Notes: generated by a model not told the origin, from the letters alone. Positions 1 through 56,764 are shown, numbered from the whole stretch's first letter. The stretch is 56,764 bases of DNA, filler included, from Sphacelaria rigidula (GCA_964200075.2; 7 parts of 7 records of this genome joined end to end with filler, not necessarily neighbours in it); one strand, 5' to 3'. Numbers and translations: made by a program.

Positions 1-287
1 CGAAAAAATGCACGGAGGCGATGATCGTAAATGCTGTTAGAGCTGGTTTCGTGCTTCACGGCGCGACTCATTTGGGCGTTATAGCTGATTTCGGACTGCT
101 ATACAACCCGGTCATGTGGGCGGAATCGCTGCAAACGAGCCCAATACTGGGATCGCAGCCGGTTTGTCGTACGGTCTCCCGTGCACTTTTTGTGGGGGGG
201 CTATCTCGGCATTAGTCCAAAGCGAAAAATGTGCCACCCTTTTTTTCTCCAAAAGCATAAGGGTGTACCCTTTTTTATATATTGCCC

Positions 288-450
288 AAAAATAAAGGCA
301 AGCACCGCAGAAGGAAGTTAGGGTACGAATAACAAATAAAAAAAGAAGAAAAAAAGCTCCTGGGTTGACCTTCCTCATGTGTGACCCCGGCTGATGCGCC
401 CACATATACCGAAAGGTGTAGACCGGCATCCAGAATAGATGGGACGACGA
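288..450 (+). repeat. Interspersed repeat family A, copy 1
   Basis: AAAAATAAAGGCAAGCACCGCAGAAGG...GTTGACCTTCCTC(A/C)TGTGTGACCCCGGCTGATGCGCCCA(C/T)ATATACCGAAAGGTG...AATAGATGGGACGAC is shared with 8186-8385 on another contig. Confidence 0.85.
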
Positions 451-1924
451 CACAACATTATTGCACAACAGTACCCGTAGTGATGATGGTGAAATCATTA
501 ACCCGCACGACGAACCGGCACTATGAAGAAAACTTCACCGTTACATGCGGGATAACTAAGGATCGGTCGGGGAAACCTGTCCTAGGTAAGGATTGGGGTT
601 GTACACACACGTGGAGGCGGCGCTTTTGCAACCTGAATGAAGGTATAATGTGGAACATAGGTTAAAAGGTGGGCCCTCTGTTATACTCGTGGTGGTGTAA
701 AAATACAGAAAGCGCAATGAGATACTGATCCAAGATTCCCTTCGTGGCTAGAATGACATGACTGTACTGCTGACCCAAAGCAGGGCGGTTAGCTGTAAGC
801 AGTGATCTACCAGGTGCACTTCTCGACTGCGTGATCTCAGTGTGATACCGTGGTTCATATCAAGTTGATAAATTTAGTGTTCAATGATTGACAGCACTTG
901 CGCCATGATACCGCTTGTTGGAGTTACGAAAACGTATACTGTGTTTAGATCACGGGGAATAACACCCTGGGTGACCATTTTTCAATCTGGTCTTTCTCCG
1001 GAAGCAACACCCTGAATCCCGAAACACGGAGTAATCCGAAAATCACCGACAATATATTTCCAACCGAATAAAATGCGGCAGCGTTGCCACCGCAGTTGTC
1101 GAGAAATATCAGAGTCGAATGTTCGTAAGAGGAACTTCGCCGTCACTCCACTCAGGCAACACTTCAGCATTAGATCACTCAACCAGCGCTGACTAAGTGG
1201 TCTTATGGTGAAGTTCCTCTGGCGAACATCGAAAATTTATTACTCGGGAGAGCTGTAAATCTGCGAGGTATAACAAGGGCAATTGCTGCAACAGAAAGAG
1301 GGTGATCCGCTCCAGTACTAATGTATATTGCTTGATCAATGGTCACACATCAACGGATACCTTTGTATCTTGTGGTTAAAAGATAGATGTAACAGAGGTA
1401 AATGGACGGAAGTCGTCGCTTAATTAGACTCGAAAAAGAAGGGGGGACTGAAGAAAGATGTGGAAGGAACGGAGCAATGGCAGACGCCGGATGAAAAAAA
1501 TTCGTACGGTAACCGGTCCCCGAGCAAAACTATACTACAATAGGCAACGACTAGGCAAAGATATAGCATGATGGGATACTGTGTTTGCTTTCCATAATAC
1601 GGTCTCATCTTGACTGGCGTATTTACTTCTACGCGAAAGCTAGAAAAAATGCGTCTGCGAGAAGAGAAAAACCGACGTACGTACTCAGGGAAATCAAGAT
1701 GGCATCTATGTTAATTGATGACTATTTGCTAGATGTGGGTATCCGTATCTCAGTGGGTCCTTCCTTCTTTTTTTTACTCGGCCTTGCACATCTCCAAGAT
1801 TCGCCGCGTTGCATGGCTAGACGTGAAGCCTGGTCATTATCCCCCCCTTGTATTTTGTAGTTGCTTATCGTGATACAACTTCTTCGATTCAGCAGTTCCA
1901 TTTCTTCCCGACATCTACTTTTAA

Positions 1925-2195
1925 CCTCTTCCCTGCCTCGGGACGAGGCTTAAGAGATCAACTCACCTCTCCCCCGGTACCTACCCGGCGATTTTTTGTC
2001 GAGGATTGGAGCAGGACCAACATTCCCGCACCCCGTCAACTCTCGTCGATTTTTTCCTATTGGCGTCATCCTGCTTTTCAACGACCCGAACGAGATCGCT
2101 CAAAAAAATCACATGTGTCTGTCGGGATCCGAACCTGCAACTTTTCGTTATAACTGACTGTTGGTATTTTTAGTTACACCACCAGCGCGCGGTAG
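1925..2195 (-). mobile_element. Putative tRNA-derived SINE (degenerate)
   Basis: The minus strand has a head CGCGCTGGTGGTGTA and a B-box-like GGTTCGGATCC. The body block CCTCGGGACGAG...GATCAACTCAC...CCGGTAC is shared with 5088-5405, about 2715-2780 and 55275-55350. Boundaries are approximate. Confidence 0.5.
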
Positions 2196-3821
2196 TTGTA
2201 GGACATCAAACATGACAAAGAGACAATCAGCCCTCTATAGATGGGATAGGCGAGGCCGAATGCCCCATCAATGTGCGCACATGCTCGTTTCTTCTGCATC
2301 TCATCGCATCTGACCACCGCTTCGACTACGCCCAGATCGTAGGAAGCGATAACGCCGACATCGGGAAACAGGCACGCGAGCAAAGCGGTGAGACACAGCA
2401 GGCGACACACAGCAGACATCACAGGAAGATCAGGGCTGAGGTTAAGGATGGCTGCAGGAAAGAGAGATGATGGGCAGGAAACTAGAAGGAAAAAGCGCCG
2501 AGAGAAGGATGGTGACGCATCTGCTGTAGGAGAGAAGGACAGCGACACATACATTGATGAGCCGGAAGAGCGGCCGCGAGTTTTTGTCCTACCGGGGGAT
2601 GATACAGGGAAAGGTATCGAGTACGGAATCATGAACAAGACATCTTGGAAAACTCTCCAGGAATACTGCGAGGTTGGTGTTGTTACTTGATTACTGTCAC
2701 GGGGGGTCTTCTTTTCATCTCTCCTCCCTCAGGACGAGTCCACAGTGCCAAGGGATCGACTCGTCCATCACCCGGCGTTTCTCTCGCACTTTTTTTATCG
2801 AGTATTTATTTCCTTAGCGTGGATGTTCCTCAAACTCGACGATTTTTAACGACTCTCGTTCTCATGTTTTCGGACGCTAGAAGCCATCAAGAACACTCAA
2901 TATCCTGCTATTATGGGGCTTCCAGGTTGAAAAATCCTTGCGAAGTAGTAGTAACGTGTGGCCCCGTGACGAGACAGTGGAATTTTGTGCAGAATGGTAT
3001 GGTTTTCCGCAACCTCCACGTACACAGCGATCGAATCACGGAAACAGGCTCACCATCCACTGCCAGCGCTCATCCCGACAGTACGAGGTCGTGATTTTGT
3101 CGGCAGCCCATCTTCTGCCACGAGATATGCGTATCGCCGTGCACAATGTGTGGGCGATACAACCCGTTGCCGATAGAACCCGTTGCTGGCTGTGTGATTT
3201 GGACAAGAATGCGCGTTTTTCGGCGACAAATGGTTTAGCGTCGATACGATCGCGACGGTCATTCCAACGGCGACGGTGAGAACTTGCACCGAGCGTTGGA
3301 CGGGTTTCAGTGATTCGACCGCTATCTAGAAGGAACTTGCGGAAAATGGTCAATCCTGCTCATAAGAGCCGTGTTCATTCGACAAGACCGCAAGTTCAGT
3401 GTTGATACTGCTGGTTGTACTACAAGCGCGGATGTAATATTTCACGAATTACAGCAGCTGTTGTGTAGTACTGGTGCGGTCGATACTACGTTTTGGCGCA
3501 ATTTCGACCGACTTTTTAATTTCGCGAGCGTTTCCGTTTTGTTTATCTTGCATACGCCCATCTTGTGGAAAATGACCAAGGCAAGGCTGCATGGTGATTC
3601 TCGGGGATAAGCTGATGTATGGCGAACAATCAAGCAACCAAGCAATCAAACAAACACGATATTCGGCACATGGCAGGGTGATGGAACGATATGTGACCTC
3701 ATACATTTTTCAAAATCTCTACAAACGTATTTCTTCTTGCGGTTTTCCTGACCAGTGTGTGTTGTACATCGAAATACCCTATGCGTCACATTCGACATCG
3801 GAATATGCCGGACGGGCTTAC

Positions 3822-3918
3822 CCCTTTGACCACCAGCACAGGTTGTGTGCTAAATTGGAATCAAACTCTCTTCGAAATTACTGCATGACTCAGACTACCT
3901 ACCCTCGCGGCCAAAGAG
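3822..3918. mobile_element. ~100-bp piggyBac-like MITE, copy 1
   Basis: Ends CCCTTTGACC...CCCTCGCGGCCAAAGAG, with TTAC on both sides (4-bp TSD). Related to 27596-27694, 30960-31066 and 31071-31168. Confidence 0.55.
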
Positions 3919-4131
3919 TTACCGCAATTGATTAGCCGAAATACTCTCCCGACAGGCCGGCTTCCTCCCCTCTAATGTAGGAACTAGCTATGTTCTGGTT
4001 CTCATGACGGACATCGCTGCCTAGCCTACACAGTATATCTCACCCCTGAAAATTCAGGGTTCTCGCCAGGTCTAGTTGAAGGCACATCCATTCGTGACGC
4101 TCGCAGTTGTTGCTTCTCATTTGATTACCAG

Positions 4132-4323
4132 CATCCGCATCCCACGTCCTGCTGTTGTCTATCCACACAACGGCTGTTTTGGGTACCTCCGTACCAGAAA
4201 TGGGGTATCAAGCAGGCGCACCTGGATTCCATCTACACGCGCTTCGAGCGTACGATTATTCGCACCGAGCACTTGGACTTTACCGCAAAGCCGCAGTTTC
4301 ACGTCAGCTTGGACTTCTTTGCG
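4132..4323 (+). CDS. Possible internal exon of an unidentified gene (…RLFWVPPYQKWGIKQAHLDSIYTRFERTIIRTEHLDFTAKPQFHVSLDFFA)
   Basis: Pyrimidine-rich tract plus CAG acceptor before 4132, an open 192-nt phase-0 frame with protein-like composition, and a GCG|GTGAGG donor. No homology recognised. Confidence 0.3.
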
Positions 4324-5087
4324 GTGAGGCAAATAGATCGAACAGTCACTTTTGCGATTTTATCCTTTGGGAACCCCTCGCTTTCCGTCCCCGGGTTAGA
4401 CCCCTCTTTATTACAAGCCCTGACAAAGAAGAAAATGACGGGAGCAGAAAAGACCGACGGCAAACACTTTTACGGCGGAAGGCCACAGAAGAATCCAGCA
4501 GCATACGTCAGGTGCGCACCAAAAATGTCACCCCGGTGCGGTCGGAATAGTTTTGTCCAGTGAGGGGACGCAACGGGTCAAGTTTGTTCAACTTTGTGCA
4601 CACAGCCTAAATTAGCACTTGCGTTTCTGAAGTATATGCAAACAAAAACGGGCACCACCTGTCTATTTTTATTCACTGAGTTCCGTGCTGCACTGGGGCA
4701 CATTTTAATACGGGTCTGAAAAACACGCCTCGGGCCAATAGTTTTGCGTGAAAGCTGTCAAAACTCAACCATATGTCGTTCAGAAGACAGCACCTCGAAA
4801 TCCACGCTTTTCCATCGCCAGTGCCAAAAGCGTGAAGGTAAACCAAACCATCCTTGGCTGGAAAATAACCAAGGCTTACCCGCGAACCGTTCGTTGGGAA
4901 ATTATTATATACGTTTTTGTACCTGGTTTTCGCGGTATTACTGTGACACACGATGTTTGGTTGGCCTGTACATTGCGGTACATGCGGTGCAGGATTTTGT
5001 CATCGTGGATTCTACGGTACCTGTACATTGCGGTCGGTCGGCGGCTGGGTGGTATGATACGGACGAATGCGGTACCTTTTTTTTATG

Positions 5088-5405
5088 TGTCGCACTTTGA
5101 CCCCCTCCCCTTCCTCGGGGCGAGTCCGTGGTCTCAAGGGATAAACCCATCTCTCTCCGGTACACGCCTTGCATTTTGGTCTTGCGGATTGGAATATGAC
5201 CATCAGCACTCCCGCACCGCGTCTACTGTCGTCAAACAAATTCAGCCAACTATTTTTTGTTTACTCACGTACTAGTGCTCTCGACAGTGGAAATCGGATA
5301 CTTCGAAGAAAAACCCAACGCATCGGGATTCGAACCCTCGTTCTCTCCACCTCAATGGTGACAATCGGACCATTTTAATTTACAGCACCAGGGCGCGACG
5401 GCACC
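5088..5405 (-). mobile_element. Putative tRNA-derived SINE
   Basis: Minus strand reads CGCGCCCTGGTGCTGTA...GGGTTCGAATCCC (Pol III B-box consensus GGTTCGANTCC), followed by the same body block as 1925-2195 and 55275-55350. No tRNA cloverleaf is evident. Confidence 0.55.
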
Positions 5406-5924
5406 TACGCGGGGAAATAAAGCTATCGCGGATACTAATTGCGGGAATCTAAAAGTGCGGCATCCTGTCACGAGAAATCGCAGTAGATAGCGTACGCTGC
5501 ACTGTATGTGAGTGTTCATCCAGGCGTTTACATTTTCAATGAACGAATGTACTTCGACCCCGATGGTCATCGCGCAGACACATTCTGAAGTAGTATGACG
5601 AAAAATCAAGCGCGGTACGAATATCCGTCAAGTCTTTCGGTTCGTACTGTTTTTCAATAATGAAATTGTTGTTGTTGTTGTTGTTGTTGTGGTCTTCACA
5701 TTAAAAAACGTTCTGATATCTGCGCAGTACTCTGTACTTGGCATCTGATGCGGACGCCTTCCGTGGTCACAGGCTAACTACCCCAAGCTATCAATAGGGT
5801 CAAGTTGAAGATCAAAAATGAAAAAAGTACAACCATTAGTGGCTGATGCCGCGATATCATGACAAAATCTACAAGCAATCACAATGAAAAAGACCGAGCA
5901 CACCGAGTAGGTGAAAATTACCAT

Positions 5925-6085
5925 GATTGGGATCATTTTCGCCAATGTCATATGAGGCGCCTCATGCAGTCTGACACGAGCTGTCATGCGCTGTGTGGCC
6001 ATTTTCTTTATGTCATTGGAGCTGATTGGAGGTGTAGTCATTGTCTTGCATGCCATAGTTGGCTGGTTTGGGGGGGGGGGGGGGC
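5925..6085 (+). repeat. Interspersed repeat family B ending in a G-tract, copy 1
   Basis: GGGATC...GCCAATGTC...CATGCAGTCTGA...CATGCGCTGTGTGGCCATTTTC...TTTGGGGGG is shared with 23843-23970. Confidence 0.75.
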
Positions 6086-6169
6086 CAACGGGCCCCCCCC
6101 CTCATTTTTACCCGAAGGGGAAAAAAAGGGGGGAGAACAAGCAANNNNNNNNNNGGGGTTGGTGGTCGT

Positions 6170-6208
<39 letters not shown>

Positions 6209-8024
6209 ATCGCGACATCCCTCTAATATTAATCCGAAGTGCAAAAGAAAGGAGAAGAAAATGCAAGTAAATCCAACGGCGATCGCAGCAAAACAAGGCA
6301 CCACCGAAAAATCGCGTGTGGAGAGTGCAATACAACCGAAATATCAAATACGTACGACAACTGAGACAAGCAAAAATTGTGTGGATTAAAAAATATTCGA
6401 CTACACAAAATACACAAGCAACAGCTGTCAAGATTTGAAAAACATCGAAAGCCTCATTCGCGGAAACAACAAGCGGCAAACACGGTCGGAAAAACATCCA
6501 GGCTTACCTGTCTCACGCCGCTAAAAACGGACGGCGGCATCGTACATTCTTCCACCGCTACCACATCACATAGGTGTACTCCGGAGCACCAAAATATCAC
6601 GCTCTGCTAGGGGGGCATCAAGATCGCATTTGTGAAACCACTTCACGGTAACAGCTGTTGGACACATGCGGATCAATTACAGTCATCAGTAAAAACTGGA
6701 CAACTGGCGCCTCAGACGCCAGCGGCGGTGAAGCCGCCCCGCGATTTCGCCGGCGTCGCCTGGTAAGGCAACGCGGCGGAGTCACGCTGATACATACTCC
6801 CCCGAACCCCGCTGGTGAGAACTCCCTGCCGGAGGCGAGAAAGTACACAATTTGGTTTCACAGCTATTCCAAATTGTGTTGAAATATAGCCAGAAAGCAA
6901 CGGCACTCGAGCACGCAATCGGTACAAAAAACGGCATGGAGTATGAAGAAAATCGAACATGTGACTAAATTTTGTCACTTGCGTTTAAAAAGAGGGGAGC
7001 GGAATTGCACCGTAAACGTTCCGCGCGCGGTGTATACAACAGAATATGACAAAAGCACCTATAGAAACTACACAAGCGCGAGGGCGCGACACGACTGAAG
7101 CATTACCACAATGTACGAAGAACTCCTTGGAACATTGCGCATATATCGAGAGAAGTAACAGGCTCAACTGGAAGTGAAACAGGTGCGTTAATCAGTTATT
7201 CCGGTCAACTGCAACTGACCGGTTAAATTGGTGGCGGTTGAAAACTCTCCGGGTGGGTGGGGATAATATTGTTTGGTCATCTGCGGCTCTCTGCAGATTT
7301 TCTTTCGTTTTTGTTTTCACATTTGGTTACAAACGCAGAGTGTTCCGTTGGTCATGGAGTAGATTCCCATATACACGTTCAAAACTAAATCACCTCTTTA
7401 TCCTATATATACACGCCAAAAGAACGATACGCACATACACTTCAAAACGGCCCTCTATACAACATGTCCACATTAGAATTATGATGCCACCAATACCACT
7501 CGAAGGTATGCCTTACTGAAAGGAAGGCCAGAATACAGCCGTGCGGAGTGTCGTCAGTTCGTCTCTTCACTAACCCTGCTGCACAAAAATCAACCGATCA
7601 CAGCATCACACAAAAATCAAGTAGTAATTGGAATCAATACTAAACTGTAGTAGCTGGCGAATCCATACTGAAATCAAGTAGCCAGTGCAGGTCTGCCGCC
7701 CCGTACAAACCCCGTCCCCCACTTTTTTTTCCCTGCTTTTATGAGCTTTTGGGGGTGATATCAGGCAGTTTCCGAATCGTTTTTTTTGTTTTCAGCGTGA
7801 CTTTAAAAGGAGAGAAAAAATGCACGAGAGGGATTCGAGACGCTGTCCGTGACATGGTGAGGACAGACGCCGTGCGCACCCTCCGAGGCACGCTTCATAA
7901 CAGACGCGGGACACCACACGGGATTTCAATTACGGTATTTGTACACCACGGGACGGTACGGGTGATCTGCGGTACGTTCAGTATGGTACGAGGGAATCGT
8001 GGTACAGTACTAACAGTGTTTTCG

Positions 8025-8124
8025 NNNNNNNNNNNNNNNNNNNNNNNNNNNNNNNNNNNNNNNNNNNNTTAATTAATTAANNNNNNNNNNNNNNNNNNNN
8101 NNNNNNNNNNNNNNNNNNNNNNNN
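8025..8124. other. Artificial contig spacer (44N-TTAATTAATTAA-44N)
   Basis: The same 100-nt spacer recurs every 8123-8124 nt. TTAATTAATTAA places stop codons in all six frames. Confidence 0.98.
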
Positions 8125-8185
8125 CTTTGCTGGCCCAGCCTGCACGGTCGACGAGGAAAAGGGACTTCTGAACCCCTCTCGCGAT

Positions 8186-8385
8186 AAAAAATAAAGGCAA
8201 GCACCGCAGAAGGGAGGTGGAGTACTAAAAATAACCAAACAAAAAACACTCCTATGTTGACCTTCCTCCTGTGTGACCCCGGCTGATGCGCCCATATATA
8301 CCGAAAGGTGACGACAACACACACACTACACGAAGTTCGGACATGTGTGCCTTGAAACCAACCCCCAAAATAGATGGGACGACAA
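8186..8385 (+). repeat. Interspersed repeat family A, copy 2
   Basis: Matches 288-450. Confidence 0.85.
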
Positions 8386-9299
8386 CGTACACAGACTGTA
8401 GTTCAGCATAAAGTTACCATCGCACCAAGATACGGCGTCAACACTTCTTATCCGCTTGTCAAACCCCGTGCGAAGCGCAGCTCTGCAAGTACAGACATTT
8501 CAGCAGTACAAGGTCGCACCTGTACAGTCTCCATTTGTCACCGTGGAAGCCGAGATACGTCTCCACCGCCCGCGGACGTTGCGACCAGAAGCGCCCGTAC
8601 GTTCACTGTTTGTCGACAGTCGACACACGGAGAGTAGTTCGAATCAATCAGATCACATACTTTAACACCCCCTCCCATCTCAGCCACGGACGGCGTCGGT
8701 AAACACAAGCGAAGACAAAGAAGAAAGCAGCAATAATGCTGAACCTTCTTGAGGGGTTTTTAAGTGATTCGGAGAGCCGGTTGCTGTGTGTGATGCCTCC
8801 AACCCCCAAAAGTGCCTCGTTTGAAGTTGCGACAGTCAAGTCTGAGAAGTTGACTCAAGACCAGCGCCGATCAAAAGGGGTCGAGCTGAGCTGCTTTTGA
8901 GACCGCTCACAGACAGAAGCGAAACACAACGCCATGAGCACCAATAGAGCTGAAACGCTTTGAGGGCATCTCGATTGATGTTAGAAGAGCGATGGAGTGG
9001 TTTTTTCGCGCAGCGCGGCTTCGAATCCATTCGAGAAAAAAACGTGCGTGGTTCTCGCCTCCGTTGTGAGAGCGGACGGATAGGGTAGGATAGGACAGGA
9101 CAGGACACTTTGTGAATTTCGGTCCAGTAGAACCCTTTTCGGCCTAGGGCCTCAAAGGAATAACATGCATAATGAACAGCGTTTTCATGAGATAGAGAGT
9201 TTTGCGTGGATTGAGAGTTTGTTTTACTTTCGCCCACCTGACCATTTCTCGTTCCGCGTATGCTTCTCGTTCTCAAACGCTGTCGTGTGCTTACAGCTA

Positions 9300-10470
9300 C
9301 ACACGTGGACAAATAGCACCCTGTAGAACGAGCTGCGCAGGGTTCTCCACAGCCTTTGTGAAAACCCCTGTGCAGCATTTGCAAACCCTAGTACCTGTAA
9401 TAGCATTTTGCATAGCGTTTTTGTCGAAACCCTGCGAGCAACCCTGTGGAGAGGCCTTCCCAATTTCGAAAATTCCAAACTATTTCGGTGTAAAACCTGT
9501 AAATTTATCTCGGACAGCAGGAGAAGCTATTCAAAATAGATCCTTATTTCGCCCATTTAAATTGGGGAAATAAAGGGATCTATTTCGAACAGCTTATTCT
9601 GCTGCGCAAATCCCATGCACACTGGCAGAGTTGGAATTAGAACAGCAGAAGAAGCTCAAAATAAATCTTCACTTTGCCCTCCAATTTCATTCGGAAATTG
9701 GGGAGAAAGAGAGTAATTGCGAGCAGCGTCAGCTGTGCATATCCCGCATACTGCACCGTTACTAGCGTATGGGATCATATACGCAACAAACGGTGTTGAG
9801 AGCAATTCATCCTATAGCCCGAAAGGATGGATATTTCTCAACAGCTTTCGCTGAGTAGAGATCCCATACATTGGGTACGTGTGTATGTCCACACCTGTGC
9901 TTCAAGCACAAACTTGGCGTGATAAGATGCTAGAGGAACGGTATATACCTCACACATGAGTGTATATTGCTTTTGAAAACCCCATGGTGCGCAGTCCACC
10001 AAAATCATTCAACCGAGTAGCCTGTTGTTTATAGAGCTTTCTGCTTGATAGTTAATGGAAGCACAAAATATTTTACATGTGATAACAAGCCTGGTAGCTC
10101 ATTATGCACACTGACGTACTCCAAAGCACACAATCGTGAGTTCGGGTCCCGCTGCTATAATTTCTTGACCGTTTTTTCTACCAGCACCATGCCTATGCTG
10201 TAGGGAGTATTTTGTATGTGCGCTGCAAAAACTGTACAGCATATTAATTCTACACGGAGTGACGAAACCCTGTGAAGCACCCTGTGTGGCACAAAATAAT
10301 ACCCTACAGTCAAATCCTCGCGAGAAACCCTGCACAATTTCCCTGAAACCCTGTGAAGCGTCCTGTGGGGCGCAAAAAAACAAACTACAGCCAGATCCCC
10401 GCGAGAAACACTGCACAGTTTCCTTGAACCCTGTAGACGTGCCCCACAGGGTGCTATTTGTCCACGTGTG
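9300..10470. mobile_element. Non-autonomous TIR DNA transposon (1171 bp, TA TSD)
   Basis: Perfect TIRs CACACGTGGACAAATAGCACCCTGT / ACAGGGTGCTATTTGTCCACGTGTG, with TA on both sides. Many subterminal (A)ACCCTG(T/C) motifs. A paralogous empty site lies at 29361-29362. Confidence 0.92.
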
Positions 10471-10928
10471 TACACGTTGATATCCTACACAGGGATATCA
10501 AAGGCTCCAGTGGCAAGCTACTACAGAAGGCATATCGGGCCTCCAATGAGGCCCGGAGAGGCAAATCGGAACTGAAACTATTACTTCATTTACTAGTTGA
10601 CAGCTTCTCCGTCTCAATCGTGCCCTAGACTCTCGATTTGGTGGAAACATGGTTAACAGCGTCCATACCCCCCTACAATAAAAAGCAGCGAGACCTGCTT
10701 TTTCCACGAAACACTCAAATGAACCAACGACGGAATTCCGGCGCAGGCACCATCATGATTATACAAGAAGAGCTCTAGACTGTCGCAACGAGACGCACGA
10801 AAACGGGGCAGCTGCGCTGCATGTGAATATAACCACCAAACGCTTCAAGGAAAACTGGCGCTGAGCTGCAGATCGGCGTGCAGAGTGCATCTCATCACAA
10901 CAGCTAACTCGCGTTCGTGTTGATAACA

Positions 10929-11210
10929 CTAACGGGAGGGAAACGGAGCCGAAACTGCCAGCTCCATCTTAATGCCTTCCTCTTCCCCATGAAATACCAC
11001 TGAGCAAGCATCCACATCAGCGTCTTCTGCCCGAAGGTGTTCACGAACCGTTGACGGCGTCCTACAAATGCGTTTCTCTGCTCTTCCATGACAACCATCG
11101 TTGGAGCTATTGCCTATCCTGCTGTTTCCACCCTTATCAGAGCAGGTGGCCAACCGAACCCTTCTTGGCAAGCCCTGCCGGGGACGCTGAAGGGGCACAG
11201 ACTCTTGCAT
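10929..11210 (-). pseudogene. Probable frameshifted C-terminal tail of the EsV-1-7 gene
   Basis: ORF overlaps the preceding stop (TAATG). It has basic clusters and ends …EEEGIKMELAVSAPFPSR, containing a psi-K-x-E motif. The link to the array is inference. Confidence 0.35.
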
Positions 11211-12352
11211 TACAACCCTCGTGTGGAGCCTCGTTGTCCGTGGTCCTCCTTCAGCACCCTTGGCGGGCCGTGACGGCGCGTTACACTTCCGGAACTTGAG
11301 AGCAAAACAGAGGCGAACCCGACATCACCTGCACCGCCATCGCGACTGGAATGGTTGAGTTGTCCGTCCTGTGTAGAAATGTTATCGAAGATGTCTTCCT
11401 GTTGCTCACGCTTGGTTGCAAAATATACATCATTCATATTGTGGTGTACAGCATGTTGGCTTACCCTGTCCAGTACAACGACATCAAAGCTGTACACACG
11501 CCGATTCGAGCAGCCGTTGTTGCCGCACTTCTTGCTCACCACCATCCCCATCATGTCGCGCTCGACGAATAACTCGGCCTCCCGGCTTCCCGCTACACCG
11601 GACGATGGATATTTTGAGCAGCCCTCGTTGGCACGTTTTTTACTCGTTACATCGTTCAGCCCTGCCCTCTCGTGATCGACATACAATCCCACCTTACGGC
11701 CTTTCGCTACACCGTACGATGAATGTTTGAAGCCGCCCTCATTATCGCACCTCTCGCTCGTCACTTCAATTTTCTCCGCCCTCGTGTGCTTGGCATAGAA
11801 CTTCGCGCCCATGCTTTTCGCTGCACCGTACGATGTTCCTTTGGTGCAGTGCTCGTCGCTGCACTTTTTCTTCGCTGTATTGACCATACCAGGCCTGGCG
11901 CGGTCGGCACAGAACTCCACCGACCGGCCGTCTGCTACCTCAAACGATAGTCGCATGGAGCAGCCCTCGTTGTCGCAGTTCTTGTCCACGACATCGATCA
12001 TCCCCGCCCTGGCATCGTGCCCGCAGACCTCCGCATTTGGGCTTTTCGCTATGCGGTACGATTGCCTCCTGGAGCAGTTCTCGTGACTGCAACACTCCCT
12101 GGCTACATCGACCATCCCCGCCCTCGCGTTTTCGGCACATGACACCGCACTCCGGTTTCTCCCTACACCGTACGATGGTTGTTTGGAGCCTTTATTGCCA
12201 CACTCTTCTTTGGCTTTAGTAACCATCCCTGCCCTTGCGTGTTCGGCACAGAACTCCGACTTCCGGCTTCCTGCTACACCATACGCTGGTTTCTTGGAGC
12301 AGCGCTCATTCCCACATGTCTTGTCCACTACATCGACCATCCCCACGCTGAA
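11210..12352 (-). pseudogene. In-frame continuation of the EsV-1-7 array beyond the TAG (~8 increasingly degenerate units plus a low-complexity tail)
   Basis: Same frame as 12353-14503 (…FCTK*FSVGMVDVVDKTCGNERC…). Later units lose Cys/His ligands. Confidence 0.75.
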
Positions 12353-14503
12353 CTATTTGGTACAAAACTCCGCCTTCCGGCGTCCCGCCACACCATATGA
12401 TGGTTGCTCGAAACAGCCCTCGTTGCTGCACGTTTTCTCCACTACATCGACCATCCCCGCCCTGGCGTGGTCGGCACAACGCTCCCCCTTCCGGCTACCC
12501 GCTATACCGTACAATGGTCGTTCGGAGCAGCTCTCACTGCCGCTCTTCTTGCTCCCTACATCAATCATCCCCGCCCTTGCGTGTTCGGCACATAACTCTG
12601 CGCTCCTCCCCGCTACACCAAATGATGGTTGTTTAGAACAGTCCTCATGGTCGCACCTATTTTTCACTACATCAATCATCCTCGCCCTGACGTGGTCGGC
12701 ACAGAACTCCGTCTTCCGGCTTTCCACTACACTGTACGATGGTTGCTTGGAGCAGCCCTCGTGGCCGCACTTCTTGCTTACTACATTGGCCATACCTACT
12801 CTCGCGTGGGCGGCACAGAACTCTGCCTTCCGGCTTCCCGCTACACCGTACGTTGGATGCTTGAGGCAGCCCTCGTGGCCGCACTTCCTCCTCACTACAT
12901 CAACCATCCCCGTCCTGGTGTGTTTGGCACAGAACTCCGCCTTCCGGCTTCCCGCTACACCGTACGATGGATGCTTGAAGTAGCCCTCGTGGCCGCACTT
13001 CCTGCTCACTACATCAACCATCCCCGTCCTGGCGTGTGTGGCACAGAACTCCGTCTTCCGGCTTCCTGCTACACCGTACGTTGGATGCTTGAAGCAGCCC
13101 TCGTGGCCGCACTTCCTCCTCACTACGTCAACCATCCCCGTCCTGGCATGTTTGGCACAGAACTCCGTCTTCCGGCTACCCGCTACACCGTACGATGGAT
13201 GCTTGAAGCAGCCCTCGTGGCCGCACTTCCTCCTCACTACATTGACCATTCCCGTCCTAGCGTGTTCGGTACAGAGCTCCACCTTCCGACTGCCCACTAC
13301 AACGTGCGATGGTTGTTTAGAGCAGCTCTCATTGCCGCACTTCTTTTTCACTACATTGACCATCCCCGTCCTAGCGTGTTCGGCACAGAGCTCCGCCTTC
13401 CGGCTTCCCACTACACCATACGTTGGTTGTTTGGAGCAGCCCTCGTGGCCGCACTTTTTGCTCACTACATTGAACATTCCCGCCCTGGCGTGTTCGGCAT
13501 AGAGCTCCGCCTTCCGGCTTCCCGCCACACCGTACGTTGGTTGCCTGAAGCAGCCCTCGTGGCCGCACTTTTTGCTTACTACATTGACCATCCCTGCCCT
13601 GGTGTGGTTGGCACAGAACTGCGCCTTCCGGCTTCCGGCTACACCGTACGATGAATACTTGAAGCAGCCCTCGTGGCCGCACTTCTTGTTCACTATATCA
13701 ACCATCCCCGTCTTGACGTGTTCGGCACAGAACTCTGCCTTCCGGCTCCCCACCACACCGTACGTTGATTGCTTAAAGCAGCCCTCGTTGCCGCACTTCT
13801 TGCCCATAACATTGACCATCCCCGCCCTGGTGTGGTCGGCACAGAACTCCGCCAAGCGGCTTCCCGCTACATCAAACGATGGTTGCTTGGAGCAGCCCTC
13901 GTGGCCGCACTTCTTGCTCACAACATCGACCCTCCCCGTCCTAGCGTGTTCGGCACAAAACTGCGTCTTCCGGCTTCCCGCTACACCGTACGTTGGTTGC
14001 TTGGAGCAGCCCTCGTGGCCGCACTTCTTGCTCACCACATTGGCCATACCTACTCTCGCGTGGGCGGCACAGAACTCCTCCGAGCGACTTCCCCCTACAC
14101 CGTACGATGGATGCTTGAAGCAGCCCTCGTGGCCGCACTTCATGTTCGCTGCCTCAGTTATCCCTACCCTAGCGTGGTTGGCACAGACCTCCTCCTTCCG
14201 ACTGCCCGCTACACCATGGGATGGTCGTTTGGAGCAGCGCTCGTGGCCGCACTTCTTGTCCGCTATATCAGTCATCCCCGCCCTGGCGTGTTTAGCACAG
14301 AACTCCGCCTTCCGACTGCCCGCTACACCGTACGATGGTTGTTTGGAGCAGTTCTCATTGCCGCACTTCTTGTTCACTACATCAATCATGCCCGTCCTGG
14401 TGTGGTCGGCACAGAATCGCGCCTTCCGGCTTCCCGCTACACTATGCGATGATCGTTTGGAGCAAGCCCCGTGGCCGAACTTCTTGCTCACTGCATCAAT
14501 CAT
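12353..14503 (-). CDS. EsV-1-7 cysteine-rich repeat protein (~19 tandem 38-aa C-x4-C-x16-C-x2-H units before an in-frame TAG)
   Basis: ORF from ATG 14503 made of 114-nt units with consensus MVDVVSKKCGHEGCSKQPSYGVAGSRKAEFCAEHARAG, the EsV-1-7 motif of Ectocarpus siliculosus virus-1 and brown algal proteins such as IMMEDIATE UPRIGHT. An upstream exon cannot be excluded. Confidence 0.9.
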   Translation of the reverse strand: MIDAVSKKFGHGACSKRSSHSVAGSRKARFCADHTRTGMIDVVNKKCGNENCSKQPSYGVAGSRKAEFCAKHARAGMTDIADKKCGHERCSKRPSHGVAGSRKEEVCANHARVGITEAANMKCGHEGCFKHPSYGVGGSRSEEFCAAHARVGMANVVSKKCGHEGCSKQPTYGVAGSRKTQFCAEHARTGRVDVVSKKCGHEGCSKQPSFDVAGSRLAEFCADHTRAGMVNVMGKKCGNEGCFKQSTYGVVGSRKAEFCAEHVKTGMVDIVNKKCGHEGCFKYSSYGVAGSRKAQFCANHTRAGMVNVVSKKCGHEGCFRQPTYGVAGSRKAELYAEHARAGMFNVVSKKCGHEGCSKQPTYGVVGSRKAELCAEHARTGMVNVVKKKCGNESCSKQPSHVVVGSRKVELCTEHARTGMVNVVRRKCGHEGCFKHPSYGVAGSRKTEFCAKHARTGMVDVVRRKCGHEGCFKHPTYGVAGSRKTEFCATHARTGMVDVVSRKCGHEGYFKHPSYGVAGSRKAEFCAKHTRTGMVDVVRRKCGHEGCLKHPTYGVAGSRKAEFCAAHARVGMANVVSKKCGHEGCSKQPSYSVVESRKTEFCADHVRARMIDVVKNRCDHEDCSKQPSFGVAGRSAELCAEHARAGMIDVGSKKSGSESCSERPLYGIAGSRKGERCADHARAGMVDVVEKTCSNEGCFEQPSYGVAGRRKAEFCTK

Positions 14504-16082
14504 TCTTGCCAAAGCCGAAACGTACAAGGCAGAAGTTGCAAGATAAGGGGGTAAAATTGTAAGGACAACGTTTTGTGGGGCCAACAGTGCAAATCAATCA
14601 AAACTACCTAATTTGACCCTTCGCCACTGCCCTGCGCCCGAGTAGACGGCCAGCGAGTTATTCGATCTGGCAGGATTCCAGCACACATGGGCCGTTCTCG
14701 GTGCGTGCACTTTGACTCTGGGCGAGAAAAATGAAAATGGTGTACTTCGTACAAACCTTTTCGACTCACGAATAGGCATACGAGATCTGCATGTTGAACC
14801 GGTATGTACGAAATTGCACGTTTTTGTTCTCCTCTCAAGCAGCGTCAAACCTCGCACATTGAAAATCGTGTGCTGACGTGCTTTGATCGTAGAGCAAGTC
14901 ATCCCGAGGTCGCATAATCCGCCTGTCCGTCTCTTTACGCGAAACCCTCTGATAAAGGGTCAAAACAGGCGCTTTTGACCACTTCGCAAGTATCCCTCAG
15001 TAGAAGTGGTATGCAAAGTGACAAATGAAAACGAGGACCGTTTCTTTGCCGAGGGATCCAGCAATGAGATCCAGCAAGGCAGCGAAAAGAACGGAAAACA
15101 TTGAAGAAAACCATGAAGTACAAAGTGCCGGGTCGGGATGGAACGGGAACGTTTTCTGTCCCTCCAGACACCCACGGTACGGGGAAGTAGGAAATATGTC
15201 GGCACCAGACGGGATGGGTAGCCCTCCCCCTGAAAGACGACGAGAGGGAAAAACCCTTTGCGTGTTATCATGTTTTCCATGATGTTCTCTTGTGCAAGGC
15301 TGTGGATTGCCAAATAAGCTGCACAGGACAAGGTGATTTATCACGCATCGCGCTCCGACAACATACAAACCTCACTACCAGACGAAGGTCTCAGGTGGGC
15401 GCAATCGCACATTGAATGGTATTCGATTAATTACATCCACCTGGAAACAAACTGTACGTAAAGGCGACCACACATGCCTTCGCGACCGCCACCCTTCCCA
15501 GTGCTGGCTCCGTCATTAGCGGAACAGATATATTGGGACAGATTTCCTCATGTGATTCGCTGGGATGAATCGGGTGTGCTGGTGTCGCGCCGGCTGTTGA
15601 TTATTTGTTCAAGTTCTTCTTTCAAAGCATCCGTAGTTTTGTAGATAATGACGGATATCGCAGGGTTTCGGGCTGTACGCTGCACGAGCTTTTACACAGC
15701 AAGCTCTAGCACGTGGCTGGCAGATCGAGGGTGGGAAAGATTTATATGCACTATATCTGTGATATATTGCTGCTTTGCATCGCGCTTCCAATTTTTCTTT
15801 TTTTTCCTTCGTTCTGACAGAAAAGGAAAAGAGTGAGAAGTCATGCGCCGTTCTAATCTAGCTACCTAAGGTGAGAAACAAGTGATACCGAGACGGTAAA
15901 ACAGCACTCGAACAGACCAGCGACTTCAAGGAGGGCGGCAGTCACGCGCAATATGGGTATTGTCGCAGGTCGAAACGCGGACTGCCTTCCGCACGAGAAA
16001 GCAATACAGGGAAAAACAATTGATACGTACTATTGCACTCGTACTGAAAATGCTATGTGGGTAACAACACGCAAACAGATCT

Positions 16083-16148
16083 GTGACGGTTTAAGAGACA
16101 ACCAACTAGACTAATGACAAGTCAGCGCTGACTTGTCAGTAGTCTAGT
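16083..16148. repeat. Loop-less palindromic element, copy 1 (right arm cut by contig end)
   Basis: GTGACGGTTTAAGAGACAACCAACTAGACTAATGACAAGTCAGC|GCTGACTTGTCAGTAGTCTAGT; homologous to 32308-32395. Confidence 0.9.
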
Positions 16149-16248
16149 NNNNNNNNNNNNNNNNNNNNNNNNNNNNNNNNNNNNNNNNNNNNTTAATTAA
16201 TTAANNNNNNNNNNNNNNNNNNNNNNNNNNNNNNNNNNNNNNNNNNNN
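16149..16248. other. Artificial contig spacer
   Basis: Same N/TTAATTAATTAA/N spacer. Confidence 0.98.
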
Positions 16249-16296
<48 letters not shown>

Positions 16297-17621
16297 TTTT
16301 TTGTGGTTTGTGTTTTTTTTGTTTCTTTGGTTGAGGCAGCACTGACATCACACTGCCGAAAAGCGAGAGTGGACATTTAGCGTGTTCAATACCCCCTCTC
16401 CCTCCTGTTAGCCTGGCCTGGCAAAAACCAGCGTGCCCCGTCCCGGCCTTGTAGCGGCGGACCCCCCTTATGGGGTTGGCGTCGGTCGGCGATGGCGCTG
16501 TAAAACATGCCACTCACCACGTAAGCTAGGCAACCAGGGTGCCGATTTTTGTGCGCGCTTGCATTTTGTTTGCGGTAACCGTGATGGATGTCGAGCTAGA
16601 TCATGTTGTGCGGGGTCGGAGAACCTCAACTCCGCACAATGGGGATGATCGTACTACGTGGTGTTTCAATACTGAGACACCCCTGAGGCCGTGTATAAGC
16701 CGTGGCCGTCCCTGGAAGTGGCGATACCAGAAAATGAAGCAACTCATCGGAGGCTGCCATTCAAATGCAAGAGAATCAGTACGCTTCGGGCTGAACAATC
16801 TTAGCAGGATGCATCTCACCCTTATTGCGGCTCGCCGAACACACGACGGCGCTTCGTTCGCACTTGGTGACTGATTGCGAGCCTGGTCCGGCGAACACCC
16901 GGCGTGCTCCGCCCCGGCTTTGTAGCGATGCGAGATCAATGGTCATGTGGCTATGGCATGCAAGATTACGAGTACACCCCCCTCCCTGCCTCCCTAGAAA
17001 AAACAAGGAAACTGAAAACCAAAGTCATACATGAAAAAAAAAAAAAACACAGCCTGCAAACTCGAGCAAAGCGTTCACCAACAAACCAACGACAGCCGAA
17101 CCACAAACTATCAGTCAAACGACCAAACAATGTATCAATATGTTCATTTCGTTTGTTTTGTGCACCTCTAGCAATGTAGGAAACACTGTTTTGATCTATG
17201 AGTGTTAAAGGCGATCTTTCCAAAGTTACACCCGTGGTGGTGAGGGCCGGGATGTACTGTATGTACAGCACGCTACAAAAAACATGAACCAATAGGCAAC
17301 AAAGGCATACACATACAAACACAAGAGTCCGATGGACCGATCCGATCGCGAAAGCGCTTGCTTGCTTTAGGAGAAACACCACCGATAAACCCGAGAAGGA
17401 GTGAAAAAAAACGTCATGTTCGTTCACGCATCATTATTTCGGACACAAAACACAGACATAAATTCAAAACGTTTCGTTCGATTATTTCCAATATTCGTGT
17501 GTTTTTTTTAATCCTCTCGAAGAAATTTTGTCGCACCCCTCACGTCGTTCCTGCATCGAAGCCGAAAAAACTCTAACATCCAACATGTTTTCCGTCCGCG
17601 CAATATACTTTCGGATACACG

Positions 17622-18383
17622 TACACGAGCGGTCATTCGGATACCCCCAAAATTCCCTCCACACGAAAATTGATCCCTCTAGAGGGAGAAAAGACTCTGG
17701 AGGCGCATAATCCCTCTGGAGGCTGAATAGTAAACCCCTCCACCGGGATTAAACACCGCTGGAAGAATAGCCCACGCAAAGTCACTCTAGGGGGAAGGAG
17801 GTAGAGCTCCCTTAGAGGGGTTTTGTGCTCTTTGGAGTATTCGTGGTCAACACATTACGAAACCCCTCTAGAGGTCACTAATTCCTCTAGCGGTGTTTAA
17901 GCCCTATGGAGGGGTCAGTTTTGACCCCTCCAGAGGGATTGACACATGCGACCATTTGGCTACCCCCATAATTCCTCCAGGCGGTCAGCGTTTCGAGCCC
18001 CCAGAGGAATTAAATGTCTCCCGAGGGGTGCGCGGTTCTCCGGAGGAATATTTTGTTTTCTCCAGAGGGATTGAAGGCCTTCGGAGGCTTGTTTTTGCCT
18101 CTGGAGGGCCGCGCATCCCTCCGGAGGCATTTTGCTACCCCCAAATTCCTCTAGAGGGGTGCGCGGCCCTCCATGGCGGTAGCGTTTGGTTTCCTCCAGA
18201 GGGATTGAAGGCCTCCGGAGGCTTGTTTTCCCTCTGGAGGGCCCCGCATCCCCCCGGATGTATTTTGGGAGGTAGCCAAATGGCCGCGTGTGAAATACCT
18301 CCATGGACAAAATTAACCGCTCTGAAGGGGTCAAGTTTCTTGTGGAGAGATTTGTTCGGGGTAGCCAAATGGCCGCGTTTGTG
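17622..18383. mobile_element. Non-autonomous TIR element rich in CCTCTAGAGG/CCTCTGGAGG motifs (outer copy)
   Basis: Degenerate TIRs CACGAGCGGTCATTCGGATACCCC … GGGGTAGCCAAATGGCCGCGTTTGTG. Interior is dense in palindromic CCTC(T/C)(A/G)GAGG motifs. Confidence 0.6.
17943..18292. mobile_element. Same-family TIR element nested inside 17622-18383
   Basis: TIRs CACATGCGACCATTTGGCTACC … GGTAGCCAAATGGCCGCGTGTG. Confidence 0.75.
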
Positions 18384-18456
18384 CAAAAATATAAAAATGA
18401 AAAACGGTTGATTATTCAATGATTCTGGGATTTTTTTTCCGAATCGTTTGTCACAC

Positions 18457-18571
18457 CTCGCCCATCGTTTCCGTGGTGAACACCTCATCCGCACTGTAAA
18501 ACTGCGCCAGCGAAACCTGCTGCTCCTTCGCAGGCAGTACCAACTCCTTCGCCAGCTCCAGAATAGCACCC
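18457..18571 (-). CDS. Exon of a class IV (branched-chain/D-amino acid type) PLP-dependent aminotransferase
   Basis: Translation (R)GAILELAKELVLPAKEQQVSLAQFYSADEVFTTETMGE matches the class IV C-terminal motif GITR…L…ADEVF.TGT. It is bounded by a CAG acceptor and a GAG|GTGTGA donor. E in place of the usual G in T-G-T may indicate decay. Confidence 0.7.
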
Positions 18572-18759
18572 CTGCGATATTGTTTGCCCACGCCATCACC
18601 CCCCGCCCGGCCCCGCAGACAGACCCAAGAAAGATAAAGACGAAAGAGTAAATATGAGTGCGAGAAACGCCATAACGGCTGAGGAGCATACAGTATGGAC
18701 CACCTCAAAAAGTACCACAAACGAACGGATCAAGGGCGCGCGCGCGTAAAAAATGTTTT

Positions 18760-18761
<2 letters not shown>

Positions 18762-18791
<30 letters not shown>

Positions 18792-18808
18792 CATACATAC
18801 ATACATAC
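18762..18808. repeat. (TACA)n microsatellite
   Basis: About 11-12 perfect TACA units. Confidence 0.95.
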
Positions 18809-19679
18809 ACACATTTGGTAGTCAGCATCAGAAGTCTTTAGGGTTGTTTCAGGGATTTTCTCGCGTACCACGTACCCTTCGATAGAACTCGCAAGTGCTA
18901 GCGCCGGTAGATTTTGGTAAAACAAACAGATTGCCCGCACAACATATTGCCAAAGTAAGTGCTACTTGGTGTTATCGAGCAATACGAGTAGATACTCCGG
19001 TCATCAGAAAAGTGTTTTTGACCGTGAAACACAGTTTTTCGGCTCTAGTGCTTACGGGTAGGTAAAATTAAAGCAAAACAATAAATTTAGTTTTTTCAAA
19101 AATACGATCGGAATAGGCTCGATCGATCGAAAATACCGAAGAGTCGGAATCTGGGCTGAAAAGAGGCAGGACTCCCGATGACCGGTCATCCCGAGTCACT
19201 CAATATTGAGTACAGGTGGAGTTTTTTTTTCTTGGAATGTGGAGCGGATACGAGTATCTTCAGATCTCCAACGTGATGAGGAAGGGCAAGCAATAGAGCC
19301 TAAAGGAATCGCCAATCACAAAGAAATTACAAAACGAGTAGTTCAGACGCTAACTACTTTTAGAGACATGGATACAGACTTCCTGTGAGACATGAGTTAG
19401 CTCGATGACGTTGAGCAGATAGTATATTTTGAACGGAAGAGCGTGCGATGCTAATGTTAGGTTCATTGGAAAGCTAGAGTCACGGAGATGCTCATGAAGA
19501 GAAAAAATCCGAGTTGCTGTTATTGAGAATCTGTGGGATCAAAATACCCTATTTTGGCCAATATTTTAAGATGTTTTTGAGAACTCTTGAATGAAGGCCC
19601 GTTTAGCGCCCCCCTTCGTGGCACAACCACGATAGAGACTGTAAGCACCCCCCCGCGTCGCCAGCGGGGCGTTGAGGTG

Positions 19680-19932
19680 TATAGCCTCTGCCAGACGATC
19701 TGGACAAAAGGACTTTCCACAAGGGACTCCTGCAGTAGCACTGGCCTCGTGCTCGACAAGTCCTTTCTTCCAACTTGTTATTATCACGGAGTGATCCTCA
19801 ACAGATCATGAGCTAGACAGCAAGGGGCCACACAGATAAGGGTCATCAATCCAGGATCCCCTGTCCCTTGCCACTGCCCCAACCATGCATGCGATTATAC
19901 TGAAACCTACGGCCTGGTATCATTTGGCTACA
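19680..19932 (-). repeat. 3' LTR
   Basis: On the minus strand it reads TGTAGCC…GGCTATA. Roughly 90% identical by eye to 22984-23237. Confidence 0.92.
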
Positions 19933-20009
19933 GCACCCCCAAAGCGAGTTCCAAGACAAACGAACGAGCTTGACAACCAACAAAATCAAGGCGAAATCGC
20001 ATGCGCCAG

Positions 20010-20950
20010 ACCACAAAGAATTACCATACTCCGACGCTAATTTACTTGTCAGCGCTCGAGTCAACCGCTTTTTACGCAGTTCCTTCAAAACAATTTCAGG
20101 CGCAGAAGGAGGAATTCTGCGAAGAGACTCTCATGTACGTTCTTCAGCACCGAACCCTTCTCAATCTACCAAAACAATGACATATCACCATTGTCATCCT
20201 CAGCGACGTGCACCAAAGCATTCATCCGACATCTACCTTGGGCATACGAATGCTGAAATACATCTTTTATTTCCGCAGTGATGTGCAACCGCGAGTCAGC
20301 ATAGAAACGCAAACGAGCGACATCAGCCGAGTGCACGGCGCCAGAAACAATATTCTGCACCGAATACACGTGAGCGTGATTGTCTCCGGGCACCCCCTTT
20401 GGACCTGTCTATCTGGACATTAACTCTGGCGTCACACCTTGCCTCCGAACACGGGCATACAAGACGAAATCTCCAACTGCAAACTTGGGCGACACAACCT
20501 GGCCCTGAGCAAGCTTGCGTTTGGTTTCGCGAAACACCGCGACAGCAGCTTGCACTTCGTTACAAGACCGCACTTGCTGGTCAACCACGCCTTGGACCTT
20601 GTCGCGCAACGAATCAGCATACATGACATCGACGTTCCATTCGCCGCCAGTGACAGAGGCCAGCGCGGAAAACGCTGTACGCGGCGCACGCCCAAACATC
20701 ACACAATACGGAGTGTTACGGTAGCGTTCACGAAAAGAAGTATTCAACGCCCACTGAGCGGCTGGCAGAACATCAACCCCTCCAGACACCGGCCGTCGCT
20801 GTCCCGACAAAATAGCCCGCAACGCACGAACAGCCTTCTTCACCATGCGTTCACAAGCACCATTCGACCAAGAGGTATACACAACAGCAAATTGGTGTTG
20901 CACCTTAAGCGCGTCGCTCAGCTGCGCGAACACTCGATTCTTGAAGTGCG
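20010..20950 (-). pseudogene. Integrase C-terminal half plus chromodomain remnant
   Basis: SWSNGACERMVK…LPAAQWALNT…TPYCVMFGRAPRT (integrase core), then FAVGDFVL, then VHSADVARLRFYAD, then VLVD*EGFGAEERT*ESLRRI (chromodomain with both Trp codons changed to TGA). Confidence 0.8.
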
Positions 20951-21299
20951 TGGCGGAGTCATTCTACGATAGGGGGGGGGGGGGGGGGCTTGATTCCACA
21001 AAAAAATGGGCTCATAGATGCTTCAGACGGTCTAACACACTCGTGGTGCGCTTGCATTGGGGTAAAAGCGGTGTCAAGCAATATGAATGAGCGTTTTTCA
21101 TCAGAAGCAAGCGCGTGCGAACAACCGTTGCTGCTATCAACGATGATTTCAAGTAGAATCTCGCGGAAGAAAACGGCCCAAAATACCCGCCCCCCTATTG
21201 TGGCATTAGGCGGCGGTATCACTAACCCACACACGCGGCACCCCCAAAGTCTTGCACCAATACAGCAAGTACTAAGCCGTAACCTCGGCGGTGCAAGCC

Positions 21300-21792
21300 T
21301 CGGTCGGCTCCAACCGAACAAAATTGGACAAATTACCCAGGATGACCAGAACGTACCGATTTGCGGTCCAATTCCGAACGGAATCTGCAGCTGGGCGACG
21401 CCAAACTGCGAAGATATTTGTTCTAGTGACCCCACACCGATCGACGTGAGCGCGGATCCAGAATCCAGAATAACGCGGGCCATGAACGAACCTACGGAAC
21501 CAGGCAAGCAAAGATCTGCGCGTAAACATTCAGCGTCGCGGTCGACAGGTACCACACCTACCGAAGAACCCTGGTCGGTACCAAGAGTCACCTGACGCCA
21601 GGGCTGCGCTCCAGCACATGGCATCGATAACCGAGAATTGGCGGCCCAATCAGACCAAGTCGCCGAATATGCAGACGGCACTGTTACAGCCGTCGCAGCG
21701 GTAGGAAATGCACCAGGCACGGATCCTGCCTGGCTGAGGGGTTGCGAACTATTCTCTCCAGCACTCCCCACCGAAGTATTTGCATTTCCCAC
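21300..21792 (-). pseudogene. Retropepsin (aspartic protease) remnant
   Basis: Motif ARVILDSGSALTSI at about 21440-21480. Confidence 0.75.
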
Positions 21793-22612
21793 TTACGCTG
21801 TCCGCCCCGGCACGGGCGAACCATAAGATCCAGAGTCACCACATGGTGACGAAGTGGAAGAAACAGCAGCGGAGTAACCACCATCCGCCGCCGATTGCTT
21901 GCTACCGCGGCCGCCGCGCCCGCGTCCATGGTTGGCACGGCCCCGTCCACCGTGACGACCGCCTCGAGATCCTGGTGAATCTCGCGCATTGCCCTGAGCA
22001 GCGCCTTGAGCGCGAGGCTTGGGGCAGTCCATCATCAGGTGCTCGTTGTCACCGCAGTTGTAACACGCGCGAGAGGACGACGCTCGCGAAGACGGCTGCT
22101 GTTCTTGTTTCTGTTGCTGTTGCTGTTTGCGGCGCGCACTACCTGCACTTGCCGCAGAATCGCGCCGGCCATGTGCCTCAATGAACTTCCACTGGTCGGC
22201 AGCATCAAATATTTTGTTGAACACCACCGTCGGGTTTTTTTTCAGCCGTCAACATGCTTTAGTACTTCTAACATACGCCCTGAATTCCGAAGGCGAAATC
22301 CCGTCTATCAAAGCTATGGAAACCGACTCGACCGGGCCTGGCAACCAGCTCCTGTCCTCCGCATGGTACATGGCTTACACCGTGAGGTTTTCAGCGAAAA
22401 CCTTTTCCATCGATGAGTTGACCATCATCGCTCGATCCTTGACGGATGTTCCACCGCTTTGCTGCATAGTCATGCTTGCCGCCGGTTGTGGTGTACCCGG
22501 CATGCTGCTTCGCAGCATATAGCAATTCGTCGGGGGTCATAGCCCGACGGTCCTCGTATATTCCTTCAAAGCAACGATGAATGTACGTAGAGATGAGTTG
22601 ACCTATGCTCAC
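21793..22612 (-). pseudogene. Retrotransposon gag remnant with CCHC zinc knuckle
   Basis: CYNCGDNEHLMMDC (C-x2-C-x4-H-x4-C) at about 22024-22065, followed by an RG-rich tract. Upstream part is frameshifted. Confidence 0.8.
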
Positions 22613-22983
22613 CTAGCATGCCTTACAACTCCTTGAGGATTTTCAAGGTACAACCTCTCTATCTAGTCGAGATATACTGCGTAGAAAACTCTTCATGCTT
22701 CCTTGGTCCACACCTCGCCATACTTTGGCGGGTCTAGCGGCTCACCTAACACCAGCGGCGCTACCACCGCTTCCGCCATGTCGTCTAGGATTCAAACACT
22801 TCACGAAGAGACTCTTGCCTGACTTGTGCGTCCTCCAGCTCACGGAGCGTCCTCCACTGCTGTGCCCTTCAAGTTGGCTTCAAGTTGGTCTCCTTCCGCC
22901 TGCGGGCCAAACTGGCTTGCAGCTGCGGCCCCTCCCCTCAGTCAAACTTCTCCAACAGAGTGCCGGAAAGAATATCTAGATAG

Positions 22984-23237
22984 TATAGCCTCTGCCAGAC
23001 GATCTGGACAAGAGGACTATCCACGAGGGACTCCTCCAGTATTACTGGCCTCGTGCTCAACAAGTTTTTTTTTCTCTACTTGTTATTATCTCGGAGCGAT
23101 CGTGAACAGATCACGAGCTAGACAGCAAGGGGCAACACAGAAAAGGGCCATCAATCCAGGATCCCCTGTCCCCTGCCACTGCTCCAATCATGCATGCGAT
23201 TATACTGAAACCTACGGCTTGGTATCATTTGGCTACA
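22984..23237 (-). repeat. 5' LTR
   Basis: Direct repeat of 19680-19932 with the same termini. Confidence 0.92.
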
Positions 23238-23842
23238 GGTGCCATTGGGCCCAAGGGCGCCAGGCAAAGTAAGGCTACCCAAGGGCGTTGTAGGCCTCCT
23301 CGCCCACCACTACGGTGTTGGCCCTGAACACCCCGCACAGCTACGGAGAAGTTGCAAAGCACAGATCCAAGGCACCCAGGAGCTTGACCTCTCAAACAAA
23401 CCTCGTAGTGAGCGGCCGTCTTTGCATATTCCAATTTTATGTCGTTTTTACGCCCCCAAAAAAGGGGCGAAATATGGCCTTGTTTTGGGCCGACTGATTT
23501 TTTTGAGCTGCTTGCCCATGCAGGAGGGTGCGCAAAAAAGGGGCGGGGGGGGGTTCAACTAAAAAAATGACAAAGATTTCTAAAAAATGTCATCGCCAAA
23601 GGTATCGGGCACGGTTAAGGACCTTTGTAAACGTAATCGAGCTAACTTATATGTCAGAGGAACTAGATATATGCATGCATGCGTGAATACATACATACAG
23701 ACATACACGCAGATAGACAGACAAACTGATGCCACGATAGCCTCCCCAAGAAAAGTGGCTGGATTGGCGAGGCAAAATCTACGTACGTGTGAATCAAAAT
23801 AAACAAAGCCGAGCAAAGCGAGCAGCTGGGAACTCCCAAGCT

Positions 23843-23970
23843 GGGGATCGTTTTGGCCAATGTCGTCCACATGAGACGCCTTATCATGCAGTCTGAAACC
23901 AGCTACCATGCGCTGTGTGGCCATTTTCCTCGCGACAGTTTTGCAGCCGGCTTTGGGGGGGAGGGGGAGG
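23843..23970 (+). repeat. Interspersed repeat family B, copy 2 (G-tract occupied by a LINE 3' end)
   Basis: Matches 5925-6085. Confidence 0.75.
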
Positions 23971-24272
23971 GCGTACTCATCTGTTGCTTGCCTTAGTCGT
24001 TCGACCATTGACCACGCATCTCTTTCGAGACGGAGCACCGTTCCCACTCCTAATAGAGACACCTCTAACATTCTGGCACTCATTACGTTTCTTCCGCACC
24101 TCAGTACGTTCCTTCCATACATTATATAAAAACCTTTTACATATCTTATCCCCGTCCTGTTTCGCCGTCTGTGGCCACCACCTAGTATAGCCATCGTTTT
24201 CTCCCTACTGTCTAACGCATCGAGCGATTTCATCCCACCTTCGTTCACGTCCCGCATTTCCTCCTCCAGCAC
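23971..24272 (-). mobile_element. 3' end of a non-LTR retrotransposon (C-tract-associated family)
   Basis: Homologous to about 55860-56150. Ends ATGAGTACG followed by CCCTCCCCCTCCCCCCC on its own strand. Confidence 0.85.
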
Positions 24273-24372
24273 NNNNNNNNNNNNNNNNNNNNNNNNNNNN
24301 NNNNNNNNNNNNNNNNTTAATTAATTAANNNNNNNNNNNNNNNNNNNNNNNNNNNNNNNNNNNNNNNNNNNN
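24273..24372. other. Artificial contig spacer
   Basis: Same spacer. Confidence 0.98.
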
Positions 24373-24396
24373 CCACGCATCCCTTTCGAGACGGAG
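24373..24396 (-). mobile_element. Short copy of the same LINE 3' end (cut by contig end)
   Basis: A C-tract followed by CTCCGTCTCGAAAGGGATGCGTGG on the minus strand. Confidence 0.7.
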
Positions 24397-27300
24397 AGGG
24401 GGGGGGGGGGGAGGGGTTATTCCACCGACACAAAAGAAGCGTTTCCGGAGAAACATTGCCCACCTAGACTTGCGGACCGTAGCCGAGACAGGCCCACGGA
24501 TCACGGACCAAGAAGGCGAGTCTTGATATGCTTGACAGGGTATATAGTATAGAAAAGCAGGGACCAGTAGACCGCCGAACACAACATGATATTTACGGCA
24601 ACAAATTTTATGTTCCGAGTTATCTGCATGCGCAAGGATAAATCGACCTTTTCCCCTTTGTAGGTGAGTGACAACAACAACAACAACAGCAAATATCACT
24701 GTTGGTAAGAGGGGGCGTGCGGCATCAGAAAAACCTCCCGAGCAGTATGTATGCGCACGTCCCTGCCCTCCTTTTTTCTTCGACGGATGCACGCATGCCA
24801 TCATCCATGATCCGGGTTGGCACATGTGTTTCATAGGCCGAAGCTAAAGAAATCAAAACTTGGCACATGCCATACTATGCCTGTTACTCAACAGTCGATC
24901 TTACGGGGTCACGACACCCGCACAACCGGTTGTGGAGGGCTGGGGAGCTTGTACTACGGTAGTGGGAGCACGAATGCGCAATTTTCCCCAACAACGAGCT
25001 ATTCAGCATAAATATGGTGAGGAATCTCCAGTATATGGGTACCTCGCTATTCCACCCTCTATTTTGTACAAAGCGTTCTGGCGGGACGTCTGTACAATGT
25101 GGTAGACGCGGATCTATTGTCTGTGTCTGCATAAGTCCATGCCTGTCTTCTCTCTTGTATCCATCTCAGTACGAACCGGTATGCCTGTGTCTGTCTGTGT
25201 TTGTATATATTTGAGTATTTCTATGCCTGTCTTTCCTTGCGCTCTCACCCTCCTCCCCGCTTCTCCACTTAGGATCTCCGCAGCTTTTGGCTCGATATTC
25301 AGCTGAGTTTGCGCAAGTTCGTCTCCTGAAATCCATAATACCTCTTCAGATAATACTTGTACGTTGTGTGGAGACTTGTCGTGCAGACGAACAGAGCGCG
25401 GACGTAACCAAGGGCTCGCCAACATGCGTACGACGCCTTCTGTATCAAACAAGCACCCATGCGGCGCCGATTGGAGCTCTGCCGAAGCATAAAGTCTCCA
25501 TAGGGCACCCTCTGGACACTACATTGCCCTAGCGGGTTTTGGGGCAGCCTCGTGTTTGGGAGCTGGGTTATTATTGAGTTACGGTTAATATTCGACAGAA
25601 TCACATGTTCTTTCTGCTGTCCTTTTTTCTCTCTCTCGCTTTTCTTGGTTAATTCTGTCGCTTTGTTGTACCTATTCTTTTTTTTTTCTTATCCGTTTCT
25701 CCAACGAGTGTTTCAGTTTGGCTTTGTTTCGGGTGCGTCTATCATGTGGAGAATGACCACGAGTGGATCTTCAAGGGGTCAGTCAAAGTGCGACAATCAA
25801 TCCAATCAAACCAAAGCAAATCAAACCAAACCAATTCATCCATGGATACATTCCGGGGTCGGAGGCGGGCGAGCGCGCTGTGAAAACCCGGCCCCGATTT
25901 TCTCACGTCTAGATCATTCCTGCCCGACTCGAACTTCTTCATTGACGGCCGTACAGCCATCAGCAGTCCCGGCGATCCGGCCACACTTTCCAGCACATCG
26001 TCCGGCCACACCGCCAACATCCCCTTGCACCCGCCGATGCGAACCTTTTGCCCACCGCCCCCCCATTCATTCACAGTGCACATCCCCGAAACCCGACATC
26101 GAACCGCGGACGTCAAATTATACCCACGACAGAAGCCGGGACAAAAACAGAGGGATAGCGCGCGACAACGGGGAGTGGAGCAACGAAGGAAGCGAAAATG
26201 CGTCAAGTCACTGATTCGCGCATCCACGGGTGAAAAAGGTCGTTCTCATAAACGCAAAAAAATGAACACCATGCACTTGCTCGTGATGACGTTTCTTCCA
26301 ATGAAAAACTGAAGGGAAAAAAAAAAGGAAATTCGGACAGAATCAATCGTTACTGCAAATCTGCGAGTTATTTTTTTTCCCATTTTTATTGACTGGTTTT
26401 CGAAAACGTTTCCGTTTTATAGATGGATGAAGCAGCTCATTTGTTTTGAGCCCTCAACAGACCTAGACCCTCTTGAGCGTTTTTTTCTTTCTCAAAGGCG
26501 GTTGTGATATCCATTTCTATGATGAATGATATGTTGTGACGACACCACATATCAGTACAGTACAGTATCAGTACAGTAGTACAGCATGACACAGTCAGTG
26601 TATTCCGCGTAGAACCCCATCTTATCGGTCGGAAGTACAACCGACTGTCAGATCAATAGTCCAGCCTTGTCTTCCCGGTATCTTCGTACGGTACGCCCTG
26701 TGTTTTGTCCTCCACAGTTGGCTACCCCTCGTACCCCTCCTCCAATCTAGTATCTTTACCTATCAAGGATTTTAGCCGCGTGACAACACGCCGGCTTTAT
26801 CCACCTCGGGTCCAGCGCCGTCGAGAGCAAATATGGGAAAGGGGGGGCTACGTGAGCTAGCTCGTGATCTGGATCAGTACACTAGCAAGAAGTAATAGTT
26901 GGGTAGCTCATGAGCTGCCTAACGCGTGAGCAGATTATTTTGTTAAAAGAAGTGTACTGCGTATTGTCTATATTGCAGTAGACCCAATAATAGTCGACGC
27001 TGTACACAGTGCAACGTTTCAAGGGTCGGACAAATAATGAGTCGTCTGGAAATTACTTGGTTTTAGTATAATTGATTCGAATCGCACGAAGCAATCCCTA
27101 GGCTTTGTTTTCAGCGTTGCAACCCAGGTACACGCAGCTCAGACACGTGGAATGGCGCAAAAGTTGCGTGGATACCCCTTGGACCAGTGGTCATTTGTTT
27201 TCTCCCTTATTGGGTAGTCATGCCGAAGAAATCGTGGATTTGGTGACTCGTAGTCGTGACGATTCGTCCCAACCGTGCATTATTAACACGGGAGTAGCCT

Positions 27301-27595
27301 CGATACAGACGTAAGTGCCGTCACTGTAGACTGGAAAACAACGGCACGAATGTTTCTTGCGCAAAAGCTACTGATAAAAAAACCCGTTGACAAACATAGT
27401 CGCTGTGCGACTGGGCTGAACTTGCCGCGTTCGAGTATTGGATATTGCGAATTGAATCGATATTTGAATGCATATCATCTTCACGCACGTATCATCTTTA
27501 CGTACGTACGTCACCAAAGAAAATGATGACTTACCGAGTACAAGAACGCATCAACATTTGAATTTTAGGTGGGTGTGAGCCATTATCCCCCTAAA

Positions 27596-27694
27596 CCCTT
27601 AGACCGCGAGGTTAGTCTTCCGTTGAGTCAGCATCAATTTCAAGTGAAAAAAACGTATGCATGATCCAGAAAGACTAATCTCGCCGTCTAAGGG
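27596..27694. mobile_element. ~100-bp piggyBac-like MITE, copy 2
   Basis: TIRs CCCTTAGACCGCGAGGTTAGTCTT … AAGACTAATCTCGCCGTCTAAGGG, flanked by TAAA and TTAA. Confidence 0.75.
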
Positions 27695-28474
27695 TTAACC
27701 ACCGGATAGGCAATGCCTGCAGATCTCCGGCGATACTACTTCTTCGGTGGTGGTCTCTCAAGACTATCGGAGCGGTCTTATGGTTACCCGTTGAATATGC
27801 ATCAAACACGTAAATGAAGAATGTCAAGGCCCCCGGAGAGAGATGAGTTTGATTCTCAGAGACCACGGGCAAGTCCCGAAAAGGGAACGGGGGATAATCA
27901 ATAAAACGACAAGAAAAAAAATAGAAGCCATGGCAGCGCCGTGATGCAGACCTTCGTGAGCTCGACAAATGAAGGAAAACAGTGCGCAGGGCTGGAGCTT
28001 TTAGTGCAAAGATAAGGAACGCGGGAGACGGAATGCAGGAGACGGTCGAGAATCGTGTGCTTTTGTCCGACCTTCAGTGTAGATAGGTCATCCCAGCGCA
28101 AACGCAAAGCAAATATTTTCCACAAATACTACTTCGGGTGCACGTCAATACCCTCCTAACACTTCTGAGGTGGTTTTCGAGATGTGAAAAACAAAAATTG
28201 AGACTGCGTTCGGGCACCTGGTATGCGCTAGGCGCCTGATGTTGTGGGAGGTCCAGTCTTGCCGCGACGGTCCTGCGACGGAAAAGAAAGGCAGAAGAAG
28301 TGCGTGCACGTACGTGATGACGCAGCGACATGGTGAGGATGTTAATCGAGAACTCCAAAGTGTGGACAACTTCCATTTTGAATATATGTACCCTAGACAG
28401 TACATTCACGTTTCTCGGCAAGTCAGATTCTTGAGTCTCAGGCGCTGAACGAAAGCTAAGCGTTGTTATATATA

Positions 28475-28548
28475 CGCCTCGAAAGGGATGCGTGGTCAAT
28501 GGTCAAACGACTAAGGCAAGCAACACATGAGTACGCCCCCCCCCCCCC
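28475..28548 (+). mobile_element. ~60-bp copy of the LINE 3' end with poly(C)
   Basis: CGCCTCGAAAGGGATGCGTGGTCAATGGTCAAACGACTAAGGCAAGCAACACATGAGTACG followed by C13. Confidence 0.85.
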
Positions 28549-29109
28549 TCTCTCTCCCTCTCTCTCCCCAACACAAAAGAAAAGAGGGAAATTTGATCCG
28601 GGTTCCAATCCAGATACTACCAGTGACACTCGCCGAAACTGCCAAGGTTGTGTTCTACAATATAGGGTATACCCCGAAGTGGGAGAGTTTTGGTCGGCGT
28701 ACTACAAAACCATTCCGAAATGTGTATCGAACATTCCGGTATGGTGTTAATAGCAGGGTATCGAGCCTCGTTCCGAACAATGCAGTACATGCTTCAGAAG
28801 GGTAGAGTGTTTACCAACAAAACACCCTTTATTATACCTCGGCAAAACACCCGAGTTTCAGCCAGTATACCCTACACAACAGGATCCTTGGAAGTTTCGG
28901 AAGGGAACAAAAAATGGCGGGTAGATCCATCAAGATTCGGAACCCCAAAAACAGTGAGAGATGCTTCGTTGTCCGCTGACGATGACGCCAAAGCAACGGC
29001 ACGTAACATGTTGAATCCGTGCTGGAAAATCCTATGTAAAGAAAGTAGCGGTCCCTACTGTCGAACGCTTGACGGCTGATCGATTTCACGGCAATGCATA
29101 GTGCTGAGT

Positions 29110-29450
29110 ACTATCCTAAAAAATACCCATATCATCAGCTCCTTCTACACGAGGGGTCACACGACTGATCAAATCATGGCATCACTTTCAACAATGTGTT
29201 TTCGTGAGATTGGTGGTAGAGGATACGATTGAGAGTGAAAAGCGGTAAACTCGTGAATGAATCGTTTCGGTTCCAAAATGCCCCTCCACGAGGCCCGATA
29301 TGCTCCTTGCAGTAGCTCGCCACTGAGGCCCTTGATATCCCTGAGTAGGATATCGACGTGTAGCTGTAAGCACCCGCTAGTGATCGAGGCAAAGAAAAGG
29401 ATACACGGCGTGAAAAAATGGCCAAGTTATGGCAAATGACCAAAGCCACT
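29110..29450 (-). repeat. Interspersed repeat family C (uninterrupted paralogue of about 9230-9299 + 10471-10700)
   Basis: The minus strand GTGCTTACAGCTACACGTCGATATCCTACTCAGGGATATCAAGGGCC equals the joined flanks of the 9300-10470 element. Confidence 0.85.
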
Positions 29451-30151
29451 CTCAATCAGCGCACTACTCTCAATCCCACGAAACCATTGTTTTTGTCCAT
29501 CACGGCGACGTGTCGCTCACCTGCTGAGGTCCCGAGACATTATACCCACGCCGTCAGTGAATTGGTACGGCCCGCAGTCCTTATCCTCCACACGTCCCAA
29601 TCTACCGCCCGGCCGATTTCAGGATACCAGGAACAACACGACCGAGCAAGAGAAAAAAATAAAAATAAAACATGACTACTGACCTGCACGTGGTTTTGAC
29701 GTTTTTCTGGTTGGAAAAAATCGACGAAGCAAGAAATAAACGTGTGGGCATTAAATTTGTACCGTCAGTTTCGGGCGAAAAATAGAAAAAAAAAGGTGAA
29801 CGTTTGTGTGTAGTCTACCCAAGTTGTCATGCGGCCGACAAAAAAAATACATGATCAGATCGTGGTTCCAGTTTGATGTCTGATCAATTTGATTGATTGT
29901 CACACTTTTTGGGGTCCAACCGTGGTCTCACGAAAGACGAAACTAAAACACGCTCTAAGGGAAAAAAAAGGGGGAGGGGGGGGGGAAAGAAACAAGAATA
30001 GAAAAAAAAGAGGGATCAAACAGAACGACCTAGCAGACTAAGTTGTGACAGAAAAAGTAATGAAAAGTCAACACAAGCAAAGCACAGAGAGAAATGGCCG
30101 ACCTAAAACAAGAAGAAGGAAAACGAGACGAAAGTACCACACGTCGGACGG

Positions 30152-30950
30152 ATCAGCTCCCTATAGCTCGAGCAAGCTCTTTTTGAGCGTAGCTCCCTAG
30201 TGAGCTATGACAGCTACATGAGCTACGCATTTTTTCCTGGGGTGAGTGAGCTATGGGAGATGTATGAGCTACGCACGTTTGCGATAGGTAAGCTACCAAC
30301 CCGTAGCTCGTCAGCTCAGAATCGTCCTGGGTGAGCTATGGGAGCTGTATGAGCTACGCACGTTTGCGATAGGTGAGCTACCAGCCCGTAGCTCATCAGC
30401 TCAGAATCGCCCGGGGTGAGTTATGAGAGCTACATGAGCTACGCATGTTTGCCCTGGATGAGCTACTAACCCGTAGCTCACCAGCTCATATTCGCCCGGG
30501 GTGAGTTACGAGAGCTGCATGAGCTACGCATGTTTGCCCCGGATGAGCTATGGGAGCTGTATGACCTACGCATGTTTGCCCTGGATGAGCTACCAACCCG
30601 TAGCTCATCAGCTCATATTCGCCCGGGGTGAGTTATGAGAGCTGCATGAGCTACGCATGTTTGCCCCGGATGAGCTATGAGAGCTGTATGAGCTACGCAC
30701 GTTTGCGATAGGTAAGCTACCAACCCGTAGCTCACCAGCTCATATTCGCCCGGGGTGAGTTATGAGAGCTGCATGAGCTACGCATGTTTGCCCCGGATGA
30801 GCTATGGGAGCTGTATGAGCTACACATGTTTGCCCTGAATGAGCTATGAGAAATGCATCAGCTACACATGTTTACCCTGGATCAGCTAGGAGAGCTAGGT
30901 GAGCTGCGAGTAATTGCCCTGGATGAGCTATGAGAGCTATGAGAGCTACG
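30152..30950. repeat. GAGCT(A)-rich minisatellite with higher-order repeats
   Basis: Recurring blocks TGAGCTACGCA(C/T)GTTTGC, GAGCTACCAACCCGTAGCTCA(C/T)CAGCTCATATTCGCCCGGGGTGAGTTATGAGAGCTG. Confidence 0.9.
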
Positions 30951-30959
30951 ATTGCTTAC

Positions 30960-31066
30960 CCCTTTGACCGCGAGGGTAGGAGGTCTCTGAAACGGCATCA
31001 TTCAGACCCTAAAGATAAGGTGAAAGATGCTGATTTATCAGATCGCTAACCCTCGCGGCCAAAGGG
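30960..31066. mobile_element. ~100-bp piggyBac-like MITE, copy 3
   Basis: TIRs CCCTTTGACCGCGAGGGT … ACCCTCGCGGCCAAAGGG. Confidence 0.7.
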
Positions 31067-31070
31067 CCAA

Positions 31071-31168
31071 CCCCTTGACGGCGAGCATAAGCCATCTGTT
31101 GAATCGGCTCCAATTTCACTTGGAAACCGTATGCATGACCAGACGGACTCGTACCCTCGCGGCCAACC
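31071..31168. mobile_element. ~100-bp piggyBac-like MITE, copy 4 (tandem to copy 3)
   Basis: CCCCTTGACGGCGAG…CAATTTCAC…CGTATGCATGACC…ACCCTCGCGGCCAA. The interior matches copy 2. Confidence 0.55.
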
Positions 31169-31344
31169 GATCAAAAGAAACGAATCGGTCGATTATTGTA
31201 GACACTGAAAAATAATATATTTTTTTACCATCCGACCAAGCAAACGAGGATATGCGTTGGCTTCTTTTCTTCCTATCGCGAAGAGTGAGGCAAAATATCA
31301 CAACCTCCTGATACGCGGCGCCATCCGTTCGAACAAGAATGTTA

Positions 31345-31672
31345 CATCATGAGCGACACAGGGTTGGCCAGCGGCGAGCTAAGCATATGACGTGAGTGAG
31401 CCACGACCATGTGTCCCTGGGGTGAGTTACCAACCCGTCGCTCATCCGCTCATGTTTCCCCGAGTGAGCTACAAGAGCTGCATGAGCTACACATGTTTGC
31501 CTTGGGTGATCTATCGAGCGTAGCTCATCGGCATATGTTTTCCCTGAGGTGAGCTATGAGAGCTACATGAGCTACGCATGTTTGCCCTGGGTGAGCTACG
31601 AACTCGTAGCTCATCCGCGCACGTTTCCCTTGTGTTGAGATACCGCCCGCAGATGAGCTAGCTCATGACCTG
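31345..31672. repeat. Second, more degenerate block of the GAGCT minisatellite
   Basis: Same motifs. Ends GAGCTAGCTCATGACCTG. Confidence 0.8.
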
Positions 31673-31882
31673 TCCTACGTGTGGAAAGTACAAAGCAAAT
31701 AAAATAAAATACAATGAAACGCTGGAAAAAAAAAATATGTCTGGCTGAAACAATACGAAGACGGCGGTGATGCAAGGGCAGAGGAAGACGCAGTGCTGGG
31801 ACGGCTTCCCCACCTTTTCCGTGTGTGCGGGAAGCAGGAGTTTATGTGGGAACACTTCAACGCATGGTCATAGCACGGGATC

Positions 31883-32303
31883 TTACAAATTGGGGATGGA
31901 TCTTTTATTGGGGATGAGAAACCCGGAGAATTAAAATATTCGTATCCACACCAAATCTTCGAAATATTGTTCCATTTCTTCACCTAGCGATAGTTAATGA
32001 CAACTGCTGCACGCCATAGAAATTTGGATTCCAATCACCGAAATGTTGGGGTCCTAGGTGGAAAACCAATTTGGGGAATTCCGGGGGTCCGAACGGACGC
32101 CAAATGGTCCCAAAATTGTTATTTCATCTAGGACCCCAACATTTCGGTGATTGGAATCCAATTTTTTTATGGCGTGCAGTAGTTGTCAATAGCTATCAGT
32201 AGGTGAAGAAATGGGACCGTATTTCGAAGATTTGGTGTGGATACGGAGATTTTAATTCTCCGGGTTTCTCATCCCCAATGAAAGATCCATCCCCAATTTG
32301 TAA
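31883..32303. mobile_element. 421-bp foldback element / MITE with ~190-bp inverted arms
   Basis: TTACAAATTGGGGATGGATCTTT… is mirrored by …AAAGATCCATCCCCAATTTGTAA along the whole arm. TA|CAAATTGGGG…CCCCAATTTG|TA is consistent with a TA TSD. Confidence 0.9.
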
Positions 32304-32307
32304 TTTT

Positions 32308-32395
32308 GTGACGGTTTAAGAGACAAAGAACTAGGCTACTGACCAGTCAGCGCTGACTGGTCAGTAGTCTAGTTCTTTGTCTCTTAAACCGTCAC
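32308..32395. repeat. Loop-less 88-bp palindromic element, copy 2
   Basis: Two 44-bp arms centred on AGCGCT, with one mismatch between the arms. Confidence 0.95.
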
Positions 32396-32495
32396 NNNNN
32401 NNNNNNNNNNNNNNNNNNNNNNNNNNNNNNNNNNNNNNNTTAATTAATTAANNNNNNNNNNNNNNNNNNNNNNNNNNNNNNNNNNNNNNNNNNNN
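32396..32495. other. Artificial contig spacer
   Basis: Same spacer. Confidence 0.98.
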
Positions 32496-32580
32496 GGGGG
32501 CGTACTCATTTGTTGCTTGCCTTAGTCGTTTGACCATTGACCACACATCCCTTTCTATTTTCGAGACGGGGGGGGGGGGG
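32496..32580 (-). mobile_element. ~70-bp copy of the LINE 3' end flanked by C-tracts on both sides
   Basis: Minus strand: C-run, GTCTCGAAAATAGAAAGGGATGTGTGGTCAATGGTCAAACGACTAAGGCAAGCAACAAATGAGTACG, C-run. Confidence 0.85.
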
Positions 32581-33278
32581 ATTTTTCATTTTAGCTCCGC
32601 AAGTAGAGCCATTTTGATCCGCGCCATTTCTCGGCAAGTATAGGATGGCGAACCTCTCGTGAGATAACAAAGCCTCCAGAGGACCTTCTTGCCATGCCCA
32701 TTTACTCCTCGTTGTCTTTGACACATTGGTCGCCATTTCTCACGAGGGCAATATCCTCCCAAGTCCTTGGAAAAAACAAGCCTTCAGTGTCTTCATATGG
32801 CGTCACTGGACAGCGTACCGATATTGTAAAGCAGTGAACTCCACTTCGCGGCCAATGCGGCTAATGCGCTACCATGTTGCTCGCAGAGCAACGAAAAAAA
32901 AGCTAAGGTACTGATCACGACTGCGACAAAACAAAGTAGTCCTTCAAGTCCCGTACCGCATGCCTCGCTCGTTTCACAGCAAACGAACTCTAGTCGTCGT
33001 GGGTGTCGCCAACGTTACCATCGTATTATTTTGTTGCCTCACATGGCAAACGTGGCTCGAATAAGGTACACGCTATACTAGCACGAACATCTTGGGGCGA
33101 CGATACCTGAGGTACTGTGGAATACTCGGTACAACCAGGATCGTCCAACAAACAAGGGATCCGTTAGCATCGCCCGCGCTACCCACCTTTCATAGGTCCA
33201 ACGACTGCGACCAAGCGTCGTGGGTTCGAAGTAGTCGAAGTACTGTCGTGGTCGTCGTTTCTAGTATTGATTCTTAGG

Positions 33279-33455
33279 CGTCGACTCTCAGTTGTCGCCA
33301 TTTCCCGAAATTAGACACAAGAGTCGACTCTCAGTGGCTGCCATTTTCCGAATGTAGTCGTACGAGTCGACCAATAGTAGTCGCGTTTTCCATGTTCAGC
33401 CGTGGGAGTTGACTCTTGGTCGTCGCCATTTTTCGAAGTTAGTCCAATAGTCGGA
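33279..33455. repeat. ~43-bp GTCGAC-containing minisatellite
   Basis: GTCGACTCTCAGT(T/G)G(TC/CT)GCCATTT(C/T)CCGAA repeated, with further degenerate units. Confidence 0.65.
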
Positions 33456-34656
33456 GTCGTGAATCACGAACAAGGAGTTGTTGGACGTGTGCAATGGTCC
33501 GTGTCGGAGCCCGGAATTTTGACTAGTGATTCGTAACGAATTCGTCGGAATTAGATTCGTGGTATCCAAGCGGACTCCCGCACCCCGTTCAAGCCTGAAT
33601 CTGTCGGCGAGTTTTTTGCGCATCATGTGCCAAGATTTTGGGTCTTGTCTAAAAACTGGGCGGCGCGTGACCAAATGTACAGATACTTGTACAGTCAGAT
33701 ATTTGCGTCAAGATCACCCCGCACGCAAACTCGCGATATGAAGAACATGGTGTTTCGGCGATAACTTTCAGGCGACGATGAGTAACAGAATGAGATGTCA
33801 GCATTCAACGGTTCTTTCCATGCATCGTGGTTTGCGCGCTCAAAAAGTTGGTCAAAATCGAAATCGGAGTACGTAGTATTAGTATTGTATGGATAGTTGG
33901 GAGCAGAGTAGAACGAGAAATAGATACTCGTACTTGCCCTTGTACGCGACGAAAAAGGGCAAAAAACGCAAACGCAAGTTTCACGACACCAAACTCAGCG
34001 GATTCCAAAAATTCGACGGCTTCGCACGACCGCTTTGACTAGAAGATAACATACAACGATATGCTCGGCCTTCCCGTACCTCAATGACGTTGAAAATATT
34101 ATAGATATGGCAGTCTGACACAACATGTGTTTCTTGGCCGGTCCAGCTTCGTGAGATATCATACTCCAGAGTAGTGATGAAGGGTCACTCGGAGGCTCTA
34201 GTTTTGCTTATTGAGCGATATTCGCCGGTGCTGGAAGATGCTCAGTAGTGATAATGTTGAGGAAAATGCTGAATATGGGAAGGTAAAAATTGTACACACA
34301 TGACGAAATAAGTAAGCAGCGCGCTACTCGTATATGGAAAGGGCCCGCCCGCCCCGCCCAATAGGGGGTCGCTATCCATCGTCATGAACAGCTACTCAAC
34401 CCGCTTTTCGGGATATACATGTGCTTGTATCCCCTATGCAAATCTAGGCCCACGTTTCATGAACACTCATCGTGCGTCGCAAAGACGTACCCGATAACCC
34501 GACAGAAGTCTAGCTGCCCTGAAATTGGTGGTTGGAAGGCAGATGCCGTGCATACTTCAACACCAAGGACGATTTCCCACTTTCTTGCCGATCTGTAGGA
34601 CCGCGCCATAGGGGCATACCCAGTACAGCGCATCTTTCTTGCTAATGTCTGCATAC

Positions 34657-34833
34657 CTTTTCGGGTTGAGCCGGATCAATGGCGGCAGTTACGCCCGACC
34701 CATCCACAAGCAAGTAGGCGAAGTTATCGTGAAGGACTGGTACCGTGATAACCCTCATAGCTTGCGACCTTCCCAGAACAAGCCCTGGCTCGAAGAAATA
34801 CCTCGCCCTGTCGCGTTCCTTTGCCCAGGCCGC
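34657..34833 (-). CDS. Exon of a hydroxyacylglutathione hydrolase (glyoxalase II)-like metallo-beta-lactamase
   Basis: MRVITVPVLHDNFAYLLVDGSGVTAAIDPAQPEK matches the glyoxalase II N-terminal pattern M.V..VP.L.DNY.YL..D…A.VDP. Donor AAG|GTATGC at 34657. Upstream boundary is either a CAG acceptor at 34833 or ATG 34758. Confidence 0.8.
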
Positions 34834-36624
34834 CTGGAGGATCCATGTCATTTTCGATAATAGTGGTTCTGCTCTGTTCCGCCTGCCCGCCTGTGACCAT
34901 CGACCCGCAGATCCCTATCACACCCACACAACAGTACACTGCGTTGTCGGGCGGAGCCATGAGCATGACACCTTTGAAGGACGGAGACAACGACGTTGAT
35001 GCTTCAAGGAATGATTCATGCATTCCTCCTTTAGTCCATTCACTCGCAGTCCTATACGGCAGCGCAACGGGTACAGCACAGGTGCGCGATGTTTAGCCCG
35101 GGCGTGGCCTTACTCACGATCCAGCTGTCCTGTGAGAACCATTGTGACAATTGTGTGATGTCTTCGCCAGCATAGCCAGTCGTGGTCAGATTTAAAATTC
35201 AGTTTTCGTCGATGAGACTCCGTGCCGTCCAGCAGTCCCTGGCATCCCTTGTGTGAAACTCTCTATACTCTGGATACACATGTACAGTTGGTGACGGGGT
35301 TTACCACCCCCTCGGGTGCTGAGTTTGGCCGCCGCAATGTTCTCGAGAAAAGGCCCTTGGACTGCTGCACCGAGATACCCACTTTTTCTTTGAAGGGTTC
35401 AATTGAAATTCACTCAGCACATTCATTTCGGTCGCCGGAGTTGTCGAGAGTCGAGGCTGGAAACTAAGACTATGTATCGCCTTGTTTCATCAATACAAAA
35501 TACGAACGAGTGCAGCAGACGACTCGTGCAGTCCTCTAGAGTCGACGTTGGACACTAAGTTTGTGGTCGGTTTCATCAGTACAGTGGTGGAGCCAGTTGT
35601 ATGTCGACCGATTTGGTACAAGACGGATGTATTGGCGTTTGTTTTGCTCCGTACCATTTCGGACGGTTTCATGTCGGTTTTGCAAATTGCGTCGCCAAAC
35701 CGGTTCGAGCTTGGCCAGCGTAAAAACGGATCTAAGCTCTCAAAGCAATACCTCATTGACACAGACGAGTTGGGCCGTGATCCGCATATCGTATAACTCG
35801 TCTAGTCAAGGGGGAGGTGCCCATCTGCTCAAAAGTCTGGGCCAATATTTTCACGTTGATTAAACCCCATGTGTAGTAATTCCTGTACCGTACGGAGATA
35901 GCCTTGATACTAAAATCTATATGAAACCCCGACCGATACGTTTAGCGGATGATGCCGATTTTCGGTGTGGATCTTCCCTACTCGTAGAGCACGGGGAGAC
36001 GATAGATACCCTCACCTTCACCTGATTCGCTATCCATCTCGAGACATGGCGCACATAAAGTTCTATACTGAAAGTAATATATTGCATATGTTGCGAGCAG
36101 AGGCACTAGATGCCGTATATCTGGATATCGCGTCTCAGTTTTTGAGAGTTGTGCTATAAAAGTTCGTGTGGAGAACCGCTAGTGCATACGTAATAAAATT
36201 TTAAAATAGCTTTTTGCCTTTTTTCCGTTTTTTTTCCCTACATTTTTTCGTGTTTTTAGGGCAGTTTTCAGGAGAAATGAACATTGCTCTTGGGCTTTAT
36301 CTCGATTTGTTAGCTCAAGTTTTAGAACTGTGACTTGAAACTCAGCATGGAAAACCACAGAGGTGTGCTGAATAAAAACCAAAATGGGCCTTCATTTGTT
36401 TGGGGGGGCGGGGGAAGGTCGGGCGTTCTCGGAAAAAAATGGTCGTTACCATACTGAAACGCCCTAAAACAGTGAAGAAAAAAAAACGCAATCCATTTTT
36501 TTTGGTTCATCATGACCTAGCGAGGTCCTGCACAAAGTTTCAATACTCGTACACAAATACCAAACGTGGGCCGGTAAACGGCCTGCAAAATATTGTTCTG
36601 AATTTCTACCGGACCGGATTTTCA

Positions 36625-36868
36625 TAGGCGAATTCGCAATTTTCTACTTGGAGTTTGACTCTAAAGTTTGGTATATATGCGTGGTCCCAGAGATTTGTTT
36701 TCGTGAGTCAAGGGCAATAATTAGTTTTCAAGTCTAGTAACATGCCGTTGAATCACCAAAAAACAAAATCTTTGGGACCACGTATAATTTTTTTTCTATT
36801 CCCTGTTGGTTGTTCATGCCAAGTTCGAGTGTCCAACTCTAAGTAGAAAATTGCGAATTGGCCTGCAA
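36625..36868. repeat. ~245-bp foldback with an inner 111-bp hairpin (36676-36786)
   Basis: Outer arms AGGCGAATTCGCAATTTTCTACTTGGAGTT / AACTCTAAGTAGAAAATTGCGAATTGGCCT. Inner arms TATGCGTGGTCCCAGAGATTTG / CAAAATCTTTGGGACCACGTATA. Confidence 0.75.
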
Positions 36869-37509
36869 ACTCCAAATCCGTTTCTAGGTTGGCCGAGCTC
36901 GTATAAAATCGGGTCAGTGCTCACACGCACGAGTTCAGTTCACTCTGCAGGTGCTCCCATGTGTGGTGAATGGAGACCCCGACAAATACGGCTTGCCTTA
37001 CTTTTCGCCTCGAAGCCCACTTCAGAACGTGTTTCCTGAGACGGTGTCCCTTGCCTGAAACGCACCCATCTCCCCCAGCCACACAGAGGCAAACATGAAC
37101 AAAACGCCGTTGGACGAACACTCCCTTCAACCGGGGGACTATCGGAACACAAATACCGAATATCTCATACTCGTAGGGCACTTGGGTGGTTTTCATTTTG
37201 GATCTACCGGACGGAACCCCTTTTTCCAGGCGATTCTGCGGACTACAGACCGCGAACGGACACTGCAAAGTAGAGAGGAGAATACCATGGCTCACAATAT
37301 CACTGCTACTGAGAGCTGAGCGGCACAATGTCTGCGCAAGGGGGTGGTTCGACTCCCGCAGCGTTGCCGCCACGAGCTCGTTTCACTACTCATTGTCCTG
37401 CCGGCGCGGCGCAACCTACGCCTGTGGTAGTCACGACGCAACCTTTGCAGCTGTGCGTGTGTTGTACTTTATCCAACAACAGTAGTGTGTGTGTTCGTTA
37501 GCTTCTTTC

Positions 37510-37859
37510 CACAGGCACCGTAGGTAAGGCACCGTACCGAGCGTACCCCCGGTATTTACCGGGGTATCCCATACTGTGGCATGCGTGGGTATCGCAGGTA
37601 TGAGTTTTGAAAATACCTGATTGAGCGGGTACGGCAGGTATGGAAATCTCGAAATACCGTGGTATCGCAGGTACCGTAGGTATGACATTTGAAAATACCC
37701 GATCGAGCAAGTACGGTAGGTATTGACATATCGAAATACCGTGGTATCGTAGATATCGTAGGTATGACATTTGAAAATGGTTGACTGGACCGGTATCGGT
37801 AGGGTATGAGATGTTCCAAATACCGGTACCGGATACCTACCTTACCTACGGTGCCTGTG
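37510..37859. mobile_element. hAT-type MITE, copy 1 (350 bp)
   Basis: Perfect 20-bp TIR CACAGGCACCGTAGGTAAGG / CCTTACCTACGGTGCCTGTG. Perfect 8-bp TSD CTTCTTTC. Internal GAAATACCGTGGTATCG repeats. Confidence 0.93.
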
Positions 37860-40518
37860 CTTCTTTCGTTGTCTAGGTTACGTTCAGTCACAGTGGGTGG
37901 GTCAAAAGAGGGGAAGAGAGAGACGAATACGATTTCTCTCCATCACACGCTGAATTGTATTGCTCTTGCGACTGCGCTTACACTTTCTGCCGTTCAGTTA
38001 TATCTATACCGTTGCTCCGCTGATGCGCGAAAACATCACGCTTGCGTTTGGGCGTTGAGAGTCGAGCCGTGCCACCATACTAAAACATACATGAAAGGCA
38101 AGAAGGAAGGCGAGGCAAGTATAGGGCAATACCTGAGGCGCATCCAAGCCATAAATGGGCATATAAGAGAAACACCTGAAAGTGGCCCCGCCCTAATTGT
38201 TTTCGCCTGCGGTAGTCCTAGCTGCGTATGCCATAGTACGCCTACGTTTTGCCTTGCATGTCAAGGCCTAGGTAAATGTCACTCTGGTTACCCGTGCTCT
38301 GACAATAAGTTATCCACATTGTTTTCGACTTGTGAAGGTGGAATTTGACTTCGTCCATGGGTACGCCTACCAGGAGACGACGGCTGGACCCCTGGGGGGT
38401 CAGTTAAAGTACGACAATCAATCAATAAAAAAAATCCATGGAGCTCTTCGTGACTTTCCCCCCCAGTTAACCGGAAATGAGCACCCGATATGATGCCTTA
38501 CCGGAAAATAACGGCAGCTTTTCGATGTACCGGGGCAGAAAATATATATATATATATACATATTTTTTTCATGTACCGGGACAGAGTTTACTTTCTTAAA
38601 TTAGCGGGCGAAGCCCGCAAAACAAGGCGTACCTCCCACACACGGATAGAGGGACTCGATGTGAATTAACAGAAGCGCGATCATGGCTGATCGTTCAAAA
38701 TCGGCACCCGCCCAAAGTTGCAGACCTGTTCAAAATCAGGCGGAAAACTAGAACGTGGGACATCTCCTGTTTCACTGTACTACAGCACAAGCGTACTCAC
38801 GTCCTCTGTGATGTGCTATAGCTAGCTGTCACTATACTGTTTGTGTTTAGATATTGCGAAGACAGTCTGGTCTCCGCTGGGGTTGCCTGAGCTGCGATAT
38901 TGTTGTTGTGTTCGTCTCAGTATAACATTATGTCAGTTGGCATGCAGTGCTGTCTACATACTGGCTGTTGTAAACTTCATGGTGTGTTGGCTGTATCGTC
39001 TTCTGTGGCACAAACAACGCGCTGCCCGCTGCTGCGGCACTCTGTTTAGCTGGTGCTGCGCGTTGGAGCACTGTACTACTACTGTCTGTGTTGTGTTGGA
39101 GCATGTGAGCGTGAGCGTGATGGGCCGTGAGATTAGACCGCACAACACTAGGTTTTGGACTACTCTCCAAGTATTTTTCAAGTAGAATGGAGCGATCTGA
39201 TTGGTAGTTACCAAGTAAAACTGCCCCGCTGGCTTTAAAGTCTGCCAAAACAAACGGTTTTCGCCTGATTTCATGTCGAACGAATGTAGTGCTCGCATCG
39301 CTGCCACTGCGCAAATTATTTTGGAGAGCCTCGTCATCATCATGTGGAGGCTTCTTCACGCTTGTCACCCAAAATTCCCCCACCCGCAATTCTTCTTGCC
39401 GTTTTGGGATTTAGACTCTGAGCCTCTTTCACGCGAACTCTGTGAACCAGTACGAAACTTTCAAGGTACGGATCTTTCGTTTTTTTGTAATCGGTTATCA
39501 TCGGGGCGCTAAGGGTCCTACGGGCACTACCACATGCACTTCTGGGACCCACGACCTACACGGCCATCTGGTACTCCCGATAGACCGCGAAAAAAGTTCT
39601 GAAGACCTCAATCTTTGAAAAGTTCCGTAGTGATCCATAGTATGCGTGTACAAAGTTTCAGAGTCTAACTCCAAAAAACGGTGTGAAGTTCTTCGCTTTG
39701 TGCCATGAAGTGAGCTTGAAATGTACAAAACCTAGCTGTTAATAGATCTTGGTTCCAAACCGATTGTTTGGGGTACGTTCAACGTGAAAACGACGCCGCA
39801 TTGCATCAGTTTCTCGAGTTACGCAACGAAATTTTCTGCACTATTCCTTGGGATACCCCGGGACGCAAGCATTCTTTTGTTTTTTATTTCGAGGCGTCAT
39901 GTACCGGCTTTCGGGGCGCTCCCGGAGGCTGGTAACGAGCGAAGAAACGTTCAACTATTTTCCAAGGAGACTTTTTTTGTACTTGAAGCACCAACACCTA
40001 CCGAACTGTCAAGTTTAACGGCGTTCTGAGCTTTCCTACCACGTATACAGAGGAAATTGTCCGGAGAAATTGTAGGTCTTGGTGCATATCATCAGCTGAA
40101 ATCCGACGACGCCAATACCACACATGAGCGAAATACCACGGTTTCGGGCAAATCTCGATCGCTTTGTTGATTTCACAAAAATGAATTGAAGGGCATTGAT
40201 TGGTCAAAGCACCTTTTCGCCCTTAGCACCACCCCCATGGCTTTGTGCATTAGTCTGTCTATGCCATCCTCTTCATTCGCCAGTGGCTGGCAGTGTGACC
40301 CCATGCATGCAACTATTGGGGAGGTGGTGGGAGGTGGTGCGAAAAGTATGTGCTGACAATGCAGTCTTGGGTAATGACCGTGAACAAGGTTGTACTTATG
40401 TTGTGGCGGCGCAGCAACGAGAGCGTGGCCCGAGCAACCCCCTCCCTCCGACCCCCTACGAGCTGGGCCAGCTTAAAAGTGGCTAAAAGTTGCTCACACC
40501 ACAGCTTCCCCAGTTTCC

Positions 40519-40618
40519 NNNNNNNNNNNNNNNNNNNNNNNNNNNNNNNNNNNNNNNNNNNNTTAATTAATTAANNNNNNNNNNNNNNNNNNNNNNNNNN
40601 NNNNNNNNNNNNNNNNNN
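40519..40618. other. Artificial contig spacer
   Basis: Same spacer. Confidence 0.98.
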
Positions 40619-43169
40619 AAGAGAGATATGCCACTTCAGCCCCATATTTTGTATGAACCCCAAAATATAAAATCGGCTGTTGGTACTTCTGTAAAGTCCT
40701 CATCCTCATCCGATCAATTTTCATGAGAGACGCACACGGGGGGGGTCTCCTTATGTTTGACTTGCCGGTTCGGCATGCCGTGCACACACTTCCATGCGAC
40801 CATGACGAGCCGGCCTGCCTCCCCTTTCTCCTCTCTCGAATTTTCACGAGCGAAATTTACACCAGCTCTGCGCAACTCTTCTTCACTTCTGCTTTCATGT
40901 CTCCAAGCTTTCCCTTCCGTACGAATGCTCTTCAACACAACACCCAACGCTTCGGCCCCGTACGACAACTGTGGGAGCTAGACGCAAAGAACGGCAGCCG
41001 TGCAGCAAAATATACGGCATCAAAGTTGCCAGGTATGTGCAATGCGCCCGAGCTGCTGTGTGCAGACGCTGCAGATAGTCTGTACTATCTTCGCTGCACA
41101 TTGTTCGAATCTGATTTACACCTTCCAGTATGTCACCAGTACGTGATTGTACGGCCCTGGTTGCACATATCCAGCCGGAGTGTCAGCCGAAATAATATGT
41201 CATGGATCGATCCAGGAACCGTTCTCGTTTTTTTCATTTATCAGGTTAGTCTATCGATCTGCGAGGGTCGCTTAAATGGCTAGGGGGGGTGTCGCGGATC
41301 ATTGGACATCGCTCAGTCTTTTTATGGGTGATTATTTATTCCTACTACGTGGGTTTTGAGCCATCCGGAGGATTTTCGCTTCCGTTTCGTGTCATACTGG
41401 TACATCGGTCCGTGAGGGTCGCTCAAAGCACTTGGAGGGGGTGTCACGGATCGATCCAGAAATCGTTCCCTGTCCTAAGGCAGCCTTGCGCCTTCCTCCG
41501 TTTGCTAGGATTTGGCATGTGCCATGTTCCAGTTTTGAGCATCAGGGGTCCACGGCTCCTCTGAGATCACTTCCTTGTCGAGACTTCGATTCGAGTCTAG
41601 GCCTAGCATCAGGTATCAATACACGACAAAAAGACTCTGCAATCCTGGGGCTTGTCTCATATTGCTTCCACTGCCCCATCACTGAGCATTAGCTGACCAC
41701 AGTTCTAGTAAGCTCTCGGGTCAATGATCTGATGCCAAGAAGGCAACTTGCATACAGGTACCTCTTGCTAGTTTGGGGTTCACGGGCAAGGCGTCTAGAG
41801 ACAGTCATCTGTACATCCGGACAGCTGCTATCGAGAAGCCTTACTAATACTATTTGTATGCACCAGTCCTTCTTCAAGATCTATTTTAAACATACTGAAA
41901 CGAGTCCCGGCGCTCAGAGTTCCCAATTTGGTCCATTTTTCAACCGGAGTGATCTTGGTCGCGTGTATCTAGCGGCCGAGGGAGAACCTAAATTGTAGGA
42001 CAAGAATATGTCGCAAAGCACGAGAGCCTCCCGATAACAGATCCAGTTGGTTGTGCGCATGTGTGTTTAACCCAACTTGTTATATCACCAGTACAACTTG
42101 CCTGTGGACGGTATCACGAGCGCAGACCTCCGGGTAATATACCTGGTTCGTGAAACCAACTCCAAGTTTGTGCATCCCGCGGCAGAAGTAGTCCTTTCAA
42201 TCCAGCTTCAGTTAGTCGTGCGCATGTGCTCGCAACATGGTTTGTGAAACCAGTCGTACGACCTACACTCTATTGTCCTCTTTCATCTTTCGTCGAGTCG
42301 CGACGATCCGAGGCTGAGTCAATACGGCTTCGGAATCTCTGCACTCATAATGCCTTCCAATATGCTCAATGGATTTCAGGAAAAGCGAATATTGTGAGCT
42401 GGCGTTTCGTCCCTCAAGGCGCAACTCTCTTCCCTCGCCCTTCGTTGCGGAACCCTGCATGAGGGTAGAAGTGAACACTCCGACCCACCTCGAAATCGCA
42501 CTGGGAGACATGAGGTGGAAAGATAAGCTGTGCTCGACCTCAGGGGGAACGAACGCGCGCGAAGCGGAGGCGACAGGATGTGCCGTGACCTCAGATACGT
42601 GACGCACTAACTCCTGCAGCACGTGCTCAAGCAATCTGGGGAATCTCTCCCAAGGAAATCGCCTAAGATGAGCCATGTCGTGACAATGGAGCGTGCTGTG
42701 GCTATCCGCAACCAACAATGGCCGCTGACAGACGTCCCCTGTACACGATTCGCTGATGAGGAGAAAGTGGGAATTAAGCCGGTGAGCGCCGTTGAAGGCG
42801 TGGGTTCTGCGAAACACATAGCTTCCACGATGATTATAAAAGTCGGGACATATTGACCTGTCGGCTTAAAGTCTCAAATTCACCTCCATAGCTGCTGGCA
42901 CGGAGACTCACCTCGATATTGCCTGAAGGCCGGTAGTTGCTAAAGTGTGTACGGTGCGCACCGTGTTGGGGGGTTCCCGCCCGTTGCCGATGACAGTGAT
43001 CATTGACGAAATTGCATATGAAATCAAACCACGATGTTGTCACGCGATGCTTCTCTCTGCGCGCTGTGCCCCGCGGAATCTTGTGGGTACCTAATTTACC
43101 AACCTGCATTATTTCGAGTACCTCTTCGGAGTCAACATGTATGTGCAGCTTGCGTGATCCTCACCTACC

Positions 43170-43782
43170 TTCCCACATCGCTTTTGAGGGAATGAGCAAC
43201 GAGGCCAGGGATTATGTGCGGACTCTCAAACCTCTGCTCATAGCCCATGATATGGCTTGACGTACTACCAGGGGGCACACGCTGATGGCCAAGTCTCAGC
43301 GGCAGAGCTTGCCGCCGTCGTCGATGAGCTCCGATGGGCCTCTGGGAGGGCCGAGGCCAATGCTGCAGCGACCGCGACATCACCCCAGTCCATACTGGAC
43401 GCGTCATCGATGAACACTGCTTGTAGGAACGCTGCCTTGATGGTTCGAGACCATCTGAGGCATTTGCAGATCATTTTTGTGTGCCTCTCGAGGCATCCGA
43501 CTTTGACAGCCCCAATCCTTGCCTACGGCATGTTCCCCGAGGGAGTTCTGCTCGAGCGAAAGACCTGGGCGCCCCCGGCGTGCGTCGAGGGACGACGTCG
43601 GGGTAGGCCAGCTTGACGAGGGACTGCTGTTCGAGGGAAAGGTAGTCGGGCAGTTTTTCTCTGGCGTTTCTCGCCGACAAACGTATCAGGTGGTATGGAG
43701 CGGGGGAACGCTACGAGAAAGACCTCTCACGGATGTTTCGGGTGCGATCGATGAGGGTGTCGTGGATAGTCGTTTGTCGTAG
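43170..43782 (+). pseudogene. Frameshifted coding remnant, possibly ending in a Tudor-like domain
   Basis: GC-rich, protein-like ORFs 43257-43616 and 43519-43782. A one-base shift gives VEGRRRVGQLDEGLLFEGKVVGQ…YQVVWSGG, which resembles the PTM/DIR17-like Tudor pattern. Identification by eye only. Confidence 0.3.
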
Positions 43783-45099
43783 CGCCAGTGATACACGCTG
43801 CTCCGCGGAACTACAGACGCTGTGGTTGGTATGTAGAATACGACGATGAAATACATGGATTCGAAGCGGTCAAGGGAACGGTGCCATGGCGGGTGCAGAT
43901 GTGCAATATTTCATATCTGACTGGAGGCGTAATGTGCCACACTGACGATGCAGGTCACTCCTTGTACGGTGCTCCCCTGGGAAGAGTTTCATGGGGGAAC
44001 CAAGGCGAAATCACATGAAGTGCTTGGAGGAGTCGTGTTATTCGTGCTGATGTACATCGGTGACCCACCGAGCCGGTCCAATAAACCAGCTATGGCATGT
44101 TTGTAGTTTTCAATTCCTGGTATTATGAATCGAGCCAAACATTGTCGCCCATACAAAGCTGGATTTCAAATCACCAACTATAGTCTCGATGCGCCGCATG
44201 GCCATTTCTTCGATAAGGAAAAGCTGCAAAAGTGGGGGGAGGGCTACCGCAGGGGTAGTGTCGGTGTAGGCGATTTATAGTGGCGGCACCATGTCAAAAT
44301 GACAAAAGTCGAATGCGCAAGCAGGTGAAACCTCCCTCGCTTGGATTGGATTCTCTTATATCGCCCATACGAGCCGGTCTATGCAGTCCGAAACCAGCTG
44401 AATGCCTCGTATGACCATGTCTTCGGTCGAGTTTTTGGGCTGATTTGGGGAAGGCTATCGCGGCATCTCTCGACAATATTTCGATGCTTGTGAATGTTCC
44501 CAAGGTTCATCCTCAAGAAGGAATATATCCATCCTAATTCGTAAACTCCCGTGTTTTAGTCGATTCGCCACCAACCATAGCAAACACGACCGCGCGAATG
44601 GAAGTAACCGCCAACCGTTGAACCGCAGGCAACTCGTGAATTGGTCCATCCAAGGGTGGGTGACCCATGTTCAGGAAGCGAATACCTCACCATTGAACCA
44701 GTGAGCGCTCACAAGCTCAATGACCAAACGTTCGCTTCCTGAACAAAAGATAAGGTGTATGGTCCATCTCGGCATAGAATATCGGTGATCTCCCAGAGCC
44801 GCGAGCCCCTCGCAAGCCTATCCATTCAAGGTTCAAATTTTGATTTCACGCGCTAATGCCGGGATTCGAGCACCATATAATTTGTTCCATAAGCGAACAA
44901 CTGACCGTTGAACCAGTGTGTGTTCCACTCCTTAACAGCCCGCACCATCAGGGAGCGCTACTCTGCTCCATAGGCCAACCTGAAACGACACCCACGGTAG
45001 ACAACATGGTAAAAACTACTTCACTGACACGGTTTGCAACGCATATAAAGAGACAACTCCACCAACATCGCGACAGGAGCGCCAACTTAACTGGACCGA

Positions 45100-47470
45100 C
45101 CCCATAGCACAAGCACAGATCGAGGCCGCATGGCACGTGAGGTACATGACGGTATGACACGCGCGGAAAGTCGCAGAGGTCGCCCCAACGAATGCATCAC
45201 ACCCGAAAGCTATTTTTGCGGCCGACAAAACGCTCAAGCAGCCCAAAACAAACGCGGTCGTGACCTTCCTGGACAACCACGTCAGCCACGCGGAATGTCT
45301 GCCTCCGGGATGAAGGTGACCAAAAGGTTTCTCCGCCCCTCCTTAGGGGATGAACCTGGAGGGAGACAGACCTGGCGGACATCCTCGAGAGGTGGGGGCA
45401 GACACTTCCACAAGTTACTGAAACGCGAAGGCTGGCACTATCAACGAACCCAGCATCGTGATGCAGATCCTGCAGACCCCCGTCCAGATGTCGCTCGCCG
45501 CGGCGCCGACTACCGGAAAGACCAAAGATGCCCTGGGTACTGAATGTCCGCGAGTGGGAAGGCAACTGGACCTAATCATCTGCCTGCGGAACCGCTGAAA
45601 CTGGGGCAGAGTGATGCTATGATAGAGGTGCGCAAATATTTCAGAGGTTCGAATTGTTAGGATCTCTCTATCTCATCCAAAAGCAAGTCATGAAATACGT
45701 GAGAGCACGCCACGATTAGCATTCCAACGGGCTAAGAATGTATATCTCGAATGAATTTGAAAGAAGGGATTATCCTGACCCATATTCTTGCGAAGCTCCT
45801 AACTTTGGGAACCTCTGAAATAGAAAGATCCGGGGCAGTATATGCCACCCCTACCGTGGCATGGCTCGGCAGAGGTACTCCATCCTGCAGGAGTTTTGCG
45901 AAATCAATCGTGGCGGTGTGTAACGAAGCGGCAGTCCCCTAGCTTGCTGTGGAGGTACGCTGTTATCGAGGTTATACACGAGAAGGATCGAACTGAGAGT
46001 GGCAAATACAGAGGCGCACCACTAGTAGCACACGCCGGAAAAGTGCTACTACTCAAGATAATCGCGAAACGGCTCAGCGCACACTTGGAGCACAACAACG
46101 TTCTTCGGGGAAGCAGTGTGGTTACCGCCCCGAGTGCTCGACGTACGACATGATGTTCATGATGCCAAGACTGCAGGAGCTCGGTAGAGCTCGGAAAACT
46201 CTGCTGTGCATATTTACTGCATTGACCAAGCAAAAGAGTATGGTTCAGTCAACCGCACCCTTCTCTGGACCGTGCTTGCATCGTTCGGGGTGCCCGGCAT
46301 GACGATCGTAGTCATTCGCCCACTTCACGACGGAATGCAGGGCTGTGTACGTATGCATGACAGGGAGTCACCGGGCTTGTTCGAAATCGAACAGGGGCTC
46401 CGACAAGGGTGCTTGCTGACTCCGCTGCTGTTCAAAATATTTCTCACCACCGTCCTGAACACGGCGATGAAAACAATCCTACACGACGGCACAGTGTTCG
46501 GTGACTTGGTGTGAATTACGGACCGGGAAAATAAGGGAGGGGGGGGGGGACAAGACGAGGCGAGGCCACAAAAGGAACGTTGCGCGGGGCCAAGCGTACA
46601 ATGTTGAAACGAGGTACTTCAGCGACAACTGGGGGCTATGCTCACGCCGATGACGCTGAAATTGTGCTAACGTCATATGCGAGGATTGCGCAGATGTTGA
46701 CAGCCTTCGTCAAAGCATGCGACTCATATGGACGGATCGTGTCGGAGAAGACGGAGACCACACGCATACCTGTACTGCGCATACAAGCGGACACGATGAT
46801 GAAAACCAGGACAGTGGGGCAACGGCATGCTCAGTCAGAGAACTTTGTTCATCCAGGAGCCTCCATCAATGGAAATGCCGACATGACCCCCGAAATCAAA
46901 CGCCGGACCCGACTCCTGTGATGAAAGTATACAAGAAATTCGACCAAGTCTTCTACGACGGGGAAACACCGGCCGTGCCACTGGATCTCAACATCCATAT
47001 TTTGAGAGACGGGGTGCTCGAATTCCTCCTCTATGGTTCTCCAATGTGAACGCTCAAAAGCGCGACTGTAACAAAGTGCACACCATTCATCACGGGTTCC
47101 CTCTGGGATACATGCGACAATTCCGGAAGCCCACAGAAAACAATCCTTCCCATGTGAAAATCCTTGAGAACGAGGTGCGAGAGCATCAAAATAGTTATGC
47201 AGAGGCAGAGTCGCTGAACGATTCGTTCGCCTGGGCAGCGAATGCTAGCCGAAAGGGATTATGGGCGGAGTCCTGAACGGAAAGGAGGGGCACGGATGTA
47301 GATTTAGGGGGAAAATTTTGCATACCTAACTGACGACCCGAAGAGCTTCGGGTTCGACTCTGACGACTCGAAGACAAGAGCCAACAATAGCTTCCAATGG
47401 CACGACCAGGTGGACGATGGAGCGACCAAATTCAGGGCGACGTTGGCGACCCGGGAGAGGGTCGCCAATG
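45100..47470 (+). mobile_element. Degenerate RTE-like non-LTR retrotransposon (reverse transcriptase pseudogene)
   Basis: Ordered RT motifs across broken frames: HFHKLL, KATGPNHLPAEPLKLG, KYRGAPLVAHAGKVLLLKIIAKRL, IDQAKEYGSVNRTLLW, GLRQGCLLTPLLFKIFL, YAHADDAEIV (YADD). Confidence 0.88.
45642..45817. mobile_element. Small hAT-like MITE inserted in the LINE
   Basis: TIRs CAGAGGTTCGAATTGTTAGGA … TCCTAACTTTGGGAACCTCTG. Flanks AAATATTT / AAATAGAA (partial 8-bp TSD). Lies between two consecutive RT segments. Confidence 0.6.
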
Positions 47471-48641
47471 GAGACAAACATAAAAAAGAGAAAGATAGAG
47501 AAAGACAACCCGACAAACCAGTGAACGAAATGGACGTACCCCAAATACCCTCGATCGCACGGTACTGCAAGCGTTGGTACTGTTGCTATGTTTTCCTGGT
47601 TGTCCTTTCCTTTACGTTTGCTCTCCTCCGTTATTCTCGTGCCATGCTGGATCTGTCGGGTGAAGACATGGTTGTCGGGTACTAGGTTCCATACCACATA
47701 CAATATCGACCTAAAATCGTTCCCATATAAAACTGTACTCACCATTTTCAAGAATCGCCCGTTTTTTGCTTTTTTTTACCTGCCGCTGCCTGTGTTTTTT
47801 TTACTCGCCTTCTGCTCTTCCCCATTTGTCTTTGCTTTGGTCTGGCCCTGTCGTGATATGGCTGCGTCTCTTACCGCGATTCTTGTTTCCCTCTTCCTTC
47901 CTTCCTTCCTTTCTGGGGTTTTTTTTCGTGATTCAATCTCATTATTTGTCCTAGGTTGCCTCGGGTCCGCCTAAACACGCAAAGATACCGTCGAACAGCA
48001 ATACCGAAATTTTCTGGGATTGGCATCAGGCAGTCCGTGGAGAACGGAACAGAAATCGACAAGTTACCGTCCTCCCTCAGGTCTTGAGAGTCGTTAGAAC
48101 TGAGTGGATGAAGTTGAGAAAAACCAACTGTTTAGCTTTCATACCCGTTGCGAACTTCGGTCGGGAGTAAGGAAGGTAGCAACGAAAGCTAGATATGATC
48201 GGGTTTGCCTGCCGTACTACCGACAGCGTTGCGTGAAAGCCACGAGACCTTTGCTGTCGGTGGTTGATGGCGTGGGTCTCAAAAGCAAGGACAAGTGGTT
48301 GATCGTAGAGCACTCTCGTCCCAGCTTGTAATGCATGACCTCCTCACATCGGAATAATGCTGGAAAGCTACTCGTACTGTACCAAGGTGTTCACGCAACC
48401 AGCGTGTGCTCCAGATTGCAGCATGGACGGACTGCTACGCGCCAAACTAGCAACAGTAAGGTCACCACCATACGTATCTTTTTTCACTCCGCATATCAAA
48501 AAGTTATCTACAAGTGTTTGGTTTCTCGTACACCCCCCTCAACTGGCGTGTGGCAGGCTGTTCTCGTCGGGCACCCAGAGGGTCAGATGTGGGTAAACTC
48601 AGTGATGAATAACACTCCCCAAGTTCAAATTGAATATCTTT

Positions 48642-48741
48642 NNNNNNNNNNNNNNNNNNNNNNNNNNNNNNNNNNNNNNNNNNNNTTAATTAATTAANNN
48701 NNNNNNNNNNNNNNNNNNNNNNNNNNNNNNNNNNNNNNNNN
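48642..48741. other. Artificial contig spacer
   Basis: Same spacer. Confidence 0.98.
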
Positions 48742-50041
48742 CGAAGCGGCCCGCCATGCTGCACCGCCTGCTCGTCACATTGCCCATGCCCGCTTGGGCG
48801 TGTGCGGCGCAGAACTCCGCCTTCCTGCTACCGGCTGCGCCGAACGATGGTCTTGTGAAGCAGCCCGCCTTGCTGCACCGCTGGCTCGTCACATTGACCA
48901 TGCCCGCTCGGGCGTGTGCGGCGCAGACCTCCGCCTTCCTGCTACCGGCTGCACCGAACGATGGTCGTGTGAAGCAGCCTTTCTCGCTGCACCGCTTGCT
49001 CCTCACATCGACCATGCCCGCTCTGGCGTGTCCGGCGCAGAACTCCGCCTTCCTGCTACCGGCTGCACCGAACGATGGTATAGTGGTGCAGCCCGCCTTG
49101 CTGCACCGCTTGTTCCTCACACTGACCATGCCCGCGCTGGCGTGTGCGGCGCAAACCTCCGCGTTCCCGCTACCGGCTGCACTGAACGATGGTATAGTGG
49201 AGCAGCCCTTCTCGCTGCACTGCTTGCTTTTCACATCGACCATGCCCGCTATGGCGTGTGCGGCGCAGAACTCCGCATCCCTGCTACCGGCTGCGCCGAA
49301 CGATGGCATAGTGGAGCAGCCCGCCTTGATGCACCGCCTGTTCCTCACACCGACCATGCCCGCTCGGGCGTGTGCGGCGCAGAACTCCGCCTTCCTGCTA
49401 CCGGCTGCGCCGAACGATGGTATAGTGGAGCAGCCCGCCTTGCTGCACCGCTTGCTCGTCACATTGACCATGCCCGCGCTGGCGTGTGCGGCGCAGACCT
49501 TCGCCTTCCTGCTACCGGCTGCGCCGAACGATGGTATAGTGGAGCAGCCCTTCTCGCTGCACTGCTTGCTTTTCACATCGACCATGCCCGCTCGGGCGTG
49601 TGCGGCGCAGAACTCTGCCTTCCTGCTACCGGCTACACCGAACGATGGTCTTGTGGTGCAGCTCGCCTTGCTGCACCGCTCGTTCCTCACACTGACCATG
49701 CCCGCTCGGGCGTGTGCGGCGCAGAACTCCGCCTTCCTGCTACCGGCTGCACCGAACGATGGGTATGTGGAGCAGCCCTTCTCGCTGCACCGCTTGCTCC
49801 GCACATCGACCATGCCCGCTCGGGCGTGTGCGGCGCAGAACTCCGCCTTCCTGCTACCGGCTGCACCGAACGATGGTGTTGTGGAGCAGCCCTCCTTGCT
49901 GCACCGCTTGCTCCTGACATCGACCATGCTCGCTCGGGCGTGTGCGGCGCAAAGCTCCGCCTTCCTGCTACCGGCTGTACCGAACGATGGGTATGTGGAG
50001 CAGCCCGCCTCGCTGCGCCGCTCGCTCCTCACATCGACCAT
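48742..50041 (-). CDS. EsV-1-7 cysteine-rich repeat protein, 3'-truncated by contig end (11 full 38-aa units plus a partial one)
   Basis: Open frame from ATG 50041 made of very homogeneous 114-nt units, consensus MVDVRSKRCSKAGCSTIPSFGAAGSRKAEFCAAHARAG. One more unit (CIHTSCTTRASYGIAGSRKAELCAAHA) lies in frame upstream of a TAA at 50048-50050. Confidence 0.9.
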
Positions 50042-53000
50042 GCCCGCTTAGGCGTGTGCGGCGCAAAGCTCCGCCTTCCTGCTACCCGCTATGCCATATG
50101 ATGCTCTCGTGGTGCAACTCGTGTGGATGCACAAGCTAGGCGTCCCGTGCACGACTGCACTAAAGAAGGTACAAAGTCGCGGTCGTTCCGCTGGTGCTTC
50201 TGCTGCTGCGATCCGCACCGTCACAAACCCCTTCACGAAGATCAGTTGACCAGTCCAGCAGCACCCTGCATCAACCAGGGAAGGTAAGATTAGGTCGTGC
50301 CCATGTGGAGGGCAGGTGAACCTTATAATAGTATCTCGGTCGCTTGTGGGTACGTCGGCCAGAGTAAAGTGACACATCAGCCGTGGAGTTAGCAGGCAAC
50401 AGAGAGAGAGCTGATACAGCAGGGTCATCACAGGGAGGGGGGGAGGGGGAGGGCTCTCAACATGAAGCGTTGTCTCTCACGTGTTTTCGCAGCGTGGCGG
50501 CACGGCTCAAGCGAAGGAGGGGGTGTCGAGGTCCGAAGATGCACAGAAATCTACAGGGTCGAGGTCGCTTGTATGGCTTCTCCACCAATCCGATTTGCAT
50601 GACACAGGACGGGCATGCAATCATTCTGTTTTGTGCATCTCGAATCGGGGGTTCCCCGCTAGAGTAACCATCAGTTCATGTGAGTGATATTCCTCAGCAA
50701 ATAAACGATTGATGCCGAAAGCCTGCACCAGGAGCATGGTGATGTGGAGGGGGGGAGCGCACGCCGATCCGTCACGTTTACAGCGTATTGTCATGTGCTT
50801 TCGGGAGACACCAACTCTTCCCGTGTGGGTACGCAACGGGTGCTCTAGCAAAGTGTGAGTTGGCCAACTTGGACAGAAACGCCTTCTGCTCACGCTACGG
50901 TAGAAGCACGTGGGACTATCGGCCCTACTGAAGATCTAGATCAGTGTACAGAGTAAAATCCAGCAATGATATTTCGTGGAAGTTTTCACACGTCAAACAA
51001 ATCATGATCTGTCTGAAACAACTGATCGAAAAAGACTCTCGAACCCATTGGTCCGAAACCACAGAATTTGTAGCCGTGGAGTTAGAAAAAGCAAGGCGCA
51101 ACCGTAGCGCTACTCGCCGTGGTCGGCGTCCGGCGCTGCAAGGAGCAACTATGGAGAAGGGGGAGCAAATGATGCGGATCATGATTCGGATCAATAAACT
51201 AAGAAGGGGGAAATTCAGATGGATCGTGTTCTGTCCGACGAGGAAAGGTTTGTCCGATCAAGTGAGAGTGGTATGTCACACCTTGGACAAAAAAATAGCA
51301 TAGAAAAATGTGCTTTGTAGAATTTTCAATTATACCCCTATTGCGAAATATCTTCAAAAGGTAGCTACTAAACCTTATCGGTTATTATGTACCCCGCACC
51401 CGTGCCGTCTAATACGAAATTGGAAGTATTGCGAAAAACCAAGGGTACGATTTCAGTGACAGCACCACCACCACGCTATCTATGCCTGATATTATGGTAA
51501 CATTCACCCACTTTCAGACCGAGACAAAAATGCGTGTGACAACGTGTAAAACGCACACAAGTGAGGTGTCGGAGTGTTTCAAGTTGCCGGGCAGACGTAC
51601 GTGCAGTAGGCTCGGGGATGGTACCATAGGAAGAGGTGGGGGTGAGCTCCGGCCTCACGAACGACCTAAAGGACGTCTTCCTGGCTGGTTGTCAATGCAA
51701 AAAAATGGCACACGTGATCATACACAATCACCCCTATTCGGAAGTCTGAGGAGAGTGCAGTCATTCCAGCATACCTCGTCAGTCACGGTCAGTACTACAC
51801 CAGAATCATACACAGTGTTGTTCCGTTGTCAGTAGTGTAGAGGCGGTATTTCGGAAGGTACGGCGTTCAAGCACAGCGCATTTGGCGTCTGATGACACTG
51901 AAACTCCACGTATGTATAGGTTGAGGCCGCAGGTAGCTTTGCCTGAGCAATATCAGCGGCTCAAGGCTGTTCGTACGCCGCGTGCGTGGGTTGAAACGAT
52001 CATTATCCACCATGCTGCCTCAACGCTTGGAATACTTCTCGCTTTTGAACGACGATTATGAAGGGCACGATATCGATGCGGAGGCAGCGGCCAGCCTAGT
52101 TGTTCAGGTTGGATCACATGTCGGTTGACCTACGCTCGCGGAAACACAGATGACAACCACCTGTCAGGCTTCGTCATATCGTCCAGGCTGCTTGCCCTAA
52201 TTCTTACACCCCGTCTCGGGCAATATGTGGCCGTACAGCCGAGTCGAAAAGAACAGTGTCTTACGCTAAGGACCATCACGAAGCCGTTCGGGAGGGGGAC
52301 AACGTCCTCTTCCAGACAGTACCAGGGATTGAAAAGGTGGCATCACGACAGACTGACCACCACGGGGGCGATTGCTGATGTATTTTAGTCCGGAGGATCA
52401 TAGTCAAGTTGCGAAGTTTGTTGGGCAGGCTCGCACGTGGATATATTTTGAGCCTTTTCGACATGCACCTAGTGGACCTTTTTGTGGAGTTTTCCCCATT
52501 TGATTCGCTCTCAAAGTGGGATCGAAAGCACTCGTCAGTTTTCATTGATCAATAGCGGAAATTCCAACGCTGCCGAGGTGCGGTTCACGTCGTACAGTCA
52601 GTCCAGCCCTGCCGGCTCGCAGTAAACAGTGTCAATTTCGTCAAATTCCGGGTGGGGTGATGAATTTCTCCGATATCAGGCGCTTACTCCGTACATCGTA
52701 AGATACACCCCTTGCTATCCGAGCGTCGTAGCCACCGGTCGTGTCTGTAGCTCCAGCTTTCCGTGCTGATGTGGACACCTCTCTTCCGAAGATGCGAGTC
52801 CCTTTCATCTCGAGACATTTCACGCTGAAAACATGCCCGTTTCAATGGAACCTGCACACTGCAGTAGAAGAAACAATTCCTGAAACGTCTCGTTGCGAAG
52901 GGACAGCTGTGTACAGCACAGAGAGGTAGCAAGGCGCAGCGCAGCACAGCGTCGCACCACACCGAAGCGCACCATGCAGTATCCATACGCCCATCTGAAG

Positions 53001-54916
53001 CTATTCCTTCACCGATAAACGTATCTCCCAGCTCGAAGTCAAGGCAACAACCACGTGTCTTGGGGGTTGATGACCAAAAACGGGCCGACGGTACAGCACA
53101 CTATAGTGTATGTGCGGCAGATGTATCATCGGAAGCCAGGTGCACACTAACTAACCTTGTGACCAGTAGTTGCGGGCGGCCTTTGCTCCTAGTCGTCTTG
53201 CTACCGGCAGCACAAATGGCAGCTTCTGTCATATCTGGGCGTTGCAGTCGTCGCGCACGCTCAGTTCATGTGATCTCTCAGCTGCTTGTCAGTATTGCTA
53301 CACTGACTTTTGGTTGTGTCTACGGAGGGGTAGCCCGCTTTGCCGCTTTGCGGGGGGTTTCCGCAGTTTGTATTCATCTGAAAATCAAAAGTTACTATCA
53401 ATCGCCCATGCGATTTCGAAGTGTTTTGTGGATAAACATCAAGTGTGATAAACCCCAGAAAGCACCCAAACCCCGATACAAGACTCGTGTCTTGTTTGCA
53501 CGCTCTGGGTTATGACAATGGATTGCATTTTCGAAACGTGTACTGCGTACAGTATGGAATCTATTTTCTATCGCAGTAGACGCAACAATCGATTCGGTAC
53601 GCAGCACACGTTTTGATTGATACTATTTCGTGTAGAGTATGCTTGTTTGCCTCTCTGTGTTGATACTTGATCATTATATGGGGCATGGTCTCCCCGAGGC
53701 AGGCTGGGGCCGTATAAACTAGAAACAAACTGCCTGTTTGTGGTCACTGGCCGATATATTGCTCCACCCTCCACCTACGTGCTTGGTCTAGCACCACCGG
53801 GAGATTGGAAAAAGCACAACATCAACCCTATCTTCACGTAGTACCAACACGGCGTGGGGCGCAAGAGTTAGGTGGGTGTTGATCCCCTCATCGCCCGCGA
53901 ACCACTGACTGGTAGTGTTGCATCTACCGTTCGATTGTTGGTACGGTAGTAAGCTTTTCACCGCCGCTGTGTTTTCCAACGTGCACTCCTCCATTCATGT
54001 AGGTACCACCCTACCGCGGCATCCAACCACCACGGCAATGCACGGTGAGATCTTGATGACAACTCGAACGCGAGCTTGGCCTACTGAACACGGGCAGTCC
54101 CTCGTAGCCGAAAAAAAAAGGACGACAAACGAAATCCCGAGCTACACCCAGTACTATCAAGCATTTGTTCAGTGACCAGAAACCGTTAAAAACATGGTCA
54201 TTCTCTTCAAGACAGAATATTGAAGTTCTTTCTGACCCCCGGTCGCTTGTGTTTTCGTACAGTGCGCATTATAGTGCATTCATCCTTTAGTACGCGCGTG
54301 TCTACCTACTAAAAAGCTTGAGGGTCCTGAAATGGTGGAAAACGTCATCCAGGAGGAAAGTATGTACATCTAAGAAAAACTCGGAAGTGATCTGGTGGTC
54401 ATTGAAAGTTCGGCCTGTTCACCAGAGATTGCAGGCGTTTACCTCTGTCCCACTGAGGGCACCTGATGTTGACTGACTTTGAAAATTCATTCATTGCTTT
54501 CCTGTACAGCAGTTCGGCGATGACAAACCACGTGACTACCGGTATTGCGCGGGTATTGTCTGGACGGGAACGGGAGCATATGATTTTCTTGGTAACGGTT
54601 TGGACTGGAACCGGAGCACGTTTTTCGCTTGGTAACGGTTTGAATGAAAGCGGTATTTGTCATCCGTCATTGTAACCTTCTCTGTACCAACTGCTGCGGT
54701 TTTGCCGAGGTATAAACCACGTGGGAAAAATAGCGAAGTGAGCCCTGGTAATTTCGCAATTTCGCATATGGTGACGAATGTTGTGGGAATTTAGGCTGTA
54801 CTCTGCAGACATGACCCCGATTTATTCTGGCGGAACTTCAACGCGCAGCCAACGTGGTCGATCCTGCAAAAGATTGAAATGTACGGCATACAAGAAGGAG
54901 AGAATGAAGAGCTTTT

Positions 54917-55188
54917 CACAGGCACCGTAGGTAAGGTACCGTACCGAGCGTACCCCTGGTCTTTACCAGGGTATCCCATACCGTGGTATGCGTAGGTATC
55001 GTAGGTATGAGTTTGAAAATACCGGATTGGCCGGGTACGGTGGGTACTGAAATCTCGAAATACCGTGGTATCGTAGGTATCGTAGGTACTGTATGACATC
55101 TGAAAATACCGGATTGGGTCGGTATCGGTAGGGTATGACATGTCCCAAATACCGGTACCGGATACCTACCTTACCTACGGTTCCTATG
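54917..55188. mobile_element. hAT-type MITE, copy 2 (272 bp)
   Basis: Same TIRs (right TIR has two substitutions). Perfect 8-bp TSD GAGCTTTT. One internal module fewer than copy 1. Confidence 0.93.
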
Positions 55189-55274
55189 GAGCTTTTATAG
55201 CTGAGATTGTTGAAGTATAGTCGATGCGGTGCGGGAGTGTTTGATCATAATCCAATCCGCGATACAACAATGTA

Positions 55275-55350
55275 AGACACGTACCGAGAGAGAGAGAAGG
55301 ATGGGTTGATCCCTCGGGAACACGGACTCGTCCCGGGGAAGGAGAGGACT
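55275..55350 (+). repeat. Fragment of the putative SINE body
   Basis: GTACCGAGAGAG...ATGGGTTGATCCCTCGGGAACACGGACTCGTCCCGGGGAAGG is the reverse complement of the block at about 5105-5165. Confidence 0.6.
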
Positions 55351-55454
55351 TGGAAGCTAGAATAACACAATCGTAGTTGACAGTTCGAAGTCAAATGAAA
55401 TGGCGTCGAACGAGAGACGGCAAAGTGTGTTGCTGCTCTGGTGTACCTCCTCAC

Positions 55455-56161
55455 CGTAGGATAAATACGTCAAGAAAGTATGGAAACAGATACGAGGAAA
55501 TCAACACGAAATACTGTCCATAGATGAAGGCACGGGGTACGAGACGAAAGTAGCAGATATGACGGAAATAAGGGGGAAAGGAGCGCTCAGACGCAAAGTA
55601 GACGAGGAAGAACACCTGGAGATATACGGGGGGTCAAGGGAGGGGATAGGGATGAAAGCACATTTGCATGGCCCAATGGTCGCTGCGAAAAATCTGAAAC
55701 TGCGATTTCGGGTGGGGGACCTGGACCTGCCAGAAAGAAGAAAGAGATATACCAGTAGTCAAAAAGAGGGAATTGAAGGACAGAATTGCCCCTGGGGCAA
55801 AGCAATAGAGAGCAGAAGTCATATAGTGGCAGAACGTGAACTATACAAGGCGGAGTGGAACGTGCTCGAGGGGGATATGCGGGACGTGAACGAACATGGC
55901 ATGGAATCGTTTGATGCAGTAGACAGTAGTGAGAAAACGATGCCTATACTAGGAGACACATGGTGGCCCCAGACAGCAAAACACGACGGGGATACGATAT
56001 GTAAATGGTTTTTGCTCATTGCATGGAAGAAACGTAATGACCGTCGGAATGTTCAAGGTGACTCCAATAGAAGTAGGAACGGTGCTCCGTCTCGGAAGGG
56101 ATTCGTGGTCAATGGTCAAACGACCAAGGCAACCAAAACATGAGTACGCCTACCCCTCCCC
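55455..56161 (+). mobile_element. Longest 5'-truncated copy of the C-tract-associated LINE; encodes a C-terminal Cys/His region
   Basis: ORF 55559-56143 (LKLRFRVGDLDLPERRKRY…CPWGKAIESRSHIVAE) resembles the decayed C-terminal zinc-finger region of LINE ORF2. It ends ATGAGTACGCCTACCCCTCCCC. The 5' boundary is approximate. Confidence 0.75.
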
Positions 56162-56764
56162 GCCCGTGCAGTGGCCAACTCCATGGTGTTGCGAGAGACT
56201 GCCGCTGTCGTGCTTCTATGCTTTTCATCTCACCAAGGAAACGCATACACCGTTCGAATCATTAGCGTTCCAGCGCTTTTGACCTCTTTTGTTATGAATT
56301 CAAAATTCGTTTTGGAGGCATCTCATATCCTTTCTCAGATGTAACTGTCAAAACCTGTCCCTCCAGTCGCCACGTTACAGTTGTCTTGGAGGTATCCGTT
56401 AGCGTGAGCACATGCAACACTACGTCAACTTTCCAATCTCAGATTCATTCTCTATTCGGTATACATTAATTTGTAGCGTTACAACTCTACTCGCTCAATG
56501 TTGGATCGCCCCACCTCACTCCATGAAACCCTTCGAACTCGCAAGGCCGGCGGATAGGGAAACGATGATAATCCTCGCGGCACTACGGGACTGTACTCCA
56601 GACGTGCAGCGGTTTCACAATCGTACTCCTCACTCTTACATCAGACTCTGACTGGCTGTTCAGGCCGGCGTTCCGTACGTGTACCAATGCGTCTGCTCTC
56701 AGCGCATTAGCTGCTAGTCGCTTCGATGTTCGGAATCACAGGCAAAGGCATCCGAAGCACTGAC

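What the first reader, a model, noticed from the sequence alone, without database searches (positions are those of the whole stretch)
48742..50131. TALE-like architecture: near-identical 38-aa zinc-finger units with variation focused on a few fixed positions
Seen in sequence: PSFG-AGSRKAE-CAAHARAGM is nearly invariant across units. The residue just before PSF changes from unit to unit (Y,T,Y,R,I,I,M,I,I,R,R). So do the residues after MV (DVRS, SVRN, DVKS, NVTS, GVRN) and the pair before GC (EA, KE, EK, KA). Established: EsV-1-7 repeats occur in phaeoviruses and are expanded in brown algae, and their ligand is not well defined. Inference: a rigid basic scaffold with position-restricted variable residues is the design of TALE, PPR and C2H2 arrays. 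These proteins may therefore be modular, code-based nucleic-acid readers, for example of viral or transposon sequence, and a possible programmable binding platform.
Basis: partly seen in the sequence, partly recalled or inferred. Interest (0 to 1): 0.78.

Follow-up and report, generated by a model that had tools for sequence, protein, structure and literature searches.

The report
EsV-1-7 zinc-finger repeat array
This is a long tandem array of small cysteine-rich EsV-1-7 modules, a family already known from brown algae and giant viruses; its unit-to-unit differences do sit at preferred positions, but a TALE-like reading code is not shown.

Summary
On the minus strand, 48743-50155, lie 13 head-to-tail 38-aa units (114 nt, no indels) with the pattern C-x4-C-x16-C-x2-H. 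Pfam calls them EsV_1_7_cys (E 2.6e-162). Changes between units are concentrated: 14 of 38 codons never change against 6.2 expected, and codon 17, just before P-S-F, changes most.

Three limits apply:
- The window's own linker cuts the array at 48742.
- An in-frame TAA separates unit 0 from unit 1.
- Units 1 and 12 have each lost a Cys ligand.

The variable positions are the ones that vary throughout the family (positions 17, 5 and 6, in algal and viral arrays). They also change fastest between ortholog-like pairs. dN/dS at these positions is not significantly above 1. The fold model shows small beta-rich modules whose mutual arrangement is uncertain, not a helical solenoid, so TALE and PPR membership fails.

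DNA binding is plausible but only circumstantial. The units are basic. In giant-virus proteins, EsV-1-7 arrays sit on a conserved nuclease-like domain, where C2H2 fingers sometimes take their place. A published Ectocarpus transposase also carries the domain.

Verdict: a new member of a known family. The modular-code idea is untested.

The parts
50042..50155 (-). Unit 0. It is a diverged EsV-1-7 unit (CIHTSC...CAAH) whose codon 36 is the in-frame stop.
   Evidence: Translation. Strict motif hit at 50054-50131. Pfam PF19114 E 4.4e-10 on the ORF 50048-50431.
50049..50051 (-). In-frame TAA at codon 36 of unit 0. The other units have CGA, AGC, ATA, AGA or CAA here.
   Evidence: It is either a nonsense mutation in a once longer CDS, or the stop upstream of a CDS that begins at the ATG at 50041.
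48788..50041 (-). Units 1-11, each 114 nt. Unit k starts at 50041-114(k-1). Register: M1, C9, C14, P18-S19-F20, C31, H34, G38. Unit 1 has Arg at position 9.
48743..48787 (-). Unit 12, first 15 codons only (MGNVTSRRCSMAGRF). It has Arg at position 14 and is cut by the window joint.
48642..48741 (.). Artificial joint between window pieces: N44 + TTAATTAATTAA + N44. Sequence on its two sides need not be contiguous.
   Evidence: Six such joints occur, spaced about 8124 nt apart.
11571..14497 (-). A second, older EsV-1-7 array in another window piece, used here as comparator. It has 25.7 copies of 114 nt at 75% match. The ORF 12353-14584 (743 aa) gives 19 Pfam stretches. Degenerate units follow a stop, in 11210-12346.

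Best explanation
SHOWN. The locus is a gene, or a recently disabled copy, of the EsV-1-7 family (Pfam PF19114) in what looks like a brown-alga genome. It is a tandem array of at least 13 units of 38 aa, each with C-x4-C-x16-C-x2-H. The array is young and was built by tandem duplication and exchange between units. There are no indels, nucleotide identity is 87%, and neighbouring units share codon 16-17 haplotypes. Differences between units pile up at positions that are little constrained across the whole family (17, 3, 5-7, 11-12, 15, 30, 36). The ligands and the M-V-x-V, P-S-F-G, G-S-R-K-A-E-F-C and H-A-x-A-G scaffold stay fixed.

INFERRED. Each unit folds as a small zinc-bound module running from C9 to V4 of the next unit, with a knuckle, two short strands and a short helix that carries C31 and H34. 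Positions 5-8 form a basic, variable linker. The array most likely acts as a multi-finger DNA-binding domain, working like a poly-zinc-finger protein rather than like a TALE. Position 17 and the linker would be candidate specificity positions. A one-unit, one-base code is not shown.
For: Family membership: PF19114 E 2.6e-162 with 11 stretches. The best BFVD hit is EsV-1-7 of EsV-1, E 1.8e-25, 50% identity. 190 homologs at E<=1e-10; of the 120 listed, the named ones are mostly brown algae and some green algae, most of them Sphacelaria rigidula.

A 38-aa spacing is the commonest in the family.

Concentration of change.

The same positions vary elsewhere:
- Within-protein diversity over 63 proteins with 4 or more units is highest at positions 17 (0.82), 5 (0.78) and 6 (0.77).
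- Spearman correlation of array entropy is 0.51 with family entropy (P=0.002) and 0.59 with within-protein diversity (P=3e-4).
- Twelve other homogeneous arrays rank positions 17, 5, 6, 3 and 8 on top.
- The profile in 46 nuclease-like fusion proteins correlates with that in 87 array homologs, rho 0.71, P=2e-6.

Selection gradient. Position classes were defined from 465 homolog units, not from this array. Pairwise dN/dS is 0.41 for scaffold, 1.03 for middle and 1.71 for variable positions.

Young array with local exchange: units 5-9 share ACT-AT[A/G] at codons 16-17, while units 1-4 and 10-11 have ACA-xxx. Unit identity of 0.78 sits at the top of the family range (median 0.50, maximum 0.79, 66 proteins).

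Fold: AlphaFold2 on units 2-7 with 40 aligned sequences gives pLDDT 84.3. Per unit there is a strand at 20-22, a bridge at 30, a helix at 32-34 and a strand at 1-3 of the next unit. The Pfam profile covers the same span, residues 9-43.

DNA-binding inference:
- pI 9.9. Family units average +2.8 net charge and 90% are positive.
- BFVD look-alikes include giant-virus proteins named 'Endonuclease' and 'DNA primase'.
- The C-terminal 174 aa of P0109 has 235 relatives. Of the best 120, 92 carry PF19114 by my count of the table. Others carry C2H2 fingers (PF00096, PF12171) or a different Cys repeat.
- That domain keeps P-D ... E-x-D-E-x-Q-H ... F-x-P-D invariant in 20 of 20 aligned members.
- ESM Atlas structure look-alikes are Nucleocytoviricota clusters named 'Endonuclease family protein' (819 members, 61% with PF19114, TM 0.87). 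Feature look-alikes are DUF559, PvuRts1I-like and Vsr.
- An Ectocarpus Tc1/mariner transposase is reported with an N-terminal EsV-1-7 domain (PMC12477816, passage read).
Against: - No binding was measured by anyone in the papers I could read. [quoted passage not shown]
- The nuclease assignment is weak. DUF559 reaches only E 0.0032 (17.7 bits, below the 20.6 cut-off) in P0109. It hits 0 of 20 aligned members at E<=0.05. The PDB profile search found nothing relevant. Atlas feature scores are 0.83-0.86, which the tool rates as leads only.
- No solved fold matches the model. The best Foldseek E-value is 2.0, the best VIA Z is 3.3 to RING domains, and the second look found none.
- In this array, selection tests cannot reject neutrality. 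Overall pN/pS is 1.01. Tree counts give omega 0.90 overall (P=0.68), 0.43 for scaffold (P=0.11) and 1.42 for variable positions (P=0.48), and the scaffold-versus-variable Fisher test gives P=0.18.
- This copy carries an in-frame TAA and two lost ligands, so it may no longer make a full protein.
- Array 2 in the same window does not follow the family variability profile (rho 0.03 and -0.02).
- Array 1 does not correlate with the nuclease-fusion set (rho 0.17, P=0.34).
- pTM 0.39 means the mutual arrangement of units is unknown.
Confidence: 0.55

Rival explanations
1. This copy is a decaying pseudogene, a coding minisatellite that drifts. On this view the pattern of variation is inherited from functional ancestors plus unequal crossing-over, and it says nothing about a present function of this locus.
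For: - In-frame TAA at 50049-50051 between unit 0 and unit 1.
- Cys9 to Arg in unit 1 and Cys14 to Arg in unit 12.
- Overall pN/pS 1.01 and omega 0.90, not different from 1.
- Variable nucleotide columns are 17:12:10 by codon position, so there is no third-position excess.
- Array 2 in the same window also ends in degenerate units after a stop.
Against: - All four ligands are intact in the ten inner units 2-11.
- 14 codons never change against 6.2 expected.
- The changes follow the family's constraint profile (rho 0.51-0.59).
- 9 of the 22 homologs whose ends I printed are Sphacelaria rigidula gene models that begin exactly at the M-V-[DN]-V of a unit. A CDS starting at the ATG at 50041, just after the TAA, would be an ordinary gene model.
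- The 433-codon frame downstream is open up to the window joint.
Confidence: 0.3
2. The array is a protein-protein or other non-nucleic-acid interaction scaffold. Many small treble-clef-like fingers (RING, LIM) work this way. The variable surface positions would then tune partner choice.
For: The only structural resemblances found, all weak, are to RING domains (Z 3.3-2.4), the coronavirus nsp13 zinc-binding domain and LIM domains. No DNA-binding family was hit by sequence or fold. Algal EsV-1-7 proteins carry no other Pfam domain (passage in bioRxiv 10.64898/2026.04.27.720984).
Against: Strong positive charge across the family. Recurrent fusion to a nuclease-like domain, interchangeably with C2H2 arrays. 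A reported transposase fusion. Z scores near 3 are within what the tool calls common arrangements.
Confidence: 0.15
3. The array reads RNA, as a multi-knuckle RNA binder, rather than DNA.
For: Basic modules with conserved aromatic residues: F/Y at positions 20 and 30 in 92% and 86% of family units. No data separate DNA from RNA.
Against: The fusion partners found act on DNA: a nuclease-like PD..ExD domain, 'DNA primase' and 'Endonuclease' names in BFVD, and a transposase.
Confidence: 0.1
4. On this view the array is a TALE-like code in which each near-identical unit reads one base or a short word through one or two specificity residues, under diversifying selection.
For: - Position 17 is the most variable position in this array and across the family, and positions 5 and 6 follow.
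- Its commonest residues are R, Q, H and I in algal units and Q, R, I and K in viral fusion units. R, Q and H are typical base-contacting residues, a point I recall and did not test.
- Nuclease-like domains 86-100% identical carry arrays that differ in unit number and in position-17 strings. Some of those proteins may be partial.
- Omega at family-variable positions is 1.4-1.7.
Against: - Omega above 1 is not significant (P=0.48).
- Variation is spread: the top two positions hold about 18% of the summed diversity (my sum of the array 1 column).
- Neighbouring units share position-17 states (I,I,M,I,I and R,R) together with a linked synonymous marker. The states are therefore partly copies, not independent choices.
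- Hypervariable positions also change fastest between ortholog-like pairs: position 17 differs in 50% of 38 unit pairs against a mean of 26%. This fits relaxed constraint as well as an arms race.
- There is no helical solenoid and pTM is low.
Confidence: 0.15

Closest known systems
EsV-1-7 protein of Ectocarpus siliculosus virus 1 (UniProt Q8QNQ2) and Pfam family PF19114 EsV_1_7_cys
   Same: Same repeat: C-x4-C-x16-C-x2-H with a 38-aa period. Pfam E 2.6e-162. BFVD match E 1.8e-25 at 50% identity over 221 columns.
   Different: The window array has at least 13 units. Family proteins with 4 or more strict units mostly have 4-7, and the maximum among 66 proteins was 11. Units here are unusually alike, 0.78 against a median of 0.50.
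Brown-algal EsV-1-7 domain proteins, including IMMEDIATE UPRIGHT (IMM) of Ectocarpus, and unnamed Sphacelaria rigidula proteins
   Same: Arrays of the same unit with no other Pfam domain. The family runs to 95-335 genes per genome, often in tandem (passages read). The nearest named proteins are from Sphacelaria rigidula, 54-71% identity over part of the query. 9 of the 22 homologs whose ends I printed, all Sphacelaria rigidula, start at M1 of a unit as a CDS at 50041 would.
   Different: No protein identical to the window's was returned. IMM has five repeats plus a unique N-terminal domain; no such domain is seen here. The C-terminal tail with K-R-L-R-R and D-V-K-L-E-L that the Sphacelaria relatives share cannot be checked, because the window joint cuts the array.
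Giant-virus (Nucleocytoviricota) proteins with an EsV-1-7 array and a C-terminal nuclease-like domain, named 'Endonuclease' in UniProt/BFVD
   Same: The same finger unit and the same variability profile (rho 0.71). The arrays have 1-9 units.
   Different: They carry a conserved domain of about 170 aa with P-D ... E-x-D-E-x-Q-H, which the visible part of the window gene lacks. Their units are richer in N, K and I.
C2H2 poly-zinc-finger proteins
   Same: Working analogy only: tandem small zinc modules, basic, with variable unit number and fast-changing surface positions. C2H2 fingers replace EsV-1-7 fingers on the same nuclease-like domain in 2 of 120 relatives.
   Different: Different ligand pattern and spacing, with no Pfam zf-C2H2 match. 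The linker here (positions 5-8) is among the most variable parts. The C2H2 linker is conserved, a point I recall and did not test.
TALE repeats of Xanthomonas effectors
   Same: Tandem near-identical units of similar length (34 against 38 aa), with one position standing out in variability.
   Different: No zinc ligands in TALEs (recalled). The TALE unit is two helices in a superhelix (recalled), whereas the model here is mostly strand and coil with a 3-residue helix. Variation here involves 21 of 38 positions. There is no Pfam TAL_effector match.

Membership tests
EsV-1-7 cysteine-rich repeat (Pfam PF19114) | Match to the family HMM above its gathering score | tested here: met
   526.7 bits against a cut-off of 25, E 2.6e-162, 11 stretches. 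A single unit gives 60.9 bits.
EsV-1-7 cysteine-rich repeat (Pfam PF19114) | C-x4-C-x16-C-x2-H ligand pattern repeated every 38 residues | tested here: met
   11 strict hits spaced 114 nt apart (a 228-nt step spans unit 1, which lacks Cys9): unit 0 and units 2-11. Units 1 and 12 each lack one Cys. The spacing of 38 is the commonest in homologs.
EsV-1-7 cysteine-rich repeat (Pfam PF19114) | Zinc is actually bound by the four ligands | not testable with these tools
   Inferred from invariant C, C, C and H in the alignment of 40 sequences.
TALE repeat array | Two-helix repeat units forming a helical solenoid | tested here: not met
   DSSP on the AlphaFold2 model (pLDDT 84.3) shows one 3-residue helix and short strands per unit, and no helix of 4 or more residues.
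TALE repeat array | Variation essentially confined to two adjacent residues per unit | tested here: not met
   21 of 38 positions vary and 9 have diversity of 0.5 or more. The variable positions are scattered over 3-17, 30 and 36.
TALE repeat array | Sequence match to the TAL effector repeat family | tested here: not met
   Six Pfam families were reported at E<=0.01 and none is a TAL effector family.
TALE repeat array | One repeat reads one DNA base | not testable with these tools
   This needs binding assays.
C2H2 zinc finger array | C-x2-4-C-x12-H-x3-5-H pattern and a Pfam zf-C2H2 match | tested here: not met
   The pattern is C-x4-C-x16-C-x2-H. zf-C2H2 is not among the Pfam hits.
C2H2 zinc finger array | Beta-beta-alpha fold | tested here: inconclusive
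   The model has two short strands and a very short helix per unit. No solved chain matched: Foldseek E>=2.0, VIA Z<=3.3.
PPR repeat array | 35-aa helix-turn-helix units | tested here: not met
   No helix of 4 or more residues in the model, and no PPR family among the Pfam hits.

The most novel reading that the evidence does not exclude
EsV-1-7 arrays are modular, sequence-specific DNA readers. Each 38-aa finger would contact a short word through position 17 and the linker positions 5 and 6. Giant viruses would use them as natural zinc-finger nucleases with swappable arrays. Brown algae would have expanded them into hundreds of fast-evolving regulators or genome-defence factors, of which this young 13-unit array is one.
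Probability: 0.15. Interest if true: 0.8.

Novelty: new member of a known kind. Interest (0 to 1): 0.38.

Why it matters
EsV-1-7 proteins form one of the largest gene-family expansions in brown algae and include the developmental regulator IMM. The papers I could read still call their biochemical function unknown.

This locus adds nothing new in kind. Three family-wide points found on the way make the DNA-binding idea directly testable:
- One position, 17, just before the conserved Pro, stands out in variability in both algal and viral arrays.
- The linker is basic and variable.
- The arrays sit on a conserved nuclease-like domain in giant viruses, where C2H2 fingers can replace them.

If the arrays do read DNA in a modular way, they would be a new class of poly-finger DNA binder. 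That would explain both the algal expansion and the viral fusions.

Tried and rejected
The runs were found with a script instead.
- no whole genome is held for this window. I used 431-465 units from homologous proteins instead.
- zf-primase (33.6 bits) and SBP (30.8 bits) exceed their whole-protein cut-offs, but no single stretch passes. I read them as summed weak Cys-pattern matches and rejected them.
- DUF1490 on array 2 (E 4.9e-27) was not followed and is probably a repeat artefact.
- profile searches of PDB sequences found only low-complexity matches (E 0.31) or an A20-finger match (E about 3).
- no solved fold matched clearly. This does not show that the fold is new.
- the single-unit AlphaFold2 model failed (pLDDT 51.6), so no single-domain fold search was made. 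No coordinates are returned, so the 'one face' test could not be run.
- no RNA holder is listed for this stretch.
- only short contigs were laid.
  - Depth over the array reaches about 75,000 against about 100-1,000 in the flank in X1. The tool says this is not a copy number, so I draw nothing from it.
  - Contigs of X6 and X7, one study whose RNA status is a guess, match 50104-50218 and stop near 50267. There the minus strand reads a pyrimidine-rich run followed by AG. X1 and X3 bridge the place. This does not meet the tool's bar for even a weak hint, so I do not use it.
  - No difference was listed at 50049-50051, which does not prove the TAA.
- among longer proteins, 10 hits. Fusions with UCH/MYND (P0122) and reverse transcriptase (P0129) look like merged gene models or element insertions and were not used.
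- DUF559 was found in 0 of 20 members of the nuclease-like domain alignment.
- my loose regex found an 'EsV-like' motif in 100 of 120 proteins. That count is inflated, because a conserved Cys motif at the junction to the C-terminal domain also fits it. I use the precomputed Pfam count of 92 of 120 instead.
- mean nucleotide differences by lag between units (11.3-16.0) show no clean higher-order repeat.
- ten other long ORFs of the window have no Pfam match, and Rfam found nothing.
- no earlier findings of this scan.
- the founding paper, Macaisne et al. 2017 in Development, is not held. What I say of it comes from papers that cite it. Supplementary tables of the Phaeoexplorer preprint (Table S17, the list of EsV-1-7 proteins) were not seen and may hold this gene.
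- only one held paper contains both 'EsV-1-7' and 'endonuclease', and it is the transposon paper. That is the basis for saying I found no printed account of the nuclease fusions.
- A resemblance of the ligand spacing to GATA-type treble-clef fingers is recalled only and was not tested.


Full report
WHAT IS THERE

The window is not one continuous stretch. It is seven pieces of about 8 kb, joined by N44 + TTAATTAATTAA + N44 linkers. The finding lies at the start of the last piece.

Tandem Repeats Finder reports one array at 48745-50090: period 114, 11.8 copies, 87% matches and no indels. The coding frame is on the minus strand.

In register, M1 of unit 1 is the ATG at 50041 and unit k starts at 50041-114(k-1). 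There are 11 full units, a twelfth cut after 15 codons by the linker at 48742, and a more diverged unit 0 at 50155-50042. Each unit reads M-V-x-V-x-x-K-R-C-x4-C-x-T-x-P-S-F-G-A-A-G-S-R-K-A-E-F-C-A-A-H-A-x-A-G.

Pfam assigns the array to PF19114 EsV_1_7_cys (E 2.6e-162, 11 stretches). A six-frame scan finds the strict C-x4-C-x16-C-x2-H pattern in unit 0 and units 2-11.

- Codon 36 of unit 0 is an in-frame TAA (50049-50051).
- Unit 1 has Arg for Cys9.
- Unit 12 has Arg for Cys14.

IS THE POSITIONAL PATTERN REAL?

17 of 38 positions are invariant in the 11 full units, and position 17 (before P-S-F) has the highest entropy.

Parsimony on a UPGMA tree of the units gives 68 nucleotide changes:
- 14 codons have none, against 6.2 expected (P=1.5e-4).
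- Codon 17 has 11, against a null maximum of 5.2 (P=1.5e-4).
- 44 of the 68 changes fall in codons 3-17 (P=3e-5).

So the concentration is more than chance. Exchange between units makes such counts upper bounds. That exchange is visible: units 5-9 share the haplotype ACT-AT[A/G] at codons 16-17, while units 1-4 and 10-11 have ACA-xxx. The run I,I,M,I,I at position 17 is therefore partly one state copied to neighbours.

The focus is also much broader than in a two-residue code. 21 positions vary and about 9 have diversity of 0.5 or more.

SELECTION

The invariant amino-acid positions are mostly invariant at the nucleotide level too. This shows the array is young. Variable nucleotide columns split 17:12:10 by codon position, and pN/pS over all 55 unit pairs is 1.01.

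To avoid circularity I defined scaffold, middle and variable positions from 465 units of homologous proteins.

| Measure | Scaffold | Middle | Variable |
|---|---|---|---|
| Array 1, pairwise dN/dS | 0.41 | 1.03 | 1.71 |
| Array 2, pairwise dN/dS | 0.29 | 0.48 | 0.86 |
| Array 1, tree-based omega | 0.43 | 0.82 | 1.42 |

Array 2 is the older array in the same window. For array 1, none of the tree-based values differs significantly from 1 (P=0.11, 0.76 and 0.48). The scaffold-versus-variable contrast is not significant either (Fisher P=0.18). In array 2 the scaffold class is significantly below 1 (P=0.001).

The data fit purifying selection on the scaffold and near-neutral or mildly positive change elsewhere. 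Diversifying selection is not established.

THE SAME POSITIONS VARY ACROSS THE FAMILY

A search of 5.8 billion proteins gave 190 hits at E<=1e-10. The 120 listed are from brown algae (many from Sphacelaria rigidula at 54-71% identity, also Ectocarpus, Pylaiella, Laminaria, Scytosiphon and Ascophyllum), some green algae and many metagenomes.

I extracted 431 strict units from 113 of these 120 proteins:
- Family conservation marks M1, V4, K7, the four ligands, P18, F/Y20, G/N21, G24, F/Y30, A35 and G38.
- Diversity between the units of one protein (63 proteins with 4 or more units) peaks at positions 17 (0.82), 5 (0.78) and 6 (0.77).
- The array's entropy profile correlates with both measures (rho 0.51 and 0.59).

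Twelve other homogeneous arrays rank positions 17, 5, 6, 3 and 8 on top.

I picked 13 non-overlapping ortholog-like pairs from the 23 found at 65% identity or more. Twelve gave usable units, 38 unit pairs in all. The positions that differ most between units also differ most between the pair members (rho 0.60). Position 17 differs in 50% of unit pairs against a mean of 26%.

The hypervariable residues are therefore not conserved unit identities. They turn over quickly, which fits relaxed constraint or an arms race equally well. Orthology of these pairs was not verified.

The array is unusual only in degree. It has at least 13 units where most relatives have 4-7, and unit identity of 0.78 at the top of the family range. 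Array 2 shows that 19-26 units occur in this genome.

STRUCTURE

AlphaFold2 on units 2-7 with 40 aligned sequences gave pLDDT 84.3 but pTM 0.39. Each unit shows:
- a strand at positions 20-22
- a bridge at position 30
- a 3-residue helix at positions 32-34, which holds C31 and H34
- a strand at positions 1-3 of the next unit

The structural module thus runs from C9 to V4 of the next unit, as the Pfam profile does. Positions 5-8 are a basic, variable linker. This is not a helical solenoid, and the mutual arrangement of the units is not predicted with confidence.

No solved structure matches. The best Foldseek E-value is 2.0, and the best VIA Z is 3.3, to RING domains. The PDB sequence profile search also found nothing.

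A single-unit model failed. Coordinates are not returned, so the test of whether the variable positions line one face could not be made.

WHAT IT PROBABLY DOES

The papers I could read call the family a possible novel zinc finger of unknown function. It is hugely expanded in brown algae, shared with giant viruses, and includes the developmental regulator IMM (passages read). None of the passages I read reports binding data, and the phrases 'DNA-binding' and 'nucleic acid' are absent from the 2026 preprint.

Three lines point to DNA.

1. Charge. This protein has pI 9.9. Family units average +2.8 net charge and 90% are positive.

2. Viral look-alikes. In BFVD they include giant-virus proteins named 'Endonuclease' and 'DNA primase'. 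I followed one metagenomic relative, P0109, which has six units plus a C-terminal domain.
   - That domain has 235 relatives.
   - Of the best 120, 92 carry PF19114 in front of it.
   - Two carry C2H2 fingers instead. Several carry a different 19-aa Cys repeat or C4 variants of the unit.
   - The domain keeps P-D ... E-x-D-E-x-Q-H ... F-x-P-D invariant.
   - Its Atlas look-alikes are Nucleocytoviricota 'Endonuclease family' clusters by structure, and DUF559, PvuRts1I-like and Vsr by features.
   - Nuclease-like domains 86-100% identical carry arrays that differ in unit number and in position-17 strings. Some of those proteins may be partial.
   - The variability profile of these viral arrays matches the algal one (rho 0.71).

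3. [quoted passage not shown]

The weak point is the nuclease assignment. DUF559 is below its cut-off in P0109 and absent in 20 of 20 aligned members. PDB gives nothing, and the Atlas feature scores are below the tool's trust level.

Swappable finger arrays on one enzyme-like domain are what one expects of a targeting module. It remains an inference all the same.

VERDICT

The locus is a young, long member of the known EsV-1-7 family, and possibly a disabled copy.

The 'TALE-like' label fails on fold and on how sharply variation is focused. 'Works like a poly-zinc-finger DNA binder' is the best-supported mechanism, at roughly even odds. A modular code is possible but untested, at about 0.15.

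Noticed in passing
window 8025-8124, 16149-16248, 24273-24372, 32396-32495, 40519-40618, 48642-48741: The window is seven pieces of about 8024 nt, joined by N44 + TTAATTAATTAA + N44 linkers. Features at piece edges are cut, and neighbouring pieces need not be contiguous.
   Followed up: yes
window 11210-14584, minus strand: A second, much longer EsV-1-7 array: 25.7 copies at 75% match. The ORF 12353-14584 (743 aa) gives 19 Pfam stretches. After a stop come about 8 degenerate units that have lost Cys ligands. Its per-position variability does not follow the family profile (rho about 0), unlike array 1.
   Followed up: partly
proteins P0109 and P0131-P0249 (metagenomes, giant viruses), not in the window: A conserved C-terminal domain of about 170 aa, with invariant P-D ... 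E-x-D-E-x-Q-H ... F-x-P-D, is fused to interchangeable N-terminal Cys-rich arrays. These are EsV-1-7 in 92 of 120, C2H2 in 2, a distinct 19-aa C-x2-C-x5-C-x-H repeat in several, and C4 variants of the EsV unit. They look like natural finger-nuclease fusions. Only one held paper contains both 'EsV-1-7' and 'endonuclease', and it is the transposon paper.
   Followed up: partly
proteins P0122, P0163, P0194; window 49676-49813: Pfam PF24906 (Zf_WRKY19) co-occurs with PF19114 in some relatives. It gives a weak hit on a single window unit (E 0.11) and on P0009 (E 0.02). The two Pfam models may describe related fingers, which would bear on the statement that land plants lack the family.
   Followed up: no
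C-terminal tails of Sphacelaria rigidula relatives (P0007, P0008, P0012, P0031, P0035, P0047, P0054, P0084): These relatives share a tail with a basic K-R-L-R-R cluster, which looks like a nuclear localisation signal (my inference), followed by D-V-K-L-E-L. The window gene is cut before any such tail.
   Followed up: no
window 48756-50101, plus strand: Two further frames on the opposite strand are also open across the array (431 and 435 aa). A stop-free 114-nt unit explains this, and there is no family match for them.
   Followed up: partly
window 30200-30938, 31408-31630, 37588-37778, 54992-55132: There are other tandem repeats with periods of 41-46, 82-85, 127 and 212 nt, unrelated to the finger arrays.
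   Followed up: no
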